This document shows positions 1 through 44,403 of a stretch of 44,403 nt of DNA, one piece after another. The stretch is from an uncultured Clostridia bacterium. Its GTDB lineage: Bacteria; Bacillota; Clostridia; Christensenellales; UBA1242. A program made the position numbers and the translations under genes. The stretch covers positions 1 to 44,403 of the forward strand of contig CAMUJQ010000001.1 of assembly GCA_947089305.1 (NCBI GenBank). Reading direction: 5' to 3'. Position 1 is the first letter of the stretch. Every line of letters starts with the position of its first letter. The notes beneath the pieces are model-generated. The model saw only the letters and a program-made list of their open reading frames with translations, made no database searches and had not been told where the DNA came from.

Positions 1-862
1 CAATTGCAGTAACAACTACAAAAACTACAATCGTCATTTTTAAGAATACTGATAAGAATGTTCCCGTAAACAAAGTGTTAAGTAAATTATTAAAAGCACT
101 GCCAAACGCATTAGCATCTGTTGCCCAGCTAAAATAAGTTGCCAAAAAGTTATTAGTAAAATGCACAATCATTGCCGGAAAAATGCTTCTTGTGTAATAA
201 ACCAAGCTTCCCATAACTAAGCCAATAACCATGGCATAAATAGCTTGATTAATGTTGTAATGAAGAAGACCAAAACAAATTGAAGAAAATAAAATCGCTT
301 CTCTTGCATTTTTTTCATTTAATAATCCATTTAGAAGTAAGCCACGATTTGCAAACTCTTCACAAAAAGCAGGTAAAATTGCCGTTGTTATAATAGGTAT
401 AATTAAACCTGTTAATATTGAGGTGCCTGGACTTTCTGGCGTAACAGGTATTGATGGATTTCGATAACCTATTAAGTTCCAAAAACTTGCGCAAAAAGTT
501 GAAATTAACACAACAGCAAAATACATGAAAATTCCAAGTAAGAAACTTGTTATAATTGTTTTAATTCCAATATATTTAAATTGAAAATTATAAAAAGTTT
601 TTTTGATTTTTGTTTTTGAAAGTAAAGAATATAAAAAGAGTGGCAATAAAAACATTAAGCCAATTTGTACAAAGGCATTAATAATTAAATTTGCATAGTC
701 ACCTAAAAAATTAAAACAATTATAAGCTCCTAAAACTTTTATTACTAAAAATAAAAAAGCAGATATAAAAAACACAAGAGTGGAAGTAAACGCTTTATTT
801 GTTTCTAACAAACTTTTGGCGCTTTTTGTTTTATTTAATTTTTGTGTTTTTACATTTTCCAA
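1..862 (-). CDS. CPBP family intramembrane glutamic endopeptidase (CAAX/Abi-type), C-terminus runs off the window
   Basis: Absent from the ORF track because no stop lies in the window. I read the frame by hand (plus-strand triplets at 2,5,8...) and found no stop from 874 down to 1. The translation contains EEFANRG, FGLLHYN and HFTNNF, matching the EExxxR / FxxxH / HxxxN motifs, plus several TM stretches. Start placed at TTG 860-862 with AAGGG 6 nt upstream; the start is uncertain. Confidence 0.7.
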   Translation of the reverse strand, partial: MENVKTQKLNKTKSAKSLLETNKAFTSTLVFFISAFLFLVIKVLGAYNCFNFLGDYANLIINAFVQIGLMFLLPLFLYSLLSKTKIKKTFYNFQFKYIGIKTIITSFLLGIFMYFAVVLISTFCASFWNLIGYRNPSIPVTPESPGTSILTGLIIPIITTAILPAFCEEFANRGLLLNGLLNEKNAREAILFSSICFGLLHYNINQAIYAMVIGLVMGSLVYYTRSIFPAMIVHFTNNFLATYFSWATDANAFGSAFNNLLNTLFTGTFLSVFLKMTIVVFVVVTAI

Positions 863-874
863 AGACAAACCCTT

Positions 875-1882
875 TTAAGCAAAATTAAAGTTAATACCAA
901 ACCCAACTAAAGTGTTAAATATCCAGTTAACTAAAACCATAAATATTGCTATTATTAAAAGCACATTAGAGTGTTTTTCTTCTTTTATTACAACTATTGG
1001 AGTTGTTTCTTTCTTTAATTTTTTAACAGCAAAATAAGACAAATAAATTAATCCGCAACCAACTGCAACTAATATAAATGCAACCACTATTTGCCAGACT
1101 GGCATGCTTGTTACAAGCCCCGCCCCCATGAAATAAGTGTAAATTAAAACTACGGCATTATTTAAAAAGTGCATTAGCATATTTACTTTAATATCACCTG
1201 TAACATAATAAGCAAGTGCAAGTTCAACCCCAAGAACTGCTTGATAAACAGTTTGTTCTATTGACCCATGAAATAAAGTAAAGCACAATGTTGAAAGAAT
1301 AACTGCAACAGGTGTTCCATATTGCAATGTACCTTTGAAAATTATTCCACGGAAAACAACTTCTTCAAAAATTGCAGGCAAAAGTGCAATTGTAAAAATT
1401 GTCATAAATAATTCGCCAACATTATGCGGAACAATTTGATTTGCATCAGCTGAAACATTATAGCCAATTTTAAATAGACCTAATTCAAATGCATTTGCAA
1501 ACATTGTAAAGCAAAATAACACCGCAACAGCAGTAAAGCCAAAAATTAAGTAAGAAGAATAATGTGCCGTTTTTTTAAAGTTAAATTCTTTTATAGGATT
1601 GGCCTTTGTAAACATAGCTACAACAGCAACAACTCCAACAAACATAACTTGCAATATAATATATGCTCCCATCTTAGGCATAAATGAATCTATTTTATAT
1701 AAGGGCGTTAAAATTAAACTAAAAACAATAGAAAAAACAATGCACATTAAATATGCAAAGCCAGCTGCTTTAGTTCCAATAGAAGTTACTTCAACTGTTT
1801 TTTGTGCTTTAATATCATCGTTATTTTCAATTGCTCTTTGTTCTTCTATTTTTTCACTTTGTTTTTTGTGCTTTTTAGACAT
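875..1882 (-). CDS. CPBP family intramembrane glutamic endopeptidase (CAAX/Abi-type)
   Basis: 335-aa ORF that is strongly hydrophobic. It carries EEVVFRG, FTLFHGS and HFLNNA motifs. It sits in tandem with the partial paralog at 1-862. Confidence 0.8.
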   Translation of the reverse strand: MSKKHKKQSEKIEEQRAIENNDDIKAQKTVEVTSIGTKAAGFAYLMCIVFSIVFSLILTPLYKIDSFMPKMGAYIILQVMFVGVVAVVAMFTKANPIKEFNFKKTAHYSSYLIFGFTAVAVLFCFTMFANAFELGLFKIGYNVSADANQIVPHNVGELFMTIFTIALLPAIFEEVVFRGIIFKGTLQYGTPVAVILSTLCFTLFHGSIEQTVYQAVLGVELALAYYVTGDIKVNMLMHFLNNAVVLIYTYFMGAGLVTSMPVWQIVVAFILVAVGCGLIYLSYFAVKKLKKETTPIVVIKEEKHSNVLLIIAIFMVLVNWIFNTLVGFGINFNFA

Positions 1883-1928
1883 ATATTAATTATATAAAAT
1901 TTTTATTTTTTAAACAAGCGAATATACT

Positions 1929-2711
1929 TTAAATTTCAAAAATATCGCTTTTAACTAACTCTTTAGCAACTTCAAGCTCAGGTAAAATTCCAATTTGCTC
2001 TTTAACAATAGATGAAACTTCTTTAATTGCAAGTTCATAAGTATTATTATTGCTACTCAAATGGCAAAGAACAAATCTACATTTTGGATTATCTACCATA
2101 ATTTTTGAAATAATATTCGCAGCAGCATTATTAGACAAATGTCCATGTTCGCTTAATATGCGAGCCTTAAGATTTGAACTATAATCTTTATTTGCTTTTA
2201 ACATATCTATATTATGATTGCTTTCTATAAAAATTAAATTACTGTCTTTTATTTCTTCAACAATTCTAGGTACAACCGTTCCACAATCTGTAATAATACT
2301 AAATTTTTTATCTTCTTCAAATATAGAATAATTTAAACATACTCTACTATCATGAGGCACTTTAAATGCAGAAACTAAAAAATCCTCCACATAAAAAACT
2401 GGAGACAATATTTCAACAAGGTTACTTTCTATTATAGGCATTGTTCTTTTTAAAATTTCACACACTGAATAGTGTGCATAAATTTTTATTTGAGGACATT
2501 TTTTTACTAAAACAGCAAGCCCTTTAGTATGATCGCTATGTTCATGTGTAATTAAAACGGCGCTAACATTAAATATGTTCTCGCCGTTATTTAATAACCC
2601 TTTTTCTATTAAACTGTAACTAACTCCTGCGTCAACTAAGATACTTGTTTTGTTCGCTTTTATAAACAAACAATTACCCTTGCTTCCACTTGATATTGAA
2701 AAAAGTTTCAT
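1929..2711 (-). CDS. MBL-fold metallo-hydrolase (YycJ/WalJ-like)
   Basis: 260 aa with the HxHxDH zinc motif (THEHSDH). The N-terminus MKLFSISSGSKGNC...VDAG is typical of the YycJ-like beta-lactamase fold. Confidence 0.8.
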   Translation of the reverse strand: MKLFSISSGSKGNCLFIKANKTSILVDAGVSYSLIEKGLLNNGENIFNVSAVLITHEHSDHTKGLAVLVKKCPQIKIYAHYSVCEILKRTMPIIESNLVEILSPVFYVEDFLVSAFKVPHDSRVCLNYSIFEEDKKFSIITDCGTVVPRIVEEIKDSNLIFIESNHNIDMLKANKDYSSNLKARILSEHGHLSNNAAANIISKIMVDNPKCRFVLCHLSSNNNTYELAIKEVSSIVKEQIGILPELEVAKELVKSDIFEI

Positions 2712-2722
2712 GTTAATAAACC

Positions 2723-3010
2723 TTATTTTTCTTTAGGAACAAATTTAATTTCACCTTCTTTTCCATATCCTAGTTCTTCTCTAGCATATTCTTCAATAAA
2801 TTTGTTTCCTTCTATATATTCAATAGCATCTGTTAACTCTTCTTTTCTATTCAAAATTTGTTCTAATTTGGCTTTTGCTTCTGCTCGTTCACGTTTAAGA
2901 GGTGCTATGTTTGCAATTTGAACAATAACCACCACAAACAAAACAATTATCAAAATTGTAGCAAATGCTACACCTGATAATATTAAAGCTTTTTTTAAAT
3001 TATCTGTCAT
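2723..3010 (-). CDS. septum formation initiator family protein (FtsB/DivIC-like)
   Basis: 95 aa with one N-terminal TM, a coiled-coil segment, and a C-terminal EEYAREELGYGKEGEIKF motif characteristic of DivIC/FtsB. Confidence 0.7.
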   Translation of the reverse strand: MTDNLKKALILSGVAFATILIIVLFVVVIVQIANIAPLKRERAEAKAKLEQILNRKEELTDAIEYIEGNKFIEEYAREELGYGKEGEIKFVPKEK

Positions 3011-3066
3011 TACTCACGGGCTCCTTTATTGTAATAGTATAATATTTTAAATAGAAAGTCAATTTT

Positions 3067-4113
3067 TTAAAGCGGCAAACTTGAAACTGCAACAAGGTCA
3101 CTATCGGCGCAAGCCGCAGTTTTTTCATTCATTAATTTAAAATACCCTTCACTTGCAATCATTGCTGCATTATCAGTGCATAAATTTAAAGGTGGAACAA
3201 TTAATTTAATTTTATTTTGTTCACAACTTTTTTTAAATTCCTCCTTTAAATAATTGTTAGCACTAACTCCTCCACATATTACAAGTGTTTTAGATCTACT
3301 TTTTTTAACTATAGGAATAACTTTTTCCAACAATTGTTTTATCGCTAAGGTTTGAAAAGTGTATGCAACATCTGCAACAACAATTTCTTCTTTTTTATTA
3401 AGCATATTATTAACATAATTTAAAACAGCTGTTTTAAGACCGCTATAACTAAAATTATCTTTTTTATTATCGCGATAATTTAATGCAATCATATTTTTTC
3501 CGTTTTTTGCAAGGCGTTCAACATTTGGTCCGCCAGGATAACTAAGTTTTAATACTCGAGCAACTTTATCAAAAGTTTCTCCAATCGCATCATCTAAAGT
3601 TGTTAAAAGCATTTTTTGTTTAGTGTAAGTTTTAATTTCAAGCAGTGCAGTATGTCCACCAGAAACAACTAAACTATAAAAAGGCGGTTTTAATTTTTTA
3701 TCTATTATGTAATTAGCTGCAATATGCCCGCGAATATGATTAACTGCAATTAAAGGAATATCTAAACTTTCTGAAAGTGCTTTTGCATAGTTTACGCCAA
3801 CCATTAACGCGCCAATTAGTCCTGCTCCATAAGTAACAGCAATTGCAGATATATCTTCTTTTTTTATACCTGCTGTTTTTATTGCTTCATCAACAACATT
3901 GTTTATTGCCATAATGTGATTTCTACTTGCAACTTCAGGAACAACTCCACCAAATTTCTTGTGAATGTCAATTTGACTAGAAACAATATTGGATAAAACT
4001 TCTCGGCCATTTAAAACAATACTTACACTTGTTTCATCACAACTAGATTCAATTCCTAGAATAATACATTTGTTTTTAAAACTTTTTAATTCTTTTTTGG
4101 TAACTTTTCTCAT
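3067..4113 (-). CDS. tsaD: tRNA N6-adenosine threonylcarbamoyltransferase TsaD (Kae1/Gcp family)
   Basis: 348 aa containing ILGIESSCDETSVSIV, GVVPEVASRNH and the HIRGHI metal-binding motif, all classic for TsaD. Its start codon overlaps the upstream stop by 1 nt (TAATG). Confidence 0.92.
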   Translation of the reverse strand: MRKVTKKELKSFKNKCIILGIESSCDETSVSIVLNGREVLSNIVSSQIDIHKKFGGVVPEVASRNHIMAINNVVDEAIKTAGIKKEDISAIAVTYGAGLIGALMVGVNYAKALSESLDIPLIAVNHIRGHIAANYIIDKKLKPPFYSLVVSGGHTALLEIKTYTKQKMLLTTLDDAIGETFDKVARVLKLSYPGGPNVERLAKNGKNMIALNYRDNKKDNFSYSGLKTAVLNYVNNMLNKKEEIVVADVAYTFQTLAIKQLLEKVIPIVKKSRSKTLVICGGVSANNYLKEEFKKSCEQNKIKLIVPPLNLCTDNAAMIASEGYFKLMNEKTAACADSDLVAVSSLPL

Positions 4114-4973
4114 TATTTAATTTTTTCACCCTTTATTTTTATTGCACATAAACTCAAGAAAATCATAAGTACAATAATTCCTGCCGTTGTTAATCCCGCA
4201 CTCAACCAACAAACCCATGGTAAAGTAGCTTTTGTTATTGCTTGGGCTGTAAATACAAAAGGTGTGAAACTTTGAAGAGCAACTGAAGTTCCTGCAATTT
4301 TAACTGTTACACTCGCAAGCACTGAATCTACAACAATAATTAAAATTAAACCTATAATAACTGTAAGAGCAGGCTTTTTGGTTGCTGAATTAATACCTAA
4401 AATTAAAATTGTTAAAAATAAAATATATACTAGTATCATTCCATAACTATAAAAGGCTTCTCCTATTGCTTTTCCTTTTGTTATATCAGTTAATACAAAA
4501 TCTCCATTAGGCAAAATTTCCATGGTTGCGCCTGGCTCGCAAAATATTAAACATAACACAAAATGCAAAATAAATGCTGATATTAAAGAAATTAAAATTG
4601 TTAATGTTATTGCTAGAATTCTTGCAATAACTAAATATTGAGGTTTAATACCACTTTCAAGAGGCAAAATCCATTTCTTTTCTTTGATTTCACGACTCAT
4701 GTAATTGCGCAAATAAATAATTAGTAAAAGTGCAAAATAGGAAGCCAAAAAGTTTACAAACACAGTTGTTGCGTTTTTATATGTAAATTTAAAGGTTTGC
4801 ATTAAAATTTCATCAACTTCCATTCCAGGAAGTTTAAACAAAAAATGCATTAATGCTAAAACTGCAAAAGCAAATAAAACTAGCGCCAAGGAAATTCCTA
4901 AAAAAATATAAAACTTTTTAGTGCGCATTACTTCACGCCATTCTTTTTTAAAAACTGCTAAAAATTCGCTCAT
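4113..4973 (-). CDS. ABC-2 type transporter permease
   Basis: 286 aa with about 6 TM segments. It is translationally coupled by 1-nt overlaps to the ABC ATPase upstream and to tsaD downstream. Confidence 0.65.
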   Translation of the reverse strand: MSEFLAVFKKEWREVMRTKKFYIFLGISLALVLFAFAVLALMHFLFKLPGMEVDEILMQTFKFTYKNATTVFVNFLASYFALLLIIYLRNYMSREIKEKKWILPLESGIKPQYLVIARILAITLTILISLISAFILHFVLCLIFCEPGATMEILPNGDFVLTDITKGKAIGEAFYSYGMILVYILFLTILILGINSATKKPALTVIIGLILIIVVDSVLASVTVKIAGTSVALQSFTPFVFTAQAITKATLPWVCWLSAGLTTAGIIVLMIFLSLCAIKIKGEKIK

Positions 4974-6028
4974 TATTTTTCCTCCTCCGTTTTATCTTTT
5001 TCGTTTTTCTGAGAAGGATTATTTTGTCTATTAAGAACTTTTTGAATTAACGATTTAGTTTCTTCTGAAATTAAATCACTATTTACTTCTTTTTCAATTG
5101 TTTCTTTTTCTTCTTTTCTTTTTTTATTTCCAGCAAGCAAAAATATTTCTTCAATGCTACTCTTTTTTAAACTAAAACCGCTATACGGTGTTTTAAGATT
5201 TTTAATGGCTTTAAGTGTTTCTTGATTTTTTCCGTTTACAAAATTTAAATTTACACCGTCTTTAACTTTATAAGCTTTTTCACAAATATCCAATTTAGAA
5301 AGTTCTCTAATTAAATCGCCAACATTTTCATCTTCACATTCTATAAAATAAACATTTTTTTGATAAGCTTTTAATAATTCACGAACAGTGCCTGTAATTT
5401 GAATTTCACCATTAACAATTAACCCAACTTTTGTGCACACTTTTTCAATATCAGTTAAAATATGAGTTGACAAAATAATTGTTTTTCCTTCTTCACTTAA
5501 CTCTTCAATTATGCTTAAAACCTCTGCACGACCTTTAGGGTCAAGTGCACTTGAAGGTTCGTCTAAAAGAACAATTTCAGGGTCGCTAACAAGGCCTGCT
5601 GCAATTCCAAGACGTTGACGCATACCTCTACTAAATCCCTTTATACGTTTATCAGCCGCTTCTTCTAAATCTACTTTTCTTAAAAGAGTGTTAGTTAAAA
5701 GACGTAACTCTTCTTTTTTTAATTTTTGAGGAGCAGCTAGAAATTCCAAATATTCTCTTGCTGTTAAAAAATCATGCAATGCAGGTATATCTAAAATATA
5801 TCCAACTTTACCTTTTAATTGATTTAAATTTTTTATTACTTCTCCGTCTAATTCAACAGTACCACTTGTAGGCATTAGAACTTGACTGATGATATTTAGC
5901 AACGTTGTTTTGCCCGCTCCATTTTCTCCAACAAGACCAAAAACTTCACCTGCATTAATTTCAAGGTTAATGTTTTTAAGAACTTGTTTTTCTTGAAACG
6001 ACTTATTTATGTTGTTTAATTTTAACAT
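4973..6028 (-). CDS. ABC transporter ATP-binding protein with C-terminal extension
   Basis: Walker A GENGAGKTT, signature FSRGMRQRL and Walker B LLDEPSS are present. About 110 extra C-terminal residues end in a Lys/Glu-rich tail. Confidence 0.88.
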   Translation of the reverse strand: MLKLNNINKSFQEKQVLKNINLEINAGEVFGLVGENGAGKTTLLNIISQVLMPTSGTVELDGEVIKNLNQLKGKVGYILDIPALHDFLTAREYLEFLAAPQKLKKEELRLLTNTLLRKVDLEEAADKRIKGFSRGMRQRLGIAAGLVSDPEIVLLDEPSSALDPKGRAEVLSIIEELSEEGKTIILSTHILTDIEKVCTKVGLIVNGEIQITGTVRELLKAYQKNVYFIECEDENVGDLIRELSKLDICEKAYKVKDGVNLNFVNGKNQETLKAIKNLKTPYSGFSLKKSSIEEIFLLAGNKKRKEEKETIEKEVNSDLISEETKSLIQKVLNRQNNPSQKNEKDKTEEEK

Positions 6029-6141
6029 TATTAAACTTCCTTTTATCGCTATTAATTATATAACTTTTTTTTTAGCATTGCAAGCAAAAATAAATTAACT
6101 TTTTTTATACACTTTTAATAAAAATAATAAGGAGGCAGAAA

Positions 6142-6615
6142 ATTATAAAACAATTTAAAAAAACGGCGAGTGAGATAGCCACACTAGAAAATATTTTTGA
6201 CAATAACAATAAAAACTATTTAGAAGATAAATTCGTTTTAAATGACCCTGAATTCGATGTTTTTTATGACGAACGCGAAGGAACAATTTTGGGCTATATA
6301 ACAGTTTATAAAAATAAAAACTTTATTGAACGAGAACATTTGCCCGTTGATATTGATTTTAAAAACAGTGACTCTTATATTTGGAATATGTGCGTTGATA
6401 GCAAACATGAAGGCAAAGGGGCCGGAACAAGTTTAATTGATTATGTTATTAATAATACTAGTGGAAATGTTTATAGTATTGTGAACGAAACAAATTTGCC
6501 TTCAATTAAAATACATCAAAAAAATAAAATGCAAGAAATTAATCGTTTTCAAAAATCTCACATTGGAAAACTAGAAACTTTTATTTTATTTAAAAGCAAT
6601 AAAAAAAGTTGTTAA
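6142..6615 (+). CDS. GNAT family N-acetyltransferase, probable non-canonical ATT (or ATA) start
   Basis: The track ORF (TTG 6289, 108 aa) holds only the acetyl-CoA motif A region (HEGKGAGTSLIDYV). The frame is open back to 6094 with no ATG, GTG or TTG before 6289. AAGGAGG lies at 6129-6135, 6 nt before ATT 6142. That start gives 157 aa, a normal GNAT length. Confidence 0.6.
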   Translation: MIKQFKKTASEIATLENIFDNNNKNYLEDKFVLNDPEFDVFYDEREGTILGYITVYKNKNFIEREHLPVDIDFKNSDSYIWNMCVDSKHEGKGAGTSLIDYVINNTSGNVYSIVNETNLPSIKIHQKNKMQEINRFQKSHIGKLETFILFKSNKKSC

Positions 6616-7223
6616 AAATTATTAACAACTTTTTTATTCCAACTATGTTTACCACATTTTGGACATTTCATATAACGAGTTCTTCCATAATGCATTGAAA
6701 ACAAAACTTGTTTATAAGTGGGAATATATTTATGTTTACAATGTGCACAAATATAAAAGCCCGCTTCTTTTTCTATTTTTAGTGCAAACAATATTCCAAC
6801 TATGAAATTTATAAAACCAAAAACAATTAATACTATTCGCCATGTTAAACTTGTAACAAAATAACTTGCTGTGAAAATTGATAAAATAAATATTAAACTA
6901 GCCATATAGCCAACAACATATTCAAGGGTTAAAAGATGCTTAGTATTTTTTTCCTGCATATTTTTTATTTCTATTAAGTTTTTTTCAGCTAACATTTTAT
7001 ATTCATTATCAGCTAATAACTTCCCACTTAACAATTCATTTGCAGTAATAGCTAATTCTTCACATAAAGGCATTATTAAAGAAGTATCTGGAAAGCCTTT
7101 TCCACACTCCCATTTTGAAACAGTTTTTTCACTTATATTCAACTTTTGCGCTAAACCAATTTGAGTTAAACCTTTGTTTTTGCGGCAGGTTGCAATAAAT
7201 TTGCCAATTATCCTTAAATCCAT
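6612..7223 (-). CDS. XRE-family HTH regulator with TM segments and a C-terminal CxxC...CxxC zinc ribbon
   Basis: It has an N-terminal HTH_3 region (GLTQIGLAQKLNISEKTVSKWECG), two or three TM helices, and a C-terminal CAHCKH...CPKCGKH pair. Confidence 0.75.
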   Translation of the reverse strand: MDLRIIGKFIATCRKNKGLTQIGLAQKLNISEKTVSKWECGKGFPDTSLIMPLCEELAITANELLSGKLLADNEYKMLAEKNLIEIKNMQEKNTKHLLTLEYVVGYMASLIFILSIFTASYFVTSLTWRIVLIVFGFINFIVGILFALKIEKEAGFYICAHCKHKYIPTYKQVLFSMHYGRTRYMKCPKCGKHSWNKKVVNNF

Positions 7224-7364
7224 TTTCTTTACTCCTTACTTAAAGTATATCATACAATTTTTAAAATGTACCCCCACGCTTAGTAGAGTTTTAATATTTT
7301 AAGTATACTAACTGCTTACTTTTTGCAATTTTTTATAAAGAAAACTTAAATTAACAAAAAACAC

Positions 7365-7393
7365 TTGCAAAATTAAGAATAAAGTGATAATAT
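7365..7393 (+). promoter_or_regulatory. sigma70-type promoter for tRNA-Arg
   Basis: TTGCAA (7365-7370), a 17-nt spacer, then TAATAT (7388-7393). It lies about 60 nt upstream of the tRNA. Confidence 0.45.
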
Positions 7394-7451
7394 ATATACG
7401 TTGTGATTTTAACACATGAAATAGTTTAAATCACTAAATTTATTTTAATAT

Positions 7452-7528
7452 GCGCCGCTAGCTCAGCTGGATAGAGCGTTGGTCTACGGAACCAAAGGTC
7501 AGGGGTTCGAATCCCTTGCGGCGCACCA
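7452..7528 (+). tRNA. tRNA-Arg (anticodon ACG), CCA encoded
   Basis: Hand-folded cloverleaf. Acceptor GCGCCGC/GCGGCGC, anticodon stem TTGGT/ACCAA, loop CTACGGA, T-arm AGGGG-TTCGAAT-CCCTT, discriminator A and CCA. Confidence 0.93.
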
Positions 7529-7530
7529 GA

Positions 7531-7551
7531 AATGGCTTTCGCCATTTTTTT
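7531..7551 (+). terminator. intrinsic terminator directly after tRNA-Arg
   Basis: AATGGC-TTTC-GCCATT hairpin followed by a T run. Confidence 0.6.
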
Positions 7552-7656
7552 ATGCTTGCAAGAATTCGAGCAAGTATATTGACTTGCAATTGCACTTTGT
7601 GCAATTCCCCTGACTAAAGTCAGGGCTGACGCGTTCACTTTGTTTCCGCTATAAAG

Positions 7657-7682
7657 CGAATCCCTTGCGGCGCACCAGAAAT
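7657..7682 (+). repeat. perfect 26-nt direct repeat of the tRNA-Arg 3' end (copy of 7508-7533), attR-like
   Basis: CGAATCCCTTGCGGCGCACCAGAAAT occurs at both positions. No tRNA 5' half precedes the second copy. Confidence 0.9.
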
Positions 7683-7786
7683 ATTGTGTTTTAAACTAAT
7701 TTTAATCATATATCTAGTAAATATTTAATAAACAAAAATTTAAAAACATTCAATGTGTGAACAAAGTGTGAATAAAACATTAAAAG

Positions 7787-7808
7787 CATTCTTAGAATGT
7801 TTTTTTTT
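7787..7808 (+). terminator. intrinsic terminator downstream of the second tRNA-Arg 3'-end copy
   Basis: CATTC-TTA-GAATG hairpin followed by a 9-T run. Confidence 0.5.
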
Positions 7809-7834
7809 GACTATTAAAAATTTTATGTTATAAT
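7807..7834 (+). promoter_or_regulatory. extended -10 promoter for the inositol monophosphatase gene
   Basis: TTGACT (7807-7812), a 16-nt spacer, then TGtTATAAT (7826-7834). Confidence 0.55.
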
Positions 7835-7862
7835 TTTTTAAATTAATTAATTGGAGAGAACA

Positions 7863-8666
7863 ATGATAAGTGAATTAAAGTTTATGATTGACATAGTTGA
7901 AAAAGCGGCTTGCTTTTTAGATGAAAAAGTTGAAGTTAGAACAAAAGGCGGCGAAACTGACCTTGTTACTAATCTTGATGTGAAAATTGAAAAATTTTTA
8001 ATAAATGAAATAAAAAAAACTTACCCAACTTTTGATATTGTAAGTGAAGAAGAAAATTCACAAAAACAAGTTACAAAAAATTGTTTTATTATTGACCCAA
8101 TTGATGGCACAATAAATTTTGCAAATAATTTACCTTTATTTGCAATTCAAATGGCATGTGTAAAAAATGGCAAAACAGTGGCCAGTGTTTTAAATTTTCC
8201 TAAAATTAATGAACTTTATTATGCCGACAAAGACGGGGCATTTTTAAACGGCGAACAAATTAGTGTTAAAGTTGTTCCAATTAAAAATACTTTATATGCA
8301 ATAGATGGCACCAATAGATTACCCGCTATTGTTAGAATGAGAAAACACTCTGTAAGCATGCGTAACTTTGGCGGAGTATGTGTTTCTATGGCGTTTGTTG
8401 CAAGTGGGCGAATTCATGGTGCTGTTTTTAGATCTGATAAGGTGTGGGATTATGAACCTGGCATATTTCTTGCTAAAATGGCTGGTGCAGCAACTTTAAG
8501 CATTTCTGGCTTTCACTGTGCGGCTATGAATGAAGAATTTTTAAACATTCTTAAACTAGAAACAGCTAAAAAAGTTAACAAGCCAAAGGTATTTGTGCTT
8601 CACTCTCTAAATGCCGACACTCTTGAAACTTGGGGGGGGCGACACAAAAAGTTATTTAGAAAATAA
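7863..8666 (+). CDS. inositol monophosphatase family protein (SuhB/IMPase-like); its last 11 codons lie past the G8 tract and are probably out-of-frame tail
   Basis: It has the DPIDGT(I)NF metal-binding motif, an EE motif (VSEEE) and WDYEPG. ATG 7863 follows GGAGAG, whereas the track used TTG 7851. The frame reads straight into a hydrolase N-terminus (KVFVLHS...) before the G8 tract at 8632-8639. Confidence 0.85.
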   Translation: MISELKFMIDIVEKAACFLDEKVEVRTKGGETDLVTNLDVKIEKFLINEIKKTYPTFDIVSEEENSQKQVTKNCFIIDPIDGTINFANNLPLFAIQMACVKNGKTVASVLNFPKINELYYADKDGAFLNGEQISVKVVPIKNTLYAIDGTNRLPAIVRMRKHSVSMRNFGGVCVSMAFVASGRIHGAVFRSDKVWDYEPGIFLAKMAGAATLSISGFHCAAMNEEFLNILKLETAKKVNKPKVFVLHSLNADTLETWGGRHKKLFRK

Positions 8667-9150
8667 TGATTTAGATTGTTTTATGCCTTCATTTCCTATT
8701 CGCGAAAAAAGTAGTTACCAAGCTTTTGATGAAATTTTATCAACGTATTTAGAAAATAATAAACTTAATAAAGAATCAATTGTTATTTGTCATTCAATTT
8801 CAAACCCTTATTTTATTCGTTTTTGTAAAGAACATAATTTTGTACCCGCACACTATATTGCCGTTGCACCTAAACTTATTTATAAATACCCATTTGATAG
8901 AAAAGATTATTTTGTAAAAATTGCAAATGCGGCTTACCCTACAAAAGAAATTTTAAATTATAAAAACAAATTTAAAAATGTCTATTGCTTGTATTCAGAT
9001 GAAGACGATAATAACATAGAAGAGTTCCATCGCTTTGTAAAAGATTTTAAAGCAAGAGACATGTATTTAAAAGGCTATAACCATTTCGATGGCTACCACC
9101 GCATTTACAAAATCCCCGAACTAATAAAACTTTTAGATGAGTTAATATAA
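8611..9150 (+). CDS. YdeN/RBBP9-like alpha/beta serine hydrolase, apparently separated from its N-terminal strand by a +1 frameshift
   Basis: Candidate nucleophile Ser in IVICHSIS, with later D (SDEDD) and H (GYNHFDG) as triad candidates. The expected first beta-strand (KVFVLHSLNADTLETW) is encoded in the upstream IMPase frame, 5' of the G8 run. Confidence 0.6.
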   Translation: MPTLLKLGGGDTKSYLENNDLDCFMPSFPIREKSSYQAFDEILSTYLENNKLNKESIVICHSISNPYFIRFCKEHNFVPAHYIAVAPKLIYKYPFDRKDYFVKIANAAYPTKEILNYKNKFKNVYCLYSDEDDNNIEEFHRFVKDFKARDMYLKGYNHFDGYHRIYKIPELIKLLDELI

Positions 9151-9175
9151 AAAAACTGGCATACGCCAATTTTTT

Positions 9176-11749
9176 TTATTCGCTTCTTAGTGCTGTTACA
9201 GGGTCTTTTTTAGCTGCCATGCGGGCAGGAATAAGCCCACTGATTAAGGTTAATATCATGCTGATTGCTATTAAAATTATTGCATGCACAAAATTTAAAC
9301 TTGCAATTCCACCAACTCCAATTAATGCTTTTAAAATTAGATTAATTGGAATTGATAAAAGCAATGTAATCATAATACCCGCAAAGCCAGACGCAAAACC
9401 AAGTATTAATGTTTCTGCATTAAATATACGAGAAACATCTTTTTTTCTTGCTCCAACACTTCTAAGCACACCAATTTCTTTAGTACGTTCAATAACTGAA
9501 ATATAAGTAATAACCCCTATCATTATTGAACTTACAATTAATGAAATGCTTACAAATGCAATTAAAACATAAGTAATTGTATTAACTATGCTTGTTATTG
9601 TACCCATTAAAATATTAACATAATCATTATATTTAATTTTTTTACTTTCATCTGTTTGAGCGTTATTATATTTTGCAATAAAATCTTTTATTGCATCTTT
9701 AGACTCAAAATCTGTTGGATAAAAATAAATTGCAAAAGGGTCAGCTTTGTCTGCAACTTTTAAGTTGCTAAGTGCTAGTGAATAAGTATCTGTTTGAGTA
9801 AATGCCTCACCCGTTATAACATTTGTAGTTGTGTTGTTTATTTGAGCCTCTACAACTTGAGTTTTGTTATTTAGTTCAATTAATTTTTGTGTCAATTTAC
9901 TTGAGTAGCCAATCCCTCCTCGATACATCGCAGAAAGAACGCCTTGTTTTGGTCTTGCAATTCCAACAACTTTAAGTTCAATTGCATTTTCAAGTTTATC
10001 CTTCATATAAGTTTGATACATTATTGGATCTGTTTTTACTTTATTTCTTATATCTTCATAAAGCTTTGTTGAAGTGTTTAAACTATAAAAATCTCCTTCG
10101 GGCAAAACTTTGTATGTTAAATTATATATTTTATCAAACGTATATTTTTCCTTTGTTAAATCAGTAACGGACCCGCCAGGCATAAACATATTCATAAGTT
10201 CATTTGAATCTCTTAAGCCTAGGGCATATAAATAATAATCATTAATTTGATTTTGGCTATCTACAAAAACAACAACTTCATTTTCATTTTCTGGCCATCT
10301 TGCGTTTGCTCCTAGTAAATCATACTGATTGTTTAACATTGTTTGATTATTTAAAAGTTCTTGCCATGCATTCATATTACTTATAAGCATGTTTAGCATA
10401 GGTATTTGTTCTAACATCATAGGTGGAATTTCAAAAGGATTAAGTTGAACTATTCCTTCATTTGTGTAGCCACCCTCGCCTAAAAATATATTATAGTTCA
10501 TGTTGTAAACATATTGAATTGCATTAACTAAGTTTTCATCCATATTTTCATCTAAATATGCTTTAAAGCTTTTTAAATCGTTGGTTGATTGTCCACGCAA
10601 GCCCGTTAACATACTTTGTAGTGTGCTGTTTACATAAACCTCTTCATCTTTAATAAAAGTGTCTCTATTATTATTTGTTGTAAGAGCTTCAAGTGCTGCA
10701 TCAAGGTCTGCGCTTGTTTGAGTTATGGCTAAAGGATAACTACTTAATGTATCGCTTTCAGTTTTTCTTATGTATGCATTAAAACCATTAGATAAAGCTA
10801 ATATTAAAGCAATTCCAATAATACCAATGCTTCCTGCAAAAGAAGTTAAAACAGAGCGAGTTTTCTTTGTTCCTAAATTTCTTAAACTTAACTTAAAAGC
10901 TGTAAAAAACTTCATTGCTGGCTTCTTATCTTTTTTAGGCTTTTTAGCTTTGAATTTTTTATTATTTTTTTCAGCTTCTTGTTTTCTTAATTCCTCACTT
11001 TCTTCAAACTTTTTAATTTGTTCTGCTTTTAATTCTTTTTGCTTTTGAATATGTTCATTATACTCGCTTTCAGTAACAGGGTTGCTATCCCCTACCATTT
11101 CACCATCTAACAAATTTAAAATACGTGTTGAATATTGCTTAGCAAGTTCAGGATTATGAGTAACCATAATTACAAGATGTTCTTTACTTATTTCAGATAA
11201 AATATCCATAATTTGAACACTAGTTTCAGTATCAAGAGCACCTGTTGGTTCATCTGCTAAAATAATGCTTGGATTGTTTACAATTGCACGAGCTATTGCA
11301 ACACGTTGCATTTGTCCTCCACTAAGCTGATTTGGCTTTTTATGTATTTGTTCATATAGTCCAACTTTAGTTAGTGCTTCAATTGCCTTTTTGCGCTTTT
11401 CTTTTTTAGAGTCGCCAGCAATTGAAAGTGCAAGCTCCACATTTTCAATAACGGTTAAATGCATAATTAAATTGTAACTTTGAAACACAAATCCTACTTT
11501 ATGATTTCTATAACTATCCCAATCTCTATCTTTAAAATTTTTAGTGCTTGTGCCATCTATAACTAAGTCGCCACTATTATATTGATCTAAGCCGCCTATA
11601 ACATTAAGAAGCGTTGTTTTACCGCAACCGCTAGGCCCTAAAATAGAAACAAATTCGCTATCTCTAAAAACTGCACTAATATCTTTTAGAGCATGAACAG
11701 TTGTATCTCCTGCAACATAATCTTTTACTATATTTTTTATTTCAATCAT
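9176..11749 (-). CDS. fused ABC transporter ATP-binding/permease protein, MacB/FtsX type
   Basis: The N-terminal NBD has [17 protein letters not shown] and ILADEPT. A large extracytoplasmic region follows, then a C-terminal FtsX-type 3-TM bundle. Confidence 0.88.
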
Positions 11750-11761
11750 AGTTTTCTCCTA

Positions 11762-12331
11762 TTAATTTTTATATGCTCCAAATTTAATTATATTTATATA
11801 ATTTTTAAATAACTCTTCAACCTTTTCTTTTGTTATGCAATCTTTGTAATAATGTAAAACTAACATACCAAGACAAGCAAAATTTGATTTAAATAACACT
11901 CGTATTGTTGTTTTATCTATTGTTTTAAAATTTGAGTAATCAACAATTTCAGTTATATAAGATAATTTATCATGACTAGTAAACATATTTATATTTTCAG
12001 GTTTTAAATTTTCTAACAACATTAAAACTAATTTATGTCTTTGACTGTTTTTAAAACTTAAAAAAAATTCAAATAAATTTTCAATTAATTCAAAATAGCT
12101 AGGCTTTTTATTGTCTAAATACATAATGTAAAATTCTTTTTTTATTTCATTTAATATATAATCATATATTTGTTCTTTATTTTTAAAATAGCAATAAAAA
12201 CAAGCTCTGCTAATACCTGCTTTTTCAGCAATTTTAAAAACTGATACTTTATCATAAGGAAGAGCAGCAAATTCATTAATTGCCGCCTCAACAATTATTT
12301 CTAATTTTTTATCTTTTTTATTTTTCTTCAT
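11762..12331 (-). CDS. TetR/AcrR family transcriptional regulator
   Basis: N-terminal HTH VSVFKIAEKAGISRACFYCYFKNKEQIY. It lies immediately upstream of, and co-oriented with, the MacB-type transporter. Confidence 0.85.
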   Translation of the reverse strand: MKKNKKDKKLEIIVEAAINEFAALPYDKVSVFKIAEKAGISRACFYCYFKNKEQIYDYILNEIKKEFYIMYLDNKKPSYFELIENLFEFFLSFKNSQRHKLVLMLLENLKPENINMFTSHDKLSYITEIVDYSNFKTIDKTTIRVLFKSNFACLGMLVLHYYKDCITKEKVEELFKNYINIIKFGAYKN

Positions 12332-12465
12332 TAAAAATTTTCTCCTGTTTTAATATTAAATATATTATACTGACACAGTGTTAGAAAGTCAAGTAAATAA
12401 ATACAAAGAATTATATTTGACATTTGATAATTTTGGGTATAATATAATATAAAGGAGAAGTTGCC

Positions 12466-13569
12466 GTGAGTACAGAACAGAACAACAACTATAATTACAC
12501 ACCACCCCCAGTATATTACCAACCCGTACCACCTCCTCAACCTGAAAAGAAGGGACATGGTTGTGGTGGCTGCTTAACAGGGTTAGGTGTTTTGATTGTT
12601 GCTTTAACAATTGCTTTCTTAACAATCTTCTTTGTTGTTAAACCTCAAATTGATCAAATGATTTATGATATGGGTGCAACAAACATTAAACAAATTTTTA
12701 CATTATATAAAGAAGTTACAACTCGAGTTGATGAAAAAGAAATTGTAACACATGGTTTTACTAATGAAGATTATTTAACGGCAAAAACAAAATTAATAAA
12801 CAATAATTTTGACATTTTTGATGAGGAAGGTAATATCTCTCCTTCTAAATTTGCAAATGCAAGATTAAGTGACGATATTGAAATAACTGATAAACAATTA
12901 GTTGCATTGCTTAACAATGCCTTAGAAGACTTTTTAGCTCAAGGTAATATTCCTATATTTAAAAAGTTAAAACTTATAGGTACTGCTAAGCAAGTAAAAA
13001 TTACTTCAGCTTTATCTCAAAACAAATTTAAAATAACAACTATTTGCTCAATTAACACTGATGATTTAACTTCACAAATGGGAATTTTAGGCGGGTTAAT
13101 TCCTCAATCTTTATATTTAACTAGCACAGCTACTTATAGCATTGTTGACGGAAAGTTAACTTATAGTGATAGTTTCTTAAAATTAAACAAAATTAAAGAT
13201 ACAAGCTTCCAAGAACTATTAAATATTGTTAATAAATCTGTTATTGAGGGAAAAGATGAATTATTGCTTCAAGATTTATCTAATGCTGTAGCAGAGCTTT
13301 TATGCGATGGCTTTAATGCATTGCAAGATAATTCAAACATATTAATTAATCTTGTTGATGAAGGAATAAGGATTTCTCCAAATCCAGATGCTCCACCTGT
13401 AGATTCTAGTGGCAATGAAGAAACTGAAACTTCTACACAAGGTGAAAATGCTGGTGAGAATAAAGATGCAAACACACAAACAAAAAATGACGAAACAAAT
13501 AATCAACCTGAGGTTTCTGATAAAACTGAAAGCACAGAACCAGTAAGTGAAAACAAAAACAACGAATAA
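12466..13569 (+). CDS. membrane-anchored hypothetical protein (Pro-rich N-terminus, one TM, acidic low-complexity tail)
   Basis: GTG start preceded by AAAGGAGAAG. The protein has a PPPVYYQPVPPPQPEKK segment, then a TM, then a globular region, and ends in an E/T/N-rich tail. Confidence 0.6.
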   Translation: MSTEQNNNYNYTPPPVYYQPVPPPQPEKKGHGCGGCLTGLGVLIVALTIAFLTIFFVVKPQIDQMIYDMGATNIKQIFTLYKEVTTRVDEKEIVTHGFTNEDYLTAKTKLINNNFDIFDEEGNISPSKFANARLSDDIEITDKQLVALLNNALEDFLAQGNIPIFKKLKLIGTAKQVKITSALSQNKFKITTICSINTDDLTSQMGILGGLIPQSLYLTSTATYSIVDGKLTYSDSFLKLNKIKDTSFQELLNIVNKSVIEGKDELLLQDLSNAVAELLCDGFNALQDNSNILINLVDEGIRISPNPDAPPVDSSGNEETETSTQGENAGENKDANTQTKNDETNNQPEVSDKTESTEPVSENKNNE

Positions 13570-13590
13570 ATTAGATATAAAAAAATAAAC

Positions 13591-13628
13591 AAAAACCACT
13601 TTATTTTAATTTTAATAAAGTGGTTTTT
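13591..13628. terminator. bidirectional intrinsic terminator between convergent genes
   Basis: AAAAACCACTTTATT ... AATAAAGTGGTTTTT long inverted repeat flanked by A and T runs. Confidence 0.7.
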
Positions 13629-13663
13629 ATTTGTTTTAAAATTTTACCAAAGCAAACTTTTTA

Positions 13664-14959
13664 TTATACAAATATTAATAACATTGACAAAGTTGCAAAC
13701 AAACACACAATTGAAATTATTGCACCATAGCCAATAAAGCTTTTTATTGAAAAGTCAATTTCTTTTTCTTTTAAAATTTTCATAAACATTATTCCTGCAA
13801 GCGCGCCAACTGGTGTTAATAATGCCCCAAGATTAGAACCTATAATTGTTGCAAATGTTGCTCCCAAATTAATGGCCCCGTTATTTAATATTGATGCAAA
13901 CAAAGCTGTCATTGGAATATTATTCATTAAGTTAGAGCAAACAAAGCTAGACACACCATAGACAATCACTGAATTGCTTTTTTGCAATAAATCAAATAAA
14001 ATTTTTGTTATGCCGTTAACCTCTAAACACATTATAATTAAAAACATTGCTACTAAAAACGGAACAAAGGCCCAAGGTGCTCGCTTAATCGAATTAAAAA
14101 CATAAGTTGGTTTTTGTTTTTTACATAAACAAATAATTAAATTTAGTAATATTTCAAACACACTAAAGCCAAGTGCAATATACCACATTTCAAGGCCAAT
14201 ATAACTTGAAATTGCAAGTAAGACTGTGCATGCACCTAAGATACATGCATTTATTATTACTAAAGGTTTGTTTATTTCAACTGACGTTTCTTCAACTTGT
14301 TCGATTGGCACTTTTAATTTTTTCCTAAATAAAAGTAAAAGCAAACCAAGTGAAACAATACCACATACTAAGGTTGGAATGGCCATTTTTAAAAAATAAT
14401 CAACAAAACTTATTCCTGGAAAAGTGCCTATATAAACATTTGTTGGATTCCCTATTATAAAAAGCATGCTCCAAGTGTTAGCCGAAACAAAAGTTGCAAA
14501 AACGTAAGGCGCAGGATTTATTTTGCTTCTTTTGCAAAAATAACAAATAAATGGAACAAAGGCCAAAATAACTATATCGTTAGATGTGAAAATTGTAAGA
14601 AGAGAAACTAAAAAATAAAACGTTAAAAATAGTTTAGTTTGACTGTTTTTTGCTAGTTTTGTACACTTAGTTGCTAAGTAATTAAAAAAGCCCAAATTAT
14701 CTAAAGTTATAGAAAGAATTGTCATGCATAAAAAGAATACTAAAATTTTAAGAGGATTAATTGAAGAATTTTTAACAAGTTCGCCTAAAATTTGAGAAGC
14801 ATCTTTTATGTTTATTAAAAGTAAAACAATTGCACAAAAAACGCTTATCACATAATATAGCGAAACTTTTTTAATATGCCAATTAAATAGCAAACTTGTT
14901 ACAACAAGAATGCATGAAATTATGGCTATAACAACTGTGGCAATTGCAACTGCGTTCAT
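13664..14959 (-). CDS. ArsB/NhaD-superfamily anion/ion transporter
   Basis: 431 aa with about 11-12 TM segments. The overall pattern resembles the ArsB/NhaD (CitMHS-like) permeases. Family call is by resemblance only. Confidence 0.5.
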   Translation of the reverse strand: MNAVAIATVVIAIISCILVVTSLLFNWHIKKVSLYYVISVFCAIVLLLINIKDASQILGELVKNSSINPLKILVFFLCMTILSITLDNLGFFNYLATKCTKLAKNSQTKLFLTFYFLVSLLTIFTSNDIVILAFVPFICYFCKRSKINPAPYVFATFVSANTWSMLFIIGNPTNVYIGTFPGISFVDYFLKMAIPTLVCGIVSLGLLLLLFRKKLKVPIEQVEETSVEINKPLVIINACILGACTVLLAISSYIGLEMWYIALGFSVFEILLNLIICLCKKQKPTYVFNSIKRAPWAFVPFLVAMFLIIMCLEVNGITKILFDLLQKSNSVIVYGVSSFVCSNLMNNIPMTALFASILNNGAINLGATFATIIGSNLGALLTPVGALAGIMFMKILKEKEIDFSIKSFIGYGAIISIVCLFATLSMLLIFV

Positions 14960-15044
14960 AACTAAATTATATCAAACCTACCTTTAAATTACAAATGATT
15001 TTAAAATGAAAATTGATACAAAAAAAACTGCAGTGGCAGTTTTT

Positions 15045-15118
15045 TGGCAGGGGTGGAAGGAATCGAACCCTCCTCTGGAGTTTTGGAGACTCTTATTCTA
15101 CCGATGAACTACACCCCT
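15045..15118 (-). tRNA. tRNA-Trp (anticodon CCA), CCA end encoded
   Basis: The reverse complement folds as AGGGGTG...CACCCCT acceptor, anticodon loop CTCCAAA and T-arm GGTTCGATTCC. An A/T-flanked CTGC-CACT-GCAG hairpin follows on the minus strand. Confidence 0.9.
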
Positions 15119-15192
15119 AAGTTTTATGCTGTAAATTTAGTTTACCACATTAATATAATTTATGTCAATAAAAGCAATGCAAAAATAATTTT

Positions 15193-15729
15193 TTACTTAT
15201 AAACATTATATATTAATTTATTCTTTTTTGTGGCATATTTATATGCCAGTTGGGTACCACTATTTGGCTGATAACCAAATAAATCACTTTTTCTATGTTT
15301 TCTAGTAGCTGGTTTATAGCTATTGTTATAATAAAATAAGCAAATATCACTCGCATCAATCATGGCATAATTTCTTTCTATATAAGAAGCCTTCCCTGCT
15401 GTGTATTTTTTTTCAAAATCTATTGATTTATCATACACATTAATATTTTCAGCACGCACTACCCCAGTTTTAACAATTAAAGCCTTCTTCTCTTCACTTA
15501 AAATACTCGCTTCACTTCTAATTGGATAAAAACATAATTGCAAAAAAGGATATTTAACTGTTTTCAAATTTTTAATAATGTCAAAACATATTTTATTAAA
15601 ATCACTATTACTACCAAATAAAAAAATATTAACATTTTTTTCAATTAAAGAACAAACAAGTTCATTTAATTTTTTTTCTAAATTTTTTGTTATAAAAACA
15701 TCTCTATGACCAATAATACAACATACCAT
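15193..15729 (-). CDS. SLOG-superfamily protein, DUF1273/YpsA-like
   Basis: The N-terminal MVCCIIGHRDV matches the C(C/F)xGHR start of DUF1273 proteins. It is followed by a Rossmann-like FLFGSNSDFN segment and a C-terminal SGT motif. Confidence 0.5.
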   Translation of the reverse strand: MVCCIIGHRDVFITKNLEKKLNELVCSLIEKNVNIFLFGSNSDFNKICFDIIKNLKTVKYPFLQLCFYPIRSEASILSEEKKALIVKTGVVRAENINVYDKSIDFEKKYTAGKASYIERNYAMIDASDICLFYYNNSYKPATRKHRKSDLFGYQPNSGTQLAYKYATKKNKLIYNVYK

Positions 15730-15749
15730 TACATTTACCGCCCTTTATG

Positions 15750-15770
15750 AAATTGTAAATTCTACAATTT
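15750..15770. promoter_or_regulatory. operator-like perfect palindrome in the SLOG/XRE divergent intergenic region
   Basis: AAATTGTA-aattc-TACAATTT, with a third half-site ATTGTAATTT at 15783-15792. Confidence 0.45.
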
Positions 15771-15818
15771 TAAAGTAATTATATTGTAATTTTGGCAAAA
15801 TGTCAAATATAGAGAGGA

Positions 15819-16070
15819 ATGATTATGCAAGAGGTGTCTAAAGTTTTAAAAGAACTTAGAATTGGCAAAGGCTATAAACAATATCAAGTTGCAGACATGT
15901 TAGGAATAGATAGAGGAAATTACTGTAAATATGAGAATGGTAAACTTGAAATTAGTTTAGATTTATTAAGACATTTAGCTATGCTTTATGATGTAACAAC
16001 AGATTATATTTTAGGCATGGATGAATATATAAAAAATAATAAAAACAAAATAAAAAACTTGCAAAAATAA
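15819..16070 (+). CDS. XRE-family HTH transcriptional regulator (short)
   Basis: 83 aa containing GYKQYQVADMLGIDRGNYCKYENG, an HTH_3 motif. It is divergent from the SLOG gene. Confidence 0.8.
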   Translation: MIMQEVSKVLKELRIGKGYKQYQVADMLGIDRGNYCKYENGKLEISLDLLRHLAMLYDVTTDYILGMDEYIKNNKNKIKNLQK

Positions 16071-16081
16071 TGCAAGTTTTT

Positions 16082-17356
16082 TTATTCTACATCTTCAATT
16101 TGTTTCATGTCACTTGTAACCATAGTAAGTTGTTTTTGAATTTTGTTACTTCTTTTGCTTGCGCTTTCAAGAGTGTCGCTAGCTTCTAAAATTTTCTTTT
16201 GAGTTTTATTAATTAGATCTGTAAAATTAATAAACTCTGTTTTAAAACTTTCAAGCAAATTAAAAATTTCACTGCTTCTTTTTTCTATATATAAAGTTTT
16301 AAAGCCCATTTGTAAACTACTAAGCAAAGCACAAATTGTTGTTGGACTGCAAATAATAACTTTATATTTTGTTTGTATTTCTTCTACTAGACCACTCATC
16401 CTCATAATTTCACTAAACATGCCTTCAATGGGAATATACATAATTGCAAAATCTGTTGTAATAGGTGGCTCAACATATTTTTCAAAAATTTTCTTTGCTT
16501 CGTCTTTAATGCGTCGCTCAATAGCTTTGCTTGCCTCTAACATTTCTTTTTGCATATTTTTATCACTAAAATCACACAAACGAATGTAATCTTCTATTGG
16601 AAACTTTGCATCTATAGGAAGTAAAATAGATTCATTATTTTTACCAGGCAAAACTATTGCATATTCAACACGTTCGCTGCTTTGATGTTTAATTTGCGCA
16701 TTTGTTAAATATTGATTTGGCGCAAGCATTTGATTTAGCAGTGTTCCAAGTTGCACTTCTCCAAGCAAGCCTCTTGTTTTTACATTACTTAGCACACGTC
16801 TTAAATCTAGCACCCCACTGCTTAGTTCTTTCATTTCCCCAAAACCTTTGTAAAGTGCTTCTAATCTTTGGCTAATAATATTAAAACTTTCATTTAATCT
16901 TGCTGTTAGGTTTGCATTAAGTTTTTCATCAACTGTTTCTTTAATTTGTTTTAATTGTTCAGTATTTGAATTTAACATTTGAGAAAGTTTTTCATCAACA
17001 ATTTTTGTTACCCTAGAAAGTTGTGCATCAGTTAATTGTTGCATGTTAAAAATTCTATCATCTAAACTTTTTAATAATTGATTATCATTGTCTTTAGAAC
17101 TTTTAAGCAATGCTCTTAAGTTCTCATTATCTGCTCGCATTTGAGCAATGGTCATATTAGAAAATTGTGCATTTGTGTTGCTTTGTTCTACTCTTGCATC
17201 TTTAATTTCTTTTCTTAGTTTATCGTTTTCTTTTTCAATTAAATTAAGTAATTCGCTATTAGGACTAATTTTCTTTCTAAAGATCAAAAGCGAAACAACA
17301 CTAATTAAGCATATAACACTTAAAATTATATTTACTATTATTAAAATTTTTTCCAT
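16082..17356 (-). CDS. rmuC: DNA recombination protein RmuC
   Basis: 424 aa with an N-terminal TM, a long coiled coil, and a C-terminal nuclease-like core (VEYAIVLPG...LPIDAKFPIEDY...MYIPIEG) typical of the RmuC family. RBS AAAGGAGA is present. Confidence 0.85.
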   Translation of the reverse strand: MEKILIIVNIILSVICLISVVSLLIFRKKISPNSELLNLIEKENDKLRKEIKDARVEQSNTNAQFSNMTIAQMRADNENLRALLKSSKDNDNQLLKSLDDRIFNMQQLTDAQLSRVTKIVDEKLSQMLNSNTEQLKQIKETVDEKLNANLTARLNESFNIISQRLEALYKGFGEMKELSSGVLDLRRVLSNVKTRGLLGEVQLGTLLNQMLAPNQYLTNAQIKHQSSERVEYAIVLPGKNNESILLPIDAKFPIEDYIRLCDFSDKNMQKEMLEASKAIERRIKDEAKKIFEKYVEPPITTDFAIMYIPIEGMFSEIMRMSGLVEEIQTKYKVIICSPTTICALLSSLQMGFKTLYIEKRSSEIFNLLESFKTEFINFTDLINKTQKKILEASDTLESASKRSNKIQKQLTMVTSDMKQIEDVE

Positions 17357-18021
17357 GGAAATATCTCCTTTAGTAACTTAAAACCAAGTTCCTTATTTTT
17401 AATTTTACTAATTTTTTCTATAAATTGCTTATCACTAATTGTATCTATTCTATGTGCGTTTCGCTTGGCAGCTTGAAAAGTGTTATATTCAATATTATAA
17501 GGCCCATCTACTGCCGTTTTAATCATTCGTATTATTCTAGTTGCATCTTGATTAAAACTTTTATCGGGATCAATCACTGTTTTAAGAAGTCTATTTTTTA
17601 TGTCAATTAACCCACCGCAATAATCATAAAACTCTTTCGTTAAAGAATCAAAATAAACTGCATTTATTGTAAAGTCTCGTCTTGTGTAATCTTCACGAAT
17701 TGTTTTTGCAATAGTTATTTTTGAAGGATGAAAATTGTCTTTGTCTGAATAGTGGTCTTTTCTAAAAGTTGTGTAATCAAAATAAACATTAGGTTTATTT
17801 TTTACTTTTATTTGCGTTCTAAAATAATGGTCTTTAGTATCATAAAGTTCAAATTCAGTGCCTTCTAAAATTTTTGCAACTTCACTTGGAGTTAAGGCTC
17901 CACATAAATCAACATCTTTTGCTTCATCATTGCACACAATTTTTCTAACAAAACTGCCAACCACATAAACTCGTGATCTATTATCCTGGAAAATTCGTGC
18001 TAATTTTTCTAAATATTTCAT
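17341..18021 (-). CDS. truncated class II nucleotidyltransferase (CCA-adding/poly(A) polymerase head-neck only)
   Basis: 226 aa. Motif A variant VGSFVRK...KDVDL, motif B TRRDFTINA, motif C DYCGGLIDI and motif D-like QDATRIIRMIK are present. No body or tail domains. The 3' end overlaps rmuC by 16 nt. Confidence 0.7.
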   Translation of the reverse strand: MKYLEKLARIFQDNRSRVYVVGSFVRKIVCNDEAKDVDLCGALTPSEVAKILEGTEFELYDTKDHYFRTQIKVKNKPNVYFDYTTFRKDHYSDKDNFHPSKITIAKTIREDYTRRDFTINAVYFDSLTKEFYDYCGGLIDIKNRLLKTVIDPDKSFNQDATRIIRMIKTAVDGPYNIEYNTFQAAKRNAHRIDTISDKQFIEKISKIKNKELGFKLLKEIFPWKKF

Positions 18022-18093
18022 AACAAGATTATAGCAAAATTAATGTTTTTCTCCAAACAAAAAAAAGGCCACTTTTGAGTGGCTTTTTATTTT

Positions 18094-18804
18094 TTAAATT
18101 ATTTCAAAAACGGCTTTTATTGTTGCTGTTACAGAATAATCGCCTTTTTCTATTGCATTTGTGCTTTCTGATAAAGCAGAACCTGCATATACTCTAGCAA
18201 GTGAACAAACAGGTGCATAGTTTTCTTCTGTTAATTTTTTTAATCTATATTGTTTCCCACCAGCAATTGCAGCAACTTTACTTTCTGCATTTGCAAGAGC
18301 GCTTGCTAAGGCTTCATTATAAGCCTTTTCATGATTTGTTAAACTAAATGTAACTCCGCTAACAGTTGTAATTCCTGCTTCAGTTAAGGATGAAAGTAAA
18401 GCTGAAATGTCTCTATCTGCACTTGTTGAAAAGCTTAACATATTAGAAACTTGATAACCTATAAACTCTTCTCCTTGTTGATAGTTATAACGTCTATACA
18501 TATTATAGTTTGCCGTTTTAATGTTTTCACGTTTAATGCCATTTCCAACTAAAATATTTATAATTTCATTTACCTTTGTACGATTTTCACTTTCTGCAAC
18601 ACTTGCATCTTCATTTCTAGTATCAACACCAACTGTAACTGTAACAGTATCAGGTGCCACTTTAATTTCTGAGCTTCCTATAACAATTATTTCTCCGCTA
18701 GAAATTTCTGGTGCTGCAAACACCGTTTTGTTCGTTTTTGGAATACATACAAGTGTTCCAATCATTAGTAATAAACAAATAGCACTAATAAAAAATTTTT
18801 TCAT
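18094..18804 (-). CDS. SIMPL domain-containing secreted protein (DUF541)
   Basis: It has a signal peptide and an IKVAPDTVTVTVGV pattern. Length and the alternating beta pattern fit SIMPL/26-kDa periplasmic immunogenic proteins. Confidence 0.7.
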   Translation of the reverse strand: MKKFFISAICLLLMIGTLVCIPKTNKTVFAAPEISSGEIIVIGSSEIKVAPDTVTVTVGVDTRNEDASVAESENRTKVNEIINILVGNGIKRENIKTANYNMYRRYNYQQGEEFIGYQVSNMLSFSTSADRDISALLSSLTEAGITTVSGVTFSLTNHEKAYNEALASALANAESKVAAIAGGKQYRLKKLTEENYAPVCSLARVYAGSALSESTNAIEKGDYSVTATIKAVFEII

Positions 18805-18903
18805 AAAAATATCCCCCCTAGAACTAGATTGTGCATTGTAAAAAAAAATATTTATAAAAAGTATAAATATTTTATTTTTTTATAAAACAATTTTTTACAT
18901 TTA

Positions 18904-19458
18904 CTATCTATCAAAGTGGAGTGTTAAAAATCTACTTAAAAAATATTTATAATCATCACTATGATTCATAAAAGCATCTGAATATAAAAGTTGTTTAAAA
19001 TCTTTTATATTAATCCATTTAACTTCACTGACTTCTTCAACCTGCAAGGTCATATCTTTTATATCTTTATCAGTCTTAACAATAAATTGTTCTGTTAATT
19101 CATTCATCTCTTCATGAATCAATTCTCCAACATAAATAAAATCGCCTGGTTTAACTTTAAGCCCAAGTTCTTCAAAGGTTTCTCTTTCACACGCTGTTAA
19201 TATACTTTCGCCCGATTCAATATGCCCCGCACATGCAATATCCCATCTATTTGGACAAGTTGGTTTACAAGCTGCGCGCTTTTGAATTAAAAGTTCATTG
19301 TTTTCATTAATAAACCAAACATGAACAACTTTATGAAAAACACCCGCATTCTTCTTATGCGATTTTTTCCTTTCAATAGTTCCCACATAATTCCCTTGCT
19401 TATCAAATGCATCTAAAACTTCATCTGTAACTAACATACAAGAAATAGTATAGCACAC
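18904..19458 (-). CDS. NUDIX hydrolase
   Basis: The Nudix box GHIESGESILTACERETFEELGL fits GX5EX7REUXEEXGU. Confidence 0.88.
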   Translation of the reverse strand: MCYTISCMLVTDEVLDAFDKQGNYVGTIERKKSHKKNAGVFHKVVHVWFINENNELLIQKRAACKPTCPNRWDIACAGHIESGESILTACERETFEELGLKVKPGDFIYVGELIHEEMNELTEQFIVKTDKDIKDMTLQVEEVSEVKWINIKDFKQLLYSDAFMNHSDDYKYFLSRFLTLHFDR

Positions 19459-19509
19459 TAATTTAATTTTACAAACAAAAAAACCTTTTTTGTAAAAAGG
19501 CTTTTTTTA

Positions 19510-19893
19510 TTATATTTTTGTGTGCTTTTTGAATACTTCTGCTGAGTTATCATTACCTTTTAGCATTCTCCAATTTAATTGATGTTCTGCCATGCTGTCT
19601 CGAACACCCATATCAATTCTATTAAATTCAAGTTTTGCTGGAATTTTTTCATTATTTGCTTCATATTCCACATCTTCCAATTTTAAGAAATCCAAACCAT
19701 GAGTTACAATCCCTGCGTTTACATAATTTCTTATATCAGCAACAACTTTTTTAAAATTATTTAAAACTCTTGCTGAAATCCAAAGTTTTCCATAACCTCT
19801 GAAAAACTGATCGCCTTCAGCCTCTGCATGCATTACATTGTGAAAATCAAAAGGTACTGGAACATTTTTATCTTTAAAAGCTTCATTTATCAT
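19510..19893 (-). CDS. hypothetical protein, 127 aa
   Basis: ORF with RBS AGGAGAA, its own TTGAAA-16-TATAAT promoter, and a CCTTTTT-TGT-AAAAAGG terminator at 19484-19500. I recognised no family. Confidence 0.6.
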   Translation of the reverse strand: MINEAFKDKNVPVPFDFHNVMHAEAEGDQFFRGYGKLWISARVLNNFKKVVADIRNYVNAGIVTHGLDFLKLEDVEYEANNEKIPAKLEFNRIDMGVRDSMAEHQLNWRMLKGNDNSAEVFKKHTKI

Positions 19894-20048
19894 TTGTTTT
19901 CTCCTATACTATTATTATAATCTTTTTATTAACTTTTTCAATAGTTTTTTAAAATTTTTTATAAGTATAACAAATTTCTAAATAAAATAAGCATTTTTCA
20001 AACTGATTTTATAGTGTCAAATAAAAAAATCGTTTTTTACCTAAACGA

Positions 20049-20471
20049 TTATTTTAGTTTAACAGTTTTTATTGCTGTTTCAATTTTATCTAAACTTTTC
20101 CACGAATCATAAAAATCTTTTACTACATTTCCACTGGCCTTATCTGGTCGTTTTGCTGGACCATATTCTATGGCTCCCATACCACGAATTACTCCATTAA
20201 ATTTTAAATAAGTTAATTCAAAGCCTCTTTTATTTGTTGCTTCTTTTAACATATCAAGTTGAGAACTTGCTGTTGCCAAAATAAATTCCTCTTGAAAATT
20301 TCTAACAACTTCTTCAAAACAATCATATAAATAGCCATCCAAGCGTTCTTTTGTCATTTTCTTTTTTAAAATAGCCTCATAACATCCGCTAATTAAAAAG
20401 CCTTTATATAATTTATTGGAATCAAAAATATTAATAGCCGCAGTAAAATTTAAAAAATGCTTATCTTTCAT
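20049..20471 (-). CDS. hypothetical protein, 140 aa
   Basis: ORF starting 4 nt after the stop of the disrupted ORF upstream. An ATCGTTT/AAACGAT terminator follows it. I recognised no family. Confidence 0.6.
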   Translation of the reverse strand: MKDKHFLNFTAAINIFDSNKLYKGFLISGCYEAILKKKMTKERLDGYLYDCFEEVVRNFQEEFILATASSQLDMLKEATNKRGFELTYLKFNGVIRGMGAIEYGPAKRPDKASGNVVKDFYDSWKSLDKIETAIKTVKLK

Positions 20472-20474
20472 TCT

Positions 20475-20815
20475 TTATTTCCTTTTAATATTTGCTTTAC
20501 TTTCCCCTGCTTTGCTTTTTTGCATTTTATCTATTTGACATTCTTTTATAATAAAATCATTAAAACTAAAGTCCACATTGTAAACTAAACAAAGCTCGTT
20601 AAGAATATCTAATTGTTTTGTTGTTGTTGCGTTTAAAAAAGTTTTACCCTTATTAATTATTGCTTTTTCAACAACTCGCTTTGCTTTTTTGCTTAAATTT
20701 TCGTTTCTTTCTCCTAATACAACAAATGCCCTATTGCATAAACTTTAAATAAACTTTCACTTCTCGAACTAGAAAACTCACTATTAATTACATATTTATA
20801 ATTTATAAATTGCAT
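20475..20815 (-). pseudogene. frameshifted small ORF of unknown function
   Basis: A GGAGG RBS 5 nt before ATG 20815 opens a 33-codon frame ending at TAG 20714-20716. A second frame, open from 20738 to the TAA at 20475-20477, encodes about 87 more residues. That second frame has no ATG, GTG or TTG until a GTG 33 codons before its stop. Confidence 0.5.
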
Positions 20816-20881
20816 AAAATCCTCCAAGGCCATACAAGTATAGCATAGTGAGAATTTTAATTCAATGTTTTTTGCCAACAT

Positions 20882-22039
20882 TTATTTTTTATTTACTAAA
20901 AGTTTATATAAAGTTTGCTCAAAATTAAATTTTGTTTGTAATTCTTCAACTTCTTTTAACATTTTTGTTTTGACATGCTCTGGAATATTTGTTTTTGTTG
21001 CCCTAATTAATAAATTTTTTGGAGTAAAGTCAAAATCAACAAATTCAATTAGTTCAACTTTATATCCCGAATACTCAAGCAAATTACAACGTATTATATC
21101 TGTAAATAAACTTGATATTCTTTCTTTAGCAATTCCATATCGTGTTATTATGTTAAAAGTTTCAGAATTAATTTGACTTGCAACTTCATGCTGGCAACAA
21201 GGCACTGAAAAAATCATTTTTGCATTCCATTTGATGGCATTGTATAAAGCAAAATCAGTTGCAGTGTTACAAGCGTGCAAGGTAATAATTATATCTACAT
21301 CAAATTTAGGACTATAATTTTTTATATCGCCAACAACAAAATTTAAATTAGTGTATCCATATTTTTTTGCTGCCAAATTACATTCTTTTATTACATTTTC
21401 TTTTAAATCAAGTCCTACAATGTTAACATCAATATTTTTAATAAACTTAAAATAATAATAAACTATAAAAGTTAAATAGCTTTTTCCACAACCAAAATCT
21501 ATTATATTTACCTTTGTTAAATTTTCCTTTTTTATTTTATCGTCAATTAACTCAATAAATCTATTAATTTGCCTAAACTTAGCTTGCATTGAAGAAACCA
21601 CTTTACCTTCTTTTGTAAATATCCCCATATCTATTAATGGCAAAACTTTTGTTCCTTCTTCTATTAAATAATTCTTTTGGCGATTATGCGTTTCTTTAGT
21701 TTTCAATTTTAAATTTAAATTTTTGTTCTTTGAATAAAACAATTTTCCATTTTTAGTGGAATGAATGCTATATTCAAAAGTTTCTGTCCACAAATTAATT
21801 TGTTTATATTCTTCTAAATAATTCAATAATTTAGCTTTCAACTCATTTTTATTAAAGCTTGAATGTATAACTTTTGTAGCCAAATATGCGCTTGCATTAT
21901 ACTTATTTTGAATAAGTTCTATTGCAACCTTATCATATTTTACTTCTTTGTTAATTTTGCTGCTTGTAACAATTTTAATTGGTTCGCTATTTATAGTCAT
22001 ATCTAAAAAAATTAAAAAATCTTCTTCAAATGCTCTCAT
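20882..22039 (-). CDS. class I SAM-dependent methyltransferase
   Basis: 385 aa. Motif [12 protein letters not shown] and motif II-like VGLDL are followed by a VVGDI acidic loop. The N-terminal domain of about 150 aa is of unknown role. Confidence 0.75.
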
Positions 22040-22596
22040 TTTATTTCTTCCTTTTGTTCCTTTATTAAAATTTCTATTTCTTTTTTCTGCTTATTTTCAA
22101 TATAAAACTTAATTATAGAAACCACAATAACTAAGGATTCAATAAGGTTTAATAGCGCATTAGCATAGGTTTTACATAAAAAGGCATAGATAATAAGCAT
22201 AACTTGAGGAACCAAACATGTATATCGCATAATTTGCATATCTTTAATATAAAAACTAAAAGTAAATATTGTGGCTGTAATTATAGGAATAATATCAAGT
22301 AAACTATTTAAATAAATAACGCCAACAATAATATAACTTACAACAAAAATTGGTAAAAAGTATATAGCCTGTTTAAAATTATATTTTTCAGAAAAATATA
22401 AATATAAGCAACGCAAAATAGATATTAATGTTATTATACCTGCCCCATAAATATTTACAAATATATAACTTAATCCATAAAACAAATTAGCAATAATTTG
22501 AAAAATTAAAAAAAACTTTTTACTTTTAAAAAAGTAACTTACGCACACCAACAATAAGGCGATTATTCCAACAATTTGTGAAATTATAAAGTTCAT
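22036..22596 (-). CDS. YgjV-like inner membrane protein
   Basis: 186 aa with 5-6 TM segments. The N-terminal half resembles the YgjV family. It overlaps the methyltransferase start by 4 nt (ATGA). Confidence 0.45.
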
Positions 22597-22667
22597 TAAT
22601 TAAATTATAACATATATTCACAATATTGTTTAGTTTTTCAATTTAAATTTAAAAAAAATCTACTTTA

Positions 22668-24725
22668 TTAAGTAGACTTTTTTTTATTTGGATTGTAACT
22701 TAAAGCTCGCATACTATTTAATATTGCTAATAAAGTAACCCCTACATCGGCGAATACTGCAGCAAGCATTCCAGTAATACCAAAGGCCCCAAGCGCCAAA
22801 AATGCAATCTTAATTATTGCAGATAATATTATATTTTCCAAAACAATCTTTTTTGTAAATTTAGATATTTTTATTGCTGTAACAATTTTTTCTGGATTAT
22901 CATCAACTAACACAACGTCACTTGCCTCAATACTTGCAGGGCTCCCATTTATTCCCATGCTTATGCCAATGTTTGCAAGCGTTAAACTTGGTGCATCATT
23001 TATGCCATCGCCAACATATCCAACTGACTGTTTATTTTGTTGAAATTTTTTAATCAGTTCAAACTTTTCTTCTGGTAAAAGTTTAAAATAAGGTTGGTCT
23101 ATTTCTATAGCCTTCGCCACTTTTAAAACAGACTCTTCATTATCGCCTGATAATAAACAGGTTTTAATCCCCATTTGTTTTAAATGGTGTATTGTAGCTT
23201 TTGCTGTGTTTTTTATTGTGTCACTTAAAGTTATTTCTCCAATTTTTCTATTATCTTCATACACTTCAATTATTGTATTTTTTATTTCTTTATTTTTGCG
23301 ACCAATAAAATATTTATGTTTATTATAACTATATTCTAAACCTTCTCCTGCAATTTCTTTAACAGCTTTAATTGGCTCTCCTTCTTTATCACAAGCTTTT
23401 GTAATTGCCCTTGCAAGCGGATGAATAGAATATCTTTCTCCTAAAAATGCTAAATATAAAATATCTTCTTGAGTTTTTTTAGCATCTAAACTTTGGATAT
23501 TTGTAATTTCAAATTCCCCTGTTGTTAATGTTCCCGTTTTATCAAATGCCATTGTTGAAATTTTAGAACATTCATCTAAATAATTACTTCCTTTAATTAA
23601 AATGCCTTTTTTAGATGCATTGCCAAGCCCTGAAAAATAACTAAGAGGAACGGAAATTGCAAACGCACATGGACACGATATAACTAAAAATATAAGACCA
23701 CGATAAATTGCCGTGTTAAAGTTTTTTGTTACAGCCCACACTATTCCAAACACAATTATTGCAAGAGCAACTATTCCAAGTGTATACCATTTAGTTAATT
23801 TAGCTATAAATGTTTCAGTTTTAGATTTATGTTCGCTTGCTTTTTCCACCATGTTCATAATTTTGGAAATTGCACTTTCTTTATATTCACTTGTTGTTTT
23901 AATTTTAACAACACCATTTAAAGCAATTGAACCAGATAAAACTTTATCGTTTTTTTCTAATGAAACAGGAACGCTTTCCCCCGTTAAACTTTGCATGTTG
24001 AAATCACTTTTACCTTCAACAATTACTCCATCTATTGCAACTTTTTCACCAGGCTTAACAATTGTTAAACTATTAACTTTTACCTTAGCGGGTTCAACTT
24101 TTTCTTCTTCATTTTTATCATTAATTATAACTGCATATTCAGGTTGCAACTTTGCAAGTTTTTCAATTGCACGACGAGATTTATTAACAGCTAAGCCTTC
24201 AAATAATTTTCCTATATTATAAAGAGCAATAACCATTAACCCTTCTAAATGTTCACTTACAAAGGTTGCTCCAATAACTGAAATTGTTATTAATAAATTT
24301 TCATTTATAACACCTTTAAATAATTGAACAATAGCTTTATAATAAGTTTTATATCCAAGAATTAATGCTGTAACAACATACAATGTCCAATAAAGCGCTT
24401 TGATGCTGGATAAATCTACTAATAAAATTACTAAGCCAAGTGCAATTCCAACCAATAATGTTGATAAATCAAAATAAAATTGCTTATTTAAAATTTTATT
24501 TTGTTTTTTTGTTTTATCGAATATTTTTACATTAGGTTCAATTTTATTTGATAATTTAACAACTCTGTTTAAACCTTCTTCTACATCTTCACTTTCAAAA
24601 GTTAATAAACTTTTAACAAAATCAATTTTTGCGTTATTAATACCCTCAAGTTTGTTTATCTCCCCTTCAAGAGCTCTTGCACAATTTGGACAATCCAATC
24701 CTTCAATTTTTACACTTTTATTCAT
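22668..24725 (-). CDS. cadA: heavy-metal translocating P1B-type ATPase (Cd/Zn/Co type)
   Basis: It has an N-terminal HMA domain with CPNC, a TM CPC motif (SCPCAF), the phosphorylation site DKTGTLT, and the hinge GDGINDAP. The start was moved to ATG 24725 (MNKSVKIEG), 7 nt after GGAGA; the track ORF starts further upstream, inside cadC. Confidence 0.9.
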   Translation of the reverse strand: MNKSVKIEGLDCPNCARALEGEINKLEGINNAKIDFVKSLLTFESEDVEEGLNRVVKLSNKIEPNVKIFDKTKKQNKILNKQFYFDLSTLLVGIALGLVILLVDLSSIKALYWTLYVVTALILGYKTYYKAIVQLFKGVINENLLITISVIGATFVSEHLEGLMVIALYNIGKLFEGLAVNKSRRAIEKLAKLQPEYAVIINDKNEEEKVEPAKVKVNSLTIVKPGEKVAIDGVIVEGKSDFNMQSLTGESVPVSLEKNDKVLSGSIALNGVVKIKTTSEYKESAISKIMNMVEKASEHKSKTETFIAKLTKWYTLGIVALAIIVFGIVWAVTKNFNTAIYRGLIFLVISCPCAFAISVPLSYFSGLGNASKKGILIKGSNYLDECSKISTMAFDKTGTLTTGEFEITNIQSLDAKKTQEDILYLAFLGERYSIHPLARAITKACDKEGEPIKAVKEIAGEGLEYSYNKHKYFIGRKNKEIKNTIIEVYEDNRKIGEITLSDTIKNTAKATIHHLKQMGIKTCLLSGDNEESVLKVAKAIEIDQPYFKLLPEEKFELIKKFQQNKQSVGYVGDGINDAPSLTLANIGISMGINGSPASIEASDVVLVDDNPEKIVTAIKISKFTKKIVLENIILSAIIKIAFLALGAFGITGMLAAVFADVGVTLLAILNSMRALSYNPNKKKST

Positions 24726-25104
24726 TTTCATTCTCCAAAACGTGTTCCTTGCTAATTTCAAAAACTTCACATACATGACGATCTGCTAAACTATATAAAA
24801 CTTCTTTTCCAGCTTTTCTACTTTTAACTAGATTCATTTCTTTTAAATTTTGCAGTTGATGTGACACAGCTGATTTTGTCATATTAAGTAATGCTGAAAT
24901 ATCACAAACACAAAGTTCGCAAACATCCAATGCATTTATTATTTTTATTCGTGTGCTATCAGACAATGCTTTATAAAAATCTGCCATTGAAATTAAAATA
25001 TCATCATTTAGCATTAGTGCTTTTGCTTTTTCTACATGCTCTTTATGGATAACATTACAATCACATTCTTTTTTAGAAATACTACATCTACAAACATTTT
25101 CCAT
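24718..25104 (-). CDS. cadC: ArsR/SmtB family metalloregulator, CadC-like
   Basis: Winged HTH ELCVCDISALLNMTKSAVSHQLQNLKEMNLV with the CVC alpha3 metal site, plus N-terminal Cys residues (CRC, CDC). It overlaps the ATPase start by 8 nt. Confidence 0.85.
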   Translation of the reverse strand: MENVCRCSISKKECDCNVIHKEHVEKAKALMLNDDILISMADFYKALSDSTRIKIINALDVCELCVCDISALLNMTKSAVSHQLQNLKEMNLVKSRKAGKEVLYSLADRHVCEVFEISKEHVLENENE

Positions 25105-25117
25105 TTTTTCTCCCTAT

Positions 25118-25179
25118 AACAATTGAACGTCTATTCAATTGTTATTATTATAGTTGAACAATTATTCAATTGTCAACTA
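25118..25179. promoter_or_regulatory. two operator-like inverted repeats upstream of cadC
   Basis: AACAATTGAA-cgtcta-TTCAATTGTT lies at 25118-25143. TAGTTGAACAATT-attc-AATTGTCAACTA lies at 25151-25179 with one extra base in the left arm. They sit about 14-75 nt upstream of the cadC ATG. Confidence 0.6.
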
Positions 25180-25212
25180 AATTTAATAAAAAAATTCCTA
25201 AAATTAGGAATT

Positions 25213-27231
25213 TTAATATCTACTAAATTGTGAGTTATATAAATTATAATAAAAGCCTTTTTGTTCTAAAAGTTCTTTATGCGTTCCTTGCTCTATAATG
25301 TTGCCTTTATTCATAACTAAAATAACATCAGCAGAAGTAATTGTTGAAAGTCTATGTGCAACAACAAAACTTGTTTTGTTAACCATCATATTATTAAAGG
25401 CAATTTGAATTGCATTTTCTGTTCTTGTATCAACGTTACTTGTTGCCTCATCTAATATTAGCATTGGAGGTTTTGTTAACATGAGTCTTGCAATACAAAT
25501 AAGTTGCTTTTGACCTTGAGATAAATTGTCTCCACTTTCATTTATAATTGTATCGTAACCTTGTGGCATGGTTTCAATAAACTTATCAACACCAGCAAGC
25601 TTAGCCGCTTTTCTAATTTCAGCATCTGTTGCACCAAGTTTTCCATAAGCAATATTTTCTTTAACACTTGCAGCAAATAACCAAGTTTCTTGCAGCACCA
25701 TTCCATACTTATCGCGTAAACTTTGTCGTGTTACATTTCTAATATCTTGCTTTGCAATTTCAATTGAACCTTTATCGACATCATAAAAGCGCATCAGTAA
25801 GTTTATTAAAGTGCTTTTTCCGCAACCTGTTGGACCAACGATAGCCACCCGCTGGCCTTTTTTTACTTTTAGATTAAAATTTTGAATTAACTTTTTATCT
25901 TGAGTGTAAGAGAAATCTACATTATTAAAAGCAACCTCTCCTTTTTTCATTTGAAGAGTTGGCAAGCCCACATCACTTACTTCATTTTTAATATCCAACA
26001 CATTGAAAACACGAACGGCCGAGGCAATTGCTGCTTGTAAATCTGTAATAACATCTGCAATATCATTAAAAGGTCTTGAATATTTATTAGCAAAAGATAA
26101 AAATACTGAAATTGTACCTACTGAAATTGCACCTTTTAATGCAAATACACAACCCATTATAGCCACTATTGCATATAAGATACCATTTAAAAATCTTGTG
26201 ATAGGACCCGCAAGCGGCGAGTAAAAATATGCTTTATATTCAGACTCTTTTAGTTTTTTATTTATTTCATCAAACTTTTCAATTGAACGGTCTTCATACA
26301 AAAAGCCTTTAACAATTTTTTGGTTACCAACCATTTCAGATAAAGTTCCAGATAAATTTCCTAAGTCTTTAGCTTGTCTTTTAAAATGTTTGTGACATAA
26401 CTTTGAAATTATTAAAGATACAACTATTGAAATTGGCGTTAAACAAATAATCACGACTGATATTGTTATGTTTAATTTAAACATAAATATAATAGTTAAA
26501 ACTATTGTTCCAAGACAATCAAAGAAATCTGTGATTCCTGTAACAAAGCCTGTTGTAACTTGATCTACATCGTTAACCATACGGCTTTGTAAATCCCCAT
26601 GCGATGCATTATCAATATACTTTAGAGGAACTTTGTTAAATTTATTAAATATATCATTGTGTAAACGCTGTTCTACCCTATAAGATAACCCATTTGCTAT
26701 TCTTGCTGTTAACCATTTAAACACTGCATAACCTACAGCAGATATTCCAAGTGCCAGCATATATTTTAATATCATATTAAAATTTACATTGCCTGGCCCA
26801 ACAATAAAATCAATTCCATCACCAATAATTAATGGTATAGCGATTTCAAACACCGAGTTCATTAAACAACAAATTAAAATTAAAATTACTAAATACCAAT
26901 ATTTACTTAAGTATCCAAGCGAACGAAAAATTACTGGCTTATTTTTAGGTTTTTGAATGCTTGCAACTCTTTCAATTTTAACAACGTTTTTATCTGTAAT
27001 AATTGCAGTATCGAATAAATGTTCATTTTTATTTTCTTCGCCCTTTGTTATAACAGCTCTATCAAGAGAGGCTTGAATTGGGCGCGGAACATCAACTTCT
27101 TTAACGGGCTGAACTTTTTCAGGGTTGTTAAAAGATGGCTTAGGTAGCATAGCAATTGCTTTTTGCTTTTTTCTAAACTCTTTTTCTTCGGCTTTTGTTC
27201 TATTAACTTGTTCTTTTATTTTTTTAGCCAA
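25213..27231 (-). CDS. ABC exporter, fused permease/ATP-binding half-transporter
   Basis: A 6-TM exporter domain precedes an NBD with GPTGCGKST, LSQGQKQL and ILDEATS. There is an N-terminal Lys-rich extension of about 95 aa. Confidence 0.88.
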   Translation of the reverse strand: MAKKIKEQVNRTKAEEKEFRKKQKAIAMLPKPSFNNPEKVQPVKEVDVPRPIQASLDRAVITKGEENKNEHLFDTAIITDKNVVKIERVASIQKPKNKPVIFRSLGYLSKYWYLVILILICCLMNSVFEIAIPLIIGDGIDFIVGPGNVNFNMILKYMLALGISAVGYAVFKWLTARIANGLSYRVEQRLHNDIFNKFNKVPLKYIDNASHGDLQSRMVNDVDQVTTGFVTGITDFFDCLGTIVLTIIFMFKLNITISVVIICLTPISIVVSLIISKLCHKHFKRQAKDLGNLSGTLSEMVGNQKIVKGFLYEDRSIEKFDEINKKLKESEYKAYFYSPLAGPITRFLNGILYAIVAIMGCVFALKGAISVGTISVFLSFANKYSRPFNDIADVITDLQAAIASAVRVFNVLDIKNEVSDVGLPTLQMKKGEVAFNNVDFSYTQDKKLIQNFNLKVKKGQRVAIVGPTGCGKSTLINLLMRFYDVDKGSIEIAKQDIRNVTRQSLRDKYGMVLQETWLFAASVKENIAYGKLGATDAEIRKAAKLAGVDKFIETMPQGYDTIINESGDNLSQGQKQLICIARLMLTKPPMLILDEATSNVDTRTENAIQIAFNNMMVNKTSFVVAHRLSTITSADVILVMNKGNIIEQGTHKELLEQKGFYYNLYNSQFSRY

Positions 27232-27244
27232 TCTGTTTAAACTC

Positions 27245-28963
27245 CTATTTTAATTGTGATTCATATATTTCTTTATATACTTCACATGTATCTAGCAACT
27301 CTTTGTGTTTTCCTATTCCAACCACATTGCCTTTATCTAAAACAATAATAATATCTGAATTTCTTACAGTGTTTGCACGCTGAGAAATTAAAACAACTGT
27401 TGCATTAACTTCTTCTTTAATTGCTCTTCTTAAATTTGCATCTGTTGCAAAATCAAGAGCAGAGGCACTATCGTCCATAATCAAAATTTCTGGGTCACCA
27501 ACAAGAGCACGTGCAATTGTTAGCCTTTGACGTTGACCGCCTGAAAAGTTTTTACCACCAGCCTGCACTTTAAAATCATATTTATCTGCTAAATCTTTTA
27601 CAAATTCTTCACTTTGAGAAATTCTAACTGCTTTATTTATTTCTTCTAAAGTTGCATCTTCTTTTCTAAATCTTAAATTCTTTTTAAGGGTTCCTTTAAA
27701 TAAAACTGCCTTTTGAGGAACTAAGCCAATTTTACCACGAAGTTGTTTAAAACTATAATCTTTTACATTTATACCATCAATAAAAACTTCGCCTTTTGTT
27801 GGGTCAAAAAATCTTTCTATTAAATGTGCAATACTGCTTTTGCCGCTACCAGTACCTCCAATAATTCCAACCGTTTGACCTGAATAAGCTTTGAAACTTA
27901 AGTTTGATACAGCAGGTCTTGCTGAATCTGAATATTTAAATGTTACATTTTTAAATTCAATTTTTGGAACTTCTTTGTTTTGCAAAAGTTCAATAAACTC
28001 GCTATTATTTTCTTGAACACTTGGTTGTGTTGCAAAAACTTCTCCTACTCGCTTAGCACAGTTTGCTGCTTTAATAAAGGAAATAATTAAATTTGCAAGA
28101 GAAATAAGCGCCATTGAAATTTGAGTTAAATAGTTAACAAAAGCAATAAGTTGTCCTTGAGTTAAACTTCCAACATTAACTTGCAAACCGCCAAACCAAA
28201 TTACTGCAATAATTGCAAAGTTAATAACAGTTCCTGTTATAGGATTAAGTAAACTAGAAATTGAAACAACTTTAACAGCAGATTTTCTTAAATTATTAGA
28301 AGCTGTTGCAAATCTTTCTTCTTCATAATCTTGTTTATTAAATGCTCGAACAACTCTTACGCCCGCCAAATTTTCTCGAGTAACTTCTGATACTCTATCT
28401 AAATTTTTTTGAGTTTTATTATATAAAGGTGTTGTTATTTTTAATATTACAAAAACGGCTATTAAAATTAAAGGCGCAACAATTAAAAATAGTAACGATA
28501 ATTTTATATCTATAATCATAGCCATAATTGCTGAACCAATAACTAACAATGGAGAACGCAAAGCCATTCTTAGAAAATTGCTTATTCCTTGTGCGACGCG
28601 CGCAACATCATGCGTCATTCTATTATTTAAAGTTGCTGTTCCAAATTTATCAAGTTCTGCGTGCGAAAAGGTATTTATGTGTGCGTACATTCCTTTTCTT
28701 ATATCATAGCTAAGCCCCGCTTGGGTTTTAGCAGCAAGTTTTGCACATATAGTTGCACAAATAAAACCAACTATATTCATTGCAACTACAATACTGCCAA
28801 CAATTAATATATACTTTAAATCTTTGTTGTGAACACCTATGTCAATCATTTTAGCCACTAAAAGAGGAATAACAATGTCTGTTATAGTTTCAAACATTTT
28901 AACAAGAGGAGCAACAACAACTTCCTTTTTATACCCTCGCAAATACTTCCAAATGTGTTTCAA
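27245..28963 (-). CDS. ABC exporter, fused permease/ATP-binding half-transporter (partner of 25213-27231)
   Basis: A 6-TM domain precedes an NBD with GGTGSGKSS, FSGGQRQR and LIMDDSAS. The tandem arrangement is typical of heterodimeric multidrug-type exporters. Confidence 0.88.
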   Translation of the reverse strand: MKHIWKYLRGYKKEVVVAPLVKMFETITDIVIPLLVAKMIDIGVHNKDLKYILIVGSIVVAMNIVGFICATICAKLAAKTQAGLSYDIRKGMYAHINTFSHAELDKFGTATLNNRMTHDVARVAQGISNFLRMALRSPLLVIGSAIMAMIIDIKLSLLFLIVAPLILIAVFVILKITTPLYNKTQKNLDRVSEVTRENLAGVRVVRAFNKQDYEEERFATASNNLRKSAVKVVSISSLLNPITGTVINFAIIAVIWFGGLQVNVGSLTQGQLIAFVNYLTQISMALISLANLIISFIKAANCAKRVGEVFATQPSVQENNSEFIELLQNKEVPKIEFKNVTFKYSDSARPAVSNLSFKAYSGQTVGIIGGTGSGKSSIAHLIERFFDPTKGEVFIDGINVKDYSFKQLRGKIGLVPQKAVLFKGTLKKNLRFRKEDATLEEINKAVRISQSEEFVKDLADKYDFKVQAGGKNFSGGQRQRLTIARALVGDPEILIMDDSASALDFATDANLRRAIKEEVNATVVLISQRANTVRNSDIIIVLDKGNVVGIGKHKELLDTCEVYKEIYESQLK

Positions 28964-29102
28964 CTTTTTATTCCTTTTTTAATTCATTTTGTTTATACAA
29001 CAAAATTATAACAAAGAAGATAAAAAAACAAAAATGATTTTACAAAAAAAATAAAATAATCAAAATTTTTAGGCATAAAAAATCACAGAACAATGCCTGT
29101 GA

Positions 29103-29660
29103 TTAACTATTTATAATGGCTTTTTGCTTTGCTAGGTTAGTAACTCTATTTACAAACTCAGTTTTTGCTTCTGTGTATGCATCTCTATTATATTTAAACT
29201 TTTTTTGCAATTTCAGTTTTAGTTTCTCATATTCTTTTGCAATTTTTGGATTGGCATTTAAATAATCTCTAAAATAAACTTCTTCTTCATCCCCTTCTAC
29301 TCTAATGTGTAAATGGAAAACTTTTTCTGCAAAGCCAGCTAAAGTATAGCCTTTATTAAGAGATATGCGAGTTTCTGCTGTTGACATTATGATATAACCA
29401 TTTTTTTCTAGAATGCTTGCAGTTTGTTTTAATTTATTTTTTGAGTTAACAACAACAAGAATATCTATAATTGGCTTAGCCATTATTTCATTAATTGCCG
29501 TGCTACCTATATGATGATATTTTACATCTGAAGAAAGCAAGTTTTTAAGTTGCGCCACTTCCTCGTTATACCATTCTTTCCAACACGAGTTATGTTCTTT
29601 TAAAATTATTGGAAACAACTGCCAAAGCTCTTCAAGTGTCATTTCATTTAACTTTTTCAT
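29103..29660 (-). CDS. GrpB family protein
   Basis: HHIGSTAI...AKPIIDILV and FHLHIR...YFRDYLNANPKIAKEYEKLK are hallmark GrpB motifs. An ATCACAG/CTGTGAT terminator overlaps the stop (29082-29103). Confidence 0.85.
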   Translation of the reverse strand: MKKLNEMTLEELWQLFPIILKEHNSCWKEWYNEEVAQLKNLLSSDVKYHHIGSTAINEIMAKPIIDILVVVNSKNKLKQTASILEKNGYIIMSTAETRISLNKGYTLAGFAEKVFHLHIRVEGDEEEVYFRDYLNANPKIAKEYEKLKLKLQKKFKYNRDAYTEAKTEFVNRVTNLAKQKAIINS

Positions 29661-29903
29661 ATTTTCATTATATCATACTGCTTTGCAATTTGTTGCAGTT
29701 TTAGCTTATATATTTTTGAAGGTTTTTAATTTTTTTACTATAAAAAAACTTTTTAAATGGCAAACTTGAACTAAGGGCAAAAATTATTTTTAATAATAGG
29801 CAATTTAGCCCTAAGCAACATAGCAGATTCGCCACAAAAAAAGTTACATAAACTAAAAATTTTTATTTACACAAAGCTAAAATTTGGAGCTAAAGCTTAT
29901 TTT

Positions 29904-29978
29904 TGGAGCTGGTGGTGGGGATCGAACCCACTCTCTCGACATTACCAATGTCGTGCTTTCCCATTAAGCCACACCAGC
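29904..29978 (-). tRNA. tRNA-Thr (anticodon GGT), CCA encoded
   Basis: The reverse complement has GCTGGTG...CACCAGC acceptor, stem CGACA/TGTCG, loop TTGGTAA and T-arm GTGGG-TTCGATC-CCCAC. A TTGACA-17-TATTAT promoter lies at 29988-30016 on the minus strand. Confidence 0.92.
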
Positions 29979-30089
29979 GTATTTTCAATAATACAATACA
30001 TAAGCAAACTTGTCAACTTAATAAAAAACTTTTGCTTTTTTGTTTTGTTTGCATTTAATTTTTATTTGTGCTAAACTTAACAATAACAT

Positions 30090-30163
30090 GCGGGCGTAGT
30101 ACATCGGTAGTATGCGAGCTTCCCAAGCTTGAGAGGTGGGTCCGACTCCCATCGTCCGCTCCA
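30090..30163 (+). tRNA. tRNA-Gly (anticodon CCC), CCA encoded, atypical T-loop (C55)
   Basis: Acceptor GCGGGCG/CGTCCGC (one GU pair), anticodon stem CGAGC/GCTTG, loop TTCCCAA, T-arm GTGGG-TCCGACT-CCCAT. A possible TTGCAT-17-TAAACT promoter lies at 30049-30077. Confidence 0.85.
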
Positions 30164-30590
30164 AAGTTACAAAGCACAATATAACGTATTAAAAAAACAA
30201 ATAGTTTGTTAAATATTGTGTTTTTTATTTTTTAGGAACAATTTAGGCACATTTTTTATTAATGTGCAATAAGTTTCCCTCCTGCGTGCTAACTATATTT
30301 AATAAAAGTCTTTTTTTTGAAAAGGCTTTTTTCTTTTTAAAACAATGCTCATAATGTTATTTAAAAATATATTAAGGGCTACAGCTATAACATTTTTAAA
30401 AATGATAACTTCGCAAAATTAAACACAAAAATTAAAATTATAAACTTAAACTAACATAGAAGGAAAAAGAATTAGAAATCATGAATAATAAAGCGGATAT
30501 TCTTTTTTTTAACTAATTTAGTTTATCAATAATTTTAGTTGACTTTTATTTTTATTGTTGCAATAATTATTATATTGTAGAGGAAAAAAT

Positions 30591-31142
30591 ATGAGTAAAT
30601 ATAAAATCATTGCCGTTGTTGGAATGTGCGGAAGTGGCAAATCTGTTGCCGTTGACGAATTTGTAAAGCGTGGCTGGAAAAAGATTTATTTTGGTGAAGC
30701 AACTTTTATGAAAATGAAAGAACTAGGCCTTGAAATAAATGAAGAAAATGAAAGAAAAGTTCGTGAAGAACTTCGCGCCAGTGGCGACAAAGGCATTTAT
30801 GCAAAAATTTTTCTTCCAGAAATTGAAAAATGGCATAAAAAATGCAATGTTGTTATTGAAAGCATGTATTCATGGAGCGAATATAAAATAATTAAAGAAA
30901 AATTTGGAGATGCTTTTGAAGTATTATGCATTGCAACAAATGCTAAACTTAGAAGAGAACGGCTTGAAATTAGAAAATTTAGACCTATGGACTTTGAAAC
31001 AAGTAAAGCTCGCGATTATGCTGAAATTGAAAACATTGAAAAAGGTGGCCCAATTGGCATTGCTGACTATTACATTTCAGGAAACTGCAGCAAGGCTACT
31101 TATAAAAAGAATGTTATAAAGTTTATTGAGTCGCAAATGTAA
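30591..31142 (+). CDS. P-loop nucleotide kinase-like protein (UPF0200/dephospho-CoA-kinase-like fold)
   Basis: Walker A GMCGSGKS sits at the N-terminus. The length of 183 aa and the overall pattern resemble small AAA/NMP-kinase-like proteins. Confidence 0.55.
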   Translation: MSKYKIIAVVGMCGSGKSVAVDEFVKRGWKKIYFGEATFMKMKELGLEINEENERKVREELRASGDKGIYAKIFLPEIEKWHKKCNVVIESMYSWSEYKIIKEKFGDAFEVLCIATNAKLRRERLEIRKFRPMDFETSKARDYAEIENIEKGGPIGIADYYISGNCSKATYKKNVIKFIESQM

Positions 31143-31218
31143 AATTATATATTTTATAAATTAAACAAAAACACCTATCATTATTTTTGATAAGGTGTTT
31201 TTTTAATTGTTAAATTCA

Positions 31219-31938
31219 TTATTTTTTAATTAAGGTTTCTACTTCCATTCTGCCAAGTTCATTGCAACGGTCTTTTAAATACTCAGCAATTTCATATCTG
31301 TCTTTAAACTTTGCTTTTAACTCACTATATTTTACTGGTGCATCAAAAATATAGTTTCGCTTTTTTTTGTGAAAATAGCTAACATATATTGGAACATCAA
31401 TACCATTTTTTAAACAATGCTCAGCAAGAAGAACAAAGCCAGCATAAAATTTTTGTATCTCATCAAAATAACCCTTGCTTGAATCTTCTGGGAAAATTAT
31501 AATATTTTCTTTATTGTCTTTTATCGCTGTTAGCGACTTAGCTAAAGTTTGCCTCAATCTTGAATCTTGATAAGTTGAAATTAAGTTTAAACCTTTATAA
31601 AATAAATTTGTTAATGGACTAACCACTAAACAAACAAATCTTGCAAAATGTAAGTTCCACTTCTTTTTTTGATGATAATAAATTTTTGTTTGATAATTAT
31701 ATAAGTTTTTAATGCCCGAATTCATTTCATCTGTTCCCCAAATTCTAATAGGATAATCCACATAAATTTCAAGAGTTAATGGTGCAAAGGAACTAACATG
31801 ATTACTTAATATAATTGATCCCTCTGTGGGTTTTTCTCCTAAATAAATAAACTTAGGTTTATGATAAATTATTTTTAATACTTGCTTTAAGCCTCTATAC
31901 CAAGCCTTTCGCTTTTGTTTAAACTTCTTTTTTTTCAT
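31219..31938 (-). CDS. acyltransferase-like protein (PlsC/LPLAT superfamily, divergent)
   Basis: It has an SNHVSSF segment (NH present, canonical Asp of HX4D absent) and IIIFPEDSSKG resembling the FPEG block. Confidence 0.4.
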   Translation of the reverse strand: MKKKKFKQKRKAWYRGLKQVLKIIYHKPKFIYLGEKPTEGSIILSNHVSSFAPLTLEIYVDYPIRIWGTDEMNSGIKNLYNYQTKIYYHQKKKWNLHFARFVCLVVSPLTNLFYKGLNLISTYQDSRLRQTLAKSLTAIKDNKENIIIFPEDSSKGYFDEIQKFYAGFVLLAEHCLKNGIDVPIYVSYFHKKKRNYIFDAPVKYSELKAKFKDRYEIAEYLKDRCNELGRMEVETLIKK

Positions 31939-32044
31939 TTACAATCCCTATAACTATAATAAATGAATTATGCCATAAAAGCATTGTTACACGCAAACAT
32001 TTTTGCTTGTTAACTAAAATTATTGTTATTAAATATACTACACT

Positions 32045-32998
32045 ATGAAACAAAAAACATTAAACAACTTAAAAAAAATAGAAAAGTTAATTGGTAACAC
32101 TCCACTAATTAAAATAACTTATAAATATCAAAACATAAAGCGCACTGCGCTAGCAAAACTTGAATGGTACAATTTAACAGGTAGCATTAAAGATAGACCT
32201 GCATTAGAAATAATTAAGCAAGCCTATAAAAATGGAGAGTTGAGTGAAAATCAAACAATATGTGAAACAACATCGGGTAACATGGGCATTTCTATTGCTG
32301 CAATTGCTAAAGTAACAAATAATCCCGTTGTCATTTGCATGCCTAAATTTATGAGTAAAGAACGAATTAATTTACTAAAACTTTTAGGTGCTCAGTTAGA
32401 ATTAACGGATAGTTTTCAAGCCGCTTTTAAAAAAGCTCAAGAATATAAAAATAAAGGTGCATTCTTACCTTACCAATTTGAAAATAATAACAATATGTTG
32501 GCTCATTATAAAACAACAGCTCAAGAAATTTATAATAAACAAAAAAATGTTCCTTGTTTTGTTAGTGGTGTTGGAACGGGTGGAACATTAATTGGCATTG
32601 GAAAATTTCTTAAAAATAAATGTGGCACTCAAATTTATGCTATTGATCCCCTTGAAGCTAGTTTGCTAAAAACAGGTGTGAGTAAAGGTAAACATAAAAT
32701 ACAAGGCCTTAGCGATGGAATAATTCCAAAACTTTATGATAGTTCTTTAGTTGATAAAATAATATCAATAAAGTCTGATGATGCTATATGTATGGCAAAA
32801 AAACTTTCAAGTAAACTTGGGCTTGCTGTTGGCATTTCAAGTGGAGCAAACTTTTTGGGTTGTGTGCTTAGTAAGTTAAATAACGCCACAACAGTTTTTG
32901 CTGACGATAATAAAAAATACTTATCTACCGATTTAATTGAAAATTTAAATAGCGATTTAGTTGATTCTATTGAATTAATAAAATATGAATTTATTTAA
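32045..32998 (+). CDS. cysK: cysteine synthase / O-acetylserine sulfhydrylase family (PLP-dependent)
   Basis: It has IGNTPLIKI, the PLP lysine in GSIKDRPAL, TSGNMGISIA, and the Gly-rich loop GVGTGGTLIGIG. Confidence 0.8.
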   Translation: MKQKTLNNLKKIEKLIGNTPLIKITYKYQNIKRTALAKLEWYNLTGSIKDRPALEIIKQAYKNGELSENQTICETTSGNMGISIAAIAKVTNNPVVICMPKFMSKERINLLKLLGAQLELTDSFQAAFKKAQEYKNKGAFLPYQFENNNNMLAHYKTTAQEIYNKQKNVPCFVSGVGTGGTLIGIGKFLKNKCGTQIYAIDPLEASLLKTGVSKGKHKIQGLSDGIIPKLYDSSLVDKIISIKSDDAICMAKKLSSKLGLAVGISSGANFLGCVLSKLNNATTVFADDNKKYLSTDLIENLNSDLVDSIELIKYEFI

Positions 32999-33033
32999 AC
33001 ATAAATTAAAAAGGGTGTTTACTTCTCACCCTT

Positions 33034-33252
33034 TTATCTTCTTCTACGTAAACCTTGATTAGAAGAATATATATCTTCTCTATCTTCTTTATATTCATAT
33101 TCAAGACTAGAAAGTCTAACAGCAATTTCTTCTTTTAAATCTTTAATTTCTTTACTAGATAAATATCTACTTTTTCCGTTCATATCTTTTACTGTTTGAA
33201 TTGGTTTTACAATTTTACCATTTGATGTGCGAAAAATACCATGATTATACAT
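33034..33252 (-). CDS. small hypothetical protein, 72 aa, basic C-terminus
   Basis: ORF only, with an AAAAGGAGC-type RBS. An AAGGGTG/CACCCTT terminator lies at 33011-33033. Confidence 0.4.
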   Translation of the reverse strand: MYNHGIFRTSNGKIVKPIQTVKDMNGKSRYLSSKEIKDLKEEIAVRLSSLEYEYKEDREDIYSSNQGLRRRR

Positions 33253-33336
33253 ATATTATAAGCTCCTTTTTGTTGTGTGAAAGTAGCAGAATTGTAGCAT
33301 ATCTAAAAGATAATGTAAACAGATTTTTTGTAAGTT

Positions 33337-34119
33337 TTAAAGTTTTTCCATTGCTTCAACTGCATATCTAATAACTCTTTCACGAAGTTCAAATTTATCA
33401 TATGAACGAGTTTGCCATTTTTGTCCATTATTAACATCACTATAATACATTAAACAACCATATTCAACTTTACGAGATTTTGCAACTGCACATAAACTTG
33501 CATGTTCCATGTCAACTGCCGTTGCTCCATCATTTACCCTGGCTTGAATTCTTCTTGGTGTTTCACGATATATAGCATCTGTTGTCCATATAACGCCGTT
33601 ATTGTATATTTCTTTATGATTTTTTAAAACACTAGAAATTGCAGTTACAACTCTTTTTGTTGAATCCACAAATTTAGACGCCGCTAAATAATGATAGCTT
33701 GTTCCCTCGTCTCTTATTGCTTTAACAGGAACAAAAAAGTGGTCAAAATTTACATCTACAATAGCGCCACAAGAACCAACTCCAATAAAGGTTTTTATGC
33801 CAACATAAACAAGTTCTTCCATTAAGTTTGCACTAGCTGGACCCCCAAGCGGACAAAGTGCAATTAAAACTTTTTTATCGTATAAATAAACAGGTGAAAT
33901 TGAACTTGCAGATTTAAATCTATAAATTAATTTGCATTTAGAATATATGTTTTTAATTTTTCTAAAATCGCGCGGAAAAAAGAAAATACATTTATCTATT
34001 CCTAGTTTTTTGCATTCTTCAAAACGCCAGAATTCTTTTTTGCCATTTGAAAAAAATACTGATAAATTTACCATTTCATCATTGTAAAACTCTATAATTG
34101 GTATTTCGTTATCTTCCAT
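33337..34119 (-). CDS. nucleoside phosphorylase family protein (PNP_UDP_1, uridine-phosphorylase-like)
   Basis: PLGGPASANLMEEL, IGVGSCGA, RDEGTSYHY and VDMEHASL blocks align with the uridine/purine nucleoside phosphorylase fold. Confidence 0.7.
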   Translation of the reverse strand: MEDNEIPIIEFYNDEMVNLSVFFSNGKKEFWRFEECKKLGIDKCIFFFPRDFRKIKNIYSKCKLIYRFKSASSISPVYLYDKKVLIALCPLGGPASANLMEELVYVGIKTFIGVGSCGAIVDVNFDHFFVPVKAIRDEGTSYHYLAASKFVDSTKRVVTAISSVLKNHKEIYNNGVIWTTDAIYRETPRRIQARVNDGATAVDMEHASLCAVAKSRKVEYGCLMYYSDVNNGQKWQTRSYDKFELRERVIRYAVEAMEKL

Positions 34120-34200
34120 ACAACTCCTTATTTTTATTATAGCATATAAAAAAATAATTGTATATTTTTTATTATATACAATTAAATTTTATTACCTAAT

Positions 34201-34890
34201 CTATTTAAATATAATTCTCCAATACAAGGGTTTAACTTTTGTTATTAATAAAATAATAACCATTGAGAGCCCATCTATTGCAATCAACAAACCTAAGGTC
34301 CAATTTATGAATGTGGCAAGTTTATAAGACATATGTTTTTGTTGCCAGTGAATAAGCGGAAAAAATATAAATTTCATATACAACCACGCCCCAAAACCAA
34401 ATGCAATCATTGTTGGTAAGCTAGTATATTTTGTAATATGAAGTGGCACATGTGAATAATTCCAAAGTGAAAGCCCCGTTGTTATCTCATAAAAATAACC
34501 TGCTAATATTTCTCCTATGCCAACAAAAAGAATTACAACAGCTAAATAAATTAAATTAGACCATAACTTTTTTAATCTAAAATTGCTTTTAAAAATTTTA
34601 AGGCCAAATATGTGAACATCGTTTGGATTTCCAAGAACAAGAAACATAGCAAATACAGCTATTCCATAGGCAAAAATAAATGGTAACACATGGTATCTAC
34701 TATCTAATATTTTAGCATTAATTAGTCTAAAAATATTTTCAGTAAGCCATCCAGCGAACGAACCAATAATCATAACAATGCCAATATAACTTAACTCTAT
34801 CCCAAACAATTTTGGCGGGCTTTTTTGTGTTGTCAAACTTTTTACATTTGAGTTTTGCAGCGCTTGTGCATTATTATAATTTTTTTCCAT
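34201..34890 (-). CDS. integral membrane protein (possibly putative ABC-transporter type IV / CmpB-like family)
   Basis: 229 aa with about 6 TM segments. The GWLTENIF-type first helix supports the family call only weakly. Confidence 0.35.
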   Translation of the reverse strand: MEKNYNNAQALQNSNVKSLTTQKSPPKLFGIELSYIGIVMIIGSFAGWLTENIFRLINAKILDSRYHVLPFIFAYGIAVFAMFLVLGNPNDVHIFGLKIFKSNFRLKKLWSNLIYLAVVILFVGIGEILAGYFYEITTGLSLWNYSHVPLHITKYTSLPTMIAFGFGAWLYMKFIFFPLIHWQQKHMSYKLATFINWTLGLLIAIDGLSMVIILLITKVKPLYWRIIFK

Positions 34891-35373
34891 GATAACCCCT
34901 TGTTACAATTAGTGTGTGTAAATGTTTAAGTAACAATTCATGGATTTTTAAGTTAACTCAAATAACTAGCTTTTAAAACTATTTTAAACAAAAAAGCCAT
35001 CGATATTTTGATGGCGTATTCTCACATAATTTATTAAAATTTTCAATTAAAGAAACTGTAAAAATTTCTTCTGGATTATACTCTTGATGTTAAAAATTCG
35101 GGCTTTTGATGTTTTGTATTAAAGCGCTCGTCTTATTTTATTGTAATGTTATTCAACAATATATTTATATTTGTTTAATTCTTCCATTTTTTAATTTTTC
35201 TTTTATAATATTTTATGCTAGCTTTGTGTATCAAATTTAATAAATAAGCACAAGGGCTTTTACAAATTAAATATTTTTTTAAAAAGTGTGGCATTTTTTG
35301 TAGATTGTTTTTTTGTTAATCGCTAATACTAAAATTCTCCACAAAAAGTTTACAACAAAATGTTAAAAATGAC

Positions 35374-35402
35374 TTTACAATAATTATTTTCTTTGTTATA
35401 AT
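35374..35402 (+). promoter_or_regulatory. sigma70-type promoter for tRNA-Ser
   Basis: TTTACA (35374-35379), a 17-nt spacer, then TATAAT (35397-35402). It lies about 38 nt upstream of the tRNA. Confidence 0.55.
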
Positions 35403-35440
35403 GTAAATACCATGTTTTAAATATGGCGAATTTTATATTT

Positions 35441-35530
35441 GGAGAAATACCCAAGTGGTTAAGGGGCTCCCCTGCTAAGGGAGTAGGTCTGTTAAAGGGC
35501 GCATGGGTTCAAATCCCATTTTCTCCGCCA
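35441..35530 (+). tRNA. tRNA-Ser (anticodon GCT), class II with long variable arm, CCA encoded
   Basis: Acceptor GGAGAAA/TTTCTCC, anticodon stem CTCCC/GGGAG, loop CTGCTAA, T-arm ATGGG-TTCAAAT-CCCAT. A TCCC-GCAA-GGGA + T7 terminator follows at 35533-35551. Confidence 0.92.
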
Positions 35531-35667
35531 ATTCCCGCAAGGGATTTTTTTATTTTTAAAAATGGGATTTAAAAGGCTTTGCCTTTTTGTGCGTTATCGC
35601 ACTGAACCCATGCTCGCATGGCTGACGCTTTGCTCTCGAAAACAAGTTTTCTTCGCTTGCTATATAA

Positions 35668-35711
35668 CAAATCCCAAATTCTACCGCCAATTCCCGCAAG
35701 GGATTTTTTTT
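35668..35711 (+). repeat. imperfect direct repeat of the tRNA-Ser 3' end plus its terminator (copy of 35510-35551), attR-like
   Basis: CAAATCCCAAATTCTACCGCCAATTCCCGCAAGGGATTTTTTTT compares with CAAATCCCATTTTCTCCGCCAATTCCCGCAAGGGATTTTTTT. There are 2 substitutions and a 1-nt insertion, all in the tRNA-derived part. Confidence 0.85.
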
Positions 35712-35890
35712 AAGCACATGTTTATTCACTTTTTAGAAATAAATTTATTACAAGGGGTAAGCAACTTCCCATTGGTTAACAATTATATTTTTTAAGATAT
35801 TTAAAAAATTTCTTATTATTGTTTGTTATAAATTTTTTTATGTGATATACTAACTATAGTAATTAATTTAACAAACAAGAGAGAAAGTAT

Positions 35891-36709
35891 ATGAATTGGT
35901 TTGAAAAATTTATTTATGCACTTCAATTTGAAGTTAAAAAACCATCTCTTTTTGGATGGTATCATATTTGCGCCATTGCTATAACAGCAATTCTAGTAAC
36001 TCTCATTTTCGTTTTTAGAAAAAAGATTTCAAAAAAATTTATTAATATATTGCTTATAGTTTTTGGTTCCACTTTAATTTTTCTTGAAATATTTAAACAA
36101 TGCATACACTCTATGAGCGTGGTAAACGGCATAGCTGTGTGGTCTTACGATTGGCATAGTTTCCCATTTCAATTTTGCTCTGTTCCAATTTTATTAATGT
36201 TTATTGCAGGCATTATTAGAAAGGGGAAAGTTTATAATGCAATTTTATGCTTCTTAGGAACATTTTCATTATTTGCAGGAATTGTCGTTGTATTATATCC
36301 TTCAACAGTTTTATCTGAACATATATTTTTATCAATCCACACAATGCTATGGCACTGTTCAATGGTTTTAATTGGCTTTATGATTCTTGCTACAAAATCT
36401 ATTGACTTAAATATAAAATCAGTTTTAAAAGCCTTAATTGTTTTTGCAATTATAATCTCTCTGGCTCAAATCATGAATATTATTTGGCATTTCTGCGGCA
36501 ATGAACAAACTTTTAATATGTTTTACATAAGTCCATATTATGAATGTGAGTTACCACTTTTATCTGACATAAAAGAAAAGACGCCTTATATTGTTTTCTT
36601 ACTTTGCTATTTATTAGGGTTTATTGCAATTGCATTTTTAATTATGGGAATTGCAATTGGAATTGATAAGTTACACAATAAAATAATATCAAAAAAGCAA
36701 ACTAAATAG
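35891..36709 (+). CDS. polytopic integral membrane protein (possibly YwaF/TIGR02206-like)
   Basis: 272 aa with about 7 TM segments and a good RBS (AGAGAGAAAG). The family call is tentative. Confidence 0.35.
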   Translation: MNWFEKFIYALQFEVKKPSLFGWYHICAIAITAILVTLIFVFRKKISKKFINILLIVFGSTLIFLEIFKQCIHSMSVVNGIAVWSYDWHSFPFQFCSVPILLMFIAGIIRKGKVYNAILCFLGTFSLFAGIVVVLYPSTVLSEHIFLSIHTMLWHCSMVLIGFMILATKSIDLNIKSVLKALIVFAIIISLAQIMNIIWHFCGNEQTFNMFYISPYYECELPLLSDIKEKTPYIVFLLCYLLGFIAIAFLIMGIAIGIDKLHNKIISKKQTK

Positions 36710-36836
36710 TTTTGCTTTTTTGATAACTCACAGCGTTACATAAATTTCAAAAGTTGAACAATATTTACCTTTAACAAAATAAATTTTTTAAACGCTTTGT
36801 TATAATCTATGTTCCAAAACTAAAAGGATTTTTAAA

Positions 36837-37199
36837 ATGCAAATAGAAAAAATAAACTATAATAATATTGAAATGGCACATGTTATAGAAAAAAATTGTA
36901 TAATAACTAATTTAGATAGTGCAATCGATTTAATCATGACAGTATATAGCAAAACAGGCATAAAAAATATTATACTATCAAAAAGTTTGATAACGAATGA
37001 TTTTTTTATATTAAGCACGGGCTTAGCTGGAGAAATTTTGCAAAAATTTATTAACTATAATTTTCGCATTGCAATATATGGAGATTATTCAAAATACACA
37101 AGTCAACCCTTAAAAGCTTTTATTTATGAAAGCAATAAAGGTGATAATATTTTTTTTGTTGACACACTTAAAAATGCAATTGAAAAATTAGCTAAATAA
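36837..37199 (+). CDS. DUF4180 domain-containing protein
   Basis: 120 aa. NDFFILSTGLAGEILQKFINYNFRIAIYGDYSKY...AFIYESNKG matches the conserved DUF4180 core. Confidence 0.75.
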   Translation: MQIEKINYNNIEMAHVIEKNCIITNLDSAIDLIMTVYSKTGIKNIILSKSLITNDFFILSTGLAGEILQKFINYNFRIAIYGDYSKYTSQPLKAFIYESNKGDNIFFVDTLKNAIEKLAK

Positions 37200-37354
37200 A
37201 ATATTTGATATTTCACTTTTAATATTAAATTAATTAAAAGTTTTTATGCAACTTAAATATGCTTTTTTTATAACTTAAATCGTTTTACTGTTTTTAAAAA
37301 TTACATATTGACTATTTATATAAAAATGATATAATAATATTATAGGAGTAATTT

Positions 37355-37987
37355 ATGGAGTTATTAAACAATGGAAAAATTGCTATAGATGATGAAATTT
37401 TATCTCTAGAAGAAGCAAAAGTTAAATATCCAGAGAAAAAAGTTGAAATTCAATTTCACGAAATTGCAGTGGCAGCTTCACAAATTTTAGAATTACCTGA
37501 AATTAAAAATACTTCAAATATATTTGATAAAGCTTACTTATTATATAAATACATTATTGAAAATTCAAAATATGATTTAAACATTCAGAAAGAGAAAAAG
37601 TTGAACACAGAAGATGATATTGAATTTAATGAAATTTATAGATGTTTATGCGAACATAGAAGTGTGTGTACTGGAGATTCTGCAAGTTTATCTTTATTAA
37701 TGAGAATGGTTGGAATTGAAAGCGTTTATGTTGGGCTAAGGCATAAAACTAATAATAGCGCACATGCTGTTGTTAAATTTAAAATTGATAACAATGAATA
37801 TTTTTGTGATCCAACTCTTTTTAGACTTCTTTCAATTGAACATAATGTAAAAATTAATAACTCTCTTTTTGCGTTTCCCTCTGACAGTTTTTTTAGCACA
37901 TTTCATCCAAAAGAAGAAATTGAATATATTGCACAACCTGAAAGTTTAGTTTCAATAACATTAAAAGCAAACAAACGTAAAATATAA
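37355..37987 (+). CDS. transglutaminase-like cysteine peptidase domain protein
   Basis: The Cys-His-Asp arrangement is VCTGDSASLSLLMRMVGIES ... SAHAVVKF ... YFCDPT, which is the transglutaminase-core pattern. Confidence 0.65.
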   Translation: MELLNNGKIAIDDEILSLEEAKVKYPEKKVEIQFHEIAVAASQILELPEIKNTSNIFDKAYLLYKYIIENSKYDLNIQKEKKLNTEDDIEFNEIYRCLCEHRSVCTGDSASLSLLMRMVGIESVYVGLRHKTNNSAHAVVKFKIDNNEYFCDPTLFRLLSIEHNVKINNSLFAFPSDSFFSTFHPKEEIEYIAQPESLVSITLKANKRKI

Positions 37988-38088
37988 AAATCACCAGCAC
38001 GCTGGTGTTTTTTTATAATTAATTGAAATTTATTATGATATTTTAATAAGCTATGCTAAAATATTTTTATTAAATATCAGGAGAAAAA

Positions 38089-38637
38089 ATGATTACAGAT
38101 ATTATCAGCATAATTTTAAGTTCTATTCTTGCCGTTGTTGCAATTTTTATTTCTATTTCCTCTCTTAACAGACAAACTAAAAGTCAAAAACAAAATGCAA
38201 CAATTCAACTTTTTGATAAACGTTTTGAAATTTATTTATTTGTGGTTGAGTTATGGCAAATAGTTGGTTATTTTTGTGGAGACATTAATCTTGATGAAAA
38301 TAAAACTTATAGTTATAAGGAAGTTCTTGCGCTTTCAAAAAGCATTAAAATAAATGAAAATATGCAAAACAAAATTAATTTTGCATATTGCAACAGCAAC
38401 AAATATTACTACATGCAAAAATGTTTATTTGAAGGAAATGTACAAAAATATTTAGATGATATTTTATCATCGTTTACCATTTATATCACAGGAATTTATT
38501 TTAAAAACTCAATGGATAAAGAATTTGAGCAACCTGCTTATGATAAAATAATTTCTTTATATAAAACTAAAACTTTTGATTTGGAAGAATTAAGACAATA
38601 TATTTATTTAGCAGATATAAAAAGAAATGATTTTTAA
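38089..38637 (+). CDS. hypothetical protein with N-terminal TM anchor, 182 aa
   Basis: ORF with RBS AGGAGAAAAA and one N-terminal TM. I recognised no family. Confidence 0.5.
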   Translation: MITDIISIILSSILAVVAIFISISSLNRQTKSQKQNATIQLFDKRFEIYLFVVELWQIVGYFCGDINLDENKTYSYKEVLALSKSIKINENMQNKINFAYCNSNKYYYMQKCLFEGNVQKYLDDILSSFTIYITGIYFKNSMDKEFEQPAYDKIISLYKTKTFDLEELRQYIYLADIKRNDF

Positions 38638-38693
38638 GATGACAAATGAAACAAAAGTGATATAATTTTATTAGTTATTTAGGAGGAAAATTT

Positions 38694-39704
38694 ATGAAAT
38701 ATGCAATTTATGGAACAGGCTCTCTAGGTATAGTGCTTGCGGCTTACTTATCTGAAGCAGGAGAAAAATTTGACTGCATAGATAGAAATAAAAATAATAT
38801 TGAGGCATTAAATAAAAATGGTGCTTGTGTTATTGGAAAACGTCAATTTTGCGCCAAAGTAAATGCAATACATGTTGATGATGTAAAAGAAAAATATGAT
38901 ATTATCTTTTTGCTTACAAAGCAACTTGGAAATAAAGAAACAGTTAATAAAATTTCTAAAATATTAAACAAAGATGGTGTTATATGCACAATGCAAAACG
39001 GGCTTCCAGAAGAGGAAATTTCTGAAATTATATCTAAGGAGCGCACCTTTGGCTGCACTGTTGGTTGGGGTGCTACTCGCACAGAATATGGAGTTAGTGA
39101 ACTAACAAGTGAGCCTAACCGCGAAAGTTTAACTTTTGGACTTGGAAGTTATGCTGGCATTAAAAATGCACACTTTGATGAAATTGTTCGCATTTTAAAT
39201 ATTATGGGTCAAGTTGACATTGAAGATAATTTTATAGGTGCTAGATGGGTAAAACTTTTAATTAACAGCGCGTTTAGTGGAATGAGTGCTGTTTGTGGTG
39301 ACACTTTTGGTGCTGTTGCTAAAAATAAAAAAAGCAGAAAAATTATTCAAAAAATTATTAAAGAATGTATTGATGTTGCTAAAGCGGCAAACATTAAAAT
39401 TGAAAAAATTCAAGGTAAAGATGTTGTAAAACTTTTAGATTATAAAGGTGCATTGAAAAAGAAAATCAGCTTTTTAATTATTCCTATTGCAATCAAAAAA
39501 CATGCCTTGCTTAAGGCTAGCATGCTTCAAGATATTGAAAAAGGCATCCCTTGTGAAATTGATTACATAAACGGCATTGTTTGTATTTTTGGCAAAAAAT
39601 TTAATGTGCCAACTCCCGCAAACGATAAAGTTTGTGAAATAATTCATAAAATTGAAGCTAAAGAACTTACTCCATGTTTTGATAATGTAAAACTATTTGA
39701 TTAA
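38694..39704 (+). CDS. ketopantoate reductase (PanE/ApbA) family oxidoreductase
   Basis: N-terminal Rossmann motif YGTGSLG, a central K...N...E pattern (WVKLLINS) and a length of 336 aa. Confidence 0.7.
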   Translation: MKYAIYGTGSLGIVLAAYLSEAGEKFDCIDRNKNNIEALNKNGACVIGKRQFCAKVNAIHVDDVKEKYDIIFLLTKQLGNKETVNKISKILNKDGVICTMQNGLPEEEISEIISKERTFGCTVGWGATRTEYGVSELTSEPNRESLTFGLGSYAGIKNAHFDEIVRILNIMGQVDIEDNFIGARWVKLLINSAFSGMSAVCGDTFGAVAKNKKSRKIIQKIIKECIDVAKAANIKIEKIQGKDVVKLLDYKGALKKKISFLIIPIAIKKHALLKASMLQDIEKGIPCEIDYINGIVCIFGKKFNVPTPANDKVCEIIHKIEAKELTPCFDNVKLFD

Positions 39705-39785
39705 CCCAGTATTAAAATTTTAAATTTTTGCTTATAAAAACTGTTCAAAACTTTAATGTTAATTTCAAATAAAAAAAGAGTAAAA

Positions 39786-40625
39786 TTAATTACTCTTTTT
39801 TTCTACTATTACAAATCTTTTTGGTTCTGTTCCTTTTGAATAAGTTGTAACATCTTCTTTGTTTTGCAATGTTGTATGGATTATTCTTCTATCCCTTGCT
39901 GGCATTGCTTCAAACTTATAACTTCCGCTCTTAATTGCCATTTGATAAGCTTTTTCTGCCATTCTTTCTAATTTGTTTACTCGTTCTTGTTTATAATTGC
40001 CAACGTCAACTCTAATACGTTTTCTTATTTCATGTTTACTTGCATAAACATTTAAATAGCTTTCTAGGTTGTTAAGATTTTCTCCACCGTTACCTATAAG
40101 TCCGCCTAATTTATTTCCATCTATACTAACATAAATTGCTTTATCATCAAAAGTCATTTTTATAGAAATATTTTCGCCTTTGCTAAATTTTAAAAATTCA
40201 TTTAAAAATGTTTCTATTATTTTTTGTGCAGCTTTATCATTAACAGAATTTCTTTCTTGTTTAACCTCTTTATCAGCTTTTTCTTCTTTTACATTAGCTG
40301 AAACAAACTCTTTTTGTCCTTTTTTATTCATAGGTTTAACACGCTCTTCACTGCTTTCATCGTCAACTAAAACTTTAATTTCTTTCTTTTTAGTTTCAGG
40401 CTTCTTTTCTTCCTTAACTTCTTCTTCAACTTTTTCGCTTATAGTATTGTCTTTATCAATTGTAACTTCAACCTTTGCTTTTTTGAATAAGCCACCTTCG
40501 CTAATTACCTTTATTGTAACTTGGTCTTGTGTTACACCCAATTCTTCTAGTGCATTTTCAATTGCTTGTTCAATTGTTCTTCCTTGTGAAATAATACTGT
40601 TCATCTCTTTTTTCTCCTTTTGCAT
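39786..40625 (-). CDS. jag: RNA-binding protein Jag/KhpB (Jag_N, KH, R3H) with a long Lys/Glu-rich linker
   Basis: It has Jag_N (GRTIEQAIENALEELGV), a KH-like GLIGNGGENLNNLE, and a C-terminal R3H region (RRIIHTTLQ). Its position after yidC is canonical. Confidence 0.85.
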   Translation of the reverse strand: MQKEKKEMNSIISQGRTIEQAIENALEELGVTQDQVTIKVISEGGLFKKAKVEVTIDKDNTISEKVEEEVKEEKKPETKKKEIKVLVDDESSEERVKPMNKKGQKEFVSANVKEEKADKEVKQERNSVNDKAAQKIIETFLNEFLKFSKGENISIKMTFDDKAIYVSIDGNKLGGLIGNGGENLNNLESYLNVYASKHEIRKRIRVDVGNYKQERVNKLERMAEKAYQMAIKSGSYKFEAMPARDRRIIHTTLQNKEDVTTYSKGTEPKRFVIVEKKSN

Positions 40626-40636
40626 ACAATTATTAT

Positions 40637-41677
40637 TTAATATCGACTATAACTAACTTTGCTTCCACCATCGTTAGATTTTGTGTCGTTATTGCCTTTA
40701 TTTTTCTTTTTATTTCCACCCTCTTTTATAATTAAATTAACTAGTGGAGTTGTAATAAGAGTGCTTATAACAGCCAATATTTGACTTGCTGCCAAATATA
40801 ACGCGAATGTTGAGCTTGAAATAAAACAGAACACTGCGGAAATAATAATCATAACAATTTGAGTTGTCCATGCAGACTTGTTTTGTTCTTTTGGCTGCCC
40901 ACCTTTCTTATTATCTAATTGAGTGATAAGCGCTGTTAACACTGTTGCCACAACACATATTACTACTAATAAATAATAACCATTCCATTGTTTTCCATAC
41001 GTATCAATTAAAGGTTGCATAACCAAGTTATATTTTTCTTCTGTAATATATCCCTCGTCTTCTTCTTTTAACCCTGCGTTCAAAGTTTTTTGAACATCTT
41101 TATAACTTGGAATTACAGATTCGCTAGTATCTTTTCTCCAAATGTTTTTTATCCATAAAAAGCTATCGCGATATTTATCTTTATAAGCAACAATAACAGC
41201 TTGTTCAGCTTCATCAACATTGCCACTTGTTTCTTCTAGTGTTTGTTCATAAACTGTTTGAAGATTTTTAAATTGTTCTTGCATTTTATAGTTAGACATG
41301 CTAGTTAAAGAGTTTATTAATGTAACAAATACAAATATTACTACAAATAAATTTATTACAACGGGCAAACAACTTCCCATTGGGTTAACATTATGTTTTT
41401 TATATAATTCACTTTGTTTTTGATTTAAAATATTTTTGTCGTAACCATATTTCTTTTTTAGCATTTCAAGTTCTGGTGCCAAAGCTTTTTGAGAAATTGA
41501 CATTTTCTTTTGCCCTAATTTCATCCAAAAATCTAGAGGCATCATAATTAACTTTAAAATTACTGTAATAAAAATAATTGTCCAGCCATAACTGCCAATA
41601 AAACTTTGCACCCAGTTTATAATTGCTGGCCATGCTCCGCTTGGAGCTTTTGCCGCGCCTAATAGTAAAGTAAGCAT
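40637..41677 (-). CDS. yidC: membrane protein insertase YidC
   Basis: 346 aa with a YidC/Oxa1 core (ILKLIMMPL...MGSCLPVVI) and a basic C-terminal tail. It follows yidD and rnpA. Confidence 0.85.
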   Translation of the reverse strand: MLTLLLGAAKAPSGAWPAIINWVQSFIGSYGWTIIFITVILKLIMMPLDFWMKLGQKKMSISQKALAPELEMLKKKYGYDKNILNQKQSELYKKHNVNPMGSCLPVVINLFVVIFVFVTLINSLTSMSNYKMQEQFKNLQTVYEQTLEETSGNVDEAEQAVIVAYKDKYRDSFLWIKNIWRKDTSESVIPSYKDVQKTLNAGLKEEDEGYITEEKYNLVMQPLIDTYGKQWNGYYLLVVICVVATVLTALITQLDNKKGGQPKEQNKSAWTTQIVMIIISAVFCFISSSTFALYLAASQILAVISTLITTPLVNLIIKEGGNKKKNKGNNDTKSNDGGSKVSYSRY

Positions 41678-41695
41678 TTTATCTCCTAAAGAACT

Positions 41696-41968
41696 TTAAA
41701 TTAAATATTTAAACTCTTTTTTGGGGTTTTCTGGAATATTATCAATTCCACCAGGGTGTCTGCCATCGCATCTAATTATGCGCTTAGCAGCAATCCAACT
41801 TCCCTTAATTATACCAAAACTTTTAATCGCTTGTAAAGCATACGTTGAACATGTTGGATAGTATCCACACATTTTAGGAAGCAATGGAGAAATTAAAAAT
41901 TTGTATAAATAAATTAATCCCATTCCTAATAATTTAAAAGGATAAAGTAAAATTTTAAATACTATCAT
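41696..41968 (-). CDS. yidD: membrane protein insertion efficiency factor YidD
   Basis: C.YYPTCSTYALQAI...RIIRCDGRHPGGIDNIP is the hallmark YidD sequence. Confidence 0.9.
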   Translation of the reverse strand: MIVFKILLYPFKLLGMGLIYLYKFLISPLLPKMCGYYPTCSTYALQAIKSFGIIKGSWIAAKRIIRCDGRHPGGIDNIPENPKKEFKYLI

Positions 41969-42314
41969 TTTCTTTTTCCTTTAATAAGTTTAAAGATTTA
42001 AGTCCATTATATATTTTAGCGTTCATTGCTTCAAAACTCAACAAAGTTATATTAGGATAAGCCACGAAAATTAAATTATAACCGCGATTTATGTTGAATA
42101 CATATTTTCTAACAATTGCTCTTAGCTGCCTTTTCGTTTTATTTCTAATAATAGCTTTTCCAACTTTTTTACTAACAGAAAAACCAATTCTAAGCAACTT
42201 GTCTTTGCGTTTAAAAATAACCAAACTAAATTCATTAAACTTTTTAGTTTGTCCGTGTTTATAGGAATATTGAAACTCTGTTCGCTTTTTAAGCCTATAT
42301 TCACTTGGTAACAT
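41955..42314 (-). CDS. rnpA: ribonuclease P protein component
   Basis: 119 aa containing SVSKKVGKAIIRNKTKRQLRAIVR, the RNR motif region. It lies directly downstream of rpmH. Confidence 0.9.
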   Translation of the reverse strand: MLPSEYRLKKRTEFQYSYKHGQTKKFNEFSLVIFKRKDKLLRIGFSVSKKVGKAIIRNKTKRQLRAIVRKYVFNINRGYNLIFVAYPNITLLSFEAMNAKIYNGLKSLNLLKEKENDSI

Positions 42315-42365
42315 TAAATAAATCCTTTGAATAAATGGTATATAAAAAATTTAGTGCACCGTTAC

Positions 42366-42506
42366 TTATGCACTAAGTTTTTTTCTACCTGCGTTTCTTC
42401 TACGCTTAATAACACGGCGACCAGCGGCTGATGCCATTCTTTTTCTGAAGCCGTGAACAGTTTTACGTCTACGCTTATGTGGTTGATATGTCCCTAAAGT
42501 ATTCAT
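42366..42506 (-). CDS. rpmH: 50S ribosomal protein L34
   Basis: Not in the ORF track because it is too short. The hand translation is [46 protein letters not shown], 46 aa ending in TAA. Confidence 0.92.
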
Positions 42507-42554
42507 GTTTCACCCTCTACAATTTATTTCAAGTAAATCTCACTTGCTTTATTT

Positions 42555-42583
42555 ATTATAAATTTTGTTGCCTCCGTTGTCAA
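42555..42583 (-). promoter_or_regulatory. consensus sigma70 promoter for rpmH-rnpA operon
   Basis: On the minus strand TTGACA (42583-42578), a 17-nt spacer, then TATAAT (42560-42555). Confidence 0.7.
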
Positions 42584-42704
42584 GCATTTAATAAAATTCT
42601 TTTGTATAATATGTAAATTTGTTTATAAAAACCGCAACCAAGCTATAATTCAAAATAAATTAACACAATACTATCAAAAAGATATCTTTTCTCTTTTCAT
42701 AAAA

Positions 42705-42727
42705 AACAACTTCATATGAAGTTGTTT
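42705..42727 (-). terminator. intrinsic terminator after the LRR gene
   Basis: AACAACTTCA-TAT-GAAGTTGTT hairpin flanked by A and T runs. Confidence 0.75.
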
Positions 42728-42754
42728 TTTTAAAATTCTTGAAATTAAACGAAT

Positions 42755-44403
42755 TTATGACCCCGTATATCCCCATGTAATTAAATATGCTCTTGAACTC
42801 CAGTATTCATTCCACCCAATTGGCTGGCCAACTACACGGCAACATATTTGCATAGTGCTATCATAAGAAAATACAGCGCTTCCCATGTTCACTACATTAG
42901 TAGGTATGACAATTTTTTTTAGACGTTTACAATCATTAAATGCATGATCTCCAATACTTGTTACACCATTTCCTATTGTAACACTACTTAAATTTGTACA
43001 ACCGTAAAATGCATAACTATCTATTTCAATCACATTGTTTGGAATAATTATCTTAGATAAACTTGTACAATAACTAAATGCTCCGTAACCTATACTTGTT
43101 ACGCTGCTTCCTATTGTTACATTGTTTATTTTCATCCTTTCAAATATATTTTTTGGAATTCTTTTTACAGAATTTCCTATTATAACTGTTATTCCTGATC
43201 CATCTGATCCTGCATTGTAAAACCCCTCAAAGTTACTAAATAAATCTGTGCAATTTATTGCGTTATAATTTATTTGTGTTAATGCGGTACAATTATAAAA
43301 AGCATAATCTTCTAAATTTGTTAAATTAGTTCCAATTGTTAAGTTTGTTAAGCCAGTACACCCATAAAATGCACGTTCTCCTATACTTGTTACACTATTT
43401 GGAATGTTAATACTAGTTAAATTGATACAGCCAATAAATGCGGAGCTTTTTATACTTGTCACATTGTTTGGTATTATTGTATTTTTACAGCCATATATTA
43501 ATGTATTTGTGCCTTTTTCTATTATTGCATTACTGTTATTTCTGCTATCAAATACTGTATTGTTAGCATTAACTATTATACTCGATAAATTATTACAATT
43601 ACTAAATACCGATTGCCCAATTTTTGTTACACTTGAAGGAATAGTAATGCTAGATAAATTGTTACAGCCATAAAATGCTTTATCATGAATAAACTTTGTA
43701 TTTGAATTTATCACGCAACTGGTTATATCTTTTGATGTTGCTTCAATTAAAAGCAAATATGGATTTGAACTATTTCCTAAATATTTTGCATTATCATATA
43801 TATTATATTGTAATTTGCCACTATATTCAAAAGCCCTTTCATTAATACTGCTCACATTGCTTCCAATATTCAAACTTGTTAATTGATTACATGAAGAAAA
43901 TGTTCTATATTCAATACTTGTTAGACCACTCCCTATAGTTACATTGCTTAATTTAACGCAATTACTAAATGCACTTTCTCCTATTTTAGTTACACTATTT
44001 GGGATAGTTATACTGGTTAAGTTATTACATCCTTGAAATGCATAAGAACCTATACATGTTAGTCCTGACGGTAAATTTATTTGAGATATGTTTGTGCAAT
44101 TATTAAATGCATTGGAATAAATAATTTTTGTGTTTGAATGTATTGTATAGCTTGATTTATTTAATGTTGCTGACTTTAAAATTAAATATGGGTTTGAACT
44201 ATTTCCTAAATAATTTGCATCATTATATTTGGTATATTGTAATTTATTGCATTCATAAAATGCATTGTTTCCTAAAAATGTTAGACTATTTGGTATAGTT
44301 ATATTAGTTAGATTGCTACATTCAGAAAATGCCTGCTCTCCTATACTTGTTACACTATTTGGGATAGTTATACTGGTTAAGTTATTACATCCTTGAAATG
44401 CAT
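42755..44403 (-). CDS. BspA-type leucine-rich repeat (LRR_5) protein, N-terminus runs off the window
   Basis: The track ORF starts at an internal TTG (43873). I read the same frame by hand up to 44403 and found no stop. Repeated units are ...AF.GC.NLTSITIPNSVTSIG..., with periodic YLGNSSNPYL segments. Confidence 0.85.
   Translation of the reverse strand, partial: AFQGCNNLTSITIPNSVTSIGEQAFSECSNLTNITIPNSLTFLGNNAFYECNKLQYTKYNDANYLGNSSNPYLILKSATLNKSSYTIHSNTKIIYSNAFNNCTNISQINLPSGLTCIGSYAFQGCNNLTSITIPNSVTKIGESAFSNCVKLSNVTIGSGLTSIEYRTFSSCNQLTSLNIGSNVSSINERAFEYSGKLQYNIYDNAKYLGNSSNPYLLLIEATSKDITSCVINSNTKFIHDKAFYGCNNLSSITIPSSVTKIGQSVFSNCNNLSSIIVNANNTVFDSRNNSNAIIEKGTNTLIYGCKNTIIPNNVTSIKSSAFIGCINLTSINIPNSVTSIGERAFYGCTGLTNLTIGTNLTNLEDYAFYNCTALTQINYNAINCTDLFSNFEGFYNAGSDGSGITVIIGNSVKRIPKNIFERMKINNVTIGSSVTSIGYGAFSYCTSLSKIIIPNNVIEIDSYAFYGCTNLSSVTIGNGVTSIGDHAFNDCKRLKKIVIPTNVVNMGSAVFSYDSTMQICCRVVGQPIGWNEYWSSRAYLITWGYTGS

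Follow-up and report, generated by a model that had tools for sequence, protein, structure and literature searches.

Phages and islands classically integrate at tRNA genes, and the attachment (att) sites used there were reportedly sorted into sublocation classes by Williams in 2002. Several other kinds of mobile DNA are also relevant here. CIMEs are flanked by att sites and have no recombination genes, and their movement depends on the integrase that a related ICE or IME supplies; their length is in the kilobase range, and the ICEs or IMEs from which they descend can be identified. The attC sites of integrons and the (+)ssDNA attP hairpin of CTX-phi, which imitates dif for XerCD, are recombination sites that consist of folded single-stranded DNA. 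MITEs, REP/BIME sequences and Rickettsia palindromic elements occupy varied sites and have fixed terminal repeats and short target duplications. Lastly, some mobile elements encode guides, i.e., the bridge (seek) RNAs of IS110/IS1111 and the TnpB omega-RNAs of IS200/IS605. The use of the T-loop is illustrated by mycobacteriophage Ms6, which has a 26-base attP/attB core located in the T-loop of a tRNA-Ala gene and can be retargeted by editing this core (PMC1762012). The tycheposons of Prochlorococcus are multi-kilobase elements with integrases and cargo, and come with arrays of partial tRNAs in islands (bioRxiv 10.1101/2020.12.28.424599). Orphan tRNA fragments are treated in the literature as scars of large elements (PMC9897764; bioRxiv 10.1101/2020.12.28.424599).

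The window, i.e., the whole stretch of 44,403 nucleotides that was analysed, is contig C1 of a 1.02-Mb MAG (G000) that consists of 106 contigs and is 94% complete. Behind its tRNA-Arg(ACG) gene lies a segment, 7534-7682, that is best read as one copy of a lineage-specific family aimed at tRNA T-loops. With moderate confidence, we regard this segment as a miniature, gene-less T-loop insertion module that acts at the DNA level and is mobilised in trans. The modules belong with tRNA-targeted integrative DNA, which is a known kind, and are apparently an undescribed miniature insertion element, not the worn scar of a large one. Full-text searches of the literature and Rfam gave no description of such modules.

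The intact tRNA-Arg(ACG) gene occupies 7452-7528 (ARAGORN; Rfam RF00005, 65.8 bits) on the forward strand, as do all features of the window described below. Its 3′ part from C56 of the T-loop (7508) through CCA, together with the following GAAAT, is the first copy of a direct repeat, CGAATCCCTTGCGGCGCACCAGAAAT. The two copies, at 7508-7533 and 7657-7682, are exact (26/26) and are spaced 149 nt; by our own estimate, approximately 2e-7 chance repeats of a 26-mer are expected in 44 kb. The repeat had already been described by an earlier reader of this DNA (here called the sequence-only reading), together with the absence of a tRNA 5′ half before the second copy and of any gene in the bracketed DNA. 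All three descriptions hold: identity is complete at both positions, ARAGORN and Rfam call a tRNA only at 7452-7528, and the 123-nt insert has no ORF. The possibility that the arrangement is an assembly artefact, which the same reader had raised, is excluded by its recurrence in five contigs that were assembled independently and come from four samples (L023, L024, L025, L027, and L044).

The first copy runs into an intrinsic terminator, AAATGGC-TTTC-GCCATTT plus a T-run, at 7528-7551 (terminator scan match at 7528-7549). It is followed by the mirror arm b′ at 7554-7569 (GCTTGCAAGAATTCGA), an imperfect reverse complement of the T-loop, 3′ T-stem and acceptor, which is defined by its sequence, by the fold and by homologous arms in the other nine modules of the genome. 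This arm contains the inverted T-loop copy GCAAGAATTCG at 7558-7568 and is predicted to pair with either copy of the repeat (helix P1). Two hairpins lie next to it, hairpin A at 7570-7587 (GCAAGT-ATATTG-ACTTGC), of which a GCAAAC..GTTTGC-type counterpart is present in 10 of the 10 modules, and the perfect hairpin B at 7588-7606 (AATTGCAC-TTT-GTGCAATT), which is seen in the fold and in stem scoring. Hairpin P4, at 7607-7625, consists of the reverse complement of tRNA positions 46-53 (CCCCTGAC), a TAAA loop and a direct copy of positions 46-52 (GTCAGGG). The junction segment Y at 7626-7656, which is delimited by pattern matches, alignment and anatomy, comprises CTGACGC, the linker GTTCACTTTGTTTCC and GCTATAAAG, and occupies the place of G53-T54-T55 in the partial tRNA copy. 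The second repeat copy at 7657-7682, again C56 to CCA plus GAAAT, is the displaced tRNA 3′ end. Folded as RNA, the region 7529-7690 reaches -52.3 kcal/mol (z = -4.06 compared to shuffles).

Most sub-features had been listed from the letters alone, and the terminator, the inverted T-loop copy at 7558-7568, a TTGACT hexamer at 7579-7584 and the hairpin at 7607-7625 were all recovered; hairpin B was absent from that list. The hexamer is just the loop and 3′ arm of hairpin A, and a promoter reading of TTGACT at 7579 was rejected for this reason. A second promoter candidate, CTGACG-18-TATAAA, was also rejected: it is promoter-like only at the Arg locus, with a spacing of 5 to 34 nt in other copies. 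A hammerhead-like reading of CTGACGC was dismissed by eye, as a core A9 and a GAAA/UH arrangement are both lacking. The second terminator proposed downstream, at 7787-7808, has the hairpin and the T-run (T9), but the hairpin is weak, and its high AT content kept it below the threshold of the terminator scan. This hairpin may have been the terminator of tRNA-Arg originally. The trailer and terminator of the first copy differ from the DNA beyond the second copy, which would be the case if a replacement 3′ end had come with the inserted DNA. The terminator at 7528-7551 probably came in with the module, since it is absent after the second copy.

The arrangement is not confined to this gene. A copy of the tRNA's own 3′ end lies 111-167 nt downstream of 10 of the 35 tRNA genes in the genome, namely those for Arg-ACG, Ser-GCT, Lys-TTT, His, Met, Arg-TCG, Lys-CTT, Leu-CAA, Leu-AAG, and Tyr. 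At the remaining tRNAs of the genome, the downstream copy score is no better than that of shuffled flanks. The sequence-only reading had not linked the Arg locus to the other nine, although the window contains a second member of the family, at 35441-35711, where tRNA-Ser(GCT) is followed by a terminator, a module, a degenerate 3′ copy and a duplicated terminator. The modules measure approximately 90-140 nt and the duplicated stretch 21-70 nt; in most modules the repeat extends over the host terminator. Every 3′ copy that is undamaged begins at C56. The family is restricted to tRNA 3′ ends: within the genome, the conserved core was not found beyond the modules, nor were distant copies of tRNA ends or a module at the tmRNA gene. 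The sequence-only reading had judged the bracketed DNA far too small to be an element, a view that is not borne out by ten loci with similar size, the same ordered features and conserved motifs.

In general, a module starts with a terminator, followed by a mirror of tRNA positions approximately 58-70, hairpin A and hairpin B. Its middle part is (C/T)GAACC, running on as a mirror of positions 46-57, a short loop and a direct copy of 46-52, which together form hairpin P4. It ends with CTGAC, a GC-closed linker with an optional hairpin, a TATAAAG-like sequence and the 3′ copy. The motifs CTGACGC and GCTATAWAR are conserved across modules, and GAAAACAAGTTTTC lies within the GC-closed linker of five copies. 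The mirror reaches position 57, the direct copy stops at 52 in nine of the ten modules and the repeat starts at 56. A module thus contains inverted tRNA 46-70, split at 57|58 by hairpins A and B, as well as a direct copy of 46-76 in which G53-T54-T55 is swapped for the CTGAC...TATAAAG segment. In the predicted geometry, the mirror and direct segments of a single folded strand rebuild the target duplex. The tRNA-specific arms vary with each tRNA and the core motifs are constant. A BLAST search of the Arg insert against its own genome gave no match, the module inserts being too dissimilar for BLAST. The MAFFT/RNAalifold consensus was poor, as the arms are not alignable by sequence, and the helices were therefore scored by hand: 219 of 222 pairs are Watson–Crick and one is G.T, a count that is biased upward by choosing the stems by eye.

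Individual copies deviate from this layout. In the Tyr module, the block formed by hairpins A and B has the opposite orientation. At Leu-CAA, the terminator loop of one copy is flipped relative to that of the other (TTTT to AAAA), and no terminator separates the tRNA from the module at Arg-TCG and Met. Mirror arms and 3′ copies have decayed at Ser, Lys-TTT, Tyr, and Lys-CTT.

The core of these modules is narrowly distributed. The genus of the genome has no further species among the genomes searched, and the CTGACGC core type was found only in this genus: the pattern CTGACGC-N4-34-GCTATAWWRCRARTC has five matches in the genome and none in 150 other genomes of the family (58 genera). Its matches in IMG/VR (2) and in JGI metagenomes (20) were discarded as chance, all of them lying in coding DNA without the hairpin layout; these scans may have left out records that are nearly identical to the window. 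In 40 relatives searched with the Arg region, the tRNA alone matched. Nor was a longer element with the same arms, which the sequence-only reading had proposed to look for, found in IMG/VR (searched with the exact arm), a phage collection (searched with distant blastn), JGI metagenomes or the 150 family genomes.

Analogous modules with other cores are, by comparison of sequences, present in sister genera with the same layout. At tRNA-Arg(ACG), three other genera (L014, L018, and L020) combine a mirror and a structured insert with a 3′ copy that begins at C56, and in L019 two small genes lie between the tRNA and such a module, which is 1.2 kb downstream. Of the species whose tRNA-Arg 3′ end is identical, L035 and L042 have variant modules. 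The sister-genus genome G011 has modules at at least eight tRNAs, five of which share the core GTGTGCG...CCAGGCGTGA...GCGGAG. Its Arg and Gly modules have 58 identical core bases, and their mirrors match their own tRNA (10-12 nt exact). Three tandem units are present at its tRNA-Glu. The tRNA-Gly(CCC) site was compared in eight species of this genus and is filled in five and empty in three (G168, G120, and G167). Filled sites include those of G011, G172, G170, and G146, the latter with two tandem units, and G011 has a second module. In G146, the T-loop is altered and the mirror is altered to match. The sister-genus modules thus have the properties of a repeated element, spreading from one tRNA gene to another, with gains and losses on the timescale of a genus.

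Within the species, contigs recovered via the flanking proteins allow a comparison of strains. L025 is colinear with the window. L023 and L024 (= L044) match it only rightwards from the anticodon loop; the left side of L023 is foreign and carries several HTH genes, a YpsA-like gene and a gene for a 1397-aa protein, and that of L024 is a different foreign segment with an unassigned 384-aa protein. Conversely, L026 retains the left flank and tRNA positions 1-38 and diverges after CTACGGA into foreign DNA, which has its own complete tRNA-Arg(ACG) 57 nt further in. The CTACGGA of the anticodon loop (7484-7490) is thus a second, independently used attachment core, as defined by blastn break points and junction sequences of L023, L024, and L026; junctions of the same kind also occur in other species (L036 and L046). 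Since foreign DNA is joined there in three strains, the anticodon loop of tRNA-Arg(ACG) is, on sequence comparison, a live attachment site. The arrangement in L026 resembles the tRNA-dependent lysogeny of mycobacteriophages, in which the common core is short, the tRNA is not rebuilt and a replacement tRNA is carried on the element (PMC10865867).

The module itself has reached fixation in the species: all five same-species contigs retain both the 123-nt insert and the second copy. The empty-site allele that the sequence-only reading had proposed to look for does not occur among these contigs, and empty sites at strain level were not found at the Ser, Leu-AAG and Leu-CAA loci either. The Ser and Leu-AAG loci are filled in same-species strains, and the Ser module is also present in strain L075. 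At least seven other species have an identical tRNA-Arg 3′ end without the insert, their flanks not being alignable; for the core type of this genome, the comparison gave no filled site that could be paired with an empty one through alignable flanks. The module in this species is probably inactive now.

A strain that is 95-99% identical, L027, carries the insert as well. It has an additional 158-nt insert upstream of the tRNA, which comes after a copy of tRNA positions 1-42. Upstream inserts after 5′ partial copies that end in the anticodon loop were also observed at Arg-TCT, Lys-CTT, and Gln. Between the window and L027 there are no differences in 7452-7677 and 26 differing positions in 7678-7810, with a sharp boundary exactly at the end of the second copy. 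In L027, the five bases after the CCA of the second copy are AACAT, compared to GAAAT in the window, so that the repeat of L027 stops at CCA. This difference points to imported DNA with later conversion, and the 26-nt identity in the window is best explained by gene conversion from the first copy. The identity of the repeats is therefore no guide to the age of the insertion. As a test of constraint, the absence of differences over 226 nt (tRNA and module) is not significant, as the whole left flank differs by only 0.6%.

No enzyme that could move the modules was found in the genome as assembled (94% complete). The window has no PF00589 match, in agreement with the sequence-only reading, which saw no integrase there. 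The whole genome has two such matches, both truncated and on other contigs: a 106-aa integrase fragment at C17:6808-7128, which lies 4 kb from the Arg-TCG module, and an integrase on C65 that is cut by the contig end. PF01548 (IS110) and PF07282 (TnpB) gave no matches in the genome, with positive control genomes, and no serine recombinase scored over the cut-off.

Taken together, these observations suggest the following scenario. A site-specific recombination event at the step from T55 to C56 would have placed the module in the tRNA-Arg(ACG) gene. By supplying a replacement tRNA 3′ end (C56 to CCA, GAAAT and terminator), the module would have kept the gene intact, the original 3′ end being displaced 149 nt downstream. 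The mirrors of 58-70 and 46-57 may pair with the direct copies and so rebuild the target duplex, with two palindromic hairpins predicted to protrude at the T-loop from one strand and CTGAC-hairpin-TATAAAG from the opposite strand. As the module has no enzyme and the genome no intact recombinase, the module would have been moved in trans, presumably by a host recombinase, by an integrase that a transient phage or island had brought in, or by another enzyme. Several observations speak against this reading: the assembly gave no enzyme candidate, no filled site of this core type could be matched with an empty one by its flanks, and the repeat of most modules extends over the host terminator, a stretch that the att site of incoming foreign DNA does not normally match.

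Three other readings have to be weighed against insertion of such a module. The modules may encode a functional structured RNA, i.e., a tRNA 3′-trailer RNA, a tRNA mimic or an antisense RNA that is read through from the tRNA promoter, with P1 and P4 holding a double-stranded image of the T-arm that would, for instance, regulate maturation or bind a T-arm-recognising protein. The strong fold at the Arg module (z = -4.06), the same multi-helix fold predicted for every module, the pairing that is kept despite differing stems (8-9 arm sequences per hairpin, with compensatory pairs in RNAalifold), the single-stranded motifs that are conserved in one orientation only and the absence of a terminator between tRNA and module at Arg-TCG and Met all agree with it. 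However, most modules stand behind a strong terminator and have no convincing promoter of their own, G.U is nearly absent (1 of 222, in stems chosen by eye) and the inversion of a hairpin block, as in the Tyr copy, is unexpected under selection on RNA. Altogether, the Watson–Crick stems, the inverted A+B block and the separating terminators favour DNA-level palindromes over an RNA under selection. In addition, the decay of mirror arms and 3′ copies at four loci and the restriction to 10 of 35 tRNAs argue against a function, the tandem arrays and the presence or absence within one genus look selfish, and no Rfam family matches: with a cut-off as loose as E<=10, the Rfam 15 covariance models gave only tRNA, both for the window region and for L014, L018, and L020. 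We therefore consider a structured RNA unlikely. An H/ACA-like guide for pseudouridine 55 and an antisense guide were set aside as well, as the arms pair within the module and the mirrors are decaying.

That the repeats are attL and attR of a single integrase-bearing prophage or island, of which nearly the whole interior was deleted and 123 nt are left over, would suit the anatomy of the T-loop repeat, which fits known att sites, as well as a small and deletion-prone genome. The truncated integrase fragment on C17 and the large elements that use the same tRNA-Arg in sister strains, though at the anticodon loop, could be taken in the same sense. Yet, ten loci would need to have decayed to the same size and the same order of hairpins and motifs, and in G011 near-identical cores with identical boundaries occur at different tRNAs; furthermore, the collections searched hold no longer element with the same arms. 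Random decay of ten large elements would not produce such ordered features, and this origin is quite improbable. The proposal of tRNA-targeted integration in the sequence-only reading thus stands as far as the T-loop att anatomy and an imported first copy with its terminator are concerned, but not as the scar of one large element. We give still less credence to an origin in place, by replication template switching at the palindromic T-arm and terminator, which would yield a sense-antisense-sense triplication. Its layout does correspond to the tRNA 3′ end, mirror and copy, the flipped terminator loop at Leu-CAA is a classic signature that shows template switching to occur at that module, and the repeats usually reach the end of the terminator. 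It leaves unexplained, however, why non-tRNA sequence (hairpin A, CTGACGC, GAAAACAAGTTTTC, and GCTATAAAG) is conserved at ten unrelated tRNAs and why 58 core bases are identical at two tRNAs of G011, and is accordingly highly improbable. A minor share of the probability falls outside these three readings and the insertion module. None of the four accounts for target-specific mirrors at a new tRNA; one possibility is that the mirrors arise from quasi-palindrome correction after insertion at the conserved T-loop.

Among the described systems closest to the insertion modules are the T-loop elements of tyrosine integrases such as Ms6. As in those, the repeat is the tRNA 3′ part from the T-loop through CCA, an intact, regenerated tRNA lies at one junction and the displaced 3′ end marks the far junction. 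They differ from these elements by having neither cargo nor an integrase gene, be it in the insert or beside the att site, by their size of only about 90-140 nt, by the occurrence of one family at ten tRNAs of one genome and by a repeat that often includes the host terminator. Unlike described attP sites, they combine a mirror of the target with a conserved folded core. With CIMEs they share attL/attR-like repeats at the tRNA 3′ end, the absence of recombination genes, a non-autonomous nature and tandem stacking, but neither a parent element nor a cognate integrase came to light; in sister strains, the autonomous elements are joined at the anticodon loop, and none that uses the T-loop site was found. 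Tycheposon sites are similar in that tRNA genes serve as repeated integration sites and the streamlined genome is left with tandem junctions and several partial copies of tRNAs, although tycheposons have no conserved mini-core or target mirror.

The likeness to folded recombination sites is an analogy drawn from anatomy. As proposed for the modules, one strand of attC or of the CTX-phi site folds and thereby rebuilds a double-stranded recombination target, and like integron sites the modules occur in arrays and, in L019, behind small gene cassettes. The modules are nonetheless different in having no IntI and no demonstrated role for Xer, and in having a tRNA gene as target. MITEs and REP sequences resemble them in being short, non-coding, hairpin-rich, multi-copy (here ten per genome) and lineage-specific, whereas each module lies at T55|C56 of a tRNA gene, has terminal arms that copy the target and comes with a duplication of 21-70 nt. 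The conserved folded scaffold joined to target-matching segments recalls bridge and omega-RNA elements, but the genome has no IS110 or TnpB and the arms pair with each other inside the module. Following the analogy with folded sites, the modules might represent a new class of protein-less mobile DNA, in which a folded single strand rebuilds the T-arm duplex, a suggestion that we regard as rather doubtful. Mirror and copy would form this duplex with strand breaks offset around C56-R57, and a recombinase that recognises the T-arm could insert the module, or a gene cassette closed by it, behind any tRNA copied by the arms.

Nearly a third of the tRNA genes in a 1-Mb genome carry a stereotyped, enzyme-less module that copies and mirrors its target. 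If the modules are mobile, some recombination activity is directed at the part of tRNA genes that is conserved best, and the choice of target is encoded in the element's own fold. For annotation, it follows that orphan 3′ ends of this kind do not testify to former prophages. Should the class of folded-strand elements turn out to be real, which is a tentative prospect, it would constitute an integron-like, self-addressed cassette platform on the tRNA genes across small-genome bacteria. More generally, the modules point to sites where small gene cassettes can accumulate in reduced genomes.

Over the 226 nt ending at the CCA of the second repeat copy (window 7657-7682), the window and L027, a contig of a 95-99% identical strain, are without a single difference; the 133 nt of window 7678-7810, directly past this CCA, include 26 differing positions. 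The sharp boundary of divergence between the window and L027 falls at the att-like site. Upstream of its tRNA-Arg, L027 additionally carries an insert of 158 nt that comes after a copy of positions 1-42 of the tRNA; this region spans L027 (reverse complement) 1040-1253 and corresponds to window 7452. Within the insert, CCTTTGGTTCC is a mirror of tRNA positions 37-47. Since the insert is present in L027 and absent from the window, this constitutes a true presence/absence difference. Comparable upstream 5'-copy modules are found in the genome to which the window belongs (G000) at Arg-TCT, Lys-CTT and Gln, and among relatives they also occur in tandem, e.g., at locus L004 with a period of 88 nt.

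The inositol-monophosphatase gene at window 7863-9150 is divided over two frames of 267 and 179 aa, and the same split is seen in the same-species contig L025. The gene is unsplit in two other same-species contigs, L023 and L024 (428 aa), and measures about 429 aa across hundreds of relatives. A G8 run is located within the split gene (window 8632-8639). The split is a homopolymer frameshift, being either strain-variable or a sequencing error.

At tRNA-Ser(GCT), a long-form module of the tRNA-Arg(ACG) module family is present (window 35441-35711); its 3' copy is degenerate and its terminator is duplicated. In the sister-strain contig L075, which has low coverage, tRNA-Ser itself has a 45-nt internal deletion, so the gene there is either a pseudogene or misassembled. 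The tRNA-Leu(AAG) promoter region differs by a 58-nt indel between G000 (contig C73:788-845) and the sister-strain contig L077, in which a TTGACA box is lost; this indel is unrelated to the module.

Other break points are found in the sister-genus genome G011 (loci L082 and L102). Its tRNA-Lys(TTT) is followed, 199 nt downstream, by a 48-nt copy starting at anticodon-loop position 37, and its tRNA-Leu(CAG), 236 nt downstream, by a 63-nt copy starting in the D-arm. In the relative G010 (L019 1586-2960), the module of tRNA-Arg and the 3' copy lie 1.2 kb downstream; two small genes, which encode 87 and 112 aa, precede them together with a 3'-end fragment of another tRNA, and the start of a second module comes after the 3' copy. 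This cassette-like arrangement is without an integrase. In G000, a tyrosine-integrase fragment (106 aa, C-terminal) lies about 4 kb downstream of the tRNA-Arg(TCG) module (contig C17:2718-7128), as do unrelated small genes, and this module may adjoin a decayed island.

In sister strains, the anticodon loop CTACGGA (window 7484-7490) is the exact point at which tRNA-Arg is joined to two different large foreign segments (L023:5400-5640; L024:2100-2345; same-species contig L026, reverse complement, 3336-3526). At the left junction tRNA-Arg is not rebuilt, and a complete tRNA-Arg(ACG) belonging to the foreign DNA itself lies 57 nt in. This combination of an anticodon-loop junction, an unrebuilt tRNA-Arg and an element-borne tRNA-Arg(ACG) resembles tRNA-dependent lysogeny (PMC10865867).

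Follow-up and report, generated by a model that had tools for sequence, protein, structure and literature searches.

Two short units, 149 bp long at a tRNA-Arg gene (locus A) and 158 bp long at a tRNA-Ser gene (locus B), are built to one plan from T-arm pieces of the tRNA beside which each lies. They most likely represent miniature remnants, devoid of genes, of mobile elements whose integration site is the tRNA T-loop. In its most specific form, which we hold at roughly even confidence, the sequence evidence would make them two homologous, retargeted, integrase-less att-site cassettes left behind by T-loop-specific recombination. Each unit carries a second copy of the tRNA 3' end, offset by 149 nt (Arg) or 158 nt (Ser) and starting exactly at C56. 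The spacers between these direct repeats (123 nt in A, 117 nt in B) are too short for any gene and hold no cargo, only recombination-site material.

The window, that is, the whole 44,403-nt stretch of DNA analysed, contains both tRNAs in intact form: tRNA-Arg(ACG) at 7452-7528 (+ strand; ARAGORN; Rfam tRNA score 65.8 bits) and tRNA-Ser(GCT) at 35441-35530 (+ strand; ARAGORN; Rfam 61.6 bits). Nothing comparable to the units accompanies the three other tRNAs of the window (Trp, Thr, Gly), and extension of the contig via its end genes yielded no additional tRNA. Neighbouring genes encode an HTH regulator, an inositol monophosphatase, CmpB, a TMEM164-family protein and a DUF4180 protein. A Pfam scan of 36 window ORFs of the 44.4-kb contig, which left out six ORFs of at least 100 aa (mostly overlapping) and four ORFs beyond 40,626, detected no Phage_integrase, resolvase or transposase domain. 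No reverse transcriptase, cas gene or repeat array, by which a retron or a CRISPR-type guide locus would be recognised, adjoins either unit.

At locus A, the first direct repeat (7508-7533, + strand) runs from C56 to CCA plus GAAAT and is the functional tRNA 3' end, and the second (7657-7682, + strand) is the displaced 3' end from C56; the pair is identical over 26/26 nt. A terminator scan placed the intrinsic terminator of tRNA-Arg at 7528-7551 (+ strand; AGAAATGGC TTTC GCCATTTTT plus T run), and GGCTTTCGCC, singled out in a preliminary description of the window, is part of it. The T-arm of tRNA-Arg(ACG) is the source of the copied pieces that follow. The outer half of an inverted T-arm copy was located by k-mer mapping at 7558-7569 (- strand; GCAAGAATTCGA), where it is the reverse complement of TCGAAT(CC)CTTGC, covering the 3' part of the T-loop, the 3' T-stem and the start of the acceptor, with one substitution and one deletion. 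The inner half (7607-7614, - strand; CCCCTGAC) is an exact 8-mer, the reverse complement of GTCAGGGG in the 5' T-stem. The two halves are split at the T-loop by insert L (7570-7606, no strand assigned, 37 nt), which folds wholly into two perfect hairpins, GCAAGT/ACTTGC and AATTGCAC/GTGCAATT (DNA fold z = -4.6; equal stability in 0/300 shuffles). Next comes the end of the variable loop together with the 5' T-stem, copied in direct orientation (7615-7625, + strand; TAAAGTCAGGG). Insert R (7626-7656, + strand, 31 nt) then stands in place of G53-T54-T55; it is unstructured (fold z about 0), with conserved ends CTGACGC (7626-7632) and GCTATAAAG (7648-7656).

Locus B follows the same order. Its first direct repeat (35510-35551, + strand) starts at C56 and takes in CCA, the terminator hairpin CCCGCAAGGG and a T run, and its second (35668-35710, + strand) begins at C56, with a diverged acceptor part and an identical terminator tail. 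The two copies, of about 43 nt, differ at 4 places, all within the acceptor part (3 substitutions, 1 indel), and share an exact 27-nt tail; copy 2 carries one more substitution in strain L135. A broken acceptor strand and variation between strains are as expected for a displaced, unselected copy. The inverted T-arm copy is perfect (22/22 nt). Its outer half (35559-35570, - strand; AAAATGGGATTT, exact) is the reverse complement of tRNA-Ser nt 71-82, a 12-mer of a length reached in 1/2000 shuffles, and its inner half (35603-35613, - strand; TGAACCCATGC, exact) is the reverse complement of nt 61-71 and includes the left arm of the local hairpin. Insert L (35571-35602, no strand assigned, 32 nt) splits this copy in the T-loop and consists of two perfect hairpins, the terminator-like AAAAGGC/GCCTTTT and GTGCG/CGCAC, with no residue outside them (DNA fold z = -6.1; equal stability in 0/300 shuffles). 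The direct 5' T-stem copy, CGCATGG (35615-35621, + strand), forms the right arm of the hairpin. Insert R (35622-35667, + strand, 46 nt), again in place of G53-T54-T55, begins with CTGACGC (35622-35628) and finishes with GCTATATAA (35659-35667), both conserved; mid-way there is a weak GAAAAC/GTTTTC hairpin.

Every coordinate and string given in the preliminary description was found in the sequence, including the 31 nt (A) and 46 nt (B) that stand in for G53-T54-T55 before the tRNA copy resumes at C56. The T-stem hairpins it described are present, that of locus A in every predicted fold, with TAAAGTCAGGG as loop and right arm. Their left arm is not free-standing: it is where a complete inverted T-arm copy ends, on its 5' T-stem side. 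Each hairpin forms where the inverted copy of the 5' T-stem meets the direct one. Both spacers are composed of own-tRNA T-arm pieces, a split inverted copy followed by a split direct copy, the inverted copies being divided in the T-loop by an insert L of 32-37 nt and the direct copies being divided there by insert R. Insert L retains its two-palindrome form at both loci with no conservation of sequence. Insert R follows the common pattern CTGACGC...GCTATAWAR, in which GCTATA has an identical offset from C56 (-9 to -4) at both loci.

We then assessed how far this likeness exceeds chance. The window holds two copies of the shared 9-mer GGCTGACGC, at 7624 and 35620, and no others. The preliminary description had judged it unlikely to be coincidental, a view that holds once its position is counted; as a bare word found anywhere in the spacers, it was matched in 81/5000 composition-weighted dinucleotide shuffles and in about 2% of real window chunks, and by itself it is weak evidence (p about 0.02), modestly unusual. 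A raw longest-common-substring test was misleading because of T runs. Anchoring at the junctions gave clearer results: the 7-nt prefix identity of insert R and its 7/9 suffix match were each reached in 18/20000 shuffles, and the end-anchored alignment of the two inserts scored z = 3.6 (reached in 3/3000). The non-tRNA insert adjoining C56 therefore has homologous ends at the two loci, with an anchored similarity of about 1e-3 for each. Own-T-arm 6-mers or longer covered 21 nt of spacer A against 4.3 expected (28/5000 shuffles, p 0.006) and 36 nt of spacer B against 9.5 expected (3/5000 shuffles, p 0.0006), and cross-tRNA and rest-of-tRNA controls remained at chance level; the 7-nt direct T-stem copies, taken singly, were not significant. 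Chance origin is rejected by the anchored insert R test and the own-T-arm test, not by the 9-mer. The same two results bear out the earlier claims of one common plan at both loci and of tRNA-derived parts that switch with the tRNA.

These figures also bear on an origin by local replication error, in which palindromic T-arms and terminator hairpins would have provoked template switching or snap-back synthesis without a recombinase, followed by decay, and the shared insert R ends would reflect chance or gene conversion between the loci. T-arms of the GGTTCGAATCC type are indeed near-perfect palindromes, the direct/inverted/direct layout resembles tandem inversion duplications, and the 9-mer taken alone is only modestly unusual. 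However, template switching would also invert the sequence between the copies, and no such inverted copies are present; the T-loop inserts are left unexplained. Also counting against this origin, which we consider quite unlikely, are a repeat boundary that coincides exactly with C56 at each locus, the similarity of both ends of insert R when anchored, and the lack of any such structure at the three other window tRNAs.

Of the three readings offered in the preliminary description, that of att arms or a mini-element proved the best fit, although neither an integrase among the window ORFs scanned nor a full-length relative or third copy was found. Its structured-RNA reading fared poorly. An sRNA or tRNA-trailer device, with hairpins around a single-stranded GGCUGACGC and a tRNA-like 3' tail, would agree with the stable predicted RNA folds (z = -5.9 for locus A, -2.6 for locus B), with the location of the conserved sequence in the sole unstructured segment and with the good terminator at the end of locus B. 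We nevertheless regard it as very unlikely. A promoter scan found no sigma-70-like promoter inside either unit; one terminator (A) or two (B) lie between the tRNA promoter and the conserved segment; and locus A has no terminator past the second copy. In Rfam 15, only the tRNAs score, the best other matches having E >= 0.058, far under gathering scores, even at permissive thresholds. The insert R motif is, moreover, unconserved beyond one species. The lack of an internal promoter, the terminators ahead and the lack of an RNA family match count in turn for the att-cassette reading. Several further candidates were considered and rejected. A promoter reading of CTGACG...TATAAA was discarded on spacing (18 nt in A vs 33 nt in B) and on the promoter scan. 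A group II intron remnant, a retron, a resolvase res site, IS200/IS605 or IS91 ends, an IS110 bridge RNA and a CRISPR/CAST homing guide were dropped, as no defining feature of any of them was seen.

Further instances, envisaged in the preliminary description, did not emerge from a wide search. A strict family motif, GGCTGACGC N10-40 GCTATA NNN C N AATCC, gave 12 hits in 185,579 species genomes, 11 of them random in unit-unrelated sequence (10 in loci of 47-67% G+C) and one from the same species, with no third copy. In viral contigs, the strict motif and the tRNA 3' ends themselves each gave 0 hits, and all hits of a loose motif were coding or random, including a coding-sequence family with one identical 31-nt match. 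A second viral scan, with a TTCAAAT-type T-loop, returned mostly random or coding hits and no clear extra examples. Origin from a phage or plasmid was rejected because blastn of both units against phages and plasmids produced no match. A metagenome scan with the tRNA-Arg 3' end recovered 6 contigs, 0 with a unit. The full-length, recombinase-bearing relatives that it had suggested looking for, and any autonomous relative using the same att site, were not found in viral contigs, phages or plasmids.

Strain comparison provides evidence that the tRNA-Arg gene is itself a target. The units were present in 5/5 strains sampled with no presence/absence polymorphism, and among these five strains there is no sign of current mobility. 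Relatives sought through the flanking TMEM164-family and inositol-monophosphatase proteins were at nearest 62-74% identical, with synteny lost. An identical tRNA-Arg stands without a unit in one sequence (L141), which counts for the att-cassette reading, but the genes around it are different ones. From the tRNA-Arg anticodon loop onward, strain L130 is 99.9% identical to the window; upstream of that junction lies 2.3 kb of foreign DNA with a Cro/C1-type regulator gene, and seven TGCAAAA/TTTTGCA arm-like repeats adjoin the junction. This foreign element joined at the anticodon loop marks tRNA-Arg as a live integration target. It also weighs on the idea of a host-kept decoy or lock, whose disrupted T-arm copies would bind integrase, be non-recombinable and so shield the tRNA locus or keep it stable. 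The interruption of both extra T-arm copies falls exactly in the overlap (T-loop) region, where it would prevent strand exchange yet leave the half-sites, and the units are fixed in all sampled strains. The decoy reading is, however, purely inferential, with no precedent found, and the tRNA-Arg locus is still invaded in L130, at another sublocation; we consider it highly improbable.

Comparable direct/inverted/direct T-arm units of 61-119 bp were found in four unrelated contigs (L158, L161, L162 and L142). Like the window units, they comprise a tRNA 3' end or whole tRNA, an inverted T-arm/T-loop copy and a second direct 3' copy. They show no sequence similarity to the window inserts, CTGACGC...GCTATA occurs in none of them, and the inverted copy is unsplit in L158, L162 and L142, unlike in the window units. 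The L158 unit sits at a prophage end, between an endolysin gene and a downstream ORF that is host-like (MATE-type, judged by eye). The L161 unit, flanked by a tRNA-Ser gene on either side, is some 320 nt upstream of a tyrosine integrase gene. In L162, the direct T-arm is split in the T-loop by a 20-nt hairpin insert. L142 carries three tandem units of 81-82 nt each, and its relatives L145 and L146 are without the tandem array.

Taken together, several observations favour a recombination-site origin: both repeats start at C56; of the two 3' ends, the first is the functional one, with its displaced copy further on; and a foreign element at the same tRNA-Arg, a prophage end and a tyrosine integrase gene accompany such sites in L130, L158 and L161, respectively. 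The own-T-arm enrichment with clean controls, the perfect 22-nt inverted T-arm of locus B, the insert R ends at fixed offsets from the tRNA-derived boxes and the palindromic form of insert L, kept without its sequence, also count for the att-cassette reading. Counted against it are the lack of a recombinase gene among the ORFs scanned in the 44.4-kb contig, of any full-length element with these tRNA ends or this motif in viral contigs, phages and plasmids, and of presence/absence polymorphism in the sampled strains, together with the restriction of the strict motif to one species among the 185,579 species genomes.

On the att-cassette reading, the units would have arisen by site-specific recombination through a recombinase that recognises the T-loop, most likely one of the tyrosine integrases. 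A new C56-to-CCA end with its terminator would have come in with the element's DNA, moving the old 3' end downstream. The T-arm copies, inverted and direct, would be half-site look-alikes of the target and putative protein-binding sites for the recombinase, laid out with the 3' T-stem side outermost and the 5' T-stem sides head to head, where they form the hairpin; insert R would be a conserved linear segment directly 5' of the crossover point, and insert L would supply two palindromes within the recombination-site material. One element family may be ancestral to both units, its insert R descending by homology while every tRNA-derived box was exchanged to suit the target. For locus A, the expected junction of an excision circle would read ...GCTATAAAG|CGAATCCCTTGCGGCGCACCAGAAAT|GGCTTTCGCC... 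At present, the units are probably fixed and inert, or at most could be mobilised by an integrase acting in trans from another locus. The 5' T-stem-like core site of a textbook attR directly adjoins the T-loop; in these units, the 5' T-stem-like site lies 31-46 nt off and a second, inverted, split T-arm is added, which standard integration does not predict. Two independent deletions, each leaving about 120 nt, would be a coincidence, so that the units must have been small from their arrival or spread. A 150-bp double-stranded circle is sterically awkward for a tyrosine recombinase.

Small size is less of an obstacle if a single strand is the substrate, since 60-160 nt is too small for double-stranded circles, not for single-stranded ones. 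The units could then be, or have been, autonomous substrates of a structure-reading recombinase, like attC and the CTX-phi attP(+) hairpin, a proposal that we regard as unlikely. The inverted and direct T-arm halves of one strand would fold back to rebuild the target T-arm duplex, with inserts L and R looped out at the T-loop; insertion of the unit, about 150 nt long, would take one strand exchange at T55/C56 and subsequent replication, and retargeting would proceed by a swap of the T-arm boxes. The order of the boxes (outer inverted, spacer, inner inverted, short loop, inner direct, spacer, outer direct) is the attC layout, R'' L'' loop L' R', and the corresponding boxes are present at locus A (7558-7569 / 7657-7668 and 7607-7614 / 7619-7625) and in the same arrangement at locus B. 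As linear or circular single-stranded DNA, the units fold far more stably than shuffles (z = -4.2 to -5.5 for A, -2.2 to -3.0 for B). Copy 2 of locus B has preserved precisely those 8-9 nt that base-pair with the inverted box, next to the diverged acceptor part. An inverted T-arm stands beside a direct copy in every analogous unit (L142, L158, L161, L162), and the tandem units of L142 resemble a small cassette array. Against this, both strands of each helix were copied from the tRNA, so that the pairing gives no independent sign of selection for structure; the inter-box spacers and the outer box depart from those of attC; no integrase, of the integron type or any other, was found among the window ORFs scanned; and neither an excised form nor, in the five strains, presence/absence polymorphism has been seen. 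A broader proposal is quite unlikely as well: a hitherto undescribed class of cassettes, 60-160 nt long and free of genes, that target tRNA T-loops, whose self-folding strand would serve as the recombination site and which a structure-reading recombinase would insert by exchange of a single strand at T55/C56. Its outer helix would be the 3' T-stem side and its inner helix the 5' T-stem side, with the inserts extruded at the T-loop, and its target specificity would be encoded in its own DNA and altered by T-arm box swaps. If true, such cassettes would rank with the smallest site-specific mobile DNAs, as a counterpart of integron attC or CTX-phi attP(+) directed at tRNAs.

Integron attC sites have a GTTRRRY R' consensus and inter-box spacers of 5-8 nt, and an IntI gene or a cassette array lies near them. 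The window units share with attC and CTX-phi attP(+) two nested inverted box pairs around a short loop, an architecture conserved over variable sequence, a crossover at the start of the outermost direct box and a single strand that can rebuild a target-like duplex. They differ in that their boxes come from the tRNA T-arm rather than from GTTRRRY or dif (the outer box reads CGAATCC / CAAATCC), in their repeats of 26-43 nt and, relative to attC, in their structured inter-box spacers of 31-46 nt and the lack of an integrase among the window ORFs scanned.

The units also resemble the attL/attR sites of tRNA-targeting tyrosine integrases. The classification of tRNA integration by sublocation is reportedly that of Williams 2002. 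Mycobacteriophage Ms6 at tRNA-Ala is an example of T-loop sublocation for such sites (PMC1762012). As in these systems, the repeats are tRNA 3' ends that begin inside the T-loop, an element-supplied 3' end keeps the tRNA intact with the displaced copy downstream, and the tRNA is a recurrent target, as L130 illustrates. Unlike tyrosine-integrase elements, the units have no integrase gene and no cargo, with about 120 nt between the repeats; the half-site lies 31 nt (A) or 46 nt (B) from C56 rather than flanking a 6-8-bp overlap as in a core site; and they carry a further T-arm copy that is inverted and split. In the ICESt1/ICESt3 family, CIMEs are att-flanked, lack recombination and transfer genes and are thought to be mobilised in trans (PMC5704250). 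The units share with them the att-site flanks and the absence of recombination genes, but CIMEs measure kilobases and derive from recognisable ICEs with the same att sites, whereas the units are 149-158 bp, and no parent element was found in viral contigs, phages or plasmids. Like MITEs and foldback elements, the units are small and non-coding, with inverted terminal segments and strong fold-back potential; unlike MITEs, they have no short target-site duplication, occur in two copies whose 'terminal repeats' match each neighbouring tRNA and imply no transposase family.

tRNA genes are classic landing sites of prophages and genomic islands, and adjacent 3'-end duplicates are usually dismissed as scars. 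The two loci show that such tRNA-side 'scars' can have a reproducible internal design that is re-fitted between tRNAs, with the T-arm copied both ways, each copy cut at the T-loop and a conserved non-tRNA segment at the crossover. If the units are mere relics, they would preserve the att arms of a recombinase family, not known so far, that targets T-loops in uncultured gut Firmicutes, together with the way its specificity changes. If they are substrates themselves, they would represent a new minimal mobile DNA whose target specificity is encoded in DNA structure, as is relevant to programmable integration.

All features listed in the preliminary description of the two tRNA loci were located in the window. 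Locus A consists of tRNA-Arg(ACG) (7452–7528) and a downstream unit bounded by an exact 26-nt direct repeat, which runs from C56, the T-loop position at which the displaced second tRNA 3′ copy begins, to CCA plus GAAAT (7508–7533 and 7657–7682). Locus B consists of tRNA-Ser(GCT) (35441–35530) and its downstream unit, with a direct repeat that extends from C56 through the terminator and starts at 35510 and 35668; its second copy carries three substitutions and one indel, all in the acceptor part, and a 27-nt tail that is exact. The word reported as common to both loci, GGCTGACGC, has exactly two occurrences in the window, one per locus and at equivalent positions. Relative to C56, GCTATA occupies −9 to −4 in A as well as in B.

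To revise the anatomy of the units, we searched each spacer, the DNA between the direct repeats, for exact matches to its own tRNA. In the locus B spacer the T-arm region (tRNA-Ser nt 61–82) recurs as an inverted, perfect 22-nt copy. A 32-nt insert interrupts this copy in the T-loop and separates an outer piece, AAAATGGGATTT (35559–35570), from an inner piece, TGAACCCATGC (35603–35613). Locus A has the same layout in less perfect form: the outer piece GCAAGAATTCGA (7558–7569) is the reverse complement of TCGAAT(CC)CTTGC, the inner piece CCCCTGAC (7607–7614) is the reverse complement of GTCAGGGG, and the two lie 37 nt apart. The hairpin described previously is therefore the junction of the inverted and direct 5′ T-stem; it is present, but it gave an incomplete picture, its left arm belonging to the inverted, split T-arm copy. 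Each unit thus reads: tRNA with its C56-to-CCA end and terminator, inverted 3′-T-stem/T-loop box, insert L (the segment splitting the inverted copy), inverted 5′-T-stem box, 4-nt loop, direct 5′-T-stem box, insert R (the segment replacing G53-T54-T55) and second C56-to-CCA copy. A template-switch duplication, which we consider less probable than the fold-back model weighed below, fails on the C56 boundary, on the inserts and on the missing inverted copies of intervening sequence.

The two inserts differ in character. Insert L shows no sequence similarity between A and B (z about 1), and at both loci its full length folds into a pair of perfect hairpins (z = −4.6 to −6.1; none of 300 shuffles as stable). 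Insert R has conserved ends yet is unstructured (fold z about 0 to +0.8). As a single strand, linear or circular, the whole unit folds far better than shuffled sequence (z = −4.2 to −5.9 for A and −2.2 to −3.0 for B); in the predicted fold, the outer and inner boxes rebuild the T-arm duplex of the tRNA gene, with inserts L and R branching at the T-loop.

The significance of the A/B likeness depends on how it is framed, and its weight comes from anchoring at the junctions. As a word common to the two spacers at any position, the 9-mer is weak evidence: in a composition-weighted test 81 of 5000 shuffles and about 2% of real window chunks scored at least as high, a plain longest-common-substring test being swamped by T runs. 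Anchored at the junctions, the first 7 nt of insert R are identical in A and B and 7 of the last 9 nt match, each equaled in 18 of 20000 shuffles, and an end-anchored global alignment gave z = 3.6, a value that 3 of 3000 shuffles attained. The earlier claim that the 9-mer is unlikely to be a chance match thus holds at the junctions, and not for the free word. The 7-nt direct T-stem copies alone have no significance. Taken whole, each spacer is specifically enriched in its own T-arm, a further line of support: coverage by such pieces amounted to 21 nt at locus A against 4.3 expected (28/5000 shuffles) and 36 nt at locus B against 9.5 expected (3/5000 shuffles), and control coverage by the other tRNA's T-arm or by the rest of the same tRNA stayed at chance level. 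The feature is real, non-random and more elaborate than first described.

Within the window no similar structure was found 3′ of tRNA-Trp, tRNA-Thr or tRNA-Gly. The 3′ end of tRNA-Thr (29873–29910, minus strand) carries a 19-nt tandem duplication of 84% identity that takes in the last 7 tRNA nucleotides (AGCTCCA) and a small AAAGCT/AGCTTT hairpin; this is a far smaller 3′-end duplicate of a different kind.

The window spans an entire contig, 44,403 nt from an uncultured Firmicute with a G+C content of about 28–29%. It contains five tRNA genes, and its ORFs encode mainly ordinary metabolic, transport and RNA/DNA-handling functions; among the matches listed, the closest taxon-named homologue is from Candidatus Caccovivens (54% protein identity). 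A Pfam scan of 36 window ORFs, outside which lay six ORFs of at least 100 aa (mostly overlapping) and four past position 40,626, detected no integrase, resolvase or transposase domain. At 7863–9150, an inositol-monophosphatase-family gene appears as two overlapping ORFs of 267 and 179 aa, its homologues being about 429 aa long; this split is probably a frameshift, from pseudogenization or sequencing error.

In searches elsewhere, a T-loop-anchored motif gave 12 matches across 185,579 species (one genome each), one of them in this species; the other 11 were rejected as random, unit-unrelated sequence, 10 of them in loci of 47–67% G+C. No third copy turned up in this set. Phage genomes and plasmids returned no blastn match to the units, and viral contigs gave none for the strict motif or for either tRNA 3′ end; loose-motif matches there were all coding or random and were discarded. 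Rfam gave no match, even at permissive thresholds, no sigma-70-like promoter was detected inside the units, and the terminators lie 5′ of their conserved part. A reading of the units as RNA fails on promoters, terminators and conservation, and we place it, too, below the fold-back model.

Comparison with another strain of the species marks tRNA-Arg as a live integration target. From the tRNA-Arg anticodon loop onward, entire unit included, this strain (L130, MAG contig CAMUNJ010000050.1) matches the window at 99.9% identity; in place of the 5′ half of tRNA-Arg it carries an unrelated 2.3 kb (1–2338) joined at window 7481. This foreign DNA encodes a Cro/C1-type HTH regulator and a 398-aa ORF without family matches, and seven TGCAAAA/TTTTGCA repeats adjoin the junction. 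It resembles the right end of an element that has integrated at the anticodon-loop sublocation; the unit is therefore older than that event. In three further strains (L001, L135 and L150) the Ser unit is nearly unchanged, the sole internal difference falling in the acceptor part of the second copy. One of these, L135 (JGI 3300006217, 99% identical), shows a 43-nt deletion in tRNA-Ser(GCT) that begins in the D-loop and reaches the start of the 5′ T-stem (L135 337–341 versus window 35459–35501). The gene then goes undetected by ARAGORN, and the deletion may be either genuine or an artefact of assembly. Downstream of an identical tRNA-Arg in a metagenome contig (L141) there is only a terminator, and in relatives at 62–74% protein identity synteny is gone at both loci.

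The tRNA-Ser terminator hairpin, within the locus B repeat, holds CCGCAAGGGATT at 35535–35546 and 35694–35705, the exact reverse complement of tRNA-Arg nt 59–70 (T-loop, 3′ T-stem and acceptor start); 1 of 2000 shuffles gave so long a match. The sequence may be left over from an Arg-type ancestor of the Ser unit, or may be coincidental in a terminator with a GNRA loop.

Scanning viral contigs for a T-arm followed within 20–50 nt by its inverted T-loop yielded, in unrelated contigs, several units of like logic. In L158 (13650–13737), a T-arm-to-acceptor fragment is followed after 22 nt by an inverted T-arm and then by a second direct T-loop-to-acceptor copy, the period being 61 nt; this unit lies between a prophage endolysin gene and a downstream ORF judged by eye to be host-like (MATE-type). 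In L162 (8282–8413), a direct fragment precedes an inverted T-arm, then a small hairpin and finally a direct T-arm whose T-loop is split by a 20-nt hairpin insert. In L161 (919–1128), tRNA-Ser(TGA) is followed by an inverted T-loop piece, hairpins and, 119 nt on, a second 3′ copy of 20 nt; the unit is flanked by two tRNA-Ser genes, and a tyrosine integrase gene (1451–2608) follows about 320 nt downstream. A metagenome contig of 41% G+C (L142, ERZ1643251 NODE-3288, 1–218) carries three tandem 81–82-nt units, 97% alike, each with the same tRNA-Arg T-loop-to-CCA sequence and, 6 nt later, an inverted T-arm copy (AAGGGATTAGAACCCCTG); a short-chain dehydrogenase gene lies downstream, and relatives are without the array. 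These four share the direct/inverted T-arm logic of the window units and differ in their inserts, which have no sequence likeness to those of the window. At the end of another viral contig (L157), a tRNA 3′ fragment and then inverted T-arm-like sequence (5625–5690) lie beside a large serine recombinase gene (3828–5468; Resolvase and Recombinase domains). A second scan with a TTCAAAT loop gave no clear further units.

Taken together, several features point to an origin by site-specific recombination at the T-loop: the geometry of the repeats, the C56 boundary that both loci share, a first end that is functional and a second that is decaying, the evidence that these tRNAs are integration targets, and the placement of analogous units at the borders of prophages or integrases. 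The small size of all known examples (61–158 bp) argues against random deletion remnants. The units consist of recombination-site material and nothing else: look-alikes of half-sites, derived from the target and present in both orientations, together with palindromes and a conserved crossover segment. Since a non-tRNA segment is shared and all tRNA-derived boxes differ, our reading, at roughly even odds, is that the two belong to one family of miniature att cassettes that lack an integrase and have exchanged their specificity parts. Such cassettes would now be fixed, and either probably inert or mobilisable in trans alone.

In three respects the units depart from the textbook integration model: the 5′-T-stem-like site lies 31–46 nt from the crossover, an extra inverted, split T-arm is present, and double-stranded circles of 61–158 bp are awkward. 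A model in which the single strand folds back would explain all three, along with the small size, and if true would mean that the units mark an undescribed fold-back cassette mechanism. We regard this as unlikely, a minority chance, because the pairing is an automatic product of copying the tRNA and there is no sign of mobility. The units are best filed with tRNA att-site remnants or cis-mobilisable mini-elements, as a new variant.

Follow-up and report, generated by a model that had tools for sequence, protein, structure and literature searches.

The unit at positions 35531-35711, immediately downstream of a tRNA-Ser(GCT) gene, belongs to a genus-specific family of elements that lack genes and are rich in hairpins, here designated tRNA-tail modules, of which this genome has about ten. 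Positions refer to the window, that is, the whole 44,403-nucleotide stretch of DNA analysed. On the basis of sequence comparisons, we see an even chance that these are disseminating insertion modules which would depend on functions acting in trans, target the T-loop of tRNA genes, rebuild the tRNA 3' end and probably be co-transcribed with the tRNA as an RNA resembling RtT of E. coli.

Structure of the tRNA-Ser(GCT) module

The class II tRNA-Ser(GCT) gene occupies 35441-35530 (ARAGORN; 61.6 bits with the Rfam tRNA model) and, as are all the features described below, is on the forward strand. It is preceded by a promoter at 35374-35402 (TTTACA-17-TATAAT with a TG extension, 11 of 12 matches), and its T-arm (35501-35522) is the template for all four arms of the module. 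The module opens with a trailer and a weak terminator (35531-35551; TCCC-GCAA-GGGA, then T7), the 4-bp stem of which is below the threshold of the terminator and promoter scan. The A' arm (35559-35573) is an inverted copy running from T-loop A57 through the 3' T-stem strand to the start of the acceptor 3' strand, with 12 of 12 positions perfect and 14 of 15 overall, and it matches the functional tRNA more closely than it does the distal copy. It is followed by hp1 (35571-35587; AAAAGGC-TTT-GCCTTTT), at the site taken by GCAAAC-n4-GTTTGC in sister copies, and by hp2 (35589-35602; GTGCG-TTAT-CGCAC), the stem letters of which vary from copy to copy with the pairing maintained. TGAACC and the B' arm (35603-35613) form a perfect inverted copy of tRNA bases 35501-35511, and the B'/B hairpin (35608-35621; CCATG-CTCG-CATGG) has as its 3' arm B, a direct copy of the 5' T-stem strand. 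The stretch 35622-35668, which consists of CTGAC(GC), hp3 (inner hairpin GAAAAC-AA-GTTTTC, 35638-35651) and TATATAAC, stands in place of G53-T54-T55 of the distal T-arm copy. Arm A (35668-35689) is the distal tRNA copy from C56 to CCA, degenerate by two substitutions and a 1-nt insertion, and the distal copy of the trailer and terminator, ending in T8, closes the unit (35690-35711); AAGCACATG starts at 35712, directly past the distal terminator.

The sequence-only reading had described the duplicated block, 35510-35551 versus 35668-35711, as differing by two substitutions and one inserted nucleotide, which alignment bears out (TT to AA at 35519-35520 and an added A at 35683); the T-run is T7 in the proximal and T8 in the distal block, and a perfect 27-nt direct repeat is present (35525-35551 = 35684-35710). 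It was also right to take the distal copy as the decaying, non-functional one. AAATCCCATTTT (35511-35522) has a perfect inverted copy at 35559-35570, which when extended gives 15 nt at 93%; these are the only 2 matches in the 44-kb window, for 0.07 expected. This 12-nt copy had been recognised earlier, as had the hairpins at 35575-35588 and 35608-35621, both correctly placed; a second inverted copy had been missed. The latter is that of GCATGGGTTCA (35501-35511; end of the variable region, 5' T-stem and T54-A57), inverted perfectly at 35603-35613 where 0.01 is expected. A' and B' adjoin at T-loop position 57/58 of tRNA-Ser and together constitute a split antisense to 22 contiguous tRNA bases. 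The 116-nt insert contains no gene: the ORFs of 77 and 57 amino acids lying across the module have no Pfam match, and ORF 35562-35795, already suspected, is spurious.

Sister modules in the same genome

The genome is a 1.0-Mb MAG of a small gut Clostridia, 94% complete and distributed over 106 contigs (G000 in the comparisons). Several of these contigs terminate inside modules. The genome-wide check for tRNA genes trailed by their own 3' end, which had been proposed from the Ser locus, revealed such a copy 70-160 nt downstream in 10 of 34 tRNA genes, nine of which have a common skeleton. The modules are about 110-170 nt long, always directly 3' of a tRNA gene and on its strand, with the following order of parts: trailer and terminator, A', hp1, hp2, (C/T)GAACC-B', a short loop, B, CTGAC, hp3, TATAnnnC, then A (C56 to CCA) with its trailer and terminator. 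A' and B' are inverted copies of the T-arm halves of the adjoining tRNA, B and A are direct copies, and the break between the copied halves lies at T-loop positions 53-58. The four arms vary with the tRNA and the skeleton is constant across copies. The tRNA-Arg(ACG) gene (7452-7528, forward strand), for example, is directly followed by a module (7529-7682, forward strand) with its own terminator, a degenerate A', two hairpins, the B'/B hairpin CCCTGAC-TAAA-GTCAGGG, CTGACGC, hp3, TATAAAGC and a distal copy perfect over 26 nt. Since one skeleton occurs at ten different tRNAs, dissemination must have occurred.

A long variant of hp3 is restricted to the four copies at class II tRNAs. Direct repeats across the modules are 25-55 bp long and tRNA-derived (42 nt for Ser). 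The distal copy is decayed in the Ser, Lys and Tyr modules, the Tyr copy has lost its CCA, and the closing helix is broken in three copies. Remnants of older units persist past the distal copy in the Lys and LeuCAA modules, and the loop of the LeuCAA distal terminator is flipped (TTTT versus AAAA).

The first interpretation given to this DNA was that of independent relics of tRNA-integrating prophages or islands, deleted down to their att arms. Such relics would account for a direct repeat of the tRNA 3' end that begins in the T-loop, and a truncated integrase does lie on contig C17, about 1.5 kb from tRNA-Arg(CCT) and 4 kb from the tRNA-Arg(TCG) copy. Ten separate deletions, however, would not converge on one skeleton of 110-170 nt, the hairpins are intact and compensated, and there is no likeness to any phage, plasmid-like or viral contig; this explanation is very improbable to us. 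Far-off copies of any tRNA 3' end, as marks of a large element, were absent from the genome, and among 50,697 phage records none was matched by the His module in blastn. The explanation that we find hardest to credit is a by-product of replication errors, with template switching at the terminator palindrome yielding a direct-inverted-direct triplication of the tail. The S-S'-S arrangement is indeed centred on hairpins, and a flipped loop such as that of the LeuCAA distal terminator is a known signature of quasi-palindrome template switching, but the non-tRNA skeleton shared at ten loci (hp1 GCAAAC..GTTTGC, CTGACGC, GCTATA) and the genus-specific cores would be left unexplained. Template switching may still help to copy the arms.

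Pairing and predicted folds

Over 9-12 nt, B' is perfectly complementary to the cognate tRNA, which is the top or tied top match in seven or eight of the nine copies. Hand-parsed hairpin stems add up to 205 Watson-Crick pairs with no G-T pair and a single mismatch, and stem letters are unlike between copies; G-T pairs are also missing from the terminators of this genome, the automated G-U count was noisy, and MAFFT alignments of the modules were out of register in the hairpins. Predicted folds comprise an A'/A closing helix and four hairpins (z-score of -6.0 for the His copy), and A' ends 3-5 nt before the discriminator, which leaves a tail of 7-9 nt. In the Ser module, decay of the distal arm leaves the predicted A'/A helix weaker, and in the predicted read-through transcript A' and B' pair instead with the tRNA's own T-arm through 22 perfect pairs. 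Every copy has a flawless B'/B, yet six of nine have a degenerate A', a difference which suggests selection in place and fits a function better than a dead insertion.

Arms rewritten for each tRNA on a fixed scaffold, and meeting at T-loop position 57/58, are also what a programmable guide might look like: A' and B' would steer a host or helper activity (nuclease, recombinase, modification enzyme or ribozyme) to the gene or precursor of the cognate tRNA, B and A being a built-in decoy or the reaction product. The genus-specific scaffold would be expected under co-evolution with a protein partner. No candidate partner protein was found, the IS110, Y1 and RT families being absent, no known ribozyme or guide family matches the modules and A' is degenerate in most copies, so that we hold such a guide to be unlikely.

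Other assemblies and related genomes

The tRNA-Ser tail and terminator had been described as duplicated, and independent assemblies confirm that this is no artefact: 35380-35800 is matched at 100% identity by a Logan assembly of SRR14038243, and a JGI contig from sample 3300006217 (L055) carries the same Ser module with one substitution in the distal copy. Neither an empty site nor a circle junction was found in three or four other assemblies of the species, which are identical at the Ser, His/Lys, LeuCAA and LeuAAG loci save for that substitution in the JGI Ser module. Homologues of the flanking gene (58-70% identity) were examined for empty sites as well, and their synteny is gone.

Analogous modules with different cores were detected in other genera of the family: 29 of its genomes were sampled and eight carry them (9 of 165 tRNAs), with a patchy presence at orthologous tRNAs; a sample of 134 tRNAs from ten further families of the order had none. 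Between genera, the cores show no sequence relationship. A search for the skeleton pattern GAACC..CTGACG..CTATAnnnCRAnTC returned only chance matches in high-GC coding DNA among 185,579 GTDB species representatives, IMG/VR and JGI metagenomes, and nothing in 40 relatives; the skeleton sequence is, across these collections, confined to this genome. Several of the relatives are informative with regard to origin. G075 has a trailer and terminator of module type at the proximal copy and a different terminator after the distal one. G009 carries tandem pairs behind tRNA-Gly (two) and tRNA-His (two), with differing trailers and compensated hairpins, and remnants of older units lie past the distal copy in G003, G012 and G056. 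Orthologous Gln modules from two species of one genus are 82% identical and show one compensatory pair change, between flanks that are unalignable.

These observations divide the earlier claim of a recombination scar. Insertion into the T-loop with replacement of the 3' end stands as the most economical origin at the DNA level. The scar of a larger element does not, given a skeleton behind ten tRNAs with rewritten arms, analogous modules in 8 of 29 genomes of the family, some in tandem, hairpins that are fully complementary despite differing sequence, and Gln orthologues conserved at 82% with a compensatory change. The sequence-only reading had set against a scar a conserved functional unit with covarying structure, and the modules largely correspond to the latter.

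Recombinases and classes of mobile elements

No recombinase gene or intact parent element was found within or beside any copy. Tyrosine recombinases (PF00589) are represented in this genome by only two C-terminal fragments, located elsewhere. The Y1/HUH transposase (PF01797) is absent from G000, G003 and G012, the IS110 DEDD transposase (PF01548) from all 19 family genomes searched, G000 among them, and the reverse transcriptase (PF00078) from G000, G003, G009 and G012; there was no Rfam match to introns or retrons at module loci. A Y1_Tnp pseudogene of G009 was set aside, being an ordinary degraded IS200-type copy near tRNA-Arg with no relation to the modules.

With tyrosine-integrase elements the modules share the direct repeat of the 3' part of the tRNA around the insert. 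An integrase inside or next to the insert is missing, and core-type inverted repeats around a 6-8-bp overlap do not occur at both junctions. At the distal junction of the Ser module, B (35617-35621) and A (from 35668) are separated by a 46-nt gap; as this gap is 25-50 nt in the sisters, in place of a 6-8-bp overlap, the distal junction is not a canonical attR. An IS200/IS605 element or PATE was rejected since there is no Y1 HUH transposase gene and a 42-nt direct repeat is present, an IS110/IS1111 bridge-RNA element since the DEDD transposase is missing, and a retroelement (group II intron or retron) since the reverse transcriptase is missing. Neither are the modules MITEs: their ends are not mutual inverted repeats, and the direct repeat of 25-55 bp is tRNA-derived and not a short fixed target duplication. 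We know of no integrase system that rewrites four arms together, as retargeting to ten tRNAs requires.

Probable transcription and likeness to RtT

Within 35531-35711 no promoter-like site was found, and the tRNA-Ser promoter is the sole one upstream of the module. A terminator separates the tRNA from the module in most copies, which counts against read-through. CTGACG...TATAnn was rejected as a promoter, its spacing being 9-33 nt with no promoter-like site called, and GAA-hairpin-CUGA as a hammerhead, with a single hairpin between the motifs and CUGACGC in place of CUGAnGA. Rfam searches at gathering and permissive thresholds returned only matches to tRNA and tRNA look-alikes, and no ribozyme or guide family. 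The RtT covariance model (gathering score 45 bits) gave no match at E up to 5-10 in six loci of this genome and six loci of relatives, with three matches of 134-138 bits in the E. coli positive control; sequence homology to RtT is not demonstrable from the one shared 12-mer (E ~0.02). At the level of layout, as in RtT, the modules lie directly 3' of a tRNA gene and end in its 3' end with CCA, and the closing helix with a free NCCA tail is present when predicted folds are compared with the Rfam consensus, in weakened form for Ser.

The modules may also be read as RtT-type small RNAs with a host function, expressed from the tRNA promoter and released by tRNA-processing enzymes, which would act as tRNA mimics or as antisense to the T-arm, their spread as DNA being rare and incidental. 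In this explanation, A with its NCCA end, paired to A', would resemble an external guide of RNase P or a minihelix, while 3' exonucleases would be halted by the CCA end. The agreement with the Rfam RtT consensus speaks for such a role, as do the absence of an own promoter, the constant location on the tRNA strand and the weak first terminator. B'/B is perfect and cognate everywhere while neutral parts decay, a compensatory change separates two species, the fold is strongly non-random, and the predicted read-through transcript of tRNA-Ser offers A' and B' 22 perfect pairs with the T-arm. One skeleton at ten tRNAs would nevertheless still need dissemination, and broken closing helices in three copies, a Tyr copy without CCA, the patchy distribution among genera and cores unrelated between genera all fit poorly with a host role; moreover, RtT is itself a poorly understood orphan. 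We regard a host-function RNA as a real but minority possibility.

Proposed mode of insertion

As a disseminating module, the unit would be laid down at the DNA level by insertion into the T-loop of a tRNA gene. The incoming unit would bring a fresh end from C56 to CCA and a terminator, which become the proximal and functional copy, and the original 3' end would be shoved downstream as a distal copy free to decay, as may have happened in Ser, Lys and Tyr; tRNA-integrating islands follow this logic. The terminators of G075, the tandems of G009, the remnants of older units, the decay of distal copies and the patchy presence all point to insertion with 3'-end replacement. A unit has nothing beyond a folded core and arms that match the target, so its movement must rely on functions supplied in trans. 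The fold that A'/A and B'/B form on one strand could mimic the duplex T-arm target, and by analogy with CTXphi attP(+) and attC the folded strand is the likely form of recognition. Lacking its own promoter and following a weak terminator, the module is probably also transcribed by read-through from that of the tRNA, into an RNA that, like E. coli RtT, would be closed by an A'/A helix, end in a free NCCA tail and be open to trimming by tRNA-processing enzymes.

A wider and more doubtful proposal is that the modules represent a programmable class of elements without protein genes that targets tRNA genes. A folded RNA or single DNA strand would pair through A' and B' with the T-arm of the chosen tRNA gene, insertion would take place at positions 53-58, the 3' end would be rebuilt and the arms re-templated for each target, E. 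coli RtT being a domesticated or fossil member.

If the dissemination model holds, roughly one in four tRNA genes in a minimal gut bacterium bears a structured passenger that owes its specificity to short arms taken from the very tRNA it follows. It would also place E. coli RtT, an orphan RNA for 40 years, in a comparative context for the first time, and suggests that RtT belongs to a broad class and is not an oddity of tyrT. The possibility is raised that nucleic-acid arms recognise tRNA genes without a dedicated enzyme encoded by the element. For annotation, modules yield false ORFs (as 35562-35795), partial-tRNA matches and seeming att scars, and they break assemblies.

Comparison with known systems

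The attL and attR sites of tyrosine-integrase elements inserted in tRNA genes (T-loop sublocation) and CIMEs likewise have a direct repeat of the 3' part of the tRNA from the T-loop, a functional proximal copy, a displaced and decaying distal copy and a trailer and terminator of their own brought in. In contrast to these, the tRNA-tail modules bracket only about 110-160 nt with no gene, lack a core-overlap-core arrangement distally, have one scaffold for ten targets and are not associated with an integrase. The forked hairpin of CTXphi attP(+) and the integron attC are folded single-strand recombination sites of Xer- and IntI-type systems, respectively. By analogy, both also present the two target orientations on one strand, and their fold rebuilds a duplex target with an unpaired or branched centre; the target of the modules is the tRNA T-arm rather than dif or attI, and their centre holds whole hairpins. 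The bridge RNA of IS110 and the guide tetranucleotides of IS200/IS605 elements and PATEs are similar in that short target-matching sequences are carried on a structured scaffold, but the arms of the modules are 9-15 nt long and their direct repeat of 25-55 bp is not made by those families.

A helix with the acceptor/T-stem 3' strand followed by NCCA is the minimal shape for tRNA-processing enzymes. RNase P external guide sequences, the tRNA minihelix and plant mitochondrial t-elements have this helix, to which that of the modules may be analogous, with the difference that A' stops 3-5 nt before the discriminator and leaves a 7-9-nt tail.

The closest likeness in layout is to the 178-bp RtT (rttR) repeats of the E. 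coli tyrT-tyrV operon (RF00391), which also lie directly 3' of a tRNA gene on the same strand, in units that end in a copy of that tRNA's 3' end with CCA. RtT is described as a processed product of the tyrT transcript in the account of Bosl and Kersten (1991) given in PMC3318445 and bioRxiv 10.1101/2024.07.17.603846. Its upstream inverted copy, GGGGAAGGAT, pairs with the 3' copy and closes a fold with a free NCCA tail, as A'/A does in the modules, and a direct copy of the 5' T-stem and T-loop is again followed by a hairpin-rich insert, with units in tandem. RtT differs in being found at one tRNA species only, without a B' arm and without an intervening terminator, whereas the tRNA-tail modules serve ten tRNA species with arms rewritten for each.

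tRNA-Ser(GCT) locus

The unit directly 3' of tRNA-Ser(GCT) is a member of a disseminated family of structured, tRNA-specific modules whose layout resembles that of RtT, the RNA repeat of the Escherichia coli tyrT operon. The tRNA gene was placed at 35441-35530 by ARAGORN and Rfam. A repeat finder returned a perfect 27-nt direct repeat (35525-35551 = 35684-35710) and inspection by eye confirmed the longer block described in the sequence-only reading, which runs from C56 of the T-loop (35510) through CCA, trailer and T-run and recurs at 35668-35711. As that reading had stated, the tRNA-derived part of the distal copy differs by two substitutions and one inserted A; by eye, its T-run is also one T longer than the proximal one. 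The reported 12-nt inverted copy of 35511-35522 at 35559-35570 is perfect and unique in the window (0.07 matches expected by chance). A second inverted copy had been missed: GCATGGGTTCA (35501-35511) is found inverted at 35603-35613 (0.01 expected). Both arms are jointly antisense to 22 contiguous tRNA bases (35501-35522), with their junction at T-loop position 57/58.

The Ser region is identical in the Logan assembly of SRR14038243. A JGI contig from a different sample contains it too, the distal copy differing there by one substitution. The repeat is therefore not an assembly artefact. In this contig of a second strain (L055, JGI 3300006217), 43 nt corresponding to 35479-35521 are missing within tRNA-Ser, after CCCAAGTG to GCATGGG, and the downstream module is intact; the gap reflects either mis-assembly or a tRNA-Ser allele that is broken.

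Module family in the genome

The genome to which the window belongs is a 1.02-Mb MAG with 29% G+C, 106 contigs and 35 tRNA genes. The last 20 nt of each tRNA were sought up to 500 nt downstream, and a copy of the tRNA's own 3' end was found 90-160 nt downstream of Arg-ACG, Ser-GCT, Lys-TTT, His-GTG, Met-CAT (second gene, contig C14), Arg-TCG, Tyr-GTA, Leu-CAA and Leu-AAG. The proposed search for other tRNAs trailed by their own 3' end thus yielded nine main copies, plus a shorter variant at the first Met gene (C14). No distant copy of a tRNA 3' end, the mark of a large element, was found for any tRNA in the genome, and the tmRNA gene carries no module.

Compared side by side on the tRNA strand, the nine main copies have their parts in the same order. 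The trailer/terminator is followed by A', which repeats the 3' T-loop, the 3' T-stem and the beginning of the acceptor 3' strand in inverted orientation, then by hairpin hp1 (GCAAAC-n4-GTTTGC in five copies) and hairpin hp2, which has its own sequence in every copy. Next come (C/T)GAACC-B', where B' is the inverted counterpart of the 5' T-stem, variable-loop bases and T54-N57, a 1-4-nt loop, and B, which repeats the 5' T-stem strand directly. The unit ends with CTGAC(GC), hairpin hp3 (either 3 bp or longer and two-tiered), TATAnnnC and A, which repeats C56 to CCA in direct orientation and in most cases includes trailer and terminator. Within the genome, a regular expression of this skeleton matches no sequence other than these copies. 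Only the four class II tRNA copies (Ser, Tyr, Leu-CAA, Leu-AAG) have the long hp3, with GAAAAC-AA-GTTTTC or a close variant, a restriction with 1 chance in 126 by hypergeometric count; this match may simply be a sub-lineage marker.

Several loci show peculiarities of their own. Behind the first, initiator-like tRNA-Met gene stands a shorter unit, some 80 nt long (C14:18290-18384), whose 12-nt distal copy (CATCCCCGCAAC) is devoid of CCA and runs into a TATAAT box before the next tRNA-Met; contig C14 terminates within the repeat of the second Met module. The tRNA-Arg(TCG) locus (C17:2794-2840 and 2905-2930) has no separate terminator, and the pairing partner of its A'-like segment is the acceptor 3' strand; a similar segment also follows the distal copy, so A' is here part of the repeated block. 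The tRNA-Lys(TTT) and tRNA-His(GTG) genes (C6:3040-3650) are divergent, 132 nt apart, and have a module each; in most other genera of the family, Lys and His tRNAs belong to a single co-oriented Gly-Arg-His-Gln-Lys-Leu cluster. Immediately upstream of tRNA-Leu(AAG), a 58-nt indel (C73:788-845) separates the MAG from L076 (ERZ13657780); the longer allele holds the TTGACA -35 box of the tRNA promoter, which the shorter one lacks, and two other assemblies break exactly at position 846.

Distribution in other genomes

The skeleton sequence is private to the window's genome: it was found neither in 40 relatives nor in the GTDB species representatives, and IMG/VR and JGI metagenomes gave only chance matches in high-GC coding DNA. 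Phage records lacked it as well. The nearest named relative of the flanking gene is from Candidatus Caccovivens (Clostridia), at 54% identity.

The layout is not private, other genera showing the same principle with different cores. When the tRNA-His neighbourhoods of 60 family genomes were fetched and every tRNA therein was tested, 9/165 tRNAs, in 8/29 family genomes, had a copy of their own 3' end 113-240 nt downstream that was not part of another tRNA. Modules follow Leu-TAG and Gly-TCC in G012 (contiguous inverted T-arm, shared 34-nt hairpin), Gln-TTG in G003 and G075, and Lys-CTT in G056; His of G070 and Leu-TAG of G043 share an AGCACCC..GGC.TGA.AG core. In G009, a tandem pair with unlike trailers and compensated hairpins stands behind both Gly-TCC and His, and in G003, G012 and G056 the beginning of another unit follows the distal copy. 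No significant similarity was detected by blastn among the genus-specific cores. In ten other families of the same order, 0/134 tRNAs had such a module. One genome of another family of the order (G025, locus L089) carries a 3'-half copy including the variable arm 272 nt downstream of tRNA-Leu(TAA), an ordinary att-like partial tRNA repeat unlike the modules.

Pairing, decay and predicted folding

The hand-parsed hairpin stems comprise 205 Watson-Crick pairs, no G-T pair and one mismatch, with stem sequences varying between copies. Predicted folds of the modules as single strands agree with the layout: an A'/A helix closes round four hairpins and leaves a 5-9-nt NCCA tail; the fold z-score of the His module is -6.0.

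Over 9-12 nt, B' is perfectly complementary to the cognate tRNA, and in 7-8 of the nine copies no other tRNA ranks above the cognate one. A' is clearly cognate in Ser, Lys and His only and degenerate in the other copies, and distal A is degenerate in Ser, Lys and Tyr (CCA to CAA in Tyr). B'/B is thus kept, and A' and distal A decay. Because the distal arm of the Ser module has decayed, A' and B' pair with the tRNA's own T-arm in the predicted minimum-energy fold of the whole tRNA-Ser read-through transcript, and the terminator, hp1 and hp2 branch from this helix. The sole promoter-like site is the tRNA's own (TTTACA-17-TATAAT, 35374-35402), and the first terminator after tRNA-Ser has a 4-bp stem.

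In the tRNA-Leu-CAA module (C30, about 5231-5420), the distal terminator (ATGACC-AAAA-GGTCAT) is a flipped version of the proximal one (ATGACC-TTTT-GGTCAT); loop inversion of this kind is characteristic of template switches inside palindromes. The 5' T-stem region is also present in inverted form (CCACACGAA) after the distal copy of this module.

Origin and mode of spread

For the spread and RNA action of the modules we infer a scheme to which we give roughly an even chance: a unit with its own 3' end and terminator would insert into the tRNA T-loop, the inserted 3' end would replace that of the tRNA, movement would rely on a trans factor, and the module would be transcribed by read-through. 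The main rival, that the modules encode a host-function RNA of the RtT type, we regard as possible but rather unlikely; that they serve as programmable guides seems to us more doubtful still. In G003 and G075, of one genus, the Gln modules align at 82%, but no alignment is possible beyond them; a double change in one hairpin is compensatory (GCGGAT/ATCCGC versus GCGAAT/ATTCGC), and a further hairpin is lost. The terminator after the distal copy of G075 differs from the module-type terminator after the proximal copy, as expected from T-loop insertion by such a unit. The tandem arrays with unlike trailers, the decay of the distal copy only and the closer match of A' in the Ser and Lys copies to the functional tRNA than to the distal copy point in the same direction. 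Four module loci are the same in other assemblies of the species, so no empty site was seen.

The search for a mobiliser gave none. Y1 transposase, IS110 DEDD transposase and reverse transcriptase genes were found in none of the window's MAG, G003 and G012. A degraded Y1 gene of G009 proved to be an ordinary IS200-type copy. PF00589 is represented in the MAG just by a truncated 112-aa fragment (C17) and a second one interrupted by the end of contig C65. The former, a tyrosine-recombinase C-terminus, lies with a 410-aa ORF downstream of tRNA-Arg(CCT) (C17:6790-8731), in what seems to be the decayed remains of an integrated island; no att repeat was detected there.

Comparison with RtT

Rfam holds no matching family for the modules, and a full-text literature search found no description of a multi-tRNA class of this kind. 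Bases 1285800-1287300 of E. coli K-12, at the tyrT operon, contain units of 178 nt each behind tRNA-Tyr. Each unit starts its series of parts with GGGGAAGGAT, which is ATCCTTCCCC (3' T-stem and acceptor) in inverted form; then come CTTCGAccAAGGTTCGA, which repeats the 5' T-stem and T-loop directly, a hairpin-rich insert of 66 nt and ATCCTTCCCCCACCACCA. The Rfam RtT consensus is closed by exactly that inverted/direct pair, with ccaCCACCA free, so the RtT layout is the same as that of the modules.

The rtT RNA is reported to be processed from the tyrT transcript and to play an unclear part in the stringent response (Bosl and Kersten 1991, cited in PMC3318445; bioRxiv 10.1101/2024.07.17.603846), and the latter source describes that, under stress, the tyrT-rttR region shows increased coverage in exonuclease-treated 'mobilome' DNA.

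At the sequence level, the RtT model gives 134-138 bits for E. coli and no hit for the modules, and the similarity is limited to a single 12-mer. This 12-mer, GAGCGCCAGCGA, is common to the K-12 rttR units (L060) and the second Gly-TCC module of G009 (L037), a genome whose modules have recurrent GCCA hairpin loops; being marginal (E about 0.02 in a tiny database), it may reflect chance or a shared motif. With no model hit and one 12-mer, the modules work like or look like RtT and do not belong to the Rfam RtT family.
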